From: an uncultured bacterium
GTDB taxonomy: Bacteria > Electryoneota > RPQS01
NCBI GenBank assembly: GCA_963735175.1
Contig: CAVTJX010000016.1
Coordinates: 272,909-336,908, forward strand
Length of the DNA stretch: 64,000 nucleotides
Reading direction: 5' to 3'
The position numbers and the translations under genes are program-made. Under the pieces are notes generated by a model, which was given only the letters and a program-made list of their open reading frames with translations, did no database searches and was not told where the DNA came from. Below, in pieces: positions 1 to 64,000 of this stretch (positions are counted from its first letter, which is position 1; every line of letters begins with the position of its first letter).

Positions 1-77
1 ACGGCGGGGTCCTGGTCTTGCTTGTGCGTGTGTCCTCACCCCCGGTAGACCCCGCGCGGCGGAGAGCAGACACGGAA

Positions 78-1378
78 TCACGCGTCTTTGATCACCGCAA
101 AGCCGCGATTTACAATGCCGCGCGCGCGGCCCGTCAGCGGCCAGCCCTTGAACGGGGTGTTGCGGGACTTGGAGCGGAAGGCCGCCGGATCTACCGTCCA
201 GGACGCCTGCGGGTCGATGATCGTCAGATTGGCCGTTTCGCCCACGGCGATCTTCGGCAGCGGTTGGGAGAGGATCTCGCGCGGGCCGTAGACCGTCCGC
301 TCGAGCAGAGCCGGCAGATCCAGCACCTTGGGCACCAGATGCGTCAGCGCGAGCCCGAGGGCCGTTTCCAGTCCCACCACGCCCATCGGCGCGAGGTCGA
401 ACTCCTGCATCTTGGTCTCCCACGAATGCGGCGCGTGGTCCGTGCAATAGGCGTCCAGCGTGCCGTCGGCGAGGCCCGCGAGGCAGGCCTGGCGGTCGGC
501 CTCAGTGCGCAGCGGCGGGCTCATTTTGAAATCGGTGTCGAAATCCTTGCAGTCGGCATCGGTCAAGAGCAGGTGATGCGGGCAGACCTCCGCCGTCACG
601 GGCAGCTTGCGCGTTTTGGCCCAGCGCACCCAGTTCACAGCTTCCGCCGTCGAAACGTGGCAGATGTGCACCGCCGCACCCGTGTATTCGGCCATGAGAA
701 TGCAGCGCATCACGTCGATGGCTTCGCTGACACTGGGAATCCCCGGCAGCCCGAGGCGCGTCGACCATTCGCTTTCGTTCATCACGCCGCCGGCGGAGAG
801 ATAGGGATCTTCGGCATGCTGAAAGACGCACGCGCCCAGCATGTGGGCGTACTCCATGGCGTGGCGCAGCACGGCGGTGTTCTCGATGGGCGGCCGTCGT
901 CGCTGAAGGCGCGCACGCCCAGTTCGACGAGTTCCGACATTTCGACCAGTTCCTTGCCGCCCCGACCGCGCGTGGCGGCGGCGACGACGTGGACATCGAC
1001 GGGCGAGCGCGAGGCGCGCTCCATCACCCACTGCACGCGGCCCATGTCGTCCAGCGGCGGTTCGGTGTTGGGCATGCAGGCGACGGCGGTGAAGCCGCCG
1101 TTCATCGCCGCCTGGCAGCCGCTTTCGATGGTCTCGGCGACTTCGCGGCCCGGCTCGCGCAGATGCACGTGCAGATCGAGCCAGCCGGGCGTGATGATGT
1201 GGCCGCGCAGGTCAAGCACGTCGGCGTCTGCGGACGCGGACGCGGCGAATTTGCCGTCGCGAATGTAAAGATCCTGCGCCTGGTCGAGGCCGTGGCGCGG
1301 ATCGAGCACGCGCGCCCCGGCCAACAGGAGGTCCTTGGCGGGTGTGGGCGCGGCGATATTGGAATAGGATTTTTTCAT
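78..1378 (-). CDS. pyrC: dihydroorotase (one apparent frameshift near 890)
   Basis: ORFs 782..1378 ([17 protein letters not shown]) and 78..~890 ([28 protein letters not shown]) join if one C is added to a C-run; ATGA overlap with pyrB. Confidence 0.95.
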
Positions 1379-2336
1379 GGGATCAGACTCGGGTTTCTGG
1401 CGGTCTGGGGCTGGGTGCCGCCGGCCAGCAGATAAAGGACGGCCATGCGCACGGCGACGCCGTTGGTGACCTGCTGCAGGATGACGGAATGGTCGCTGTC
1501 GGCGACGTCGCTGGTGATTTCCACGCCGCGGTTCATGGGGCCGGGATGGAGAATCGTCAGCGGCGCGCGACGCCTTGTCGAGCCGTTCGCGCGTCAGGCC
1601 GAAATACTTCTGATATTCGCGCAGCGAGGGGAAGAGACCAGCTCGTCTGCCGTTCGAGCTGGATGCGCAGGATGTTCAGCGCGTCGCAGCGTTGAATGGC
1701 CTCGTCAAGGTTGTGGGTGATGTCGAGGCCGAAGCGTTCCACGCCGCGCGGGATGAGCGTCGCCGGCCCGCAGAGCGTCACGTGCGCGCCCATCGTAATC
1801 AGGCCGATGATGTTCGAAACCGCGACGCGTGAATGACTGATGTCGCCGACGAGGCAGACTCTTAGTCCTTTCAGCGTGCCGAACTTCTCGCGCAGCGTCA
1901 TCATGTCCAGAAGCGCCTGCGTGGGGTGCTCGTGCGCGCCGTCGCCGGCGTTGATGATGATGGAATCGAGGTGCCGCGCCAGGAAATGCGGGCTGCCCGG
2001 CGACTTGTGGCGCATGACCACGACGTCGATCTTCATGGCCTCGATGTTCAGGGCCGTGTCCAGCAGCGTCTCGCCCTTGGAGAGGCTGCTGCCCGAGGCG
2101 CTGAAGTTCAGCGTGTCGGCGCTGAGGCGTTTCTCGGCCAGTTCGAAGCTGATGCGCGTGCGCGTCGAGGCCTCCATGAAGAGATTGACGACGGTGACGC
2201 CGCGCAGCGTAGGGACCTTCTTCACCGGCCGGTCGAGGATATCCTTCATCCGCGCCGCCGTGTCGAGAATCAGCGTGATATCCTGCTCGCTGTAGCCTTC
2301 GAGGCCGAGCATGTGTTTATGGGGCAGCAGGCTCAT
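1375..2336 (-). CDS. pyrB: aspartate carbamoyltransferase catalytic subunit (frameshift near 1640)
   Basis: [34 protein letters not shown]; C-terminal [13 protein letters not shown]...[13 protein letters not shown] in the shifted frame, ending at TGA 1375. Confidence 0.95.
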
Positions 2337-2884
2337 GAGGGTTCCACCTCCACCAGTAAGACACCGTCTTCGCCGTCGACTTCGGCCATGCGCACGCGCA
2401 CTTCTTCATTGATGCTGGTGGGCACGTTGCGGCCCACGAAGTCGGGCTTGATCGGCAATTCGCGGTGGCCGCGGTCCACCAGCACCGCCAGTTGCACGCG
2501 CCGCGGGCGGCCGATGTCCATGATCGCATCCATCGCGGCGCGCACGGTGCGGCCGGTGTACAAGACGTCGTCCACCAGCACCACGTTCAGGTCGTAGAGA
2601 TCGAAGGGAATCTCCGTCACCTGCACCTGCGGCTGCTTGAGGGCGGTGCGGTAATCGTCGCGGTACATGGTGGTGTCGAGGACGCCGACGGGCAACTGGA
2701 TGCCTTCGATCTCTTCGATCTTCTTCGCCAGCCGCTGGGCGAGGAAGACGCCGCGCGTCTGCATTCCGACAAAGCCGAGCTGCTCCGTGCCGCGATTGCG
2801 TTCGATGATTTCGTGCGCGAGACGCGTGATCGTGCGGTTGAATCCCGCCGCGTCGACGAGCACCGATTTGATTTTATAGTCCAT
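2333..2884 (-). CDS. pyrR: bifunctional pyr operon regulator / uracil phosphoribosyltransferase
   Basis: [49 protein letters not shown]; first gene of pyrR-B-C. Confidence 0.97.
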
Positions 2885-2940
2885 AGGGGTATATTATAGG
2901 TTTAGGAAAGAGTCGGGATATCCGATCAGCGACGATGATC

Positions 2941-3010
2941 TCGCCGTGGCAGCCTTCAAGGCCGCCATGACACTGGATCCATCGTGGGCTTGAAACCCGC
3001 GACGGCGGAG
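2941..3010. repeat. pair of palindromic REP-like units (CCGCCGT-stem-loop-ATG family)
   Basis: units CATGGCGGCCTTGAAGGCTGCCACGGCG (minus) and CATCGTGGGCTTGAAACCCGCGACGGCGG (plus) resemble two units at 17825-17895. Confidence 0.6.
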
Positions 3011-3057
3011 CTCCGCGCGGCGGATCATGCCCACTATCGGCGAGCGTGCGTTCAGGA

Positions 3058-3150
3058 CAGAGAAAATCCCGCCCCGCACCCGGGGAGGGATTCTGAAGGA
3101 ATCGGTTCATGGGACGGCCCTTCCTGTTCTCTCATGGAACGGATTAAAGG
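3058..3150 (-). promoter_or_regulatory. PyrR-binding RNA element and attenuator terminator
   Basis: minus strand CCTTTAATCCGTTCCATGAGAGAACAGGAAGG resembles the PyrR site (CUUUAA...GUCCxGAGAG); followed by hairpin AATCCCTCCCCG-GGTG-CGGGGCGGGATT plus TTCTCT; upstream of pyrR. Confidence 0.8.
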
Positions 3151-3172
3151 GTTAGATGAAATGGGGTAGAAA

Positions 3173-3493
3173 CTATTGCTGGAGCGTGACGACGAGGAAA
3201 AACCCTGCCGATGTGTTTGCCGTCGTTAGACCCCGCGCGGCGATTATGTCGCGAAAGCGAGCAAACGATGGCGGATTAATCGCCGGATGGCGGTTCGGCT
3301 TCTTCCACCCCAACGGGAAATAGAGAATGCCGAAATAGATGACCGCGAAGATCCCGAAGAAGTAGATCGCATAGTGAACCGGGTGCGCCGCCCGGTCAAC
3401 GCCCGTCAGCGTCGTAAGGTACGAGGTGGACAGCATCGCCACGAGCGCCGCCAGCAGCGTTCGACCCGTGTTGCGTTTGCGCATGTTATGCAT
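3173..3493 (-). CDS. small hypothetical membrane protein
   Basis: two hydrophobic segments (TLLAALVAMLSTSYLTTL; YAIYFFGIFAVIYFGILYFPLGW); fills the intergenic gap; C-terminal boundary uncertain. Confidence 0.5.
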   Translation of the reverse strand: MHNMRKRNTGRTLLAALVAMLSTSYLTTLTGVDRAAHPVHYAIYFFGIFAVIYFGILYFPLGWKKPNRHPAINPPSFARFRDIIAARGLTTANTSAGFFLVVTLQQ

Positions 3494-3551
3494 GACGTCG
3501 GATGACGGCCGGAGGCCGCCGCTAGTAACGGGAAGAATTCTGCGGAGGAAT

Positions 3552-3576
3552 GCAACGGGTTAGAGCCCGTTGCCCA
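3552..3576. repeat. single REP-like palindrome (same family as 5152-5217)
   Basis: GCAACGGGTTAGAGCCCGTTGCCCA versus GCAACGGGACGGAGCCCGTTGCCTA. Confidence 0.7.
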
Positions 3577-3586
3577 GGAATAGTGT

Positions 3587-3886
3587 TTACAGCATCCCCA
3601 GGCGCATGCGGGCTTCGTCGCTCATCATGTCGATGGACCACGGGGGGTCGAAGATCAGCTCGACATTGGCGTCGGTGATGCCGTCGACTTCGAGGATGGC
3701 GCGGCGCGCCATTTCGGTGATCGAACCGGCCATCGGGCAGCCCATCGTCGTCAGCGTCATCTTCACTTCGGCTTTCGTGCCGTCCACCTGCACGTCATAG
3801 ACGAGGCCGAGATCGGTCACGGGCAGCGCGAGTTCGGGATCGTAGACCTTGGCCAGCGCGTTATAGACATCTTCAATCGTTGCCAT
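3587..3886 (-). CDS. DUF59 / SufT-like metal-sulfur cluster assembly factor
   Basis: VYDPEL...DLGLVY...MTLTTMGCPMA...FDPPWS motif set. Confidence 0.92.
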   Translation of the reverse strand: MATIEDVYNALAKVYDPELALPVTDLGLVYDVQVDGTKAEVKMTLTTMGCPMAGSITEMARRAILEVDGITDANVELIFDPPWSIDMMSDEARMRLGML

Positions 3887-3906
3887 GGGGAATCCGGTTA
3901 ATACAC

Positions 3907-3931
3907 GGGCGGGTCTCAGACCCGCCCCTAC
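3907..3931 (-). repeat. GTAG-family REP palindrome
   Basis: minus strand GTAGGGGCGGGTCTGAGACCCGCCC: GTAG tetranucleotide plus hairpin, intergenic. Confidence 0.7.
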
Positions 3932-3940
3932 AGTACAAAA

Positions 3941-5022
3941 TTACGACACGGTCAGTCCGAGGCGGTCGCTGATTTGCGTGGCCAGCGATTCGTAAGAGGC
4001 GCGAAAGCTGCGGATCGGCCTCGATGGCGGAGGTCGGATCGCCACGGTCGGACGCCTCGACCAGCGCGGGCACCAGCGGAATCCGCGCCAGCAGCGGCAC
4101 ACCCAGCGCCCGCGCTTCACGCTCCGCCCCGCCCGTGCCGAAAATGTAGGTGGTCTCGTTGCAATGCGGGCAGGTGAAACCGGACATATTCTCGACAATG
4201 CCCAGAATGGGCACGTTCATCTTTTCAAACATCGCCACGCCCTTGCGCGCGTCGATGAGCGCGAGGTCCTGCGGCGTGGAGACGATCACCGCGCCGTCGA
4301 GCTCGACCTTCTGCGAGAGCGTCATCTGCGCGTCGCCCGTGCCCGGCGGCAAATCGACAATCAGAATATCCAGCTCGCCCCATTCGACGTCGCGCAGAAA
4401 TTGCTCGGTGGCCTGATGCACCATCGGCCCGCGCCAGATCATCGGCGTACCGGGATCGACCAGGAAACCCATCGACATCAGTTTCATGCCGCATGCGGTC
4501 GAGGGGCTGAATTTTATTGTCGATCACCTTCGGCGTTTCGCGCAGACCCATGATCGTGGGCACGCTGGGGCCGTAGATATCAAAGTCCACGAGACCGACG
4601 CGGAAGCCGCGCTTCTGCAGCATCAGCGCGAGGCCCGCGGCTACGGTGCTCTTCCCCACTCCGCCCTTGCCCGACGCCACGGCAATTTTTAGACGCACGC
4701 CCGGCAGCAACGGCTCCGTCGAGGGCGGCGAACCGTGCGGCGCGTGTTGCGGCGGCGCATCCGGCTGCGACCAATTCATGTCCACATGGACTTCGCGCAC
4801 ACCGGCGAGCGTACTCAGCGCGCTGCTGATGTCGTTCTCGATGGTGACGGGCACGTTGGGATCTTTGGACGAGAGCTTCACCTGCACATGCACGACGCCA
4901 TTCTGAATTTCCACGCCCTTAATCAATCCGAAGGACACAATGTCCCGCGAGAGCTTCGGGAATTTCACGGTTTTCAGCGTTTCGAGGATCTGTTCCTGCG
5001 TAAGAGTGGGGGACGCGGACAA
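3941..5022 (-). CDS. apbC: Mrp/NBP35 (ApbC) Fe-S cluster carrier ATPase (frameshifts near 4497 and 4005)
   Basis: N-terminal DUF59-like [52 protein letters not shown]; probable TTG start at 5022. Confidence 0.92.
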
Positions 5023-5053
5023 CGGCAGCTTCTCCGGATGATCAAATTGCGCT

Positions 5054-5082
5054 AATATACCGATAATTCTGCTTCGAGTCAA
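5054..5082 (-). promoter_or_regulatory. sigma70-type promoter for mrp/apbC
   Basis: TTGACT-N17-TATATT on the minus strand, about 30 nt upstream of the start. Confidence 0.7.
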
Positions 5083-5151
5083 GGCACCTGCATCATCGTA
5101 AGCGCCTGTTAACGAATAGGGTAAGGAAACACCACGCAGCATCCTCGCACG

Positions 5152-5217
5152 CTTAGGCGGCGGGCTCTGTCCCGCCGCATACACAGGGCGCGCAACGGGA
5201 CGGAGCCCGTTGCCTAA
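5152..5217. repeat. REPIN-like doublet of inverted REP palindromes
   Basis: TAGGCGGCGGGCTCTGTCCCGCCGC, spacer, GCAACGGGACGGAGCCCGTTGCCTA; near-identical copy at 18923-18990. Confidence 0.85.
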
Positions 5218-5250
5218 CCGGACCATGATACGCCATGTATTTTACGCAGC

Positions 5251-5721
5251 TTATTTATGGTACGGCAGTCCCTTCCAGAGGGATAGCGCTCTATAGAGTT
5301 GCTCGGCTAAGACGAGGCGGGCCAGCTCGTGGGGGAAGGTCATAGGCGAGAGGCTGAGTTTCAGATCGGCCTTCTCGGTGATCGCTGCGCCTAGCCCCCA
5401 GGCGCCGCCAATCACGAAACTCAAACGCGGCACGGAGGCGTTCATCTGGTCCTGCAGCCATTGGGCAAACTGCTCCGTGGTCATGCTTTTCCCTGTGGAA
5501 TCGAGGGCGACCACGCGTCCGTTGCCGAGTTTGGCTTCGATAGCGGCGGCTTCGCGGGCAATCGCACCCTTGCCCTGACCGTTTGTGCTCTCGCCGGTAC
5601 CGGTCGAGACTTCAATCTGCTCGATGGGCAGAAAGTGGCGGATGCGGGACAGGTATTCGTCCACCCCGGCGCGATAGTAAGGCTCGCGCAATTTGCCGAC
5701 GGCGACAATCACAAGGTTCAT
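5251..5721 (-). CDS. rlmH: 23S rRNA pseudouridine1915-N3 methyltransferase
   Basis: IVAVGKL, FVIGGAWG, LSLSPMTFPHELARLVLAEQLYRA...GLPYHK. Confidence 0.96.
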   Translation of the reverse strand: MNLVIVAVGKLREPYYRAGVDEYLSRIRHFLPIEQIEVSTGTGESTNGQGKGAIAREAAAIEAKLGNGRVVALDSTGKSMTTEQFAQWLQDQMNASVPRLSFVIGGAWGLGAAITEKADLKLSLSPMTFPHELARLVLAEQLYRALSLWKGLPYHK

Positions 5722-5736
5722 GATAAGCAAGAGGGG

Positions 5737-6480
5737 TCAATTTTCCCGCAGGTGCGCGCCATAATAATAGGCATCCCAGCAGGCGCGGCGGGTAGTGTAT
5801 TTACGCGGATGCAGCAAAAATCGAATGAGAAACGCGAGGAACGACGACCAGCGGATGAGCCGGAATTTGCGCGTGCTGGTGTCGATGGGCGCGCGCAGCA
5901 GAATCCGAATGCGCTGCCGGCGAAGTCTGGCCGCGGCCCGGATCCGCCGGGCAAGATCGACGTCTTCGAGCGCATAGAGCCGCTCGTCAAAGCCGCCCAG
6001 GGCCACAAAATCCGCGCGGCGCAGGATGAACATTCCCGCCGGCAAACGGCAGAGCACACTGATCAGATTCACGCCGAAAAACGCGGGCAGATACCACCAC
6101 CGCATCTCCGACGACCAGAAGCCGCAGCCCAGAGCGAACGTCCGGTCATCGAGCCGCCGCTCGATCCGCGTGAAGATGGCGGGATGCGGGCGGCTGTCGG
6201 CGTCGCAGGTGATGAGAATCTCGCCCGTGGCCGCGCGCGCTCCCCGGTTCCGCACGCGGGCGATCTGGCGGCGCGGCTCATTCACCACCGTCGCGCCCCA
6301 TTCCCGCGCGATTTCCGCCGTGCAGTCGGTGGAGGCATTGTCGACCACAATGAATTCCAGGCCGCCGATACCACCTGCTTCATGATAGCGCCCGGCGGCT
6401 ACGCGAAACGCCGCCAGTGTCTGCGGCAGTTCGAAAGCTTCGTTGTAGGCGGGAATAATGATGCTATAGCGAGGTGACAT
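5737..6480 (-). CDS. glycosyltransferase family 2
   Basis: SIIIPAYNE, IVVDNASTD, RNRGA, DADS, GGFDE...EDVDL. Confidence 0.9.
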   Translation of the reverse strand: MSPRYSIIIPAYNEAFELPQTLAAFRVAAGRYHEAGGIGGLEFIVVDNASTDCTAEIAREWGATVVNEPRRQIARVRNRGARAATGEILITCDADSRPHPAIFTRIERRLDDRTFALGCGFWSSEMRWWYLPAFFGVNLISVLCRLPAGMFILRRADFVALGGFDERLYALEDVDLARRIRAAARLRRQRIRILLRAPIDTSTRKFRLIRWSSFLAFLIRFLLHPRKYTTRRACWDAYYYGAHLREN

Positions 6481-6624
6481 CGTCTCATACTGCCGGCGGA
6501 GACGTGCCGGACGTTGGATTCGGACTGGGATTCATCATGCGAGTGCTACCTCTTGGACGCACAACCGGGAAGATAGGGTCCCTGAGACCCAAATGCAACC
6601 ATTATTCGGGCCGAACATTGCCGC

Positions 6625-6653
6625 TTGCATTTTCCGCATGCTTGCCTTATCTT
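6625..6653 (+). promoter_or_regulatory. sigma70-type promoter for the envC-holB-ricT-metG run
   Basis: TTGCAT-N17-TATCTT, 27 nt upstream of ATG 6681. Confidence 0.65.
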
Positions 6654-6680
6654 TTTGATTTAGCAATCTTTATCGGCCCT

Positions 6681-7904
6681 ATGCACGCAACTGTCGGGAT
6701 TACAATATTTTGCCTCATCATCGTGGGGGGGTCCGGCAGAGCCGAAACTCCATCGAGTGATCCCCGGCAGTTACTGGATTCCCTCCGGCGGGAGCTTTTG
6801 CAGGTCGAGAGGGAGTTAGAGACAGGGCAGAGTTCGGAGCGGGATGCGCTTTCGGATCTGGACGCAGCCGAGCGGCAGACCGCCCTGCTGGAACAGTTGA
6901 TCCGCACGCAACAGGGCCAGGCGCGGATCGCCACAGACAGCGTTATGACCCTCGAACGCGAGCTGGATCTGAGCGAACAGCACCTGGCGCAACTGGGCGT
7001 CAGCCTGCTGGATCTGGAGGACGACCAAGCCCAACTCGAGCAGTCTCTGGCGCGGGTGCTTCTGGCGGAGCGGCGTCTGTCGGCCTGGACCTCGCTGGAG
7101 TTCTTGCTCGGCTCGCGCTCCTGGCGCGAATTATTAGCGCGGCGCGTCGTTCTGGCGCGATTGCAACGAACGGAACGCCGGGCCCTATCCGCATTGGGGG
7201 CGGCGGTGGACACGTTGCAGGAGGTCGAAAGCGACGTTTTTCAGCGGACTCAGGAATTGCGCGCGCAGCGCCAGGCACTGCTGATACAACAGCAGCGGGC
7301 GTCCGGGATCGAGGTTTCTTTGCAGGCGGATGTCGCCGCTTTGGCGGCCCGGAAAACCGCTGACAAAGCCCGCTTGAAGCGCATCCGCAAAGACCAGAAA
7401 TTTTTATCGGCGCGGCAGCTGGAGCTGAGGCAGGCTGAGGACGCGATTCAGGAGCTGATCGCCCGTGGCGCTCGCGGCGAACCGCTGGCGGGAATGCCGC
7501 TGGTCACGCAGAAAGGCCGCTTGCCATGGCCGTGCGCCGGCCGCCTGGCACAGGGATTCGGCCTTGTGAAAAACCGCGAAACGGAAACGCAAACCGACAA
7601 TCCGGGCATCGATATTAGCACCGCCTCCGGCGCGGAAGTCAGCGCGGTTTCCGACGGCCGCGTCTCTTCCATCACGTGGCTGCGCGGTTACGGCAACGTG
7701 TGCATTCTCGAACATCCGGGGGCGTTCTTCACGGTCTACGCCAAGCTGGGGCAGATCGTGGTCCAATCCAACGATACCATTAAGGCAGGCGCGGTCCTTG
7801 GTTACGCCGGCTATGACGCGGCCGCCGAGGATCACCGGGTACATTTCGAATTATGGTCAGGAAAAGAGAAGAAGAATCCTCTGGAGTGGCTCGCGCCGCG
7901 TTGA
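6681..7904 (+). CDS. envC: EnvC-like murein hydrolase activator (coiled coil plus M23/LytM domain)
   Basis: signal peptide, long coiled coil, KGRLPWP, NPGIDI, GYGNVCILEH, HFELW...NPLEWL; NxGxD in place of HxGxD indicates a degenerate LytM site. Confidence 0.85.
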   Translation: MHATVGITIFCLIIVGGSGRAETPSSDPRQLLDSLRRELLQVERELETGQSSERDALSDLDAAERQTALLEQLIRTQQGQARIATDSVMTLERELDLSEQHLAQLGVSLLDLEDDQAQLEQSLARVLLAERRLSAWTSLEFLLGSRSWRELLARRVVLARLQRTERRALSALGAAVDTLQEVESDVFQRTQELRAQRQALLIQQQRASGIEVSLQADVAALAARKTADKARLKRIRKDQKFLSARQLELRQAEDAIQELIARGARGEPLAGMPLVTQKGRLPWPCAGRLAQGFGLVKNRETETQTDNPGIDISTASGAEVSAVSDGRVSSITWLRGYGNVCILEHPGAFFTVYAKLGQIVVQSNDTIKAGAVLGYAGYDAAAEDHRVHFELWSGKEKKNPLEWLAPR

Positions 7905-9124
7905 ACCGCCTACACTGGCAGCAGGTGGTGGGACAAACCCGATTGCGCACACAACTGGCCGACAGTCTGCGCGCGAGCCGGGCTGCGCACGCCAGTCTCT
8001 TCGCCGGGCCGTCGGGCGTGGGGAAGGCGGCGGTGGCGCTGGAATACGCCGCCCTGCTGCTGTGCGAACGTGACGGGCTCGCGCCCTGCGGCGAGTGTCC
8101 GCAATGCCACGCAACGGCCCGCCTCGAGCATCCGGATTTACATCTGATCTTCCCGCTTCCATCCACCGCCAAGAAGGCCGGTGAACGCGAAAACGGCATA
8201 GGCAGTTCCACGGATGAGGACCCATCCATCGCCGTTGCCGAACGTGTCACGCAGCTCACGGCGGCCCTCGCCCGTGATCCCTACACGCCCGTGGTGCTGC
8301 CCAAGGGCAAGCGGCAGAAGGACGATCCCAAGACCAAGAACGAACCGCAGTCGATCCGCATCGAGCAGATCCGCAGTGTGCTGCGCTGGGCGGCGTTGAA
8401 GCCCTTCAGCGCGCCCCGCAAAGTATTTTTGATTTTTCAGGCGGATACGATGAATCACGCGGCGCAAAACGCGCTGCTGAAAGCGCTCGAAGAGCCTTCA
8501 CCCGAAGCCTATTTTCTGTTGATCGCCGAAAACGAACCGCTTTTGCTGCCGACGATTCGCTCACGTTGCCAGGGCTTGCGTCTGGCGCCATTGCCTCGCG
8601 ATGAAATTCGCGCGGCATTGATCGCGGGCGGCATCAGCCCGGAGCGCGCCGACGCGGCGGCGGCCCTCTGCGGCGGCCGGCTGGTGCGGGCGCGGGAAAT
8701 GGCCGGCAGTGATTTGCCTAAGCTGCAAGAACATGTGATCGCCTACTTGCGCGCGGCCGCCAAATGTGATCCGGCGATGATCATGGACACCACATCCAAA
8801 TTGATGGACATGGGCGATCAGCCCGGTGAGACCGCGCTCGAAATGCTCGGCCTCTTTTTACGCGATGTGTCCATATCCCGCGCCGGAAATGAAGCCGCCA
8901 CTATCCTGACGTTCGCTGAATTTACGGAGCCGATGGCGCGGTTGCTGAACTCGTATCCCGCGGCGGACTTTGAAACCGCGGCCCGACTCGTGGACCAGTC
9001 CGCCAATTACTTAACGCGGGGCTATACGCAGGACCTGGTGATGTACGCGCTGGCCATTCGGCTGCACGCGGCACTCGGTCCGTTAGTCCCCACTAAACCC
9101 AAACCCCAGGTCCGGCATGCTTGA
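7901..9124 (+). CDS. holB: DNA polymerase III subunit delta-prime
   Basis: HASLFAGPSGVGK, zinc motif LLC..PCGECPQC, HPDL, AQNALLKALEEP, LLPTIRSRCQ; TTGA overlap with envC. Confidence 0.92.
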   Translation: MNRLHWQQVVGQTRLRTQLADSLRASRAAHASLFAGPSGVGKAAVALEYAALLLCERDGLAPCGECPQCHATARLEHPDLHLIFPLPSTAKKAGERENGIGSSTDEDPSIAVAERVTQLTAALARDPYTPVVLPKGKRQKDDPKTKNEPQSIRIEQIRSVLRWAALKPFSAPRKVFLIFQADTMNHAAQNALLKALEEPSPEAYFLLIAENEPLLLPTIRSRCQGLRLAPLPRDEIRAALIAGGISPERADAAAALCGGRLVRAREMAGSDLPKLQEHVIAYLRAAAKCDPAMIMDTTSKLMDMGDQPGETALEMLGLFLRDVSISRAGNEAATILTFAEFTEPMARLLNSYPAADFETAARLVDQSANYLTRGYTQDLVMYALAIRLHAALGPLVPTKPKPQVRHA

Positions 9125-10277
9125 TATATTGGAACTTGAATTCAAGGGGCGGCGCAAGGAATATGCGCTGAACCCGCTGCAATTCCCGTTTCAGGTGGGT
9201 GATCCGGCGATTCTCGAAGTCGATCGCGGACACGACCTTGGCCGGATCAGCCACCTCGGCTGGCGTCCCGGCATCGAAAGCGACCAGACGCCGACACTGA
9301 CGGTGTTGCGCAAGGCCGCCACCGCCGATCTGAAAATGCTCGAGGGCAACCGCGAGCGCGAGACCGACGCCCGCACCGTCGCCCGCCAGAAGATCCACGA
9401 CCACAACCTCGACATGAAGCTGGTGGATGTGGAGCTGCAGTGGGATGGCCGGAAGATGACGTTCTATTTCACCGCCGAGGGCCGCGTCGACTTCCGCGAA
9501 CTGGTGAAGGATCTGGCTTCGACCTTTCGAACGCGCATCGACCTGAGGCAGATCGGCGCGCGCGACGAAACCAAGCGCACCGGCGGTTACGGCGTGTGCG
9601 GGCGGCCATTGTGCTGCTCGACATTTCTGAACGAGTTCAAGCCGATCACGACGCAGATGCCGCGCGACCAGTTCCTGCCGCTCAATCCATCCAAGCTGTC
9701 GGGAGTCTGCGGCCGGTTGAAGTGCTGCCTACGCTATGAACTGGACGTGTATCGCGAATTCCAGCGTTCGTGTCCGAAGGTCGGCCATCCGGTGCGCGAC
9801 GACGTAAAGGGCGACGGCGCGATCGACAAGCTCGACGTAATCCGCGAGCAGATCCAGGTCCGCTTCGCCAGCGGCGACACAGAAAAATATTCAACGGCGG
9901 AATTCATTGAGCTTTCCAACTGGCGGCCCGAGATGCCGAAAAACGAGTGCATCTGCACGTGCGGCCGCAAACCGCCCGCTATTCCCGCCCAGCCTGTCGT
10001 GACGACCGTGGATGAACCGGTCTTTCCCGAGGCCGGACTGCGCAAGGGCGAGCGCGTGACGCTGCTGCCGGGCGGCGGCCTTGGGATGCAAAGCGGCGCC
10101 GGCGGCGAAGAGATCCAGGTGGGTACCAACGCGCCCCTTCCCCAGGCCGCCGCCGGACCGGCCAAGAAGAAGCGCAAGCGCCGCCGCGGCAAGAAAAAAC
10201 CCACCGACTCGACTGGCAATCCGCCGGCCGCCAACGCCCCGGCTCCGGATGCCGACGACGAAGACGACGACGATTAA
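9117..10277 (+). CDS. ricT: PSP1-domain protein RicT/YaaT
   Basis: FYFTAEGRVDFRELVKDLA, RQIGARDE, CGRPLCC, LSGVCGRLKCCLRYE; typical holB-yaaT-metG context. Confidence 0.92.
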   Translation: MLDILELEFKGRRKEYALNPLQFPFQVGDPAILEVDRGHDLGRISHLGWRPGIESDQTPTLTVLRKAATADLKMLEGNRERETDARTVARQKIHDHNLDMKLVDVELQWDGRKMTFYFTAEGRVDFRELVKDLASTFRTRIDLRQIGARDETKRTGGYGVCGRPLCCSTFLNEFKPITTQMPRDQFLPLNPSKLSGVCGRLKCCLRYELDVYREFQRSCPKVGHPVRDDVKGDGAIDKLDVIREQIQVRFASGDTEKYSTAEFIELSNWRPEMPKNECICTCGRKPPAIPAQPVVTTVDEPVFPEAGLRKGERVTLLPGGGLGMQSGAGGEEIQVGTNAPLPQAAAGPAKKKRKRRRGKKKPTDSTGNPPAANAPAPDADDEDDDD

Positions 10278-10325
10278 TCGCCATGCGCGCGGCCTTCCGC
10301 GCCCATCCAAACGATCCGAAAGTTC

Positions 10326-12255
10326 ATGAGTACCTATTACGTCACGACGCCAATCTACTATGTGAACGCCGACCCGCACATCGGGACGGCATACACCACG
10401 GTGCTGGCCGACACGGTCGCGCGCTATCACCGGCTGCTTGGCGACGACACGTTTTTCCTGACGGGTACGGACGAGCACGGCGACAAGATCGCGCGCTCGG
10501 CCGCCGCCCGCGGTATCGAACCTCAGCAATTCGTGAATGAGGTCAGCGCCCGCTTCCGGGCGCTCTGGCCCGAACTGCTGGTCTTCCCCGACCGCTTTAT
10601 CCGCACCACCGACCCCGCGCACGTCCGGCTGGTGCAGGAGATTTTGCAGCGCGTCTACGACAAGGGCGACATTTACTTCTCAGAGTATGGCGGTCTTTAC
10701 TGCACCGGCTGCGAACGCTTTCTGATGGAGAAGGAACTGGTCGACGGTAAGTGCCCCGATCACCTCACGGCGCCGGAATTCGTGCAGGAGCAGAACTATT
10801 TCTTCCGCATGGGGCGCTATCAGCAGTGGCTGCTGGACTACATCGACAAGCACCCGGACTTCATTCGCCCCGAACGTTACCGCAACGAGGTGCTGGGCTT
10901 TTTACGCGAGCCGCTGGAAGATCTTCTGCATCTCGCGCCCGAAGACGCGCCTGACATGGGGTATCGAGATTCCCTTCGACAGCAATTTTGTCACCTACGT
11001 CTGGTTTGACGCGCTGTTGAACTACCTGACGGGTATCGACTACGGCTCAGGTGAAACGTGGGAAGCCGCGTGGCGCAACGTGGAACACCTGATTGGCAAG
11101 GATATTCTTAAGCCGCACGCGATTTACTGGCCGACGATGCTGCACGCAGCGGGCATCGCGCCGTTCCAGCACCTCACCGTGCACGGCTATTGGAATTTCA
11201 AGGACGCGAAGATATCAAAATCCGCGGGAAAGCCCGTGGGCGTGCCGCCGCTCTTGAGCGCCTTCGGCGCGGACGCGCTGCGCTATTTTCTGATGCGCGA
11301 CATGGTGGTGGGACTCGACGCGAAATTCACGCCGGAGCTGTTGGTGCAGCGCATCAACAGCGATCTCGCCAACGACCTGGGCAATCTGCTCTCGCGCATC
11401 GCCAAGCTGGTCAGCGACCATTTTGACAGCCGGATTCCTCCGGCAGGAGAGCCGGAGAGCAGCCTGCGGGAGATGGCGCAATTTCTTGTTCGCGACGTGC
11501 CCGCCTATATCAGCGACTTCCGCCTGCACGCGCTGATCGAAGAGACGATGCAGCTCGTGCGGGCCACGAACCGTTACTTCGAATCGTCCGCGCCGTGGGC
11601 GCTGGCGAAGACCGATAAGCAGCGCTGCGGCGAAGTGCTCTACGAATGCGCCGAGGCGCTGCGCATCGCCGCCGTGATCCTCTACCCCGTAATGCCCGGC
11701 AAGATGGCGAGACTACTCAGCCGCCTGGGAGAGCCCGTGGAGAACTTCCGCCTCGCCGACGCCGCCGCCTGGGGCCGCCTGCGCGCGGGCGCGCGGCTGG
11801 AAGCGGGCGAGCCGCTGTTTCCGCGCATCGACGAAGCTGAACTGGCGAAGACGCTGCCCGAACTCTTCGGCAACGGCTCACCCAAAACCACTCCGGCTCC
11901 GCCCCCTCTGCCGCTGCCGGAAAACGTCGTAGAGTTGATCGAGATCCAGGACTTTGCGAAAGTCCAACTCCGCGTCGCCAAGGTGCTCGCTGCCGAAAAG
12001 CTGGCAAACACCGACAAATTGCTGCGGCTGCAAGTCGATATCGGCGGCGCCACTCGGCAGATCGTCGCCGGCATCGCGCAATTTTACTCGGCCGAGGAAA
12101 TGGTGGGCCGGTTGATCGTTGTCGTCGCCAATCTGAAACCGGTCAAACTACGCGGCGAACTTTCCGAAGGCATGCTACTGGCCGCCAAGGCCGATGGCAA
12201 ACTCGTTCTCTTGTCCGTGGACGGCGAAGTCTGTTCCGGTTCGACCATCAGTTAA
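10326..12255 (+). CDS. metG: methionine--tRNA ligase with C-terminal tRNA-binding domain (frameshift near 10925)
   Basis: TTPIYYVNADPHIG, TGTDEHG, YVWFDAL in the shifted frame, GKDIL, KISKS, NLKPVKLRGELSEGMLL. Confidence 0.96.
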
Positions 12256-12257
12256 CC

Positions 12258-13721
12258 ATGACCGCGATTCCCGTTTCCCCCTCGCTGGGCGAATGCCTGG
12301 CAACATTCGAAGGCCGGCGCGCGCTCGTCATCGACGACGGTCGCGGCGGCTATCTCGACTTGATCGCGCAGCGCTACGACGAAGCGCATCTCGTGCAGGC
12401 GTTTTCCGCCGCCATCTCCGCGAAGCGCGCGCTCGATACGCCGGATAACGTCAAATTCTCCGCGTGGCAGGGAGCGGAGTTGCCGTTTGCCGCCGACGCG
12501 TTCGATGCGGTGTTTCTCGTCCATACCCTCGGCCGCGTGACCGACCGCGCCGCGCTGATTGGCGACTGCCTGCGCGTTTTAAAGCAGCGCGCGCCGCTCG
12601 TGGCTTTGGAATTCAGCCTCGCCGTCAGCACTCCGCGGCAGATTAATCTGCTCAGTCTCGAGCGGCTGCTGCGCGACCGCGACGAAGCCCTGCGCGGCGA
12701 ACCGCTCCCGTGGCTCGCGAGTGAGGATCTGCAGCGTGAACTGCGCGCGCTTGATTTGCACCACTTGCGTTACCTCGATATCTCGCCCGAACAAACCAGC
12801 GGTACGGCCTTGGCCGAATTGAAACGCGAATCGCTGGAACGGATTAAGCTCGATTTACTGCCGTCGCTCAGCCGCCTCGGAGAGCAGCGCGACGCGTTCG
12901 AGCACCGGCTGATCGAGATCAAGCGCGCCATCGAACTCACGGGCGTCGCGCCGCTGGGGCACGTGCTGGTTTACGGGGTGAAGAAAACCGTGTACGCGGC
13001 GACGGAAGCGTCGCTCTTCGCCTCGGTACCCCTTACGCCCGAACCCGCCCGGCCGGCAGCGCTTGCGACCGGCGCCGACATGCCGCCCCTCCCCGCGTCA
13101 CCCGCGGCCGCCATCGAAACGCTCTCCACCGGGGAGCTGTTGTCGCTGATTTTCACCGGCGGCGAATCGCAGTCGCGGCTCGAACGCCTGGCGGCCCGCA
13201 TTCTGCGTGAATATGGCTCGCGGGCCGTGGCCGCCGAACGCAACCCGCAGGCGTTAGTCGAGACGTTCGGCATCGGTTACGCGCAGGCGCTGCAGATCGT
13301 GGCCGCTTTCGAACTGGGCCGCCGCTTCTTCGCCGCCGACGCGGACGCGCCCGTGCTGCGCGGTCCGGAGGATATTTTCCAATTCGCCGCCGAAATGGGC
13401 AAGCTCAAGCGCGAGCAGTTTCGCGGCCTCTATCTCGACAACCGCCAGCGCCTCGTAGCCGACGAGGTCATCTCCATCGGTACGCTGACGAGCGCGATCC
13501 TCCATCCGCGCGAAGTCTTCCGCCCCGCCTTCTCGCATAACGCGGTCTCGATGGTGCTGGTGCACAATCATCCCAGCGGCGACGCCGAACCTTCGAACGA
13601 GGACATCGAGATGACGCGGCAGCTTTCCAAGGCCGGACAAATCCTTGGCATCGAACTGCTCGACCACGTCATCATCGGCGGCGACATCTGGTACAGCATG
13701 AAAAACGCCAGCCTCTTTTGA
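12258..13721 (+). CDS. radC: fusion of class I SAM-methyltransferase-like domain and RadC (JAB/MPN) domain
   Basis: N-terminal VIDDGRGG...LPFAADAFDAVF...CLRVLK; C-terminal LSTGELL, REQFRGLYLD, HPREVF, HNHPSGD...SNED, LLDHVII. Confidence 0.85.
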   Translation: MTAIPVSPSLGECLATFEGRRALVIDDGRGGYLDLIAQRYDEAHLVQAFSAAISAKRALDTPDNVKFSAWQGAELPFAADAFDAVFLVHTLGRVTDRAALIGDCLRVLKQRAPLVALEFSLAVSTPRQINLLSLERLLRDRDEALRGEPLPWLASEDLQRELRALDLHHLRYLDISPEQTSGTALAELKRESLERIKLDLLPSLSRLGEQRDAFEHRLIEIKRAIELTGVAPLGHVLVYGVKKTVYAATEASLFASVPLTPEPARPAALATGADMPPLPASPAAAIETLSTGELLSLIFTGGESQSRLERLAARILREYGSRAVAAERNPQALVETFGIGYAQALQIVAAFELGRRFFAADADAPVLRGPEDIFQFAAEMGKLKREQFRGLYLDNRQRLVADEVISIGTLTSAILHPREVFRPAFSHNAVSMVLVHNHPSGDAEPSNEDIEMTRQLSKAGQILGIELLDHVIIGGDIWYSMKNASLF

Positions 13722-13746
13722 GACCGGCGATTCCCGCAATTAAAAC

Positions 13747-13780
13747 GAGGCGCACCCCGCAAGGTGCGCCTCATCTGTAT
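13747..13780. terminator. hairpin between convergent radC fusion and kinase genes
   Basis: GAGGCGCACC-CCGCAA-GGTGCGCCTC, preceded by an A-rich stretch. Confidence 0.65.
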
Positions 13781-13789
13781 TCCATCTGT

Positions 13790-13822
13790 CCCCCCCGTTC
13801 ACGGGGGGGGGCTAAGGGGGGT
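13790..13822. repeat. polyC/polyG palindromic intergenic element
   Basis: CCCCCCC-GTTCAC-GGGGGGGGG followed by CTAAGGGGGGT; single copy in the window. Confidence 0.45.
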
Positions 13823-13836
13823 GGCCGTCGGAAACG

Positions 13837-15933
13837 CTACCGCCTCGGTAGCGAGACCGTAAACGCCGCGCCCTTGCCCTTCTCCGATTCGACGCTGATC
13901 TTGCCACCCGCCGTTTCAATCATGTTGCGGCTGAGATACAGCCCTAATCCCGTACCCTGCCCCGAGGCGCGGAAGGTGAAGAACGGTTCAAATATCTGCG
14001 GCAGGTGCTCGGCCGCGATACCCACGCCGGTATCGCGCACGGTCAGCTCCACCGTCTCCGGCAGGGCATGCGTGGAAACAGCGAGGTCTCCACCCTGCGG
14101 CATAGCGTCGATGGCGTTCAGCATCAGATTCAGCACGACTTGCTGGAGTTCCTGCGGCGAACCGGAGACCGGCGGCAATTGCGGCTCGAGGTTCAGACTC
14201 AGCCGCACGTTGCGCTCGTGCAGCTGTTGCTTCAATAGCGCCGCCATGGATTCGGTCACATCGTTTAAATGGACCGCCGCGGTTTCCGTCGGCGCGCGAT
14301 GCAGGTTCAACATGCTATTGACGATGTGCCGCAGACGTTCGACGCCCTGCTCGATCAGGCGCAGGCTTTCGGCGGGATCTTCGCGCGCGGCAATTTTCGA
14401 CTGTGCCATCTTGAGCTGCGAGACCATCGCCTGCAGGGGATTGCTGATTTCGTGGGCCACGCCCGCCGCCAGACGCCCCGTCGCCGCGAGGCGCTCCGCC
14501 GTAACGAGCTGTTGCAGCAGCACGCGATGTTCCGTAATATCGCGGAGGATCCCCTGCGTGCTGTGCACCGCTCCGCCCGGCCGCACAACCGTGCGATTGA
14601 TCTCCAGCGTGCGCTTGTCACCCTGGCGCGTCACCAGTTCCACGTGATGCACGGCGTGATCGGCTACACACTCCGCCAATTCCTGCAGCGCGCGGTGGTT
14701 GATGGGATTTTCCGTCATCAAGTCTTCCAGCATCCGCCGCAGCGTCCGTCCGAGATAACTGTCGCGCCCATAGCCGAGCACGCGCGTGAAAGCGTCGTTC
14801 AGGTATGTCAGGCGGTCGTTAGCGTCGGTGACGTAAACGATGTCGGTGGTCGCATTGACGAGGCGGCTGAAACGCTCCTCGGAAATTCGCAGCTCCTGCG
14901 TCCGCTCTTCAAACAGCCGCTCGAGGTCGGCGGTGTGATGCGTCAGCGTGTCGCGCAGCTCGTGCGCTTCGAGATGCAGCGCGCCGTGGCCGAGCAGCAC
15001 TTCCATCAGGCGCACGATTTCCGCCACCGGGCGCGCGCCGTCGACCGGACCTTCCAGCGAGAGATAGCCGAAGACGCCGCCGTCCTGCCGGAACATCGGC
15101 AGAAACAGGTTGTCGCCCGCCTGCCAGCGATCCTGCGGTTCAGCGACTTCGAAGCGCTCGCGTGGGAAATGCGCGTAAATAGCCGTGCCGATGCGCTCGT
15201 CGTCGCGGTCGAATTCATAGGGTCGCAACGGCTGATCCAGCAGCGCCTGAAGTTGCGCGCGCCGCGTGCTTTCGCCGCCTTCCTCCCAGAATCCGACATG
15301 CCGCACGCGAAAGCGCGCGTCGGCCAGCAGCAGCACCGCGCGGCGATACGCGCCCGCCTCCACCACCGCCTGGCACAGGAAGTCGAGCAGCCGCGACTCG
15401 GGTTCCTTGCGGCCGATCTCCGAGCTGATGTGGAAAAGGTGTTCGAGGATCCGCTGATAGCGCTGCGATTCGACCGTGCGCTCGACCACCGTTTCCGTCA
15501 GCGCCGCGTTGTGGGCTTCGAGACGCCGCGCATAGTCACGGTTTTGCAGTTCGAGCCGCTTGACCTCCGCCGCGCGCTCGATCAGCACCGCGATTTCCTT
15601 GAGTGATGCGAACGGCTTCTTGATGAACGAAAACGCCTGATCGGCAAAGGCGGCGATCACGTCGTCGAGATCCGCCTGCCCCGACATCAGGATCTTGGCC
15701 ATTCCCGGGAAACGGCTGTTCAGTTCCTGCTGCAATTCACGTCCGTCCCGGCCGGGGAGCTGAATATCAAGCAACGCCACCTGAATCTCGGAAAGATCCG
15801 GCAGCGCCAGCGCGTCTTCGGCGGTCTCCACGGCCTGTACAACCATGCCGCGGCCTTCCAGAAAGCTGCGCAGCAGTTCGCGGATATGCAGTTCGTCGTC
15901 GACAATCAGGACTTTGAGCGGCGTTTCGGGCAT
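13837..15933 (-). CDS. hybrid sensor histidine kinase (REC-GAF-like-PAS-HisKA-HATPase)
   Basis: VLIVDDE, LLDIQLPG, KPF; PAS YVTDANDRLTYLNDAF; H-box AHEISNPL, NLMLNAIDA, DTGVGI, GTGLGL. Confidence 0.93.
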   Translation of the reverse strand: MPETPLKVLIVDDELHIRELLRSFLEGRGMVVQAVETAEDALALPDLSEIQVALLDIQLPGRDGRELQQELNSRFPGMAKILMSGQADLDDVIAAFADQAFSFIKKPFASLKEIAVLIERAAEVKRLELQNRDYARRLEAHNAALTETVVERTVESQRYQRILEHLFHISSEIGRKEPESRLLDFLCQAVVEAGAYRRAVLLLADARFRVRHVGFWEEGGESTRRAQLQALLDQPLRPYEFDRDDERIGTAIYAHFPRERFEVAEPQDRWQAGDNLFLPMFRQDGGVFGYLSLEGPVDGARPVAEIVRLMEVLLGHGALHLEAHELRDTLTHHTADLERLFEERTQELRISEERFSRLVNATTDIVYVTDANDRLTYLNDAFTRVLGYGRDSYLGRTLRRMLEDLMTENPINHRALQELAECVADHAVHHVELVTRQGDKRTLEINRTVVRPGGAVHSTQGILRDITEHRVLLQQLVTAERLAATGRLAAGVAHEISNPLQAMVSQLKMAQSKIAAREDPAESLRLIEQGVERLRHIVNSMLNLHRAPTETAAVHLNDVTESMAALLKQQLHERNVRLSLNLEPQLPPVSGSPQELQQVVLNLMLNAIDAMPQGGDLAVSTHALPETVELTVRDTGVGIAAEHLPQIFEPFFTFRASGQGTGLGLYLSRNMIETAGGKISVESEKGKGAAFTVSLPRR

Positions 15934-15939
15934 GACCTT

Positions 15940-16980
15940 CTATGCTTCGAGGTGCTTTAAAATTATTTCGGCGGCAGGTTTGATTGCCTCAGCCGCAATA
16001 TCCAGATGCGTGACCAGGCGGAACTTCGCGGCGCCTTCGGGGAAGAAGAGTACGCCGTCCGCAGCGCAGCGGCGCGTCAGTTCCGGGGCGTCGATTTTGC
16101 TGCGCGTAATCTCCACGATCAAAATGTTGGTCTGCACCGGCCGCTCGATCTCCACCTTACCGCTTTCGAGCAGCAGCGTTGTCAGCTCCTGGGCTTTGGC
16201 ATGATCTTCGGCGAGGCGCACGCGGTGGTTATCGAGCGCGTACAGCGCCGCCGCCGCCAGAATACCCATCTGCCGCATGCCACCACCGAAGAGCTTGCGG
16301 TAGCGGTGCGCGCGGACGATAAAATCCGCCGTGCCCGCCACCATGCTGCCCACCGGAGCGCCGAGGCCCTTGGAAAAGCAGACCGACACCGTATCGGCGT
16401 GCGTCGCAAAATCGATTTCGGGCCGGCCCAGCGCGACGGCGGCGTTCCACAGTCGCGCGCCGTCCATGTGCATCACCAGCTTTTTAGCGCGCGCCACGGC
16501 GGCGATACGGGCGAGTTCGGCCGGATCGTAACACGTGCCGCTGCCACGGTTGTGCGTATTTTCCACGGCGACCATCACCGTCGGCGAAACGTGGTCGCGC
16601 CCGCCATGCACCGCTGCCGCGATCTGATCGGCCGTCAGAATTCCCCGCTTGCCCGCGAGCGGCCGCAGTTGGACGCCGCTTAACAGCGCGGGCGCGCCGC
16701 CTTCGTAGTTCAGGATATGCGCCTGTTCGTCCAGCAGCACTTCGTCGCCGGGCCGCGTCTGCGCGGCGAGGCACACCTGGTTGCCCATCGTGCCGCTGGG
16801 GACGAACAGCGCAGCTTCCTTGCCAAGCAGTTCCGCGACCCGCTTCTGCAAGCGATTCGCCGTGGGATCCTCGTCAAAGCAGTCGTCGCCCACCTCGGCT
16901 TCCGCCATGGCTTTTCGCATAGCGGCAGTGGGGCGGGTCACGGTATCGCTGCGCAGGTCGATGGGGAAAAAGTCGCTCAT
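15940..16980 (-). CDS. ltaE: low-specificity L-threonine aldolase
   Basis: [49 protein letters not shown]; start trimmed to ATG 16980. Confidence 0.94.
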
Positions 16981-17048
16981 GGGTTCTCGCTGGGTGATAC
17001 TGGATGCAAAAGCCGAGCCCGCTGTTCCAGACTGGCCCGGTAGAATTG

Positions 17049-17081
17049 CACAGGGACCGACTTGGCACGCCGGTCCCTGTG
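17049..17081. other. intergenic perfect inverted repeat (11-bp stem)
   Basis: CACAGGGACCG-11 nt-CGGTCCCTGTG between elbB and ltaE. Confidence 0.5.
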
Positions 17082-17132
17082 TCAGTTCAAGTGGAGATGT
17101 CGCCGTCTCGAAACACCGACGGACCGCGGCGG

Positions 17133-17798
17133 TCAGCTGTTGGTCATGGCCAATAGTTCCGCGACCAGGTGTTCGATCCCGCGCGCAACTTCGGAGATGC
17201 GGGTCTGGCACATGTAAGCCGGAGTGGAGACGATGCGATGCTCCCGATCTACCACCGCCTCGCTGGCCGTCGCCACGACGTGCCGGCCGCCGAAGGCTTC
17301 CAGGCTGGCCGAAGCTCCCGAGGCAGCGCCCACGGTCAGTTGTGGATGCAGACTTTGCCCCTTGAAGGCGCGGGCGAAAACGACAGGCGAAATGCAAATC
17401 AGACCGATGGGTTTCGCGGTCTGCATCCACGCCTGGAGGAATGATTCCACGAGCGGCAGAATTGCGCAATCATCGCCTTTGACGGCATAGTCGCAGTAGT
17501 TTTTCGCCGCGCCGAAGCCGCCGGGAAAGACTACCGCATCAAGCTTGTCGACCCACGCGTTACTTAACGGTTCGATCTTGCCGCGCGCGAGGCGCGCCGC
17601 TTCGATCAGCACGTTGCGACTTTCGCCGGTGGATTCACCCGTGCGGTGATTGACTACATGCAGCTGCGTGACGTCAGGCGCGAGGCATTGCACCGTCACA
17701 TCGGCACGATCCAGCGCCAGGAGCGTCAGTACCGATTCGTAGATCTCGGCGCCATCCAGAAAGCCGCAACCCGCCAACACGACACCTACGGTCTTCAT
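17133..17798 (-). CDS. elbB: ElbB / ES1 family DJ-1/PfpI-like glyoxalase
   Basis: [48 protein letters not shown]. Confidence 0.93.
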
Positions 17799-17824
17799 GG
17801 GTATTGCCCTCAAACGTTGTGCGA

Positions 17825-17895
17825 CATCGCGGCCTTGAAGACCGCGACGGCGGCGAACAGACCGCCATCGGGGGTTTGTACCCCCCCGACGGCGG
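17825..17895. repeat. tandem pair of REP-like units (same family as 2941-3010)
   Basis: CATCGCGGCCTTGAAGACCGCGACGGCGG and CCATCGGGGGTTTGTACCCCCCCGACGGCGG. Confidence 0.6.
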
Positions 17896-17910
17896 ATCTG
17901 TGCATTCGAT

Positions 17911-18831
17911 TTAGAGTTTCGTCTCGGCGACGGTGGCGCGAACTTTCTCGGCGGAGGCGGCGAACATCGCATTCTCGCTGGTGTCCATCGGCATTTCGAG
18001 AATCTTCTCGACGCCGTTCCTGCCCAGCACCACGGGCACGCCCATGTAGAGATCCTTCATCCCGTACTGGCCTTGCAGCCACGCCGCGCACGGCATGACG
18101 CGCTTCTGGTCGAGGGCGATGCTTTCTACCATGTCGACGGTGCCGGCGGCCGGGGCATACCACGCGCTCGTTCCCATCAGCTTGACAATTTCCGCGCCGC
18201 CGTTCTGCGTACGCAGGATCATGGCGTCAATCTTCTCCTTCGAGCAGAGGCTGGTCAGCGGCACGCCGCCGACCAGTGTCTGGCGGGCGAGCGGCACCAT
18301 TGTGTCGCCGTGGCCGCCCAGCACGATCGCGTCGATGTCGCGCATCGAGACGCCCAGTTCCATCGAGATGAAGGCCTTGAAGCGCGCGGTGTCGAGGATT
18401 CCGGCCATGCCCATCACGCGGTTCGGCTTGAAGCCCGAGATCTTCAGCGCGCCATAACACATCGCGTCGAGCGGATTCGAAACCACGATCAGCACCGCAT
18501 CGGGCGAAACCTTGGCGGCCTTGCCGACGGCGTCCTTCACGATTTCGATGTTTACAGCCAGCAGGTCTTCGCGCGACATGCCCGGCTTGCGCGGCTTGCC
18601 CGCCGTCATGACGATAATATCCGACTTCGCGGTAGGCGCGTAGTCGTTGGTGCCGATGACGCGCGTATCATAACCTTCCACCGCGGCCGACTGATACATG
18701 TCGAGGGCTTTGCCCTGGGGGATACCTTCGACGACGTCGACCAGTACGATTTCGTTGACGATGTTACGCTGGGCCAGCACGTAGGCGACGGTCGCGCCGA
18801 CATTGCCCGCGCCGATGACGGTAACTTTCAT
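17911..18831 (-). CDS. mdh: malate dehydrogenase (LDH-like)
   Basis: IGAGNVG, TAGKPRKPGMSREDL, VSNPLD, LDTARF, GGHGD, SAWYAP. Confidence 0.96.
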   Translation of the reverse strand: MKVTVIGAGNVGATVAYVLAQRNIVNEIVLVDVVEGIPQGKALDMYQSAAVEGYDTRVIGTNDYAPTAKSDIIVMTAGKPRKPGMSREDLLAVNIEIVKDAVGKAAKVSPDAVLIVVSNPLDAMCYGALKISGFKPNRVMGMAGILDTARFKAFISMELGVSMRDIDAIVLGGHGDTMVPLARQTLVGGVPLTSLCSKEKIDAMILRTQNGGAEIVKLMGTSAWYAPAAGTVDMVESIALDQKRVMPCAAWLQGQYGMKDLYMGVPVVLGRNGVEKILEMPMDTSENAMFAASAEKVRATVAETKL

Positions 18832-18922
18832 GGGAATGCTTCTTTTCGTTTAAGAATGTAGAATCAGACATCCAGGATGGATGTCACTGTGAGCGGTGGG
18901 AAAGGCGGCAATTGTTTTTCCG

Positions 18923-18990
18923 GCTTGGGCGGCGGGCTCTGTCCCGCCGCACTCTCCTCACGATGCAACGGGACGGAGCCCGTTGCCTAA
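18923..18990. repeat. REPIN-like doublet, second copy
   Basis: both palindromes match 5152-5217; only the central spacer differs. Confidence 0.85.
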
Positions 18991-19027
18991 GCCGTGGAGG
19001 GGTGACCGGCGCCAGCGCCGCGCGCTG

Positions 19028-19064
19028 GAAAAGAATACGCGCGGTCCCAGGTTGGGACCGCGCG
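19028..19064 (-). terminator. intrinsic terminator after rpmA
   Basis: CGCGCGGTCCCA-ACC-TGGGACCGCGCG followed by TATTCTTTT. Confidence 0.75.
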
Positions 19065-19124
19065 ATAGAAACGGAGCGAAGGTCGCTTTAGTCCCGGCGG
19101 CACCGGGCAGCAGAAGTCGCCGGC

Positions 19125-19398
19125 TTACGCTTCGGCGATGACTTCAGGAATGATGTGGATCAGCTTGCGCGTGCCGGAGTTCTTGGTCTCGAACCGGACC
19201 TTGCCGGGGACCAGGGCGAACAGCGTGTGATCGCGGCCCATGCCGATATGGGTTCCCGGATGGATGCGCGTGCCGCGTTGCCGCACGAAGGATCTCGCCC
19301 GCGAGCACGAACTGACCGGCAAAACGCTTGACGCCCAGCATCTTGGGCTGGCTGTCACGCCCGTTACGGCCGGATCCCTGTCCTTTTTTATGCGCCAT
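19125..19398 (-). CDS. rpmA: 50S ribosomal protein L27 (frameshift near 19290)
   Basis: [16 protein letters not shown] plus [11 protein letters not shown]...GRDHTLFAL. Confidence 0.96.
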
Positions 19399-19436
19399 GA
19401 GAAATATCCTCGAATGCTGCCGCCGCCTTTGAAGGC

Positions 19437-19748
19437 TTAGGCTTCAATGGAATCGATCTTAACGGTGGTGAAGCGTTGCCTGTGGCCTTGCTTCTTGTGG
19501 TAGTCCACGCGTTTATGCTTCTTGAAGACGATCAGCTTCCGGTCCCGCATGTGGCTGACCACGGTGGCGTGGATTTTCGCCGCCACATAGGGGGTGCCAA
19601 CGAGTACCTTCTGACCATCGGCCAGGAACAGCACCTTGTTAAATGCGACCTTATCGCCTTCCTTGGCGTTGGTCAGGAAATCTACGCGGAGCTGCTGGCC
19701 GACTTCGGCTTTGAGCTGGCGGCCGGGGGCTTGAAATACGACGTACAT
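19437..19748 (-). CDS. rplU: 50S ribosomal protein L21
   Basis: [14 protein letters not shown]...[10 protein letters not shown]; upstream of rpmA. Confidence 0.95.
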
Positions 19749-19783
19749 GGGAACCGGTTTGGGTGGTTGAATAAAAGCTTACA

Positions 19784-19812
19784 AAGATAAGCAATTCCGG
19801 CAAATTTGTCAA
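19784..19812 (-). promoter_or_regulatory. sigma70-type promoter for rplU-rpmA
   Basis: TTGACA-N17-TATCTT(TG). Confidence 0.8.
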
Positions 19813-19817
19813 GTCCG

Positions 19818-21360
19818 CTATGCGCGGTATTCTTCGGTCACTTCCTTCTTGTGTTTCCAGCTGTAACACTTGAATTCTTCAAGCTTTAGCTGTTCGTCAG
19901 CTTCCAGCTTGATGTACATGAAGGATTCCCACATGATCTGGCGGAGATGCGAACGCAGCCCGGTTGTGATATAATCCACAATTTCGGGATGGGCTCGGAT
20001 CGTCAGCCCCATCTCCCCTGTCCCGGGCCCGGAAACGGCGTACCCAAGATTGCAACTGGGTCACTACCGTTTCCTTAACCACCACCATCCCCGTGCCGCC
20101 ACAGGTCGGGCAGGGCTCATTAAAGGTATGCACGAGGCTGGATTTGGTGCGCTGGCGCGTCATCTCGAGGATGCCGAACTGGCTGATGGGCGCCATATCC
20201 CACTTCGCGCGATCGTCCTTCATGGCAGCGTGCATGGCGTCAAAGACGCGGCGGCGATTGCGGTCCTCCAGCATGTCGATAAAGTCGATAATAATGATTC
20301 CGCCAAGGTTGCGCAGCCGGAGCTGGCGGGCGATCTCCTGCACCGCCTTCAGGTTCACGCGCATGTTGTTCTCTTCCTGACCTTCTTTGCCGACGTAGCG
20401 GCCGCTGTTGACGTCAATCGTCACCACGGCCTCCGTCTGCTCGATGATCAAGTAGCTGCCGCCGCCAAACCAGACCTTGCGCGCGATGCCCTTCTCGATT
20501 TCCGCCTCGATCTTAAAAGCATCAAACACCGGCTCCTTGCCCTCGAAAAGCTGGATACGTTCGAGCAGCGTGGGAGCGACCGAGCGCACATAGGCGCGGA
20601 TCTCGCGGTGCAGCTTCGGGCTGTCGACGATCACGCGGTCGATGTCCGGCGAAAACAAATCGCGAATGATGCTCGATGTCAGGCTCGCTTCCTTATGCAC
20701 GCGGGCCGGGGCGGGCGTGGCGTCGATCTGCTTTTCGATCATCATCCACAAGCGGTACATGGTGCGCATGTCGCGCCGCACTTCCTCCTCGGGCTTCCCT
20801 TCGCCCACCGTGCGGCAGATGAGGCCGAAGCCTTCGGGCCGGATCGCCTTCAGGATACTCTTCAGCCGCTTGCGCTCTTTCATGTCGGGCACGCGTTTTG
20901 AGACGCCCACCATGTTGTCGCCCGGCAGCAGGACGAGAAAGCGGCCCGGCAGCGAGATTTGCGAACTTAGGCGCGGTCCTTTCTTCCCCAACGGCTCCTT
21001 GACGATCTGCACGAGAATTTCCTGGCCGGGCTTGAGCTGTTCGGGGCGCGGCTTGTAGGCGCGCTTGGCGCCGGGGCGCTTCTCCGGCTGGGCGACTTCT
21101 TCGATTTCCATACCTTCCGCCAGTTCCACCGAGGACTGGAAGAGATCGGAAAAGTGAATGAAGCCGTCGATTTCCCAGCCGATGTTGATGAACGCCGCCT
21201 GCAAGCCCGGCATCACGCGGCGGACGATTCCCTTGTAGACGTCGCCCACGTGGCGTTCATGTTCCGGGCGTTCGACGAAAAGATTGACGAGGACTCCGTC
21301 TTCCAGCAGCGCGATACGCGATTCGGTGACGGTGGAGTTGATAATAAGTTCTTTTTTCAC
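19818..21360 (-). CDS. rng: ribonuclease E/G family protein (frameshift near 20020)
   Basis: S1 domain GDVYKG..PGLQAAF, KEPLGKKGPRL, IDVNSG, QLRLRNLGGIIIIDFIDM, CPTCGG. Confidence 0.93.
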
Positions 21361-21486
21361 GGGAGATAAATTTCCAATTCATCCCGCAGTCGCGTGCCGG
21401 AGCGCTGGCGCCCCTTTCGGAAACGCCGCGCGTAGAGCCCGTGCCCTGCGTCAGTTGGTGAGGCCCGCGCCGCTAAGCGAGGACGG

Positions 21487-23229
21487 TTAAAACGTACTAA
21501 AAGGGAAATGTGGAGTTTGCCGCCGAGCAACGCATCGCCCTCGCCCACTCCATAATCAATTCCCCAGATTCCCAGATCGGTTTCCAGGCGCAGGCCGATG
21601 CCCTCGCCCGTGCGGAACAAGGTCGAATTCGACTTCGAGCCACCTCCGCCCGCGGTTGGCGATAGACGCTTCCCGCGTCGAAAAACGCGAACACCCGCGA
21701 AGCCGGGCCGAGCCAGTAGCGCAGCTCCGCCGACGCCCAGCCGATGCGCGATCCTAAAAACTGTTCTTCGCGGTAGCCGCGCAGCGTGCGCGCCCCGCCC
21801 AGGCGATACAAGTCGGGCAGCAGAACCTTCGGGCTCCGTGGTCCGCAGCGCGCGCGCATGCAGGCCCAGATCTCCGATCCAGAACGGCAGCAACTTCTGC
21901 GCGATCTCGCTGTCCAGCCCAACCCGATGGTGGCGGAACGAACCCGGCGGCGAGTCCCGCCGCGCTGCGCTCGCGCTGCCGCCAGCCCGTGCCGGCGAAC
22001 GTGGAAAAAAATACGCCAGCGCGTGGATTGGTGGGATGGTCGCGCGTGTCGTAGGAAAGGCCCGACTTCGAAATACGTCGTGCGGCTGTCGGGCAATCCC
22101 AGCGCCGCCGCCGACTGCGAGTCGGCGATGACGGCTTCCTGCTGTACTGTACCCCACAGTCCGAAATTTGAGGGCAGTTCCAGCTCGCCGCGTAGCCCGA
22201 TGCGCCGCGTAACGTACAGTGTATCCTCGATGCGCTGGGCAAAGTCCACGCGCAGCGCCAGCGGTTGATTCAGAATCCACGGCTCGCGATAGGCCACTTC
22301 CACCGCCTGTATTCGCTTGTCGGGCCGTTCCCAGTGGAGCCGCGCGCGCCGTCCCGCGCCGAAGAGATTCAGGAACTCGACGTTAACCAGGCCGCTTAAG
22401 AGAGCCGGCCGGGTTTCCGCCTGCGGCACGTAGCCCGCCGCGATGTCGAGCCGCGTGGCGCGGCCTTCCTCAAGCGGCAGCCGCAGTCCGGTCTGCCCCA
22501 CGGAATTGACAGCCACTTCCGCCGGACCGACGCGCCGGATGAAGTCGAGCCGCCGCAAGTGCCGCCGTGCCGCGTCGATCCGCCGCTGATCATACACGCC
22601 ACCCAGCGGCAGCCGCGCCTCGCGCCGCAGAAACGATTCTTTGGTGTGCCGGTTGCCCGGAAACGACAGAAATTCGAGTTTCGCCAGCGGCCCGCTGGAG
22701 AGCAGCAGCCACAGATCCACCGTGCCCACTACCGAATCCGTTTCCAGCTTCTGCACGTCGATGCGCGCGAACGGATAGCCCACGGTCTCGAAATAATTCA
22801 GCAGCAGTTCCGTATCGAATTCGACATTCGACCAGCGGAAGATCGTTCCCGAGCGGCAGAGTGCCCGGGCGGCTACCGCCGCCGAAACGCGCGTGCTGTC
22901 GCCCAGCCAGCGCAGCGCCGCGACGCGCGCCAGGCTTCCTTCCCGCAGATAGACGTGCAATTCGCGCCGCCCGCGCCTGCCTACGCGTTCACGCACACTG
23001 TCGATCTGGGCAAAGAGGAAGTCGCGCGCCGCCAGCGAATCCACCAGCGCCGCCAGCCGCTCGTTCAGCCGATCCGCGGTCAAACCCGAATCGGATTCGA
23101 CAGCCAGAAAGCGCGTGAGGTCTGCCGATGAAAACTTTCGGTTGCCGTGAAATACAACACGCTCGCTGCGGCGCCGGCCGTGCCGGCAGATCCCAACAAC
23201 AGCAACATTATGAGAATACGCACGCGCAT
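21487..23229 (-). CDS. Omp85 (BamA/TamA-like) outer-membrane protein with POTRA domains (about 3 frameshifts)
   Basis: signal peptide, GYPFA and GNRHTKESFLRRE POTRA motifs, NLFGAGR, YREPW, LGGARTLRGY lid-lock motif, C-terminal Phe. Confidence 0.85.
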
Positions 23230-26200
23230 CAGAACGACGCCCTCACTTCCAGCCGGCCCGTATGGAAGGTCTGCTCGTGCGCGTCGCGCCGTCCCGTGTA
23301 GTTGACGGACCCCGAAAATGTCTGCCCAAACTGGTACGTGCCGCGCAGCGTCCAGCGCAGATTTTCGCCGCGGTTGGAGCCCTGGCCAAGTTCAAAGGGA
23401 ATCGTCTTCCGGTTTGACGACGCGTGGATCCACGTCACTTCACCGTCGACACGTCCCCGCCCCGTCAGGATTAGCGCCGCGTGCGGCTTCAGTTCGCGCA
23501 AGCTGACCTGCGACGTCGTACGTTCGTCATTCGCTTCCACAGCGCGCAGGTCGAGACCGGCTTCCCAGCGCAACGAGAGCGCCAGCGTGTTGACCTGTGA
23601 CGAACTCCGCGCGATCGATGTCGCGGCTTGGGAAAATCCCCGAGTTGTAACGCAATGACCTCGCGCGTAAGCGTCACTTCACTTTCGCCGCGCCAGAAGC
23701 GCAAGTAACGCGCCCGCACTCGCGCGCCGCCTTCGTGCAGGAAACGCGATTGGCCGCCGTTTAAATACTGATTCTGCAGCGACTGCGACTCGCGATAGCG
23801 TAAGCGCACCGCCAGCTTCTGGCTGAGGCGGTTGATGTTCAGATCCTGCCGCAGCGACAAACTGCCCGTCAGCGTTGTCGAATCGTCACCGGAACAGCCG
23901 CTGATCCATCAAGAGCAACCCGGCGCCCAGCGGCCGCCGCGTCTGCTTTTCGATCACCAGTTCCGTCTCCGTCGAGAGCGCCCGCAGCCACGGATCTCGT
24001 CTTGCAGGGGCGGCAATTCGTCGGGCCGCACCGAGACCAGTGCGTTCAGCGACAATTCCGTCGCCGGCGCGAACGAACCGGTGTAACGCGGCACCAGCAA
24101 ATAATTCCCTTGGTCATCGGGCAGGAAGCGCTCGACCTTCGCGGCGGTAATTGCCCGTGCCCGCCGGAACCTCCTGCGTGATCAACACCTGGCTTTGCGA
24201 ACGCGTGTTGGCCACGTCGTAGACGGCGTTCGCCTCCACGATCCGGCTGCGCGGCGCGATCAGCGTTTCCAGATGTCCGACATTGGTGACAATGTCCGTC
24301 GAATCGAGCGTCAGGTAATTCTTTTCGCGGTGCGTGAAGCGCGCCAGCGTCCGCCCGCCTTCGGGCGGATTCCATGCCGCTTCCGAGGACGCCGTGTACG
24401 TCCGCGCTGCATCGAAAGGATTACCACTCAGGGCGATCAGCTCGTCCAGGCGGCGGCGGTACTCGCCGTCAAGATTGAAATGCGCCGGCAGATCGACGCG
24501 CATTCCGCCAAGATAATCAAAAAAGCGGAAACCGCTCGCGAGTCCGCGTGCGCGGTCGCGTTTCCATTCGCGCTGCACAGCGACGCGCGGCGAAAAGCGG
24601 CCGCGCGTGCCGTTTACACCGCCGTTCTGCCGCACCCAGAAGCCCCGTCGCCCGCTCGAGAGAATCCGCGCTCTCCAGCGTCAAATGGTCCGCGGAGAAG
24701 TTCCATTGTTTCAGCAGCAGCGCTGACAGGCCGGCAGTCCTTCGCCGTGAGGAAAAGCCACCCGTGCGTTCCAGGTCGCCGTAACCGCCGCGCACTGTCG
24801 CTCCGCTAAACGGACTGACTGCGAGGTTTGCCTCGCGGATCGTTTCCGCCGTGCCCGCATTCAGCGCGGCATTCCAGTCGCGCGCGAACTCCACTTCCGG
24901 CGCCCGGTTCAGCTCGACGAAATGCCGGTCCCGCCAGCGCACGCGCACGTCGCTCGTAATGCGGTATGGTGTGACAAAGAGCAGTCGTGGTTTTTCCCGG
25001 TCCAACGCGGCAAGGGCGGTGAGCGCTTTGCCGTCGTTGGCGGCGTCGTCGGCACGTGAAAATGTGTTGCGGTCACGCTGGCTGGCGGCAGCCTCACCCG
25101 AAAATGTCAATCCCTTCAACGGCGAAGTGCGCAGCCGCACATCGGCTACGCTGTGCCGCTCGGGCAGAGGTAACCGCCGGTAAGGCCGGTAGCGCCCCGC
25201 CTGCGGCCCCACCCAGCGAAAATACGTCACTCCCAGCGCGTTCGCCGCCGCATCGTAGTCGCCGCGTCCCACGCCAAAATCGTCGAACAGCACGCGCCAC
25301 TGGCCCGTCGGCTTGTTCAGCGAATCGCGCGGCACGAAGCGGAAGATCGTGTAAACGACGCCCGCGTATGTCGTGTCGGCGCGTATGTAATCGCCGCCCA
25401 GAAACCCGATAGAATCCGCCGTTGCCACCACCGCCGAATCAGGATTATCACCCGCGCGCGCCAGCACCTCGCGGTCCGCCGCCGTCAACGCCAGACCCAC
25501 GGGCCGCGAACGGTCGTCGGATTCGGAGATGATCGTGGCGCTGCCGGCAATGTGGTCACCGCCGAAATTGACCGCCGCGCGCCCCGCGCCGTAGAGCCGC
25601 TCGTAATCCTCGCTCGCGTATTCGAAATCGACGACAATGCGCGACTCGCTGCTGATCACGCGCCGCGCGGTGAAGGTGATTTCTCCCGCCGAATAATCGA
25701 CCGTGTAATCGTTGCCCTCGCCGCGGCGCATCAGTTCGCCGTTCAGCCAGACCTTCTCCGTTCCGGCCAGCACCACCATGTTGATTTCGCCGTTCCGTCC
25801 CCGCAGCGGATACGGACCCTGGTTTGCTTCCTGGCCATCCAAAGTATTTGTCGTGAACTGCCCGCGGCTGACCGCGCCCGAGGCGGACGCCGACACGCCG
25901 GGGTAATTCACTTCGCCCAGCACACCCGTCAGCTTGCGGTTGTAGGCATCGTACTGCCCGCCCTTCAGATCCAGCGTGTAATCGCCCAGCGTGGTGGCAA
26001 AATGCGGACTGCGCACGGAGACGAAAATCTTTTCCAGCTCGTTCAGATTCTCCGTCGTGCCTTCGGGCTGAATGGGAGTGTTCTGGTCGGTCAACGCCGC
26101 CACCACATCCACGTTGCGCCCCACGCGCCCCTGAATTTGCAAGTTGAGCGCGGATTCGAGCTGCAAATCCTGCCCCGTCCCCACCTGCACGCTACGGATC

Positions 26201-26680
26201 AGCGACCCCGATTTGTTCAGACGGCTCCAACCCTCCATGGAGGCGCTTTCGGCCACCGGCGCGGGCACAATCCGCGCGGAGTCCGCAGTGGAGTGCGGAT
26301 CTCGCGTCCGATTTCCCGCAGGCTGCGCCGCGCGTACGAGCGGAAAATGGGCGCCGCCTCATAGGCGTAATCGACGCGCAGCGTATCGCCCGGCGCGAGC
26401 GGACGGAACACCCACACGCGATTGCCCGGCTCGGCCACGCGCCAGTCCGTAAACTCCGCCAGCTCCTCGGCGTTGCGGAACACATGCAGCGAGTCGAGGA
26501 TTAACCACGCGGCGGCAGTGTGAACAGCGTATCACGCGCGCCGACGGCCGTGTAAGTGATGCTCCCTTGCCGCAACGGCAGTGCGTCAGCGGCCAGCGGC
26601 AGCAGCAGTGCCGCCAGCAGCAGCGGCGTCCGCAGACCGGCGTGCGCTTTGAAAATCGAAGTCCCCGTCGTGGAGGTTAC
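23229..26680 (-). CDS. large (~1150 aa) uncharacterised outer-membrane beta-barrel protein (several frameshifts; start uncertain)
   Basis: fragments 26217-26483, 24517-26268, 24114-24635, 23489-23860 and 23229-23573 tile one gene; signal-like PLLLAALLLPLAADA; amphipathic strands; ends RLEVRASF. Confidence 0.75.
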
Positions 26681-27552
26681 TCCCGCGTGCGGTGGAAACG
26701 GTACACGGTGTTGGCTCCGCCATCCAGCACATAGTATAGATCAGCCGCCACCGCAATCCCCGCCAGCCGCTTCACGCCCTGCGCGTTAAACGCCTCCGCG
26801 AAGATTAGAGTATCGGGCGGCGTGCTCGCGGCGCATTGCATTAAAACCGCTCGCAGCGTTCCGTAGAGGAGACAGGTGTCCGCCGCGGCCAGATGCATGT
26901 CGTCCACCTTGCCCCACAGGCGCAGTGGAGTGAGTGGATTCAGCAGCGCGTCGGCGCGGTCAATCGTCCCGCTGCCGCGCGACCACCAATAGAGGCCGCG
27001 ACCGGGCACGAAGGCCATCGCGGAAATGTTGGTGATGAACTGCGAGCCGCCGCCGCGTCCCAACTCCGCCTGCAGTGTGAAGAGCGGATCATAGCGCAGC
27101 AGCCGCCCGCCGTCACGGTCGAAGACGTAGAGGTCACCCTGCGGGGAAAGCGCCATCGCCTCGGGTTGGCTCCGATCCTCCCCCGCGGCCGAATCCACCG
27201 GCAGTGTTCCCTGGTATTCCAGCGAGCGCGAAAATTTCTCAATGCGGCGATTGCCGTAATCCAGCACCCACACGGCGTTGCCGCAGTTTGCGATCACCGC
27301 CCGCGGCCATTGAAATTGGCCGTGCGCGCCGCCGAAGCCGCCGGTCTCGGCAATCAGCCGCCCCGTGCTGTCCACGGCGATCACGCGATGATGGCCCGTG
27401 TCCGCGATATAGAGCGTGCCTTCCGCCGACACCGAAATGTCCGCCGCGTCGCGGAGCTGCACGGTCGTCGATGGCAGCACTTTCTGTCACCCTCGCGCAT
27501 TAAGGGCGGAGGCGAAGACGGCCAACAGTAACGTGGCGAGGATCGTTTTCAC
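26677..27552 (-). CDS. secreted NHL-repeat beta-propeller protein (frameshift near 27490)
   Basis: signal VKTILATLLLAVFASA; NHL motifs LYIADTGHHRV, GQFQWPRAV, VWVLDYGNRRI, LYVFD; GTGA overlap with glgA. Confidence 0.82.
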
Positions 27553-29052
27553 GCGGGCACGCGCTCCCCGCTTTGCAAACAGGCGGCGTACAATTCCATG
27601 TATGCCCGCGCCGAATGATCCCACGAGAAATCCTGGCGCATGGCGTTGCGTTGCAGACCCCGCCAGCGCGGTTTGTCGGCGTACGCCGTCAACGCGCGTT
27701 GCAGCGTTTCCAGCAGTGATTGCGAATGGTAAGCGATGAAACTGAATCCGGTGCCCCGCTGCGGATCGGCATCGGCATCGATTACCGTATCCGCCAGCCC
27801 ACCCGTCGCCCGCACTAAGGGCAGCGTGCCATAACGCATGCTCATCATCTGGTTCAACCCACACGGCTCGTATTTCGAAGGCATCAGGAACAGGTCTGCG
27901 CCCGCCTCAATCTGATGCGCGAGGTCTTCGTCATAGCCGATGCACACAAAATAGCGGTCGGGATGTGCGCGCGCGAACTCTGAAAAGAGCTGCTCGAAAT
28001 GAGGATCGCCGCTGCCCAGCATCACCATCCGTGCGGGCGACGCGAGGATCTCCGCCAGCACCGGCGCGACCAGTTCGAAACCCTTCTGCGCCACGATGCG
28101 CGAAATCATGCCGATGAGCGGCGTTTGCGTGTCAACGGGCAGCGCCACACGGCGGCAGAGAGCGCGCTTGTTCGCTTCCTTGCGCTCCAGCGTGTCGGCC
28201 GTATACGTGCTGGCCAGATGCAGATCGGCCGCCGGATTCCAAATGTCGACGTCGATCCCGTTGAGGATTCCCGCCACGCCGCCGCGCGTCCGCAGCACGT
28301 TCTCCAGGCCGTAACCGTATTCGTAGCCGCTCTGGATTTCGTGCGCGTACGTCGGCGAGACGGTATTCAGCGTGTCGGCGAATTCCAGATCCCATCTTCA
28401 GAAAGTTAACGTGGCTGTAGAACTCCAGCGGTCCGCCCGGAAAATAGTAATTCTCCGCGCCCTCGCCGATGCGCGGCACGGTTTCCGCGCCAAACAGGCC
28501 ATGATAAGCGATATTGTGAATCGTCAACAGCGAGCGCGTAGCCGGGAATTTGCCGTTTCCCCGCGCCTGCCGCAAGTAGAACGGCGCCGGTCCCGTCTGC
28601 CAGTCATTGCAGTGAATGATGTCCGGTTCCCAGTCGAGCGCCGCGCAAAGCGCGAAGGCTGCGCGCGAGAGCAGGATGTAACGGTAATCGTTATCGATGT
28701 AATCGCGGTTCGTGAAGGGATCGACGTAGACGCCGGGGCGGTCGTAGAGCGGATCGCACTCGACGAAGTAAATCGAGGGTTCGCCCGCCGCACCTTCACG
28801 ACGGCTGAATCCCGCGCGCAGAGCGCGCCTGCGCAAATCCACGGAAATGTCGGGCATTCTGTCGTCGCGCAGCAAACCATAGCGCGCGGGATCGATAAAT
28901 CCATAGCGCGGCGTGAGCACCCGCACGTCGCAGCCTAACCGCGCCAACGCCCACGGCAGCGCGGAACTAACGTCGGCCAGGCCGCCAGTCTTACTGAACG
29001 GCGCAACCTCGGAGGACAGAAAGAGGATCTTCAGCGGAGGACTAATCATCAC
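27549..29052 (-). CDS. glgA: glycogen synthase (frameshift near 28390)
   Basis: EVAPFSKTGGLADV, HCNDWQT, TIHNIAYHG, ILNGID, SRIVAQKG, PSKYEPCGLNQM, TGGLADTV. Confidence 0.95.
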
Positions 29053-30459
29053 CGTCCGCCGCCAACCGCACCAGATTCCGCCCGTGCCGCTTCACCCAGT
29101 AGAGCGCGCGGTCGGCCCGTTCGATCAGATCATCCGGCGCGCCCGCGGCGGCGTTGTCCGTCACGCCGCAGGAGACCGTAATGGCGCCGATCGCTTCGCC
29201 GTCCTCGGAAATGAAACGCTGCGCCTTCTACCGCCTTGCGGATCTTCTCGGCGACGATGAGGCCACTGGCCGCTTCCACTTCGGGCAGAATCAGCGCGAA
29301 CTCCTCGCCGCCGTAACGGGCCACAAAATCGATGTCGCGCACGGCGCCGCGAATCGCTCGCGCCGTTTCCGCCAGTACCCGGTCGCCCGCGAGGTGGCCG
29401 TAGGTATCGTTGTAACCCTTGAAATCGTCGATGTCGATCATGATCACGGCCATCATCTTCTGATAACGCAACGCCCGCTGAAACTCTGTGCGCAATTGGT
29501 CACGGAAGAAACGGTGGTTGAACAGATTCGTCAGCCCATCCACGGTGGCCATGCGCTGCATCCGCAGATGCGTGCGGCTACGGTCGAGGATCGCCGCCAA
29601 CTCGCGGCGAAACAGCTCCACCGCTTCCACGTCCCCCGGCAGCGGCGCCAGACGGCGGCGGTACAGCAGACGCAACGTTCCCAACGGCTTCGCGCCGGAG
29701 GAGAACGGCAGCAGAAAACCCGAGTGAAACGTTCCGGATTCCGCGGGCGGTTCGAGCATGAATGTCGGGCGCCGCCGCAAGATCCTCCACGAACAACACG
29801 CGGTCGCGACGGTAAAGCAGCCGCATCAGGCGTGGCGTCAGCGCCAGCGAAACTTCGTTTTCGCACCGCGTTTGAATCCAACTCCATTCAGACGTGCGCC
29901 CCGGCCAGAAGTCCCCCGGCGTGTCCAATTGCAATTCCAGAAGATCGGGCGCGAGCACTTCGCGGATGGCGTGACTCAGGTTCATGAACAGCGGTTCCGC
30001 TTCCAGATCAAGCTGATTCAGCGGCTGCAGCGCCTGTAGAATTTGCCGCTCGAGGTCGAGCCACGCCGTCCGCTCCTCGCGTTCGAGCAACATGGCCAAG
30101 GGCGAGATCCCATGCTCGGGCAGTTCCACGGCGGGGCCGAGATCCCGCGCCGCGCTGAACCACTCGCCGCATTCGTGAATCGCATCGGCGGAATCCGTAT
30201 AGCCCACGGCGTATGGATCCGCGCCCAGGCTGAAAGGCGACGGCGAGCGGAACGACGGTTCAGCCACACACAGCACGCCCGCCGGATCGCTGATTTTCGT
30301 GATTGCGGGTCCGCCCCGGCGCGGCGTGATTTCCGTAACTGCATATCCCAGAGCGCGCACCAGATGCGTCAGCCCGACAAGTTGCTCGGCTGTGATGCGG
30401 AAGCGGCGCCACGCATCGGCGTGCACCGATTGATTAATCTGCTGAAAGAGTGAATCCAT
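29042..30459 (-). CDS. sensor (GAF-like) diguanylate cyclase (frameshifts near 29770 and 29225)
   Basis: DGLTNLFNHR, DIDDFKGYNDTYGHLAGD, RDID I-site, RYGGEEF, ADRALYWVKRHGRN. Confidence 0.9.
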
Positions 30460-31276
30460 TGCCACCCTGTTCTCCGGCGTTCGCGTCGCGTTCACCGGCG
30501 AACCAGTTGATCAGCCGCAGCGCGTTGCGCGGCGCCTGTCCGCCATGACAGTTATTGAACAGCACGTAGCCGTTCGTGACCGACTGCGCCGCCTGCTGAA
30601 TCTCCGCGCCCACGCGTTGCAGTTCGTCTTCGGAATAGAGATAATCGTAGCGATCACCGGCGCTGCGGTCGTACCACGCGCCGGCGTTGCGCCCGTGCAG
30701 CCGCACGTACAGACATGTCCGACGTCGCCAGGAAACGGCGCGGCATCAGATCCGGCAGCTCCGGCTCGTCGGGACAGACCCACGTGAGGCCGGATTCGCG
30801 CACCGCGGCCAGCGGCTCATCCTCCAGCCAACTGCGGTGGCGGAACTCGACGCAGAGCCGCTCGCCCGCGCAGCAGATCGCGCACGTGCAGCAAATACGC
30901 CATCGCTCTCGCGCGTAATACTGAAAACGGTTAGGAAACTGCGCCAGCAATCCCAGGAGTTTGCCCGCATCTTTCAGCGGCAACAATGCGGCCAGCAGCG
31001 CGCGCAGCGAATCGCCGGGATGTTCGCGCGCGTGCGTCACGTCCGCGTGGACCTTGGCGAAGAGCTGAAAACTTGCGGCGTCCGTTCGGCGATCGCCTGC
31101 GAACGCCGCCTGCGGCGCGATGCGGTAATACGTGCTGTTGATCTCGCCGATCGGAAAGCGCGCCGCGTAATACTCGAGCCACTTCGTCTGCGGCACGCGC
31201 AGCGGGTAGAAGCTGCCCGCCCAGTCGTCGAACTTCCAGCCCGACGTGCCGATCTTAATAGCGTCGGCGTTGGCAT
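30434..31276 (-). CDS. DUF72 (YecE-like) TIM-barrel protein (several frameshifts)
   Basis: IGTSGW..DWAGSFYP, EINSTYY, VEFRHRSW, RLHGRN, YDYLYS, LFNNCHGGQAPRNA. Confidence 0.9.
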
Positions 31277-32517
31277 CGCGATCCTGCCACACCACCTCGC
31301 CGCCAATCACCACCGCGGCCGCGCGCACGTCGCCGAAATGATACGCCAGCGATTCCAGGTCGGGCACGTCCCACAGCGACACGTCGCCGTGATAGCCGCG
31401 TCTCCAGCGCGCCGACCTCGCGCTCCAGGCGCATCGCCCGCGCGGCGTCCAGCGTCACGCCCCAGAGCAGTTCCTCCGGCGTCAGGTGGCAGTAAATCGC
31501 CGCCGCCGTTAAACAGAAAGGCAGCGATTCGGTCATCGACGATCCGGGGTTCATGTCCGTTGCGATCGCCACGCGCAGCCCGCGCTCGATCATCTCGCCG
31601 CGCCGGCGGATAGGGCAGATTGCCGAGGAAGAAGACGCTCGCCGGCAGCGCCACGCCCACGACGCCCGCTCGGCCATGGCGTCGATCTCTGCGTCATTCA
31701 GATATTCGAGGTGATGCGCGCTGACGGCTTTCAGCTCCGCCGCGAGCAGCGCGCCGCCCGAATGCCCGAACTGGTTGGCGTGAATCATCGGCATCAGGCT
31801 CAGTTCCGCCGCCCGCCAGAGAAACAAGCGCGATTCCTCCACCGTAAACGCGCCGGTCTCGCAGAAGACGTCGACTGCGGTGGCGAGCTTCTGCGCGGCC
31901 ACGCCGGGCAGTCATGCGTTCGCAGACGTCCGTCACGAACTCCGCGCGCCGCGTCGCCCACTCCTTCGGAACCGCGTGAATCAGAAACGTCGTCGCCAGC
32001 CGCTGCGGAATGCGCGTGCCGATTTCCCGCAGCGCTTCCAGCAGCTTCACTTCGCCGTCCCAGTCGAGACCATAGCCCGACTTGCCTTCGATGGTGGTCA
32101 CGCCGCCGCGCAGCGAGCGCGCGAAACGCGGCAGCGATTCGGCGACGACCTGCTCGCTGGACGCTTCCCGCACCTTGGCGGCGGACGCCTGAATCCCGCC
32201 GCCCGCGGCGGCGATTTCCAGGTAGGTCTTGCCCGCGTTGCGCAGATGAAACTCGTGCGCGCGGTTGCCCACAAACACGGGATGCGTGTGGCAGTCGACG
32301 AATCCCGGCAGCGCCAACCGGCCCGCTGCGTCATAGCGCGGAATGCCCTGCGGCACGCGCGGCGCAATCTCGGCTTCCGCGCCAGCCGCGTCACGCGGCC
32401 ATTTTGAATGAGGATGGCCGCGCGCGGGATTTGGTGCACTGGACGCTGCTGGGTGTCGCGCTCGGCAAAGCGCGGCGTGGCCAGCAAGCCGATGTTATGA
32501 ATGTACAGGTCAGCCAA
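31255..32517 (-). CDS. hutI: imidazolonepropionase (about 5 frameshifts)
   Basis: PGFVDCHTHPVF, YLEIAAAGGGI, EGKSGYGL, DVFCETGAF, HANQF, AHHLE, ATDMNPGS. Confidence 0.92.
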
Positions 32518-32522
32518 TGCGG

Positions 32523-33300
32523 TCAGTGTCCCCTGAATTCCGGCTTTCCGCTTTTCAAGAAACGCGGATGTGCCTTCGTTCTTGTCTTTGGTGCCGCAAC
32601 AGTATGCGAAGAGATTCTCTTCCACCTGCAACGCTTGATCAAGCCCCAATTGCAGACCCGCGTCAACCGCTTCAAGAATCGCCATCACTGCCAGTTTCGG
32701 CTTAGCCGCGAGATCTACCGCGAGCTTCCTCGCTGCTGGTAGCAGCTCGGCCGGCGGAATAACCTGATTCACCAGACCCCACTCCTTGGCTTCGGCGGCA
32801 CTGATCATGCGGCCTGTCAATAGCAGATCGAGCGCCCGTCCGCGGCCTACAAGTCGCGCCAGTCGCTGCGTGCCGCCGTAACCGGGAATGATCCCCAGAT
32901 TGACTTCCGGCTGCCCGAACTTCGCCGTTTCCGAAGCGAGGCGCAGATGGCAGGCCATCGCCAGTTCGCAGCCGCCGCCCAGCGCATAGCCGTTCACGGC
33001 GGCGATCACCGGCACGTGCAGCTTTTCAATGCGCGAGTAGAGCCCCAAGCCGCGTGCGGCAAAATCCTTGCCGGAGACGAGATCGAGATCCCGGATCTCC
33101 TCGATATCCGCGCCCGCCACGAAGCTCTTCTCCCCCGCCCCGGTCACGATCACGGCGCCGACGCTGTTGTCCTGCTCCAGATCGGCAAAGAGCGCGTCTA
33201 GTTCCAGAATCGCCGCTACATTCAGCGCGTTCATCGCCTGTGGCCGGTTCACCGTTACCACCGCCACTGCGCCGTCGCGCTCGAGCTGAAGATGTTCCAT
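32523..33300 (-). CDS. enoyl-CoA hydratase / crotonase (frameshift at extreme C-terminus)
   Basis: NRPQAMNALN, FVAGADI, AVNGYALGGGCELAMAC, FGQPEVNLGIIPGYGGTQRL; corrected end EKRKPEFRGH. Confidence 0.93.
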
Positions 33301-33326
33301 GGGAAACCCCAGAATATCCGTTGTGC

Positions 33327-34988
33327 TTAGAAATTCAAACCGGGAATCTTTACGTCCTTCGCCTTCGCCGTCTCCGTCGCCAGCTCGTAGCCCGCGTCGT
33401 GATGACGGAAGAGACCCATTGCGGGATCATTGGTCAAGAACTCGCTGCAATCTCGCGGCGGCGCTGGCCGTGCCGTCGGCGACGATCACCTGGCCCGCGT
33501 GCAGCGAGGCGCCGATGCCCACGCCGCCGCCGTGATGGTAGCTCACCCACGACGCGCCTGAGGCGGTGCTCACCAGCGCGTTCAGGATCGGCCAGTCAGC
33601 CACGGCGTCCGAGCCGTCCTTCATGCTTTCGGTTTCGCGATAGGGCGAAGCCACCGAGCCGCAATCCAGATGGTCGCGGCCAATCACCACCGGCGCGGAG
33701 ACTTTCTTCGCGCGCACGAGTTCGTTGATGGCGAGGCCCAGCTTTGCGCGGTCACCCTGGCCCAGCCAGCAGATGCGCGCGGGAATTCCCTGGAACGGAA
33801 TCTTCGGCGTCGCTTCCACAATCCAGCGGCGCAGGTTCTCGTTCTCGGGGAAGATTCGCAACACTTCCGCGTCGATGGTGTAGATGTCGGCGGGATCGCC
33901 CGAAAGCGCGGCCCAGCGGAACGGGCCCTTGCCTTCGCAGAACAGCGGGCGGATATAGGCGGGGACGAACCCCGGATAGGCGAAGGCGTTTTCAAATCCC
34001 GCGCGCAGCGCCTGGCCGCGCAGGTTGTTGCCGTAGTCGAAGGTGACGGCGCCGCGGTTCTGGAATTCCACCATCGCCTGCGTATGCACCACCATCGCCG
34101 CGGTGCTGCGGCGGATGTATTCGGCAGGGTCGCTCTTGCGCAGCGCGCGGGCGTCCTCCAGCGAAATCCCGTTGGGCACGTAGCCGTTCAGTTCGTCGTG
34201 CGCGCTGGTCTGGTCCGTCACCACGTCGGGCAGCACGTTGCGTTTCAGCAGTTCCGGCAGCACGTCGGCGCAGTTGCCCCGCAGACCGACGGACAATGCC
34301 GTGCCGCTTGTTTTGGCCGCCAGCACCCACTGCAGCGCTTCGTCGAGGCTTTCCGTGGCCTTGTCGCAATAGCCGATCTCCACGCGCCGCTGGATGCGCA
34401 CCGGGTCAACGTCCACGCACAGCACCGCGCCGCCGCAAAGCGTGACGCTCAGCGGCTGCGCGCCACCCATGCCACCGAGGCCCCCCGTCAATGTCCACGT
34501 GCCTTTCAGCGAGCCGTTGAAGTGCTTCTTCGCCAGAGAGGCGAAGGTTTCGAACGTGCCCTGCAGGATGCCCTGCGTGCCGATGTAGATCCACGAGCCC
34601 GCCGTCATCTGGCCGTACATGATGAGGCCCTTGGCTTCCAGTTCGTGGAAGTACTTCCAGTTCGCCCACTGCGGTACCAGATTGGAATTGGCAATCAGCA
34701 CGCGCGGGGCATTGACGTGCGTCGTCACCACACCTACGGGTTTGCCCGACTGCACCAGCAGCGTCTGATCATTTTCGACAGCTTCTTCAGCGCGTCAATG
34801 ATGGCAAAGAGCGCATCGCGATTGCGGGCGGCTTTTCCGGCACCGCCATAGACGATTAACTGCTCGCGGTCTTCGGCGACATCGGGATGGAGATTATTCA
34901 GCAACATGCGCAGCGCGGCTTCCTGAATCCAGCCCTTACAGGAGAGCTGCGTGCCTCGCGGCGGGAGTGGTATGTCGGTTAGAGTCAT
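33327..34988 (-). CDS. hutU: urocanate hydratase (frameshifts near 34778 and 33436)
   Basis: [71 protein letters not shown]. Confidence 0.96.
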
Positions 34989-35119
34989 AGCAAGTTACTC
35001 ACAAAAAGTGGGTCCCGGCGCAAATGTGACCGTTAATTGCTTGTAATTTATAACAGATGAACTGTCGATGGCCGGGGGAACAGATGGGCAGACCAGAAGG
35101 GGAAAGTCTTATTTTTGCT

Positions 35120-35148
35120 AATATACGCACCTCAATTTGGAAATGCAA
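35120..35148 (-). promoter_or_regulatory. sigma70-type promoter upstream of hutU
   Basis: TTGCAT-N17-TATATT. Confidence 0.65.
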
Positions 35149-35273
35149 CCCAGCATTCGGTGCTGTAGCGGTCCGCGCTAACGCCAGTGATTGCCGCGAT
35201 TAGCTTCTGATTCGTTCCCATACCGACAAACGTTGCGCGGGACACATTCGCCCGCCACAAGCGACGTCTACCT

Positions 35274-35310
35274 AAAGAAAAAGGCGCATCCGAAACAGAT
35301 TCGCCTTTTT
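35274..35310 (-). terminator. intrinsic terminator at the end of the alpha operon
   Basis: AAAAAGGCG...CGCCTTTTT hairpin downstream of rplQ. Confidence 0.7.
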
Positions 35311-35389
35311 CCATTAGTACTATATAGACTGCGCGAAGCGCGCAGAATTCAACGGGCTACGCCATCAGGTGCAGCACCGCGTGCTGCCG

Positions 35390-35986
35390 TTAGCGCTCGC
35401 CGCTCTTCTTCTGCGACGGAGACTTCTTCGTGGCGGCGCGGCTGGCGCCTTCGCCCTTGCGGCCCGGCTCCTTCTTGGGACGGGCGGCCTTGGCGGCAGA
35501 TTTCTTCTCGCCGTCTTCGGACTTCTTCTTGGCAGACTTTCTTCGCCAACGGACCCTTCTTCGCCGAGCGGCCTTTTCCTTCTTTTCCTTCTCTGCGGCC
35601 TTCTGTTCGGCCTTGGCGACGACGACGCCTTCGTACCCGACGAGTTCGATGATCGCCAGCGGGGCATTATCGCCGACGCGGTTGCCGAGCTTGATGATGC
35701 GGGTGTAGCCGCCGTGGCGCTCGGCGAAGGCCGGGGCGATTTCGTCGAACAGGCTCTGCACCACCGCGCGGCGGTTGATGAAGCGCGCGACGTGACGGCG
35801 GGCCGCGACGTGGCCCTTCTTGGCCGTGGTCACCAGCTTCTCCGCGAACGGCCGGAGTTCCTTGGCCTTGACGAGCGTCGTGCGGATGCGCTTGTGCTGG
35901 AACAGTTCCTGCGCGAGGTTGTTCAGCAGCGCTTTGCGGTGGCTGGTCGAGCGGCTGAGGCTGCGGCCTTTATTAAGGTGTCTCAT
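35390..35986 (-). CDS. rplQ: 50S ribosomal protein L17 with C-terminal extension
   Basis: [30 protein letters not shown]. Confidence 0.96.
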
Positions 35987-36975
35987 TTCTTTTCGTAGTC
36001 GGGGTTGAGATACTTGTCCACGTCCATCCCGAAATGCAGGCCCTTGGACTTGAGAATCTCCGTCAGTTCGACGAGGGACTTGCGGCCGAAGTTCTTGAAC
36101 TTGAGCATCTCGGGTTCTTCGCGGCGGACGAGGTCGGCGATCGTGCGGATGCGCGCTTCCTTGAGGCAGTTGGCGCTGCGCACGGACAGTTCCAGGTCCT
36201 CCACCGGCTTGCGCAGCAACTTGCGGATGTGGAGCGTCTCCTCGTCGATATCCTCTTCCTCTTCCTTCTCGGGCTTGATGTCGAAGTTGATGAAGAGCTG
36301 AATGTGGTCGCGCAGCGTGCGGGCGGCGAAGGTCAGCGCGTCGTCGGGAGTGATCGAACCGTCGGTCCAGATTTCGAGGGTCAGCTTTTCGTAGTCGATG
36401 CGCTGGCCGACGCGGGTATTTTCGATCGTATAGGTGACGTTGCGAATCGGCGAAAACACGCTGTCGAGGGGGATCGTGCCGATCGGCGCGTCGGCCGGGC
36501 GGTTCTCCTCGGCGGGCACGTAGCCGCGCCCCTTGCGGATCTGCAATTCGATCTTCACTTCGGCGTCGCGGTTGAGCGTCGCGATGTGATGATCGGGATT
36601 CAGAACTTCGAAATCGTTGTTGCCGATCTGGATGTCGCGGGCCGTGAATTCCTTGGGGCCGCGCAGATGCAGCACGACCTTGTCCGGCTTCTTGTTGAGC
36701 AGCTTGAAGCGGACCTGCTTCAGATTCAGCACGATTTCCGTCACGTCTTCGGCGACGCCGGGGATGGTGGCGAATTCGTGCAGCACGCCGTCGATCTTGA
36801 GCGAGACGATGGCCGCGCCTTGCAGCGACGACAGGAGTACACGACGAAGGCTGTTGCCGATGGTTACGCCATAGCCGCGTTCCAGGGGCTGGACGATGAA
36901 GCGGCCATACGTGTCGGTATGCGTCGACTCATCGATTTCCACCGCCTCGGGCATCTGGAAATTCAAACCGTTCAT
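35983..36975 (-). CDS. rpoA: RNA polymerase subunit alpha
   Basis: [39 protein letters not shown]. Confidence 0.98.
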
Positions 36976-36995
36976 GTATCTCCTCGAGGGAATGA

Positions 36996-37625
36996 TTAGC
37001 GGGAGTAAAGCTCAACGACCAACTGCTCGTTGGCGTCGAAGGGGATTTCCGCGCGGCTGGGAACCGTCACGAACACACCTTCCATTTTCGCCTTGTCGAG
37101 CATGAGATTGGTCATCATCTTCGCGTCGCGCGCCTTCTGCATCGCCTCGTGGATCACGCCCAGCTTCTTCGAGCGCTCGCGCACGCGGATGCGGTCGTTG
37201 GCCCGAAGCACGAAGGACGGAATGTTCACGATGCGATCGTTCACGAGGAAATGACGATGGCGGACCAACTGCCGCGCCTGGCGGCGGGAGCTGGCGAAGC
37301 CGATGCGGTAAACGACGTTGTCGAGCCGGCTTTCGAGCATGCCCAGCAAGTTTTCGCCGGTCACACCCTTCTGGCGCTGCGCTTCAGTGAAGAAGCGGTG
37401 GAACTGGCGCTCCAGCAGGCCGTAGGTCTCGCGGATCTTCTGCTTCTCGCGGAGCTGGATGCCGTATTGCGAGATCTTGCCGCGGCGGCTGCGGCCGTGC
37501 ATGCCGGGGGCGTAGCCCTTCTTGTCGAAGGTGCACTTGGGGCCGACACACTTGTCGCCCTTCAAGTAGAGCTTGCGGCCTTCGCGGCGGCAGATCCGGC
37601 AAACCGGTTGGTGATTAAGAGCCAT
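36996..37625 (-). CDS. rpsD: 30S ribosomal protein S4 (zinc-binding type)
   Basis: CRICRREG, LESRLDNVVYR, VVELYSR. Confidence 0.98.
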   Translation of the reverse strand: MALNHQPVCRICRREGRKLYLKGDKCVGPKCTFDKKGYAPGMHGRSRRGKISQYGIQLREKQKIRETYGLLERQFHRFFTEAQRQKGVTGENLLGMLESRLDNVVYRIGFASSRRQARQLVRHRHFLVNDRIVNIPSFVLRANDRIRVRERSKKLGVIHEAMQKARDAKMMTNLMLDKAKMEGVFVTVPSRAEIPFDANEQLVVELYSR

Positions 37626-37682
37626 AGCCTCTGTATGCTGTCAAACGAATAGTATTTGAACTGAGAACGCCCGTCACGGAAA

Positions 37683-38072
37683 TTAGACGCGGCGGCGTTT
37701 GGGGGGCCGGCAGCCGTTGTGCGGCAGCGGCGTGACGTCGCGGATCGTGATGATCCCCAGGCCCGACGCCGCCAGAGAGCGGATCGCGCCGTCGCGGCCG
37801 CCGCCCGGTCCGCGGACCTCGATGATTACCTTCTTCAGGCCGAGGCTCATCGCCGCCTTGGCGGCGTTGTCGGCCGCCAGCTGCGCCGCGAACGGCGTGT
37901 TCTTGCGGCTGCCGCGGAGTCCCATCTTCCCCGCCGAAGCCCAGGAGATGGTGTTGCCGTAGTTATCGGTGATCGTGATGATCGTGTTATTGAAAGACGA
38001 CTTGATGTGCGCCACACCGGTCGCTTCCACGCGTTCTTTTTTCTTCTTGGTCTCTTTTTTCGCCGTAGCCAA
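37683..38072 (-). CDS. rpsK: 30S ribosomal protein S11
   Basis: [29 protein letters not shown]; TTG start. Confidence 0.98.
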
Positions 38073-38139
38073 AACTGGAATCTCCGGTTAAGCCCACCCG
38101 GCTGCTCTGCCGGACGGATGCCCCCACTGTAGCGGCCGC

Positions 38140-38520
38140 TTACTTCGCGGCGGGCTTCCTGTTGTGAATCACCTGGCCCTTTTTCTTGCCCTTGCGGGTG
38201 CGGGCGTTGTTCTTCGTGTTCTGGCCGCGCACGGGCAGACCCTTGCGGTGGCGCAGGCCACGATAGGACCCGATGTCCATCAGGCGCTTGATATTCGTCT
38301 GAATCTCGGTGCGCAGCGGGCCTTCGACTTTGAGGTCGGCCACACGGGCACGGATCGCCGCCAGCTCGGGGTCGGTGAGCTGATGGGTGCGCTTGTTGAA
38401 GTCGACGCCGCAATCGGTGAGGATTCGCTGCGAGAGCGGACGCCCGATGCCGAACACGTAGGTCAGCGCCACTTCAATGCGCTTGTCGCGGGGGATATCA
38501 ATACCGGCTATACGCGCCAT
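38140..38520 (-). CDS. rpsM: 30S ribosomal protein S13
   Basis: [23 protein letters not shown]. Confidence 0.98.
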
Positions 38521-38575
38521 AACAACAAATGCCTCTGAGGGTCAGGTTGCTTGAGTCGGAAAACCGCCGCCGGGC

Positions 38576-38692
38576 TTAGCCCTGGCGCTGCTTGTGCTTC
38601 TTCGTCCGTGAGCAGATTACATAGACGCGGCCGCGGCGGCGCACGATCTTGCAATACTCACACATCTTCTTGACGGACGTACGGACTTTCAT
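38576..38692 (-). CDS. rpmJ: 50S ribosomal protein L36 (below ORF-track cutoff)
   Basis: manual translation [38 protein letters not shown]. Confidence 0.97.
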
Positions 38693-38737
38693 GGGTGGGA
38701 GTGTCCCGGATAACGGTCAATCGGGGTCGAAAAAAAA

Positions 38738-39022
38738 TCATTTGTAGCGGTAAGTGATGCGGCCGCGATGCAGATCGTACGGCGACAACTCCACCGTCAC
38801 TCGGTCCCCGGGAAGAATCTTGATGAAGTGCATGCGCATTTTACCGGAGATATGCGCCAACACCTTGTGCTGGTTCTCCAGAACAACGCGGAATGTGGCG
38901 TTGGGGAGGCATTCCTCGATCACGCCGTCCACCTTGATGGCAGATTCCTTGGTCGTGGTTTTCTTCTCCGCGGGTCTCGGGCTCGGGGCAGTATGTGTAT
39001 GCGTCTGTCGGGGTCGAATCAT
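38738..39022 (-). CDS. infA: translation initiation factor IF-1 (N-terminally extended)
   Basis: [36 protein letters not shown]; ATGA overlap with map. Confidence 0.95.
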
Positions 39023-39774
39023 TGTGTCAGGATCTCCGCGTCGCCTTCGGTGATGACAACCGTGTGCTCGAAGTGCGCCGACGGTTTCCGGTCCCTGGTG
39101 AGGACTTGCCACTCGCCGATCATATCCACCTCGTGGGTGCCGAGATTGATCATCGGCTCAATGGCCAGGGTCATGTTCTTGCGCAGGAGCGGCCCGCGGT
39201 GCGGTTCGCCGTAGTTGGGAACCTGCGGATCTTCGTGCAGCCGCCGTCCGATGCCGTGTCCCACGAGGTCGCGGACGACGCCGCAGCCCTGCGCTTCCAC
39301 GTAACTCTGGATGGCATGCCCGATGTCGGAAAGCCGGTTGCCCGCGCGGGCCGCGGCAATCCCCAGTTCCAGCGCGTGTTCCGTGATCTCCAGCAACCGC
39401 GTGCGCGAGGCGTCGATCTCGCCGATGGCGTAGGTGCGGGCCGCGTCGGCGTGAAAGCCGCGAAATTGTACTCCGATATCCAGGCCGATGATCGTGCCAC
39501 TCTGCAGGATCTGCCCAGCCGGGATGCCGTGCACCACTTCGGCCTCGATGGAGAAACAGACGGAGGCGGGAAATGGATTGCCGCTCGCATTCGGATAATT
39601 CTTGAACGCGGCGATGGCCCCGGCGGCGCGGATGTAGTCGTCCACGGCCCGGTCCACGTCGCGGGCGACGGTGCCCGGCTTCATCAGCGGCGCGGCGACC
39701 TCGAAAGCTCCGGCGAGGAGCTTTCCCGCCAGGCGCATCAGTTCGATTTCGCGGTCGGTCTTGACAATGATCAC
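39019..39774 (-). CDS. map: type I methionyl aminopeptidase
   Basis: VVHGIP, DIG..DAART, GHGIG..LHEDP, AIEPM, SAHFEHT. Confidence 0.97.
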
Positions 39775-40436
39775 GCGAGTTCCGGATCCATGGCGATCAG
39801 CAACCGGGCAAAAACTTCGTTTTCCGAATCGAGACCCGAAATCTGACGAAGGTTTCCGTTCTTCCGGTAATAATTGATCAGCGGCAGCGTCTTCTCGTCA
39901 TAGACTTTCAGCCGCGCCTGAATTGTGGCGGGTTGATCGTCTTCACGCTGGATCACGTTCGGCTGACCCTTGGGACAGCGATGCTGCTCGGTGACCTGCG
40001 GATTCGTCTTCAGGCTGAACGTCGCGCCGCAAGTCGTACACACCCGGCGCGCGGACAGGCGGTCGATGATCACCTCCGGCGGCACCTCGATGGAGATCAC
40101 GCGCGGGGCCGGCAGGTTCACGTCCTCAAGCAGCGTTTCCAGCGCTTGCGCCTGGGGCACGGTGCGCGGAAAGCCGTCGAAGATCGCGCCGCGGACGGCG
40201 TCGTCCGCCAGCAGCCGGCGGCGGACCATGTCGATGATCACATCGTCGGGCACCAACTCGCCGCGGTTCATCAATTCGCTGGCCTTATTTCCCAGCTCGG
40301 TGCCGGCTTGAGCCTCAGCGCGCAAGATATCGCCGGTCGAAATCTGCGGGATCTCGAGGTGCTGCGCCAGACGCTGCGCCTGCGTTCCTTTGCCCACTCC
40401 CACGGCGCCGAGCAGGATCAGGGTGTACTTGGACAT
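39771..40436 (-). CDS. adk: adenylate kinase
   Basis: GAVGVGKGTQA, STGDILR, GELVPD, DGFPRT, REDD. Confidence 0.96.
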   Translation of the reverse strand: MSKYTLILLGAVGVGKGTQAQRLAQHLEIPQISTGDILRAEAQAGTELGNKASELMNRGELVPDDVIIDMVRRRLLADDAVRGAIFDGFPRTVPQAQALETLLEDVNLPAPRVISIEVPPEVIIDRLSARRVCTTCGATFSLKTNPQVTEQHRCPKGQPNVIQREDDQPATIQARLKVYDEKTLPLINYYRKNGNLRQISGLDSENEVFARLLIAMDPELA

Positions 40437-40475
40437 CCGCACTCCCGGGTCAGAGCGGAGCGCCGTAACGGACAG

Positions 40476-41804
40476 TTACATCCGGCGGCGGCCGCGAATG
40501 CGACCGGATTTCATCAGACCGTCATAATGCCGCATCACCAGATGCGACTCAACCTGCTGCAGCGTATCGAGGGTGACGCCGACCACGATCAGAATCGTGG
40601 TCCCGCCGAAGAAACTGGCGAAATTATAGGACACGTTGAAGCGGGAAGTGATGATCGTCGGCAGAACCGCGATTGCCGCCAGCGCGAAGGCGCCGGGCAG
40701 CGTGACGCGGGACAGGATCGAATCGATGAAATCGGAGGTCTGCTTGCCGGGCCGGATGCCGGGAATAAAACCGCCGTTCTTCTTCATGTTGTCCGCCAGG
40801 TCCACGGGATTGAGTACGATGGCGGTGTAGAAATAGGTGAAGAAGATAATCAGCAAGGCTTCCATGACAAGATAGGTCGCCCCCTGAGTCGAGAACATAT
40901 TGACGACCGCGTCATGGAGTCCGCCCTCGGGCAGGAACGTCGCCACCGAGGAAGGAATGAACATGATCGACTGTGCGAAGATGATGGGCATTACACCGGC
41001 GGAATTGACGCGCAGCGGGATGTGCGTACTCTGCCCGCCGTAGGTTTTGCGGCCCACCGTGCGTTTGGCGTACTGCACGGGTATCTTGCGCATACCCTGG
41101 GTTAAGCCGACCACCGCCATCGTGATCGCGAACAACATCCCGATGAATAGCACGTCAACCAGAATATTGCGCGTCCCGGCCTGCACCATTTGCGCCTCTT
41201 CGATGATGGCGTAGGGCAGGCGGTCGATGATACCGATAAAGATCAGCAGTGAAATGCCGTTGCCGATGCCGCGTTCCGTAATCTGCTCGCCCAACCACAT
41301 GATGAGCGTCGTGCCCGCGGCCAGCGTCACCATCGTCAGGAAGCGGAAGCCGAAACCCGGGCTGGGGACGACCGGCGCGCCGGAGGTGGCCACGAGGCGC
41401 TCGAGGAAGATCGAGACGCCGCCGGCCTGCAGCGCGGCGATGACGACGGTGCCGTAGCGCGTAAGCTGGGTGATCTTCTTGCGCCCTTCCTCGCCTTCCT
41501 TCTGCAGCTTCTGGAAGTACGGAACGACCGTACCCATGAGCTGGAAGATGATCGAGGCCGAAATGTAGGGCATGATGCCAAGCGCGAAGATCGTGGCCCG
41601 CTGGAAGGCGCCGCCCACGAACATGTCATAGAGCCCGAACAGCGTGTTGGCATTCTGCTGGAAAAACTCCGCCAGAGCGCCGGCATTGATGCCGGCAACC
41701 GGAACGTGTCCGCCGATGCGGTACACGAGAAAGATCAGGAGCGTGAAGAGAATGCGATCCCGCAGTTCGGGGATCTTGAAAATGTTCTGGACACGTTCTA
41801 ACAT
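40476..41804 (-). CDS. secY: preprotein translocase SecY
   Basis: ALGIMPYISASII, WLGEQITERGIGNGISL, IPGIRPG. Confidence 0.98.
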   Translation of the reverse strand: MLERVQNIFKIPELRDRILFTLLIFLVYRIGGHVPVAGINAGALAEFFQQNANTLFGLYDMFVGGAFQRATIFALGIMPYISASIIFQLMGTVVPYFQKLQKEGEEGRKKITQLTRYGTVVIAALQAGGVSIFLERLVATSGAPVVPSPGFGFRFLTMVTLAAGTTLIMWLGEQITERGIGNGISLLIFIGIIDRLPYAIIEEAQMVQAGTRNILVDVLFIGMLFAITMAVVGLTQGMRKIPVQYAKRTVGRKTYGGQSTHIPLRVNSAGVMPIIFAQSIMFIPSSVATFLPEGGLHDAVVNMFSTQGATYLVMEALLIIFFTYFYTAIVLNPVDLADNMKKNGGFIPGIRPGKQTSDFIDSILSRVTLPGAFALAAIAVLPTIITSRFNVSYNFASFFGGTTILIVVGVTLDTLQQVESHLVMRHYDGLMKSGRIRGRRRM

Positions 41805-42244
41805 CAGGCTGTGACCACCTTACCGCCGGCATCGGCGATTTTCTTTGCGGCTGCCACGGAAACCTCACAATTGTGGATCTCGAAGGCGCGCACGGCCTCA
41901 CCCGTCGCCAGAATCTTGACGGCCACGTCGGCGTGCCGGATCAGGCCGGCCTTGGCCAGCATACCCGGTTCGATGATCGTGCCGGCGGGGAGCTTGACGA
42001 GGTCGCGCAGATTGACGACCTGAACCTGGTCAGCCCAGATGTTCTTGAAGCCGCGTTTGGGGAGGCGGCGGTGAATCGGCATCTGGCCGCCCTCGAAGCC
42101 GCGCTTCTTGGTCGAGCCTGAGCGGGAATAGTAACCCTTTTCGCCGCGCCCAGCGCTGCCGCCAAGGCCCGAGGACGAGCCGCGACCGCGCCGCTTCTTG
42201 GAGTGGGTTGAGCCGGGAGCGGGGGAAAGATTGTTCAGAGGCAT
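41804..42244 (-). CDS. rplO: 50S ribosomal protein L15
   Basis: GFEGGQMPIHRRLPKRGF. Confidence 0.97.
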   Translation of the reverse strand: MPLNNLSPAPGSTHSKKRRGRGSSSGLGGSAGRGEKGYYSRSGSTKKRGFEGGQMPIHRRLPKRGFKNIWADQVQVVNLRDLVKLPAGTIIEPGMLAKAGLIRHADVAVKILATGEAVRAFEIHNCEVSVAAAKKIADAGGKVVTA

Positions 42245-42248
42245 GCCG

Positions 42249-42438
42249 TTATCCCTTCGACTTCTTCCCACTTCACAAGGTGGGAGACGCGGTTGATCAT
42301 CCCGCGCACGGCGGGGTTATCGGGAAGCACGCGGGTCTCGTGCAGACGGTGAAAGCCCAGGGCTTTAACCGTGTCCTTCTGCACGTGTTGCCGGCCGATG
42401 GTGCTCCGTTCGAGCGTGACTTTAAGTAATTTTGCCAT
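42249..42438 (-). CDS. rpmD: 50S ribosomal protein L30 (probable extra G before the stop)
   Basis: KVTLERSTIG, NPAVRGMINRVSHLV. Confidence 0.94.
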
Positions 42439-42461
42439 GAGGGTGCGCTAAGCTTTCGGTG

Positions 42462-43010
42462 TTATGCGGTGAACACTTCGCGCAGCGAGATGCCGCGGCG
42501 TTCGGCCACCATGCGCACGTCGGTCATTTCGTCGAGGGCTACAAAGACCGCCTTGACGACGTTGTGCGGGTTATTCGTGCCCATCACCTTGGTCAGCACG
42601 TCGCGCACGCCCAGGCACTCCATAATGAGGCGCACTGAGCCGCCGGCGATCACGCCCGTACCGGGAGTGGCGGGGCGTAAAAAGACGCGTCCCGCGCCGA
42701 ACTTGCCAAAGGTGGGATGCGGCAGCGTAACGCCGATGAGCGGGTAGCGCTTCATCGACCGTTTCGCCTGGCCCGTGGCCTTGGAAATGGCGTCGACGAC
42801 TTCGTTGGCCTTGCCCATGCCGAAGCCGGCGCGGCCCTTGCCGTCTCCGACGACGACGACGGCGTTGAAGGAGAAGTTGCGGCCGCCCTTGACCACCTTG
42901 GCCACGCGGTTGATGACCACGACTTTTTCAATCAGGGATTCGCCGCCGGAGTAATCCGAGTCGCGTTCCCGATCCCGCCGCCGCGGGCCGCGTTCTTGCT
43001 GATCGTTCAT
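42462..43010 (-). CDS. rpsE: 30S ribosomal protein S5
   Basis: [25 protein letters not shown]. Confidence 0.98.
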
Positions 43011-43018
43011 CGAATCCT

Positions 43019-43391
43019 TTAGAATTGAAGACCGCCCTTGCGGGCTCCTTCGGCGACCGCCTGAATGCGGCCGTGATAGCGGAAACCGTTGCGGTCGAAC
43101 ACGACCTGCTGGATACTTTTTTCAAGCGCCTTGCGCGCGCATGCTTCGCCCACGAGCCTGGCCGGTCTCGATGGGCTTCTTGCCCTTGAGGCTGTCGCGC
43201 AGCTCCGGAGTCAGCGAGGAGACGCCGGTGATCGTGATCCCGGCCTCGTCGTCGACGAGTTGGGCGTAGATCTGCCGCTCGGAGCGGAAGACGACGAGGC
43301 GCGGCCTCACGGCCGTGCCCGACACGATTTTGCGGATGTGCTTCTTACGGCGCGCCCGGCCTTTGGCTTTTTTCTGGGATAGGGTCGACAT
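43019..43391 (-). CDS. rplR: 50S ribosomal protein L18 (frameshift near 43162)
   Basis: [17 protein letters not shown]; [14 protein letters not shown]...GGLQF in the shifted frame. Confidence 0.95.
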
Positions 43392-43469
43392 GGGATGGAA
43401 TTTCCTGACTGACGCCCGCCGTATGCGACGGTATTAACCATCGCGCGGCAGGCCAAGACTGTTACCGGA

Positions 43470-44006
43470 TTACTTCGCGGTCTTGCCGGCCTTGATGCGA
43501 ACCACTTCGCCGACGTAACGGATGCCCTTGCCCTTATAGGGCTCCGGCTTCTTGACGGCGCGGATTTCAGCGGCCACCTGGCCTACCAATTCGACGTCAC
43601 AGCCGGACACGGCGATGACGTTAAGACGCGGCACTTCGATCTTGATGCCGGCGGGCGCCGCCACGAACACGCCGTGCGTGAAACCGACGCTCAGCAGTAC
43701 GCCCCGCGGCTTCGCTTCGACGCGGTAACCCACGCCGGTGACTTCCAGTTCGCGGCGGAAGCCGTCCGTCACGCCCTTCACCATGTTCGCCAGCAGCGCA
43801 CGGGTCAGCCCGTGCAGCGAGCGGTGGTGCTTGGCGTCCGTGGGACGCGTGACCGTGATCGTATTGTCTTCTCGAGTGATGGCTATGTCGGGATGGAAGC
43901 TGCGCGCCAATTGGCCCTTCGGCCCGCTGACCGTGATGAAACTGCCTTCCATCTTGACGTCGACCCCGCTGGGAACCGCGATGGGTGCTCGACCGATACG
44001 TGACAC
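43470..44006 (-). CDS. rplF: 50S ribosomal protein L6
   Basis: MSRIG, GVGYR, PEPYKGKGIRY. Confidence 0.98.
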   Translation of the reverse strand: MSRIGRAPIAVPSGVDVKMEGSFITVSGPKGQLARSFHPDIAITREDNTITVTRPTDAKHHRSLHGLTRALLANMVKGVTDGFRRELEVTGVGYRVEAKPRGVLLSVGFTHGVFVAAPAGIKIEVPRLNVIAVSGCDVELVGQVAAEIRAVKKPEPYKGKGIRYVGEVVRIKAGKTAK

Positions 44007-44059
44007 GCTTGGCTTTCCTCAAACTTACACCGCCCGCGGGCGGGAAGGATGGATTACGG

Positions 44060-44458
44060 CTACCAGATTTCGGCGATCAACTCGCCGCCCAGACCCTGCT
44101 TGCGCGCCTGGTTGCCCGTCATCACGCCGTGGGAGGTCGTGAGGATCGAGACGCCGAGGCCGTTCAGCACGCGCGGAATCTCGCGGCTGTTGACATAGCG
44201 GCGCAGACCGGGAGTGGACTTGCGGCGCATCCCGCGAATCGCGGATTCGCCCTGCGCCGTGTACTTGAGATAGACGCGCAAGTAGCCCTGCGGGCCCTCG
44301 TCCACCTGCACATAGTCGTGAATGTAATTACACTCCATCAGCACGCGCGCGAGCTCGCTCTTCATCTTCGAAAACGGGATGTCGACGCGGGGGCGGCGGG
44401 TCTTCAGGGCGTTGCGAATGCGGTTCAAAAAGTCCGCAATGGGGTCCGTGGTAGGCAT
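44060..44458 (-). CDS. rpsH: 30S ribosomal protein S8
   Basis: DPIADFLNRIRNA, STPGLRRY, NGLGVSILTTS. Confidence 0.98.
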   Translation of the reverse strand: MPTTDPIADFLNRIRNALKTRRPRVDIPFSKMKSELARVLMECNYIHDYVQVDEGPQGYLRVYLKYTAQGESAIRGMRRKSTPGLRRYVNSREIPRVLNGLGVSILTTSHGVMTGNQARKQGLGGELIAEIW

Positions 44459-44489
44459 AGGGAATAAAGATTCTTGGTTCGACCGACTC

Positions 44490-44675
44490 TTACCAACTGG
44501 CTTTCACCACACCGGGAATTTCACCGGCGAGGGCCAGCTCGCGGAAGCAAATGCGGCACAGCGCGAACTTGCGTAGGTAGGCGCGCGGCCGCCCGCAGCG
44601 CCGGCAGCGATTGTGAGTGCGGACGGAAAACTTCGGGGTTTTCTTCGCCTTCGCGATGAGGCAGGTTTTAGCCAT
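44490..44675 (-). CDS. rpsN: 30S ribosomal protein S14 (zinc-binding, type Z)
   Basis: RCRRCGRPR...LCRICFRE. Confidence 0.97.
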
Positions 44676-44707
44676 AGATTTGGAGGTTGCCGATAGTACT
44701 CAGGGGA

Positions 44708-45433
44708 TCAGACCGCGGCCGGGGCCGCCGGTTTCTGCTCTTTTTTGCGCATGGGCACACCCAACTCGCGCAGCAGCTCATAGGCCTCGACGTCGGTGCG
44801 GGCCGTCGTCACAAACGTAATATCCATGCCGCGAATCTTCTCGACACTGTCGAGGTCGATCTCGGGGAAGATGATGTGCTCTTTCAGCCCGACCGTGTAG
44901 TTGCCGCGGCCGTCGAAGCCCCGGTCCGGCAACCCGTGGAAGTCGCGGATGCGCGGCGTGGCGATCGTGATCAGCCGTTCGAGGAACTCCCACATCTGAA
45001 TGCGGCGCAGCGTCACGAACACGCCGATCGGCATGCCTTCGCGCAGCTTGAAGTTCGAGATCGACTTGCGGGCCTTGCTGATCGCCGGACGCTGTCCGGT
45101 GATTGCCGCCAGTTCGCGCTGCACGCTGTCGATGATCCGCGGGTTGGTCACGGCCTCGCCCAAGCCCATGTTGATGACGATCTTCGTCAGCCGCGGAACC
45201 TGCATCGGATTCTGGTACTCGAAGCGCTTCTTGAGCGCGGGGATTACCTTCTCGTCGTAATGCTTTTTCCAGTTCGGAACCCAGCCGGCGGGCAGCGCAG
45301 GCCGCACCCCGGCGAGGGACTGCGGTCCCTTCTGCTCTTTCGCGCCCTTCTTCTTGCCCGCACCCTGCGGCGGGGCGCCTTTCCCTGGCTTAGCGGCAGG
45401 CTTGCCGGAAGCTTTAGCCTGTTCAGCGCTTAT
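44708..45433 (-). CDS. rplE: 50S ribosomal protein L5 (start uncertain: GTG 45307 or extended to 45433)
   Basis: [36 protein letters not shown]. Confidence 0.95.
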
Positions 45434-45764
45434 CGCGGATCATCTCGTTGGATACTTTGGCGTAGCGGACACGCTGCTTCTTTTCGCCACCGGTCAGGAC
45501 GCGGTGTCCGACGCGGGTCGGCTTGCCCGACTTCGGGTCCAGCAGCATGACATTCGAAACGTGAATCGCGCCTTCGCGGGTAATGATGCCGCCCTGCGGA
45601 CGGGCCTGCGTCGGACGCTGGTGCTTCTTCGTGAAATTGACACCTTCCACGACGACGCGCAGCTTGTCGGGGTAGACCTTGAGCACTTTGCCGCGCTTGC
45701 CACGGTCGTTGCCGGCAACCACCACGACGAGGTCATTCTTGCGGATTTTCAGATGGACGGCCAT
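45423..45764 (-). CDS. rplX: 50S ribosomal protein L24
   Basis: [23 protein letters not shown]. Confidence 0.97.
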
Positions 45765-45822
45765 GATCGCCTGTTTCCGTGTCTGATAAAGGGGAGGATA
45801 GGGGTTCGGTGCGAGCCGGTCG

Positions 45823-46191
45823 TCAGACGACTTCGGGGGCCAGCGACACGATCTTCATGAACTGTTTTTCGCGCAACTCGCGGGCCACCGGCCCGAAGAT
45901 ACGCGTGCCGCGGGGCTCGTTTTCCTTGTCGATGAGCACGACGGCGTTCTCATCGAAGCGGATGTAGGAGCCGTCCTTGCGGCGCACTTCCTTCTTGGTG
46001 CGGACGATCACCGCGCGCGACTTCTCGCCCTTCTTCACCGCCCCGTTGGGGATGGCGCTGCGGATCGACACCATGATGATGTCACCCACCGAGGCCACGC
46101 GGCGCAGCGTTCCGCCGTAGACCCGGAAGCAGCGGACTTTCTTGGCGCCGGTGTTGTCGGCGACGTTGAGGATCGTAAATTCCTGGATCAT
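45823..46191 (-). CDS. rplN: 50S ribosomal protein L14
   Basis: [27 protein letters not shown]. Confidence 0.98.
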
Positions 46192-46197
46192 CTGCGG

Positions 46198-46482
46198 CTA
46201 CTTTCTTCTCTCGACGACCTGCACCAGCCGCCAGTTTTTGCGGGCGGACAGCGGACGGGTTTCCATGATGCGGACGCGATCGCCGATTTCGCACTCGTTC
46301 TGCTCGTCGTGCGCCATGAACTTGTGGGTGCGCTTCACATACTTCTGGTAGAGCGGATCCTTGACACGGCGTTCGACTTTGACGACGATGGTCTTGTTCA
46401 TCTTATTGGAGACGACCACGCCGACGCGGGTCTTGCGCAGGCCGCGGGTGGCCTCGGGAGCGCTCTGCACGGGAGTATCCAT
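46198..46482 (-). CDS. rpsQ: 30S ribosomal protein S17
   Basis: [21 protein letters not shown]. Confidence 0.97.
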
Positions 46483-46725
46483 TATTCGGTCTTTCCTTTG
46501 GGCTGGCGGAGCCCGAGTTCATGCTCGTGGATCACGGTGCGGAGGCGGGCAATGTCCCGACGGACAGTGCGCACGCGCGCGGTGTTGGGGAGCTGCCCGC
46601 TGTCGAGCTGAAAAGCCAGCGTCTTCGAGGGATTCCTGCCACTCCCGCAGGCGGTTCGACAACTCGAGGGGCGTCAGCTCCTTGAGTTCGACCATCTTCA
46701 GTGATCCGTGTGTGCCTTTGGCCAT
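46482..46725 (-). CDS. rpmC: 50S ribosomal protein L29 (frameshift near 46620)
   Basis: [10 protein letters not shown]...[22 protein letters not shown]; lies between rplP and rpsQ. Confidence 0.9.
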
Positions 46726-46740
46726 TGGTGTCAATCCCCG

Positions 46741-47160
46741 TTACGTGTGCGTGATCTCGCGTTCGACGAATTTGGTCTTGATCGGCAGTTTCTGCGCGGC
46801 GAGCATCATCGCTTCGCGGGCGGTGGTCTGATCGACGCCTTCGATCTCGAACAGAATCCGGCCGGGACGGACCACCGCGGCGTAGAAGTCGATCGGGCCC
46901 TTGCCCTTGCCCTGGCGGGTTTCCAGCGGCTTCTTGCTCACGGGTTTATCGGGGAACACGCGGCACCAGATTTTGCCGCCGCGCTTGACGTGACGCGTGA
47001 GGGCGACACGGGCCGCCTCGATCTGACGGGCGGTCATCCAGCAGTCACCCATCGCCTTCAGCCCGTACTGCCCAAAGGAGACGTCGCTGCCGGCATAGTC
47101 GGATCCTTTGCGGCGGCCGCGCTGGGATTTACGGAATTTGAGTCGTTTCGGTGTAAGCAT
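46741..47160 (-). CDS. rplP: 50S ribosomal protein L16
   Basis: [26 protein letters not shown]. Confidence 0.97.
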
Positions 47161-47172
47161 GACGGGGGTATA

Positions 47173-47944
47173 TTATCTCGGTCGTTCGCGGTCACGGTCG
47201 CGATCGCGATCACGGTCCCGGTCGCCGCCGGGGCGGACGCCACGGTCGTGCTCGGGTCGCTCGCTTCGCGGTTCACGCGGGCCGCCGGCGCGAATCTGGC
47301 CCTGCGCCAGCGCGTTCTTGCCGATGACCTCGCCCTTGCAGATCCAGACCTTGACGCCGATCGTGCCATAAGCGGTCTTGGCCACGCACAGCGCGTAGTC
47401 GATATCGGCGCGCAGCGTATGCAGCGGCACGCGGCCTTCCATATAGCCTTCCTGGCGGCTCATTTCCGCGCCGCCCAGGCAGCCGGAGCAAAGCACTTTC
47501 ACGCCCTCGGCGCCCATGCGCATCGTCGTCTGCATCGCCTTCTTCATCGCGCGGCGGAAACTGACGCGGCCTTCGAGCTGCTGGGCGATCATGTCGCCGA
47601 CGAGCTTGGCTTCGAGTTCGGGACGCTTGATCTCGAAAATATTAACCTGCACGTCGCGGCTCGTCAGGTTGCGGAAGCTCAGCCTTGAGCTTGTCCACTT
47701 CCGCGCCCTTGCGGCCGATCACGATTCCCGGCCGGGCTGTGCGAATCGTCAGCGTGAGCTGCTTCGGCGTGCGTTCGATCTGGATGCCGGCCACACCGGC
47801 GCCCTTCAGACGCTGACCGAGATACTTGCGGAGGTAAAGATCTTCGTGCAGTTTGTCGGCGAAGCTGCGTTCATCGAACCACGCGCTGTTCCACGTGCGG
47901 ATGATGCCAAGGCGCATGCCGACCGGTTGAACTTTCTGACCCAC
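47173..47944 (-). CDS. rpsC: 30S ribosomal protein S3 (frameshift near 47675)
   Basis: [36 protein letters not shown]. Confidence 0.96.
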
Positions 47945-47947
47945 GGG

Positions 47948-48469
47948 CTATTCCGCTTTCTTCTTGACAGACTTCTTGGCAGGGGCTTTCGTCGCGGCCT
48001 TGGCCGGTTTCTTCGCGGCGGACTTCGTGGCCGCCTTGGCGGCCGGCTTAGCCACGGCTTTCTTCGGCGCGGCGCGCTTCACCGTCGGCTCTTCGACCGG
48101 CGCGTCACCTTCAGCCGGGGCGGGCGCTTCGAGGGCGGCGACCGCGACGGTGAGGTGGCTCATGCGCTTGCGGATCGGCGTCGCCCGGCCCATGGCCCGC
48201 GGCAGAAAGCGCTTGAAGGTCGGACCTTCGTCCACGAAAATCAGCTTGACCACGAGCTCGTCGGGATTGACATCGCGCGCGTCGTCGCGGTTGATGATGT
48301 TGGCCACCGCCGACTGAATCGCTTTCAGCGTCGGCTTGGCCCCGGAGCGGGGCGTGAATTTCAACAGGCCGATCGCCTCGTTGACGCTCTGGCCGCGCAC
48401 CAGATCGGCCACCAGCCGCATCTTGCGGGGCGTGATCCGGATATATTTTGCCACACAGCGCGATTCCAT
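47948..48469 (-). CDS. rplV: 50S ribosomal protein L22 with Lys/Ala-rich C-terminal tail
   Basis: TPRKMRLVADLVRG, VDEGP, PRAMGRA, SHLTV. Confidence 0.97.
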   Translation of the reverse strand: MESRCVAKYIRITPRKMRLVADLVRGQSVNEAIGLLKFTPRSGAKPTLKAIQSAVANIINRDDARDVNPDELVVKLIFVDEGPTFKRFLPRAMGRATPIRKRMSHLTVAVAALEAPAPAEGDAPVEEPTVKRAAPKKAVAKPAAKAATKSAAKKPAKAATKAPAKKSVKKKAE

Positions 48470-48477
48470 GAATCTTC

Positions 48478-48765
48478 CTACTTCTTGGCGGCGACTTTTT
48501 CGGCCTTCTTGGCCGTGTGGCCCTTGAAGGTCCGCGTCGGAGCGAACTCACCGAGCTTGTGCCCGACCATGTTTTCCGTAATGTAGACCGGGAGGAACTT
48601 CTTGCCGTTGTGGACGGCCAGCGTGTGTCCCACGAAGTCCGGCGAAATCATCGAGCGGCGCGACCACGTCTTGAGTACTTTCTTCTCGTGCGCGTCGTTC
48701 ATCTTGTGGATCCGCTCGTCCAGCCGGGGATCGATAAACGGGCCTTTTTTCAGCGACCTTGCCAT
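48478..48765 (-). CDS. rpsS: 30S ribosomal protein S19
   Basis: [27 protein letters not shown]. Confidence 0.98.
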
Positions 48766-48771
48766 AAAGCC

Positions 48772-49615
48772 TTAGCCTCGTGTCTGAACGTTGCGACGGC
48801 GGACGATGTACTTACTCGACTTCTTGCGCGGATTGCGGGTCTTGTAACCCTTGGTGGGCTTGCCCCACGGCGTACACGGATGACGGCCGCCCGAGCTGCG
48901 CCCTTCGCCACCGCCCATCGGATGGTCGACGGGATTCTTGGTGACGGCGCGATTGTGTGGGCGGCGGCCCAGCCAGCGCGTGCGGCCGGCCTTGCCCGAG
49001 GTGACCTTTTCATGATCGCCATTGCCGACCTGGCCGATGGTGGCGAGGCAGGCGGTGGGAATGCGGCGCATTTCGCCCGAAGGCAGCTTCAGCAGCGCGT
49101 AGGTGCCGTCGCTGGCCGTGTACTGGCAGCCCGTGCCCGCGCTGCGCGAAATCTGTCCGCCCTTGCCGACCTTCATCTCGACGTTGTGTACGAACGAGCC
49201 GAGGGGAATCTTCCCAAGCGGCAGCGCGTTGCCGACGCGGATCTCCGCCTCGGTGCGCGATGACATGACCTTGTCGCCGACCTGCAGGCCGTTGGGAGCC
49301 AGGATATAGCGCTTCTCGCCGTCGACATAGAACAGGAGGGCAATGTTGGCGCTGCGGTTGGGATCGTATTCCAGCCGCGCCACGCGGGCGGGAATGTCGA
49401 ACTTGTCGCGCCGGAAATCAATCACCCGGTAGCGCGCGCTTGTGGCCGCCGCCGGTGTTGATGTTGGTCGCGCGTCCACGATTGTTGCGGCCGCCGCTCT
49501 TGTTCAGCGGCTCCAGCAGGCTTTTCTCGGGACCTTCCTTCGACAGCCCGGTGCGCTCCAGCACGGTGCGGAAACGCTGCGAGGGAGTCAGAGGTCTAAA
49601 CTTTTTTACAGGCAT
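48772..49615 (-). CDS. rplB: 50S ribosomal protein L2 (frameshift near 49435)
   Basis: [30 protein letters not shown]. Confidence 0.97.
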
Positions 49616-49639
49616 GGCTTTTTATGCTCGCGGGAGTCG

Positions 49640-49930
49640 TCAGACGTTCTGGGCCAGTTCAATGTGGTCGCCCGCTTTCAGCGTGACGATCGCTTTCTTC
49701 CAGTCGGCGCGCTTGCCGGAAAAGCGGCCCATGCGCTTGATCTTGCCGCGGACGTTGAGCGTGTTCACCGTCACCACGGTGACGGAATACTTCAGCTCCA
49801 CCGCGCGCTTGATCTCGACCTTGTTCGAGGCGGGATCCACCATGAAGGCGTACTGATTGTGGGCGTCCTGAATGCCGGCGACCTTCTCGGTCAGCAGCGG
49901 CTTGCGGAGTACGAGCCTCTTATGCAGCAT
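49640..49930 (-). CDS. rplW: 50S ribosomal protein L23
   Basis: [24 protein letters not shown]. Confidence 0.96.
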
Positions 49931-50559
49931 GGTCGAGCACCTTCACGAGTTTCGAGACCGCGCTCCGCTGGAGCACGATGATCGAGCAGTCCATCAGTTC
50001 GCGGGTCGCAGGCGGCGTCCGCCTTCTGCTGACAGGCGCGCGGCATGTTGCGCACGCTGCGGGCCATCGTCAGATCGAAGTCGGGCGTCAGCAGCAGCAC
50101 CTTCTCGTTCGCCAGTCCGAGGGCGGCGAACAAGGCCCGCCATTTCGCGGGTCTTGCGGCGTGGCAAGCGTGAAATCTTCGACGATCCGCACGCGGTTTT
50201 CGCGCAGCTTGTGGATCATCGCGCTGCGGCGCGCCAGCCGCTTGATCTTGGCCGGCACCGTCACGTGATAGAGATGCGGCCTGCGGACCGAAGATCGTGC
50301 TGCCGCCGGGCATCAACGGGCTGCGGCTGGTTCCCTGACGGGCCATACCGCGGCCCTTCTGCTTGAACGGCTTGCGACCGCCGCCACGCACGAAGGAACG
50401 GGTCTTGGTGTGGGCCGTGCCCTGGCGCTGCGCGGCTTCTTCGCTGCGCACCGCCAGCCAGATGGCATGGTCGTTCGGCTCGCCGCTGAACATGGCGTCG
50501 GGCAGGTCCACGCTTTCGGTGGACTGGGAGCCGTCGCGTTTATATACGGGCAGTTGCAT
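49920..50559 (-). CDS. rplD: 50S ribosomal protein L4 (several frameshifts)
   Basis: [35 protein letters not shown]. Confidence 0.93.
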
Positions 50560-50570
50560 GGCGATTTTCA

Positions 50571-51188
50571 CTACTTCTGGACGAAGACCACGCCCTTATT
50601 GGGCCCGGGCACTGCGCCCTTTACCATTATCAGATTGGCGTCCACGTCGACGCGCACGACCTTGAGATTGCGCACCGTGACGCGGTCCGTGCCCATGCGG
50701 CCCGGCATCCGCAGCCCCTTCCACACGCGGCCGGGGAAGGTGTGCGCGCCGATGGCGCCGCCGTGGCGGAAGAACTCGTGCGTACCGTGGCTGCCGACCG
50801 GGCTCGAAAACTTGTGGCGCTTGATCACGCCGGCGAAGCCCTTGCCCTTGGACGTGCCGATGACCTGGATCAGGTCGCCCGGCGTGAACAGGTCGCACTT
50901 CAGCGTGTCGCCCACGCGCCGGCCTTCGAGGGCCATGTCGCGCATTTCCCGCTCCACACGCGGCGCGGAGAGGTTCAACTTGGCGTAATGCCCCTTCTGC
51001 GCCATGTTCACCAGCTTGTCGCGCTTCTGCTCGAAGCCGAGGCAGGTCGCGACGTAGCCGTGATGCTTGGCGGTGCGCAGATTCGTGATCTGGTTGGGCC
51101 CCAGCTCGATGACGGTGACGGGAATCACGTTCCCCTTCGCGTCAAAGACCCGGGTCATACCCACTTTTCGTCCGATGAGTCCGATCAT
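50571..51188 (-). CDS. rplC: 50S ribosomal protein L3
   Basis: [33 protein letters not shown]. Confidence 0.97.
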
Positions 51189-51493
51189 GTCTTGATTTCG
51201 ATGTCGACGCCGGCGGGGAGTTCGATGCGAATCAGGGCATCGACCGTCTTGGGAGTCGAGTTGAGGATGTCAATCAGCCGCTTATGAATGCGCGTCTCAA
51301 ACTGTTCGCGGGACTTCTTGTCCACGTGCGGCGACCGGTTGACCGTCACCACCTGGCGGCGTGTGGGCAGGGGAATCGGTCCCGAGATCACGGCGCCCGT
51401 GGTCTTGGCGGTCTGAATGATCTTCTCGGTTGACTTGTCGATCAGGTTATGATCGTAGCTTTTCAACCGGATGCGGATAAAACCTTTTTTCAC
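51185..51493 (-). CDS. rpsJ: 30S ribosomal protein S10
   Basis: [30 protein letters not shown]. Confidence 0.98.
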
Positions 51494-51557
51494 CTTGGAA
51501 ACCGGATTGCACTCACGGTCTGGATCGGCAGCTCGCGCTGCCGGACCGCGCCGCTGG

Positions 51558-53685
<2,128 letters not shown>

Positions 53686-53746
53686 GTTATCTCTGCAATA
53701 CCTTTATGAAGTCAAAGAACAAAAACAATCGCTGCAAAACCGAATT

Positions 53747-54217
53747 TCACCAGCGGAAATGGGCAAACGCCTTGTTCGCTTCCGCCATCTTGTGCGTATC
53801 GTCGCGCTTCTTGATCGCCGAGCCTTCGCCCTTGGCGGCAGCCATCAATTCGCTGGCCAGTTTCTGTGCCATGGTTTTCTCGCCGCGACTCGTGGCATAG
53901 CCGATGAGCCAGCGGATGGCGAGGGCCTGGCGGCGTCCGGCGCGAACTTCCACCGGTACCTGGTAGGTCGACCCGCCCACGCGGCGGCTCTTGACCTCGA
54001 CCACCGGCGCGACGTTCTTCATCGCCTTGAGGAAGATTTCCAGCGGATCGCTCTTCGCCCGCTCTTCGATCAGGCTCATGGCGCCATACATGATATTCTC
54101 GGCCGTGGAGCGCTTGCCCTTGCGAAGCAGGCCATTGACAAAGGCCGCGACTTCGGCGGATCCGTACTTCGGATCGGAAAGCTCTTCGCGCCGGATAACT
54201 CGTTTACGTCTGGACAT
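53747..54217 (-). CDS. rpsG: 30S ribosomal protein S7
   Basis: [27 protein letters not shown]. Confidence 0.98.
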
Positions 54218-54276
54218 ACAGGGATGGGGATTGGGTCAACAGCTTGGTGGCCACGTTTCGGAATTCCGAAAGGTGC

Positions 54277-54681
54277 TTACTTCTTGCCCTTGGCGCCCTT
54301 GGCAGCCGCGGCGGCCTTCTTCTTGGTGCCGTACTTCGAACGGCCCTGCTTGCGGCCATCCACGCCGGCGGCGTCGAGAATGCCACGAATGATGTGGTAG
54401 CGAACCCCCGGGAGGTCCTTCACACGACCGCCCCGGATGAGCACGATCGAGTGCTCCTGCAGGTTATGGCCTTCGCCCGGAATGTAAGCCGTGACCACCA
54501 TGCCGTTGGTCAGCTTCACGCGGGCTACCTTGCGGAGCGCCGAGTTGGGCTTCTTTGGCGTCGTGGTGTAGACACGGGTACACACTCCGCGTCGCTGCGG
54601 GCAGCGGGCCAGAGCCGGAGCAGATGTCTTGTATTTCGCGGGTTCGCGCCGGGCGCGGACTAATTGTTGAACCGTAGGCAA
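54277..54681 (-). CDS. rpsL: 30S ribosomal protein S12
   Basis: [23 protein letters not shown]; TTG start. Confidence 0.98.
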
Positions 54682-54712
54682 AGAATGGGTCCCCTTTTCG
54701 GCTTAGACTTAC

Positions 54713-54742
54713 AAATTAAGTGATTCTGCCTTACTTTGTCAA
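54713..54742 (-). promoter_or_regulatory. sigma70-type promoter for the str operon
   Basis: TTGACA-N18-TAATTT about 30 nt upstream of rpsL. Confidence 0.65.
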
Positions 54743-54792
54743 GGCCATCACAAACTTGTTATGTCTGAAGTTCCAACCGGTTTCCGCCCGTC

Positions 54793-54837
54793 GCAACAGG
54801 CCAACCCGTTGTTTTCCAGCGGATTGGCCTGCTGCGC
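54793..54837 (-). other. long RNA hairpin directly after rpoC
   Basis: CGCAGCAGGCCAATCCGCTG-GAAAA-CAACGGGTTGGCCTGTTGCG with G-U pairs on the sense strand; no U tail. Confidence 0.55.
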
Positions 54838-54845
54838 AGCGAAAA

Positions 54846-59168
<4,323 letters not shown>

Positions 59169-59240
59169 TAATTGTCTCCATGAGTGGATTGCACGGACCG
59201 GGATCCGCGCCGGATCACTCCGGCGCGCCAAGATGCGTCG

Positions 59241-63031
<3,791 letters not shown>

Positions 63032-63136
63032 CGCTGATCTCCCTGATTGAGAGTGAGCGGCACTGAAGCCGCAAGACCGAAATTTGGGGCGATTCGGGGC
63101 GATTTCAGACGCCGAAAACCGTCCCGCAATAAACGC

Positions 63137-63190
63137 AAGATTGCCAAGTCGGTACCACGTAGGCCGCGGACTGACTCGGCAACCTTAATG
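63137..63190 (-). promoter_or_regulatory. structured rplL-rpoB intergenic hairpin (possible attenuator or processing site)
   Basis: AAGGTTGCCGAGTCAGT...ACCGACTTGGCAATCTT with sense-strand G-U pairs, followed by GCGTTTATT. Confidence 0.55.
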
Positions 63191-63232
63191 CTCAGCGGAA
63201 AGGGATCTGATGGACGCAGAGGGTACATCCGG

Positions 63233-63604
63233 TCACTTAATATCGACCGTGGCTCCCTGCTCTTCCAACTTCGCCTTAATCTTCTCGGCTTCGTCCTTCT
63301 GCACGCCTTCCTTCACCGGCTTCGGCGCGCCGTCCACGAGGTCCTTCGCTTCCTTCAGGCCCAGACCGGTCAACTCGCGCACGACCTTGATGACCTGGAT
63401 CTTCTTGGCGCCGAAACCGGACAGGATCACGTCGAACTCGGTCTTCTCTTCGACCGGCGCGGCCGCGGCGGCGCCCATCGCCGGCATGGCGCCCATCATC
63501 ATGGGAGCGGCGGCGGTTACGCCGAACTTCTCTTCGAGCGCCTTCTTCAGCTCGACCAGCTCCATGACCGTCATCTTCTCGATGGCTTCGATGATCTGAT
63601 TCAC
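63233..63604 (-). CDS. rplL: 50S ribosomal protein L7/L12
   Basis: [35 protein letters not shown]. Confidence 0.98.
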
Positions 63605-63651
63605 CGTAGGCTCCGTCTATCTTTGTTTGTGTACTTAGTGATGCGGCCCGC

Positions 63652-64000
63652 TTATTCGGCCGCCGCCTTCTTCTGCTCGGCGATCTGGTCGACCACCGAA
63701 ACCACGTCGCGCAAGATCGCCGAGACGACATTGTAGAAGCCCTGCACCGGCCCGTAGATCGCGGCAACGAGCATCGAGAGCGCCGCCTCGCGGCTGGGCA
63801 GATCCTTGATCGCCTCGATATCCTTCGCTGTGATCGCCTTGCCCTCGAACACACCGCCCTTCAAGACGAGCTTATCGTTCTTCGCCGCGAAGTCGTGCAG
63901 GATCTTGGCGGGGACCGCCGGATCGTCGTAGCCGAGGGCCATGCCCGTCGGCCCCGTCAGATGCGCCAGCGCCTCGCTGTAGCCCTGCTCCGTCATCACC
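63652..64000 (-). CDS. rplJ: 50S ribosomal protein L10 (5-prime end outside the window)
   Basis: LTGPTG, LVLKGGVFEG, LPSRE; directly upstream of rplL. Confidence 0.92.
   Translation of the reverse strand, partial: VMTEQGYSEALAHLTGPTGMALGYDDPAVPAKILHDFAAKNDKLVLKGGVFEGKAITAKDIEAIKDLPSREAALSMLVAAIYGPVQGFYNVVSAILRDVVSVVDQIAEQKKAAAE

Follow-up and report, generated by a model that had tools for sequence, protein, structure and literature searches.

The window analysed here is a stretch of 64,000 nucleotides, and on its forward strand a gene was found in which a methyltransferase (MTase)-like domain, a linker and RadC are joined in one protein of 487 aa (12258..13721, + strand; ORF, Pfam, NCBIfam and homologs). 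The ATG of this ORF lies 2 nt past the TAA stop of metG (12253-12255). An earlier sequence-only reading had described an uninterrupted 487-aa ORF at this very distance from the metG stop, and the ORF was recovered as described. The strings quoted in that reading, VIDDGRGG (residues 24-31), LPFAADAFDAVF and CLRVLK, were all found in the translation, and the proposed layout of MTase-fold domain, linker and RadC was confirmed by Pfam, NCBIfam and the predicted structure. The AF2 model of the whole protein showed a mean pLDDT of 87.2 with a pTM of 0.55, at which the relative placing of the domains is not reliable. When residues 1-250 (N-domain) and 283-487 (RadC part) were modelled as a complex, the scores were 0.01 and 0.00 compared to a mark of 0.32, a result which carries no weight either way.

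The surroundings of the fusion gene form a housekeeping operon. Upstream lies a holB-like gene of the DNA polymerase III delta' type (7853..9124, + strand; PF13177 DNA_pol3_delta2, E 3.2e-45), sharing an 8-nt overlap with a PSP1-domain gene (9117..10277, + strand; PF04468 PSP1, E 2.3e-35), which tblastn showed to be syntenic with metG in relatives. The metG gene for methionyl-tRNA synthetase (10326..12255, + strand), identified by profiles, falls into two ORFs here (10326..11009 and 11017..12255), since the frame shifts by 1 nt just past the LEDL codons, near 10925-10930; in relatives LEDLCISRP is encoded in a single frame. Positions 1-141 of the tRNA-synt_1g profile align to the first ORF and positions 254-390 to the second, with further matches to Anticodon_3 and tRNA_bind, and no second copy of metG was found in the genome. 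Downstream, a GC-rich hairpin of 10 bp, 8 of them GC (13747..13772, + strand), was picked up by a pattern scan as a consensus match only and its tail is not T-rich; it stands between the fusion gene and a convergent sensor kinase gene and is the probable end of the operon. The kinase gene, a hybrid of response-regulator, PAS and histidine-kinase domains (13837..15933, - strand; Response_reg, PAS, HisKA, HATPase_c), is a conserved syntenic neighbour outside the unit. The fusion gene is probably co-transcribed as the last gene of the holB-PSP1-metG operon, with metG directly 5' of it in 12 of the 14 related genomes that could be assessed. The suggested coupling to metG is thus physically real but looks positional, since the fusion is the last gene of this operon and is deleted in close relatives which keep metG.

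The fusion is a conserved and genuine gene architecture. Twenty proteins of 484-501 aa matched the query with 48-59% identity across 98-100% of its length, and full-length matches free of internal stops were obtained in seven related genomes (G010, G008, G001, G006, G013, G025 and G029). The matches to both domains and the roughly 20 orthologs of full length go far beyond what chance would give. The recurrence of the same architecture across many independent assemblies also bore out the view that this is a true fusion and not a lost stop.

The C-terminal part of the protein is a RadC. Its helical N-terminal region of the HhH type (UPF0758_N, residues 286-365, 13113..13352, + strand; NCBIfam, Pfam, AF2) has helices at residues 291-358, and the Pfam model UPF0758_N (PF20582) matched over profile positions 20-76 of 77 with 18.2 bits, which is under the cut-off of 27.1. 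The NCBIfam RadC equivalog NF000642 covered residues 285-485 (profile 8-210 of 212) with 195.9 bits compared to a cut-off of 180. The JAB domain (residues 366-487, 13353..13718, + strand; Pfam, alignment, structure comparison) was matched by PF04002 at residues 368-484 (E 1.7e-42), and its metal motif consists of E386, H436-N-H438-P-S-G, S446 and D449. The residues E386, H436, H438, S446 and D449 were unchanged in all 48 aligned homologs. Comparison with PDB 2qlc gave a Z of 20.6 and an rmsd of 1.7 A over 121 residues, a Foldseek TM of 0.88 and a profile match with E 3.8e-50. The claim of an intact RadC with a complete metal motif therefore stands. This part is putatively catalytic, judged by its conserved metal ligands only. 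No second RadC was found in the host genome, where the fusion is the only RadC found.

The helical region, the JAB domain and the metal motif are common to the fusion and to stand-alone RadC/YicR (UPF0758; PF20582 + PF04002; NF000642; 2qlc). The fusion differs in having about 285 additional N-terminal residues, made up of the MTase-like domain and the linker, and in matching the RadC N-terminal profile only from beyond its first ~7-19 positions, so that the PRE[KR]L start is missing. PRE[KR]L is the canonical N-terminal motif of RadC, and the PREKL-bearing stretch of other fused clades is replaced in the window clade. Its absence had been taken as a sign of fusion; the absence is real for the window clade, but it is neutral on fusion because other fused clades have the motif, e.g. 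in 'KPREKL' rows of the alignment.

The N-terminal domain (residues 1-245, 12258..12992, + strand) has a class I SAM-MTase fold, as indicated by Pfam, AF2 and structure comparison. Pfam Methyltransf_11 (PF08241) matched residues 28-112 with 32.0 bits, which passes the gathering threshold of 21.2. In the AF2 model, with pLDDT mostly >90, seven strands appear in MTase order (19-26, 40-47, 65-69, 84-88, 113-119, 167-175 and 235-242), along with helical inserts at residues 126-164 and 182-228. Comparison with class I MTases gave Z values of 16-18.6. The absence of a Rossmann MTase fold would have counted against the original proposal; the fold is present. The nearest relatives in sequence and in structure are small-molecule or UbiE/Methyltransf_11-type MTases (YcgJ, RebM, PMT, LahSB) and not DNA or RNA MTases, which speaks against the suggested link to nucleic-acid modification. 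Stand-alone Methyltransf_11/UbiE-like MTases having a helical lid share the seven-stranded fold and the helical inserts, and YcgJ (1xxl), 3mgg, TTHA0223 (2yqz) and RebM (3bus) gave Z values of 16.6-18.3. The entire N-domain also aligned with the stand-alone proteins P0125 and P0129 at 25-27% identity over ~230 residues; these score 73-77 bits to PF08241, compared to 32 bits for the fused domain. The class I MTase fold is likewise shared with SpnF cyclase (4pne), RdmB (1qzz) and TamK (7pg7), which were among the structural matches, and the anamorsin N-domain of Pfam (PF20922) was weakly matched by 5 of the 48 fused members. We take these four to have the MTase fold without methyl transfer, and they show no specific sequence kinship to the N-domain. 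The ESM Atlas returned only generic MTase clusters, with scores of 0.81-0.83, below the 0.9 level, which are uninformative about the fused architecture.

Motif I of the window protein is degenerate and partial, reading IDDGRGG (D-x-G-x-G-G). The pattern [DE]xGxG was found in 8 of the 21 close orthologs, namely the window protein and 7 others, and motif I was lost in the other 13, as in THTPSS, ENDAAK and ESERDT. The acidic residue that ends beta2 in class I MTases binds the ribose hydroxyls. In the alignment this acid of the stand-alone proteins (ADAD, VDNR, VDAD) faces a gap or QA--FS in the window clade. P0125 and P0129 retain LD[LV]ATG[ES]G together with the beta2 acid, whereas the SAM motifs of the fused domain are not conserved. 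The more distant fused clade showed GxG in 9 of 14 members and, from the alignment as judged by eye, an acid ending beta2 in about 10 of the 14. Only D83 of the N-domain is conserved to at least 90% among the 48 fused proteins. Of 21 long RadCs whose Pfam MTase match was sub-threshold or absent, 15 still matched the N-domain profile at a probability of at least 94%, which would be consistent with a drifting pseudo-enzyme domain. Because the SAM-binding loop is no longer conserved in the clade, the N-domain most likely methylates nothing, and these alignments point to a non-catalytic pseudo-MTase, as the most likely case, with a cofactor site that is apparently lost. The proposed link of RadC to SAM binding is weakened accordingly by the patchy motif I and by the alignment gap at the beta2 acid, while the window protein itself may still bind SAM because D-x-G-x-G-G is kept here and the pattern also in 7 other close orthologs.

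The same data bear on a working bifunctional enzyme or SAM sensor, in which the N-domain would bind SAM and either methylate the substrate of RadC or gate RadC by the SAM level. This alternative deserves serious attention though it appears rather unlikely. The partial motif I of the window protein, the confidently predicted intact fold, the GxG kept by some fused clades and the Pfam match above cut-off, with Methyltransf_11 matched at E <= 0.001 by 42 of the 48 fused homologs, are in its favour, and the adjoining metG offers a loose thematic tie to methionine and SAM. The loss of motif I from most close orthologs, the beta2 acid without counterpart in the window clade and the near absence of strongly conserved N-domain residues argue against it, and the metG surroundings are a generic housekeeping cluster from which close relatives have deleted the gene.

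The linker between the two parts is Pro/Ala-rich, variable in the alignment and disordered (residues 246-285, 12993..13112, + strand), with pLDDT <50 within residues 250-282 (250-252 and 255-282). At residues 250-254 (13005..13019, + strand) the alignment revealed a clade-conserved linear motif, EASLF. All 24 members of the window clade and its sister clade (P0001-P0023, P0122) have its consensus [E/G/Q/D]-x-[S/T/P/N]-L-F at this position, the sister clade with QPSLF, QPNLF and QPTLF, and no other RadC relative scanned has it there. The sliding-clamp-binding pentapeptide is described, in the available part of the source, as a QL(S/D)LF-type consensus in a flexible region (PMC9690074). EASLF agrees with it at positions 3-5 and has E, not Q, at position 1, and by this comparison the x[S/T/P]LF peptide resembles the clamp-binding motif. 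It could be imagined that the peptide is a dock for the beta sliding clamp, by which RadC, encoded near the clamp-loader gene holB, would be recruited to the clamp at sites of replication or repair, with the pseudo-MTase as a ligand- or partner-binding regulator of JAB. This extension is a doubtful one, and among the papers listed on RadC and the sliding clamp, titles and abstract openings reported no interaction between the two.

The distribution of the gene revealed both retention and loss. A long N-terminal extension was present in 73 of the 122 RadC relatives examined. On a FastTree of 122 RadC-module sequences, taken from proteins of 267-853 aa along with P0122 and P0124, the fused forms clustered (4 label changes compared to 38.4 when labels were shuffled); as this tree has no root and contains no canonical ~220-aa RadCs, it accommodates a single fusion origin as well as multiple ones. 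Among 41 related genomes, 17 yielded no RadC, some of these being rated 98-100% complete. Four close relatives (L100, L101, L104 and L105) have metG and the kinase gene with a clean deletion of the fusion gene between them, and on this ground the gene is dispensable. An 83-aa JAB remnant was found in L159/G024, two in-frame TAG stops in the G032 copy, and in G030 a 397-aa version without JAB in which the N-domain and HhH are retained. Identity to relatives was 37-47% for the N-half compared to 64-77% for the C-half. The fraction of majority residues among the 21 orthologs was 0.53 for the MTase core, 0.75 for residues 186-245, 0.74 for the HhH region and 0.84 for the JAB domain, the C-terminal helical 'lid' at residues 186-245 being the best-conserved part of the N-domain.

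The clean deletions, the decayed copies and the faster evolution of the N-domain than of RadC would also fit a functionless relic in a gene drifting towards loss. This reading is improbable, as the N-domain frame is intact in >20 lineages at this level of identity, its fold is predicted confidently, the lid and the HhH region are conserved to nearly the same degree, and it is JAB and not the N-domain that was lost in G030. An assembly artefact, by which an indel or lost stop in an error-prone assembly merged two genes, is extremely improbable: indels do occur here, as metG and a Mrp/ApbC-type gene, both within ~8 kb of the fusion, are frameshifted, but the one-ORF form recurs in independent public assemblies and 16 related genomes, no short N-domain homolog appeared at E <= 0.001 among proteins of 30-266 aa, and the junction in related genomes showed no real two-gene form, the apparent split in G026 having been rejected as a run of N within a scaffold gap. 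The exhaustive representative search for the N-domain listed P0121 (101 aa) and P0123 (244 aa), of which P0123 was taken as a cut-off copy because its sequence closely resembles the N-terminal part of P0023, a fused protein.

The interpretation which we favour, with moderate confidence, is that of a lineage's single-copy RadC with an acquired pseudo-MTase N-domain serving as a binding or regulatory module. The RadC would be the lineage's own, with an intact JAB of the zinc type behind a helical region of the HhH type. The N-domain would have been gained long ago from a small-molecule MTase of the UbiE/Methyltransf_11 type; in the window clade it would have kept the fold while the SAM-binding loop eroded, so that it most likely performs no methylation and probably binds or responds to a ligand or partner. 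A flexible linker of ~40 aa with the conserved xSLF peptide would tie this domain to the catalytic RadC part, and the protein would be made from the last, tightly coupled gene of the holB-PSP1-metG operon as a dispensable product.

The published fusions of RadC support the use of such architectures as contextual functional evidence. In the accessible portions of Iyer et al. 2011 (PMC3239186) and of a review on DinG (PMC11981726), the partners of RadC are HhH, ArdC, a DnaG-type primase and a DinG/RAD3 helicase, with JAB joined to another domain in a single polypeptide as here, and an MTase partner is not mentioned in those portions. The partners described there act on DNA, often on mobile elements, whereas the gene in the window belongs to a housekeeping operon and joins RadC to an MTase fold of the small-molecule type whose cofactor site has eroded. 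The architecture had been presented as undescribed. Literature searches found no paper on an MTase-RadC architecture, though it could be listed in the supplements of Iyer et al. (2011, 2017), and databases do list PF08241 + PF04002, under the name 'DNA repair protein RadC'.

RadC is among the most widespread bacterial proteins of unknown function, its function being still given as unknown in the available part of a 2025 review, and conserved fusions are one of the few handles on such proteins. The present fusion is a modest new clue to RadC and not a new enzyme system; the clue is limited and, coming from a degenerate partner domain of the small-molecule type, indicates no substrate. It reveals a whole uncultured lineage in which RadC bears an MTase-shaped domain whose cofactor site has seemingly been given up, and in which RadC is dispensable. 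The short conserved peptide of the linker is a directly testable candidate for sliding-clamp binding.

The fusion gene was read as one uninterrupted ORF of 487 aa (12258..13721, + strand), whose ATG lies 2 nt past the TAA of the preceding metG. The Pfam search indicated a Methyltransf_11 match at residues 28-112 (32.0 bits, where the gathering score is 21.2) and a RadC JAB domain at residues 368-484 (E 1.7e-42). The NCBI RadC equivalog model NF000642 scored 195.9 bits against its cut-off of 180, with residues 285-485 covering profile positions 8-210 of 212. These results are in agreement with the sequence-only reading, which had described a single ORF of this extent and domain content, and whose cited sequence strings were all found in the translation. 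The structure of the protein was predicted using AlphaFold2 from a 48-sequence alignment (mean pLDDT 87.2). The model revealed an alpha/beta domain of seven strands (residues 1-245), into which helices are inserted at 126-164 and 182-228, disorder at residues 250-282, a helical region (286-365) and the JAB domain (366-487); at a pTM of 0.55 it does not define how the domains are placed with respect to one another. Structure comparison matched the JAB domain to the solved RadC structure 2qlc (Z 20.6, rmsd 1.7 A, 121 residues). The N-domain, for which Foldseek was also run, matched many class I SAM methyltransferases with Z of 16-18.6, including LahSB, 3dh0, 3mgg, YcgJ and DhpI. Its closest solved relatives by profile were PMT, YcgJ and RebM-type enzymes (E ~1e-12), which are small-molecule methyltransferases rather than DNA or RNA methyltransferases. 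The objection that a Rossmann methyltransferase fold is missing thus fails, since residues 1-245 match class I enzymes in both structure and profile, and the fold first proposed for them stands.

The cofactor site was analysed across the 21 close orthologs. The motif I position reads IDDGRGG in the window protein and LDDGHHD, VTHTPSS, IENDAAK, VESERDT and others elsewhere, and [DE]xGxG was retained in 8 of the 21. An exhaustive search of residues 1-250 against 1.84 billion representatives gave only 20 proteins at E <= 0.001. These include the stand-alone methyltransferases P0125 and P0129 (238-239 aa), which align across the entire N-domain including the lid. Both retain LD[LV]ATG[ES]G; the acidic residue ending their beta2 faces an alignment gap in the window clade, and their Methyltransf_11 scores are 73-77 bits compared to 32 bits for the fusion protein. 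Among the 48 fused proteins, D83 of the FDxV strand was the sole N-domain residue conserved in at least 90%, and the JAB ligands were invariant. Measured as the majority-residue fraction, constraint in the 21 orthologs differed by region, being highest in the JAB domain (0.84), followed by residues 186-245 (0.75) and the helical RadC region (0.74), and lower in residues 121-185 (0.58), the methyltransferase core (0.53) and the linker (0.42). The N-domain profile also matched, at a probability of at least 94%, 15 of 21 long RadC proteins whose Pfam methyltransferase matches were absent or below threshold. This conservation pattern is that of a methyltransferase fold which would be retained for a role other than SAM chemistry. 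The window protein itself keeps D-x-G-x-G-G, so this particular protein may still bind SAM; an N-domain working as a SAM-binding enzyme or sensor is a less likely reading, as the cofactor-site motifs are unconserved among the close orthologs.

A linker motif, [E/G/Q/D]-x-[S/T/P/N]-L-F, is shared by the window clade and its sister clade (24/24 members). It stands immediately C-terminal to the final N-domain strand (GxKKTxY), as EASLF at residues 250-254 of the window protein and as QPSLF, QPNLF or QPTLF in the sister clade; elsewhere the linker varies in sequence and is disordered. The motif was absent at the same place in the other RadC relatives scanned. It resembles the bacterial clamp-binding pentapeptide, given as QL(S/D)LF in the available text of PMC9690074, and by this likeness is a candidate clamp-binding-like peptide. 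No RadC-clamp link was found among the papers listed, at the level of titles and abstract openings.

An M23 peptidase gene comes first, then holB-like (DNA pol III delta'), PSP1, metG and the fusion gene. The spacing is tight: PSP1 overlaps holB-like by 8 nt, metG begins after a gap of 48 nt and the fusion gene after one of 2 nt. A GC-rich hairpin lies 3' of the fusion gene (13747-13772), and beyond it a convergent response-regulator/PAS/histidine-kinase gene. At the C-terminus of the PSP1 protein (9117..10277, +), a long run rich in Lys and Arg gives way to a tail rich in Asp and Glu (KKKRKRRRGKKK...DADDEDDDD), an ending uncommon in the PSP1 family. In the ORF at 15940..17469 (-, 509 aa) the true start codon is probably further inside, because the first ~165 residues are low-complexity and the Beta_elim_lyase domain begins only at residue 170.

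In 12 of the 14 related genomes that could be judged, metG is the immediate 5' neighbour of the fused gene (exceptions G033 and G038), its position being hidden by contig ends in two more; a Cloacimonadota-labelled locus, L019, also has no metG there. In four loci of close relatives (L100, L101, L104, L105; metG 68-69% identical) the same convergent kinase follows ~75-85 nt past metG, at about 3721-3807 in each locus, and no trace of the fusion gene was found between the two, a clean absence. The metG cluster is a generic housekeeping cluster with the fusion gene as an optional tail. Elsewhere copies of the fused gene have decayed: one is down to 83 aa of JAB (L159 of G024, 3861-4109), and another carries two in-frame TAG stops (G032, C60:6483-7308). 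The G030 version downstream of metG (L099, 2072..3265, -) encodes 397 aa, terminating just past AAFELGRRF, with the N-domain and helical RadC region present and JAB absent; a PF04002 search of G030 gave no match. An MBL-fold-like gene comes next in this locus. With the Pfam RadC model, no RadC was found in 17/41 related genomes, including two rated 100% complete (G002 and G031), one rated 99% and made up of a single contig (G036), and two rated 98% (G003 and G009). Apart from the fusion gene, no RadC was found in the genome that holds the window. G008 has a second, stand-alone RadC (C154:2259-2618, 229-aa open frame). That the fusion gene itself is a decaying relic, as such remnants might be read, is improbable.

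The metG gene (10326..12255, +) shifts frame by one base immediately past the LEDL codons (10900-10960), where relatives read LEDLCISRP within one frame; an assembly indel is likely because this is the sole metG copy found in the genome. A second housekeeping gene within ~8 kb, of Mrp/ApbC type (FeS_assembly_P and ParA/NUBPL; 3873..5226, -), is also frameshifted, being split into overlapping ORFs at 4225..5226 (ParA profile 2-70) and 3873..4487 (profile 73-235). Both suggest an indel-prone assembly, which may partly explain the 82.8% completeness estimate (3.30 Mb, 19 contigs) and makes it important to check the fusion in other assemblies. A search of 5.8 billion proteins gave 20 of 484-501 aa aligning to 98-100% of the fusion protein at 48-59% identity, and further full-length relatives at 30-38%; several sources label such relatives 'DNA repair protein RadC' with PF08241 and PF04002 annotated. 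Among the 41 related genomes, the fused gene is full-length and stop-free in G010, G008, G001, G006, G013, G025 and G029 and runs into a contig end in both G016 and G028. In the more distant G033, G038, G040, G034 and G039 of the same phylum its frame is open but diverged, at 438-521 aa. No short proteins (30-266 aa) matching residues 1-250 were found at E <= 0.001. A two-gene form in G026 was only apparent, the gap being a scaffold run of N. The fusion is real and independent of the window's assembly, as first proposed; an assembly artefact, which the indels might have suggested, is scarcely credible given its recurrence as one ORF in relatives' assemblies.

Spread was assessed in 122 RadC relatives of 267-853 aa (the best 120 matches of the protein search, P0122 and P0124), of which 73 have at least 330 residues ahead of the HNHP motif. 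These cluster on a quick RadC-module tree (4 label changes, compared with 38.4 after shuffling) and fall in several clades, some with records labelled Delongbacteria and Cloacimonadota; single and multiple fusion origins are both compatible with this tree, as it is unrooted and built without canonical ~220-aa RadCs. The architecture already stands in public databases under the name RadC; literature searches found no description of it, in accordance with the earlier reading. The literature excerpts name HhH, ArdC, DnaG primase and DinG helicase as RadC fusion partners. The biochemical role of RadC is still open according to the portions available of PMC3239186, PMC5512222 and PMC11981726. The best reading, held with somewhat better than even confidence, is that the JAB part would be an intact metal-dependent enzyme with its own helical DNA-associated region, connected through a flexible tether to a pseudo-methyltransferase that lacks catalysis and serves in binding or regulation. 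Expression would come from the end of the holB-PSP1-metG operon, and the protein would be dispensable.
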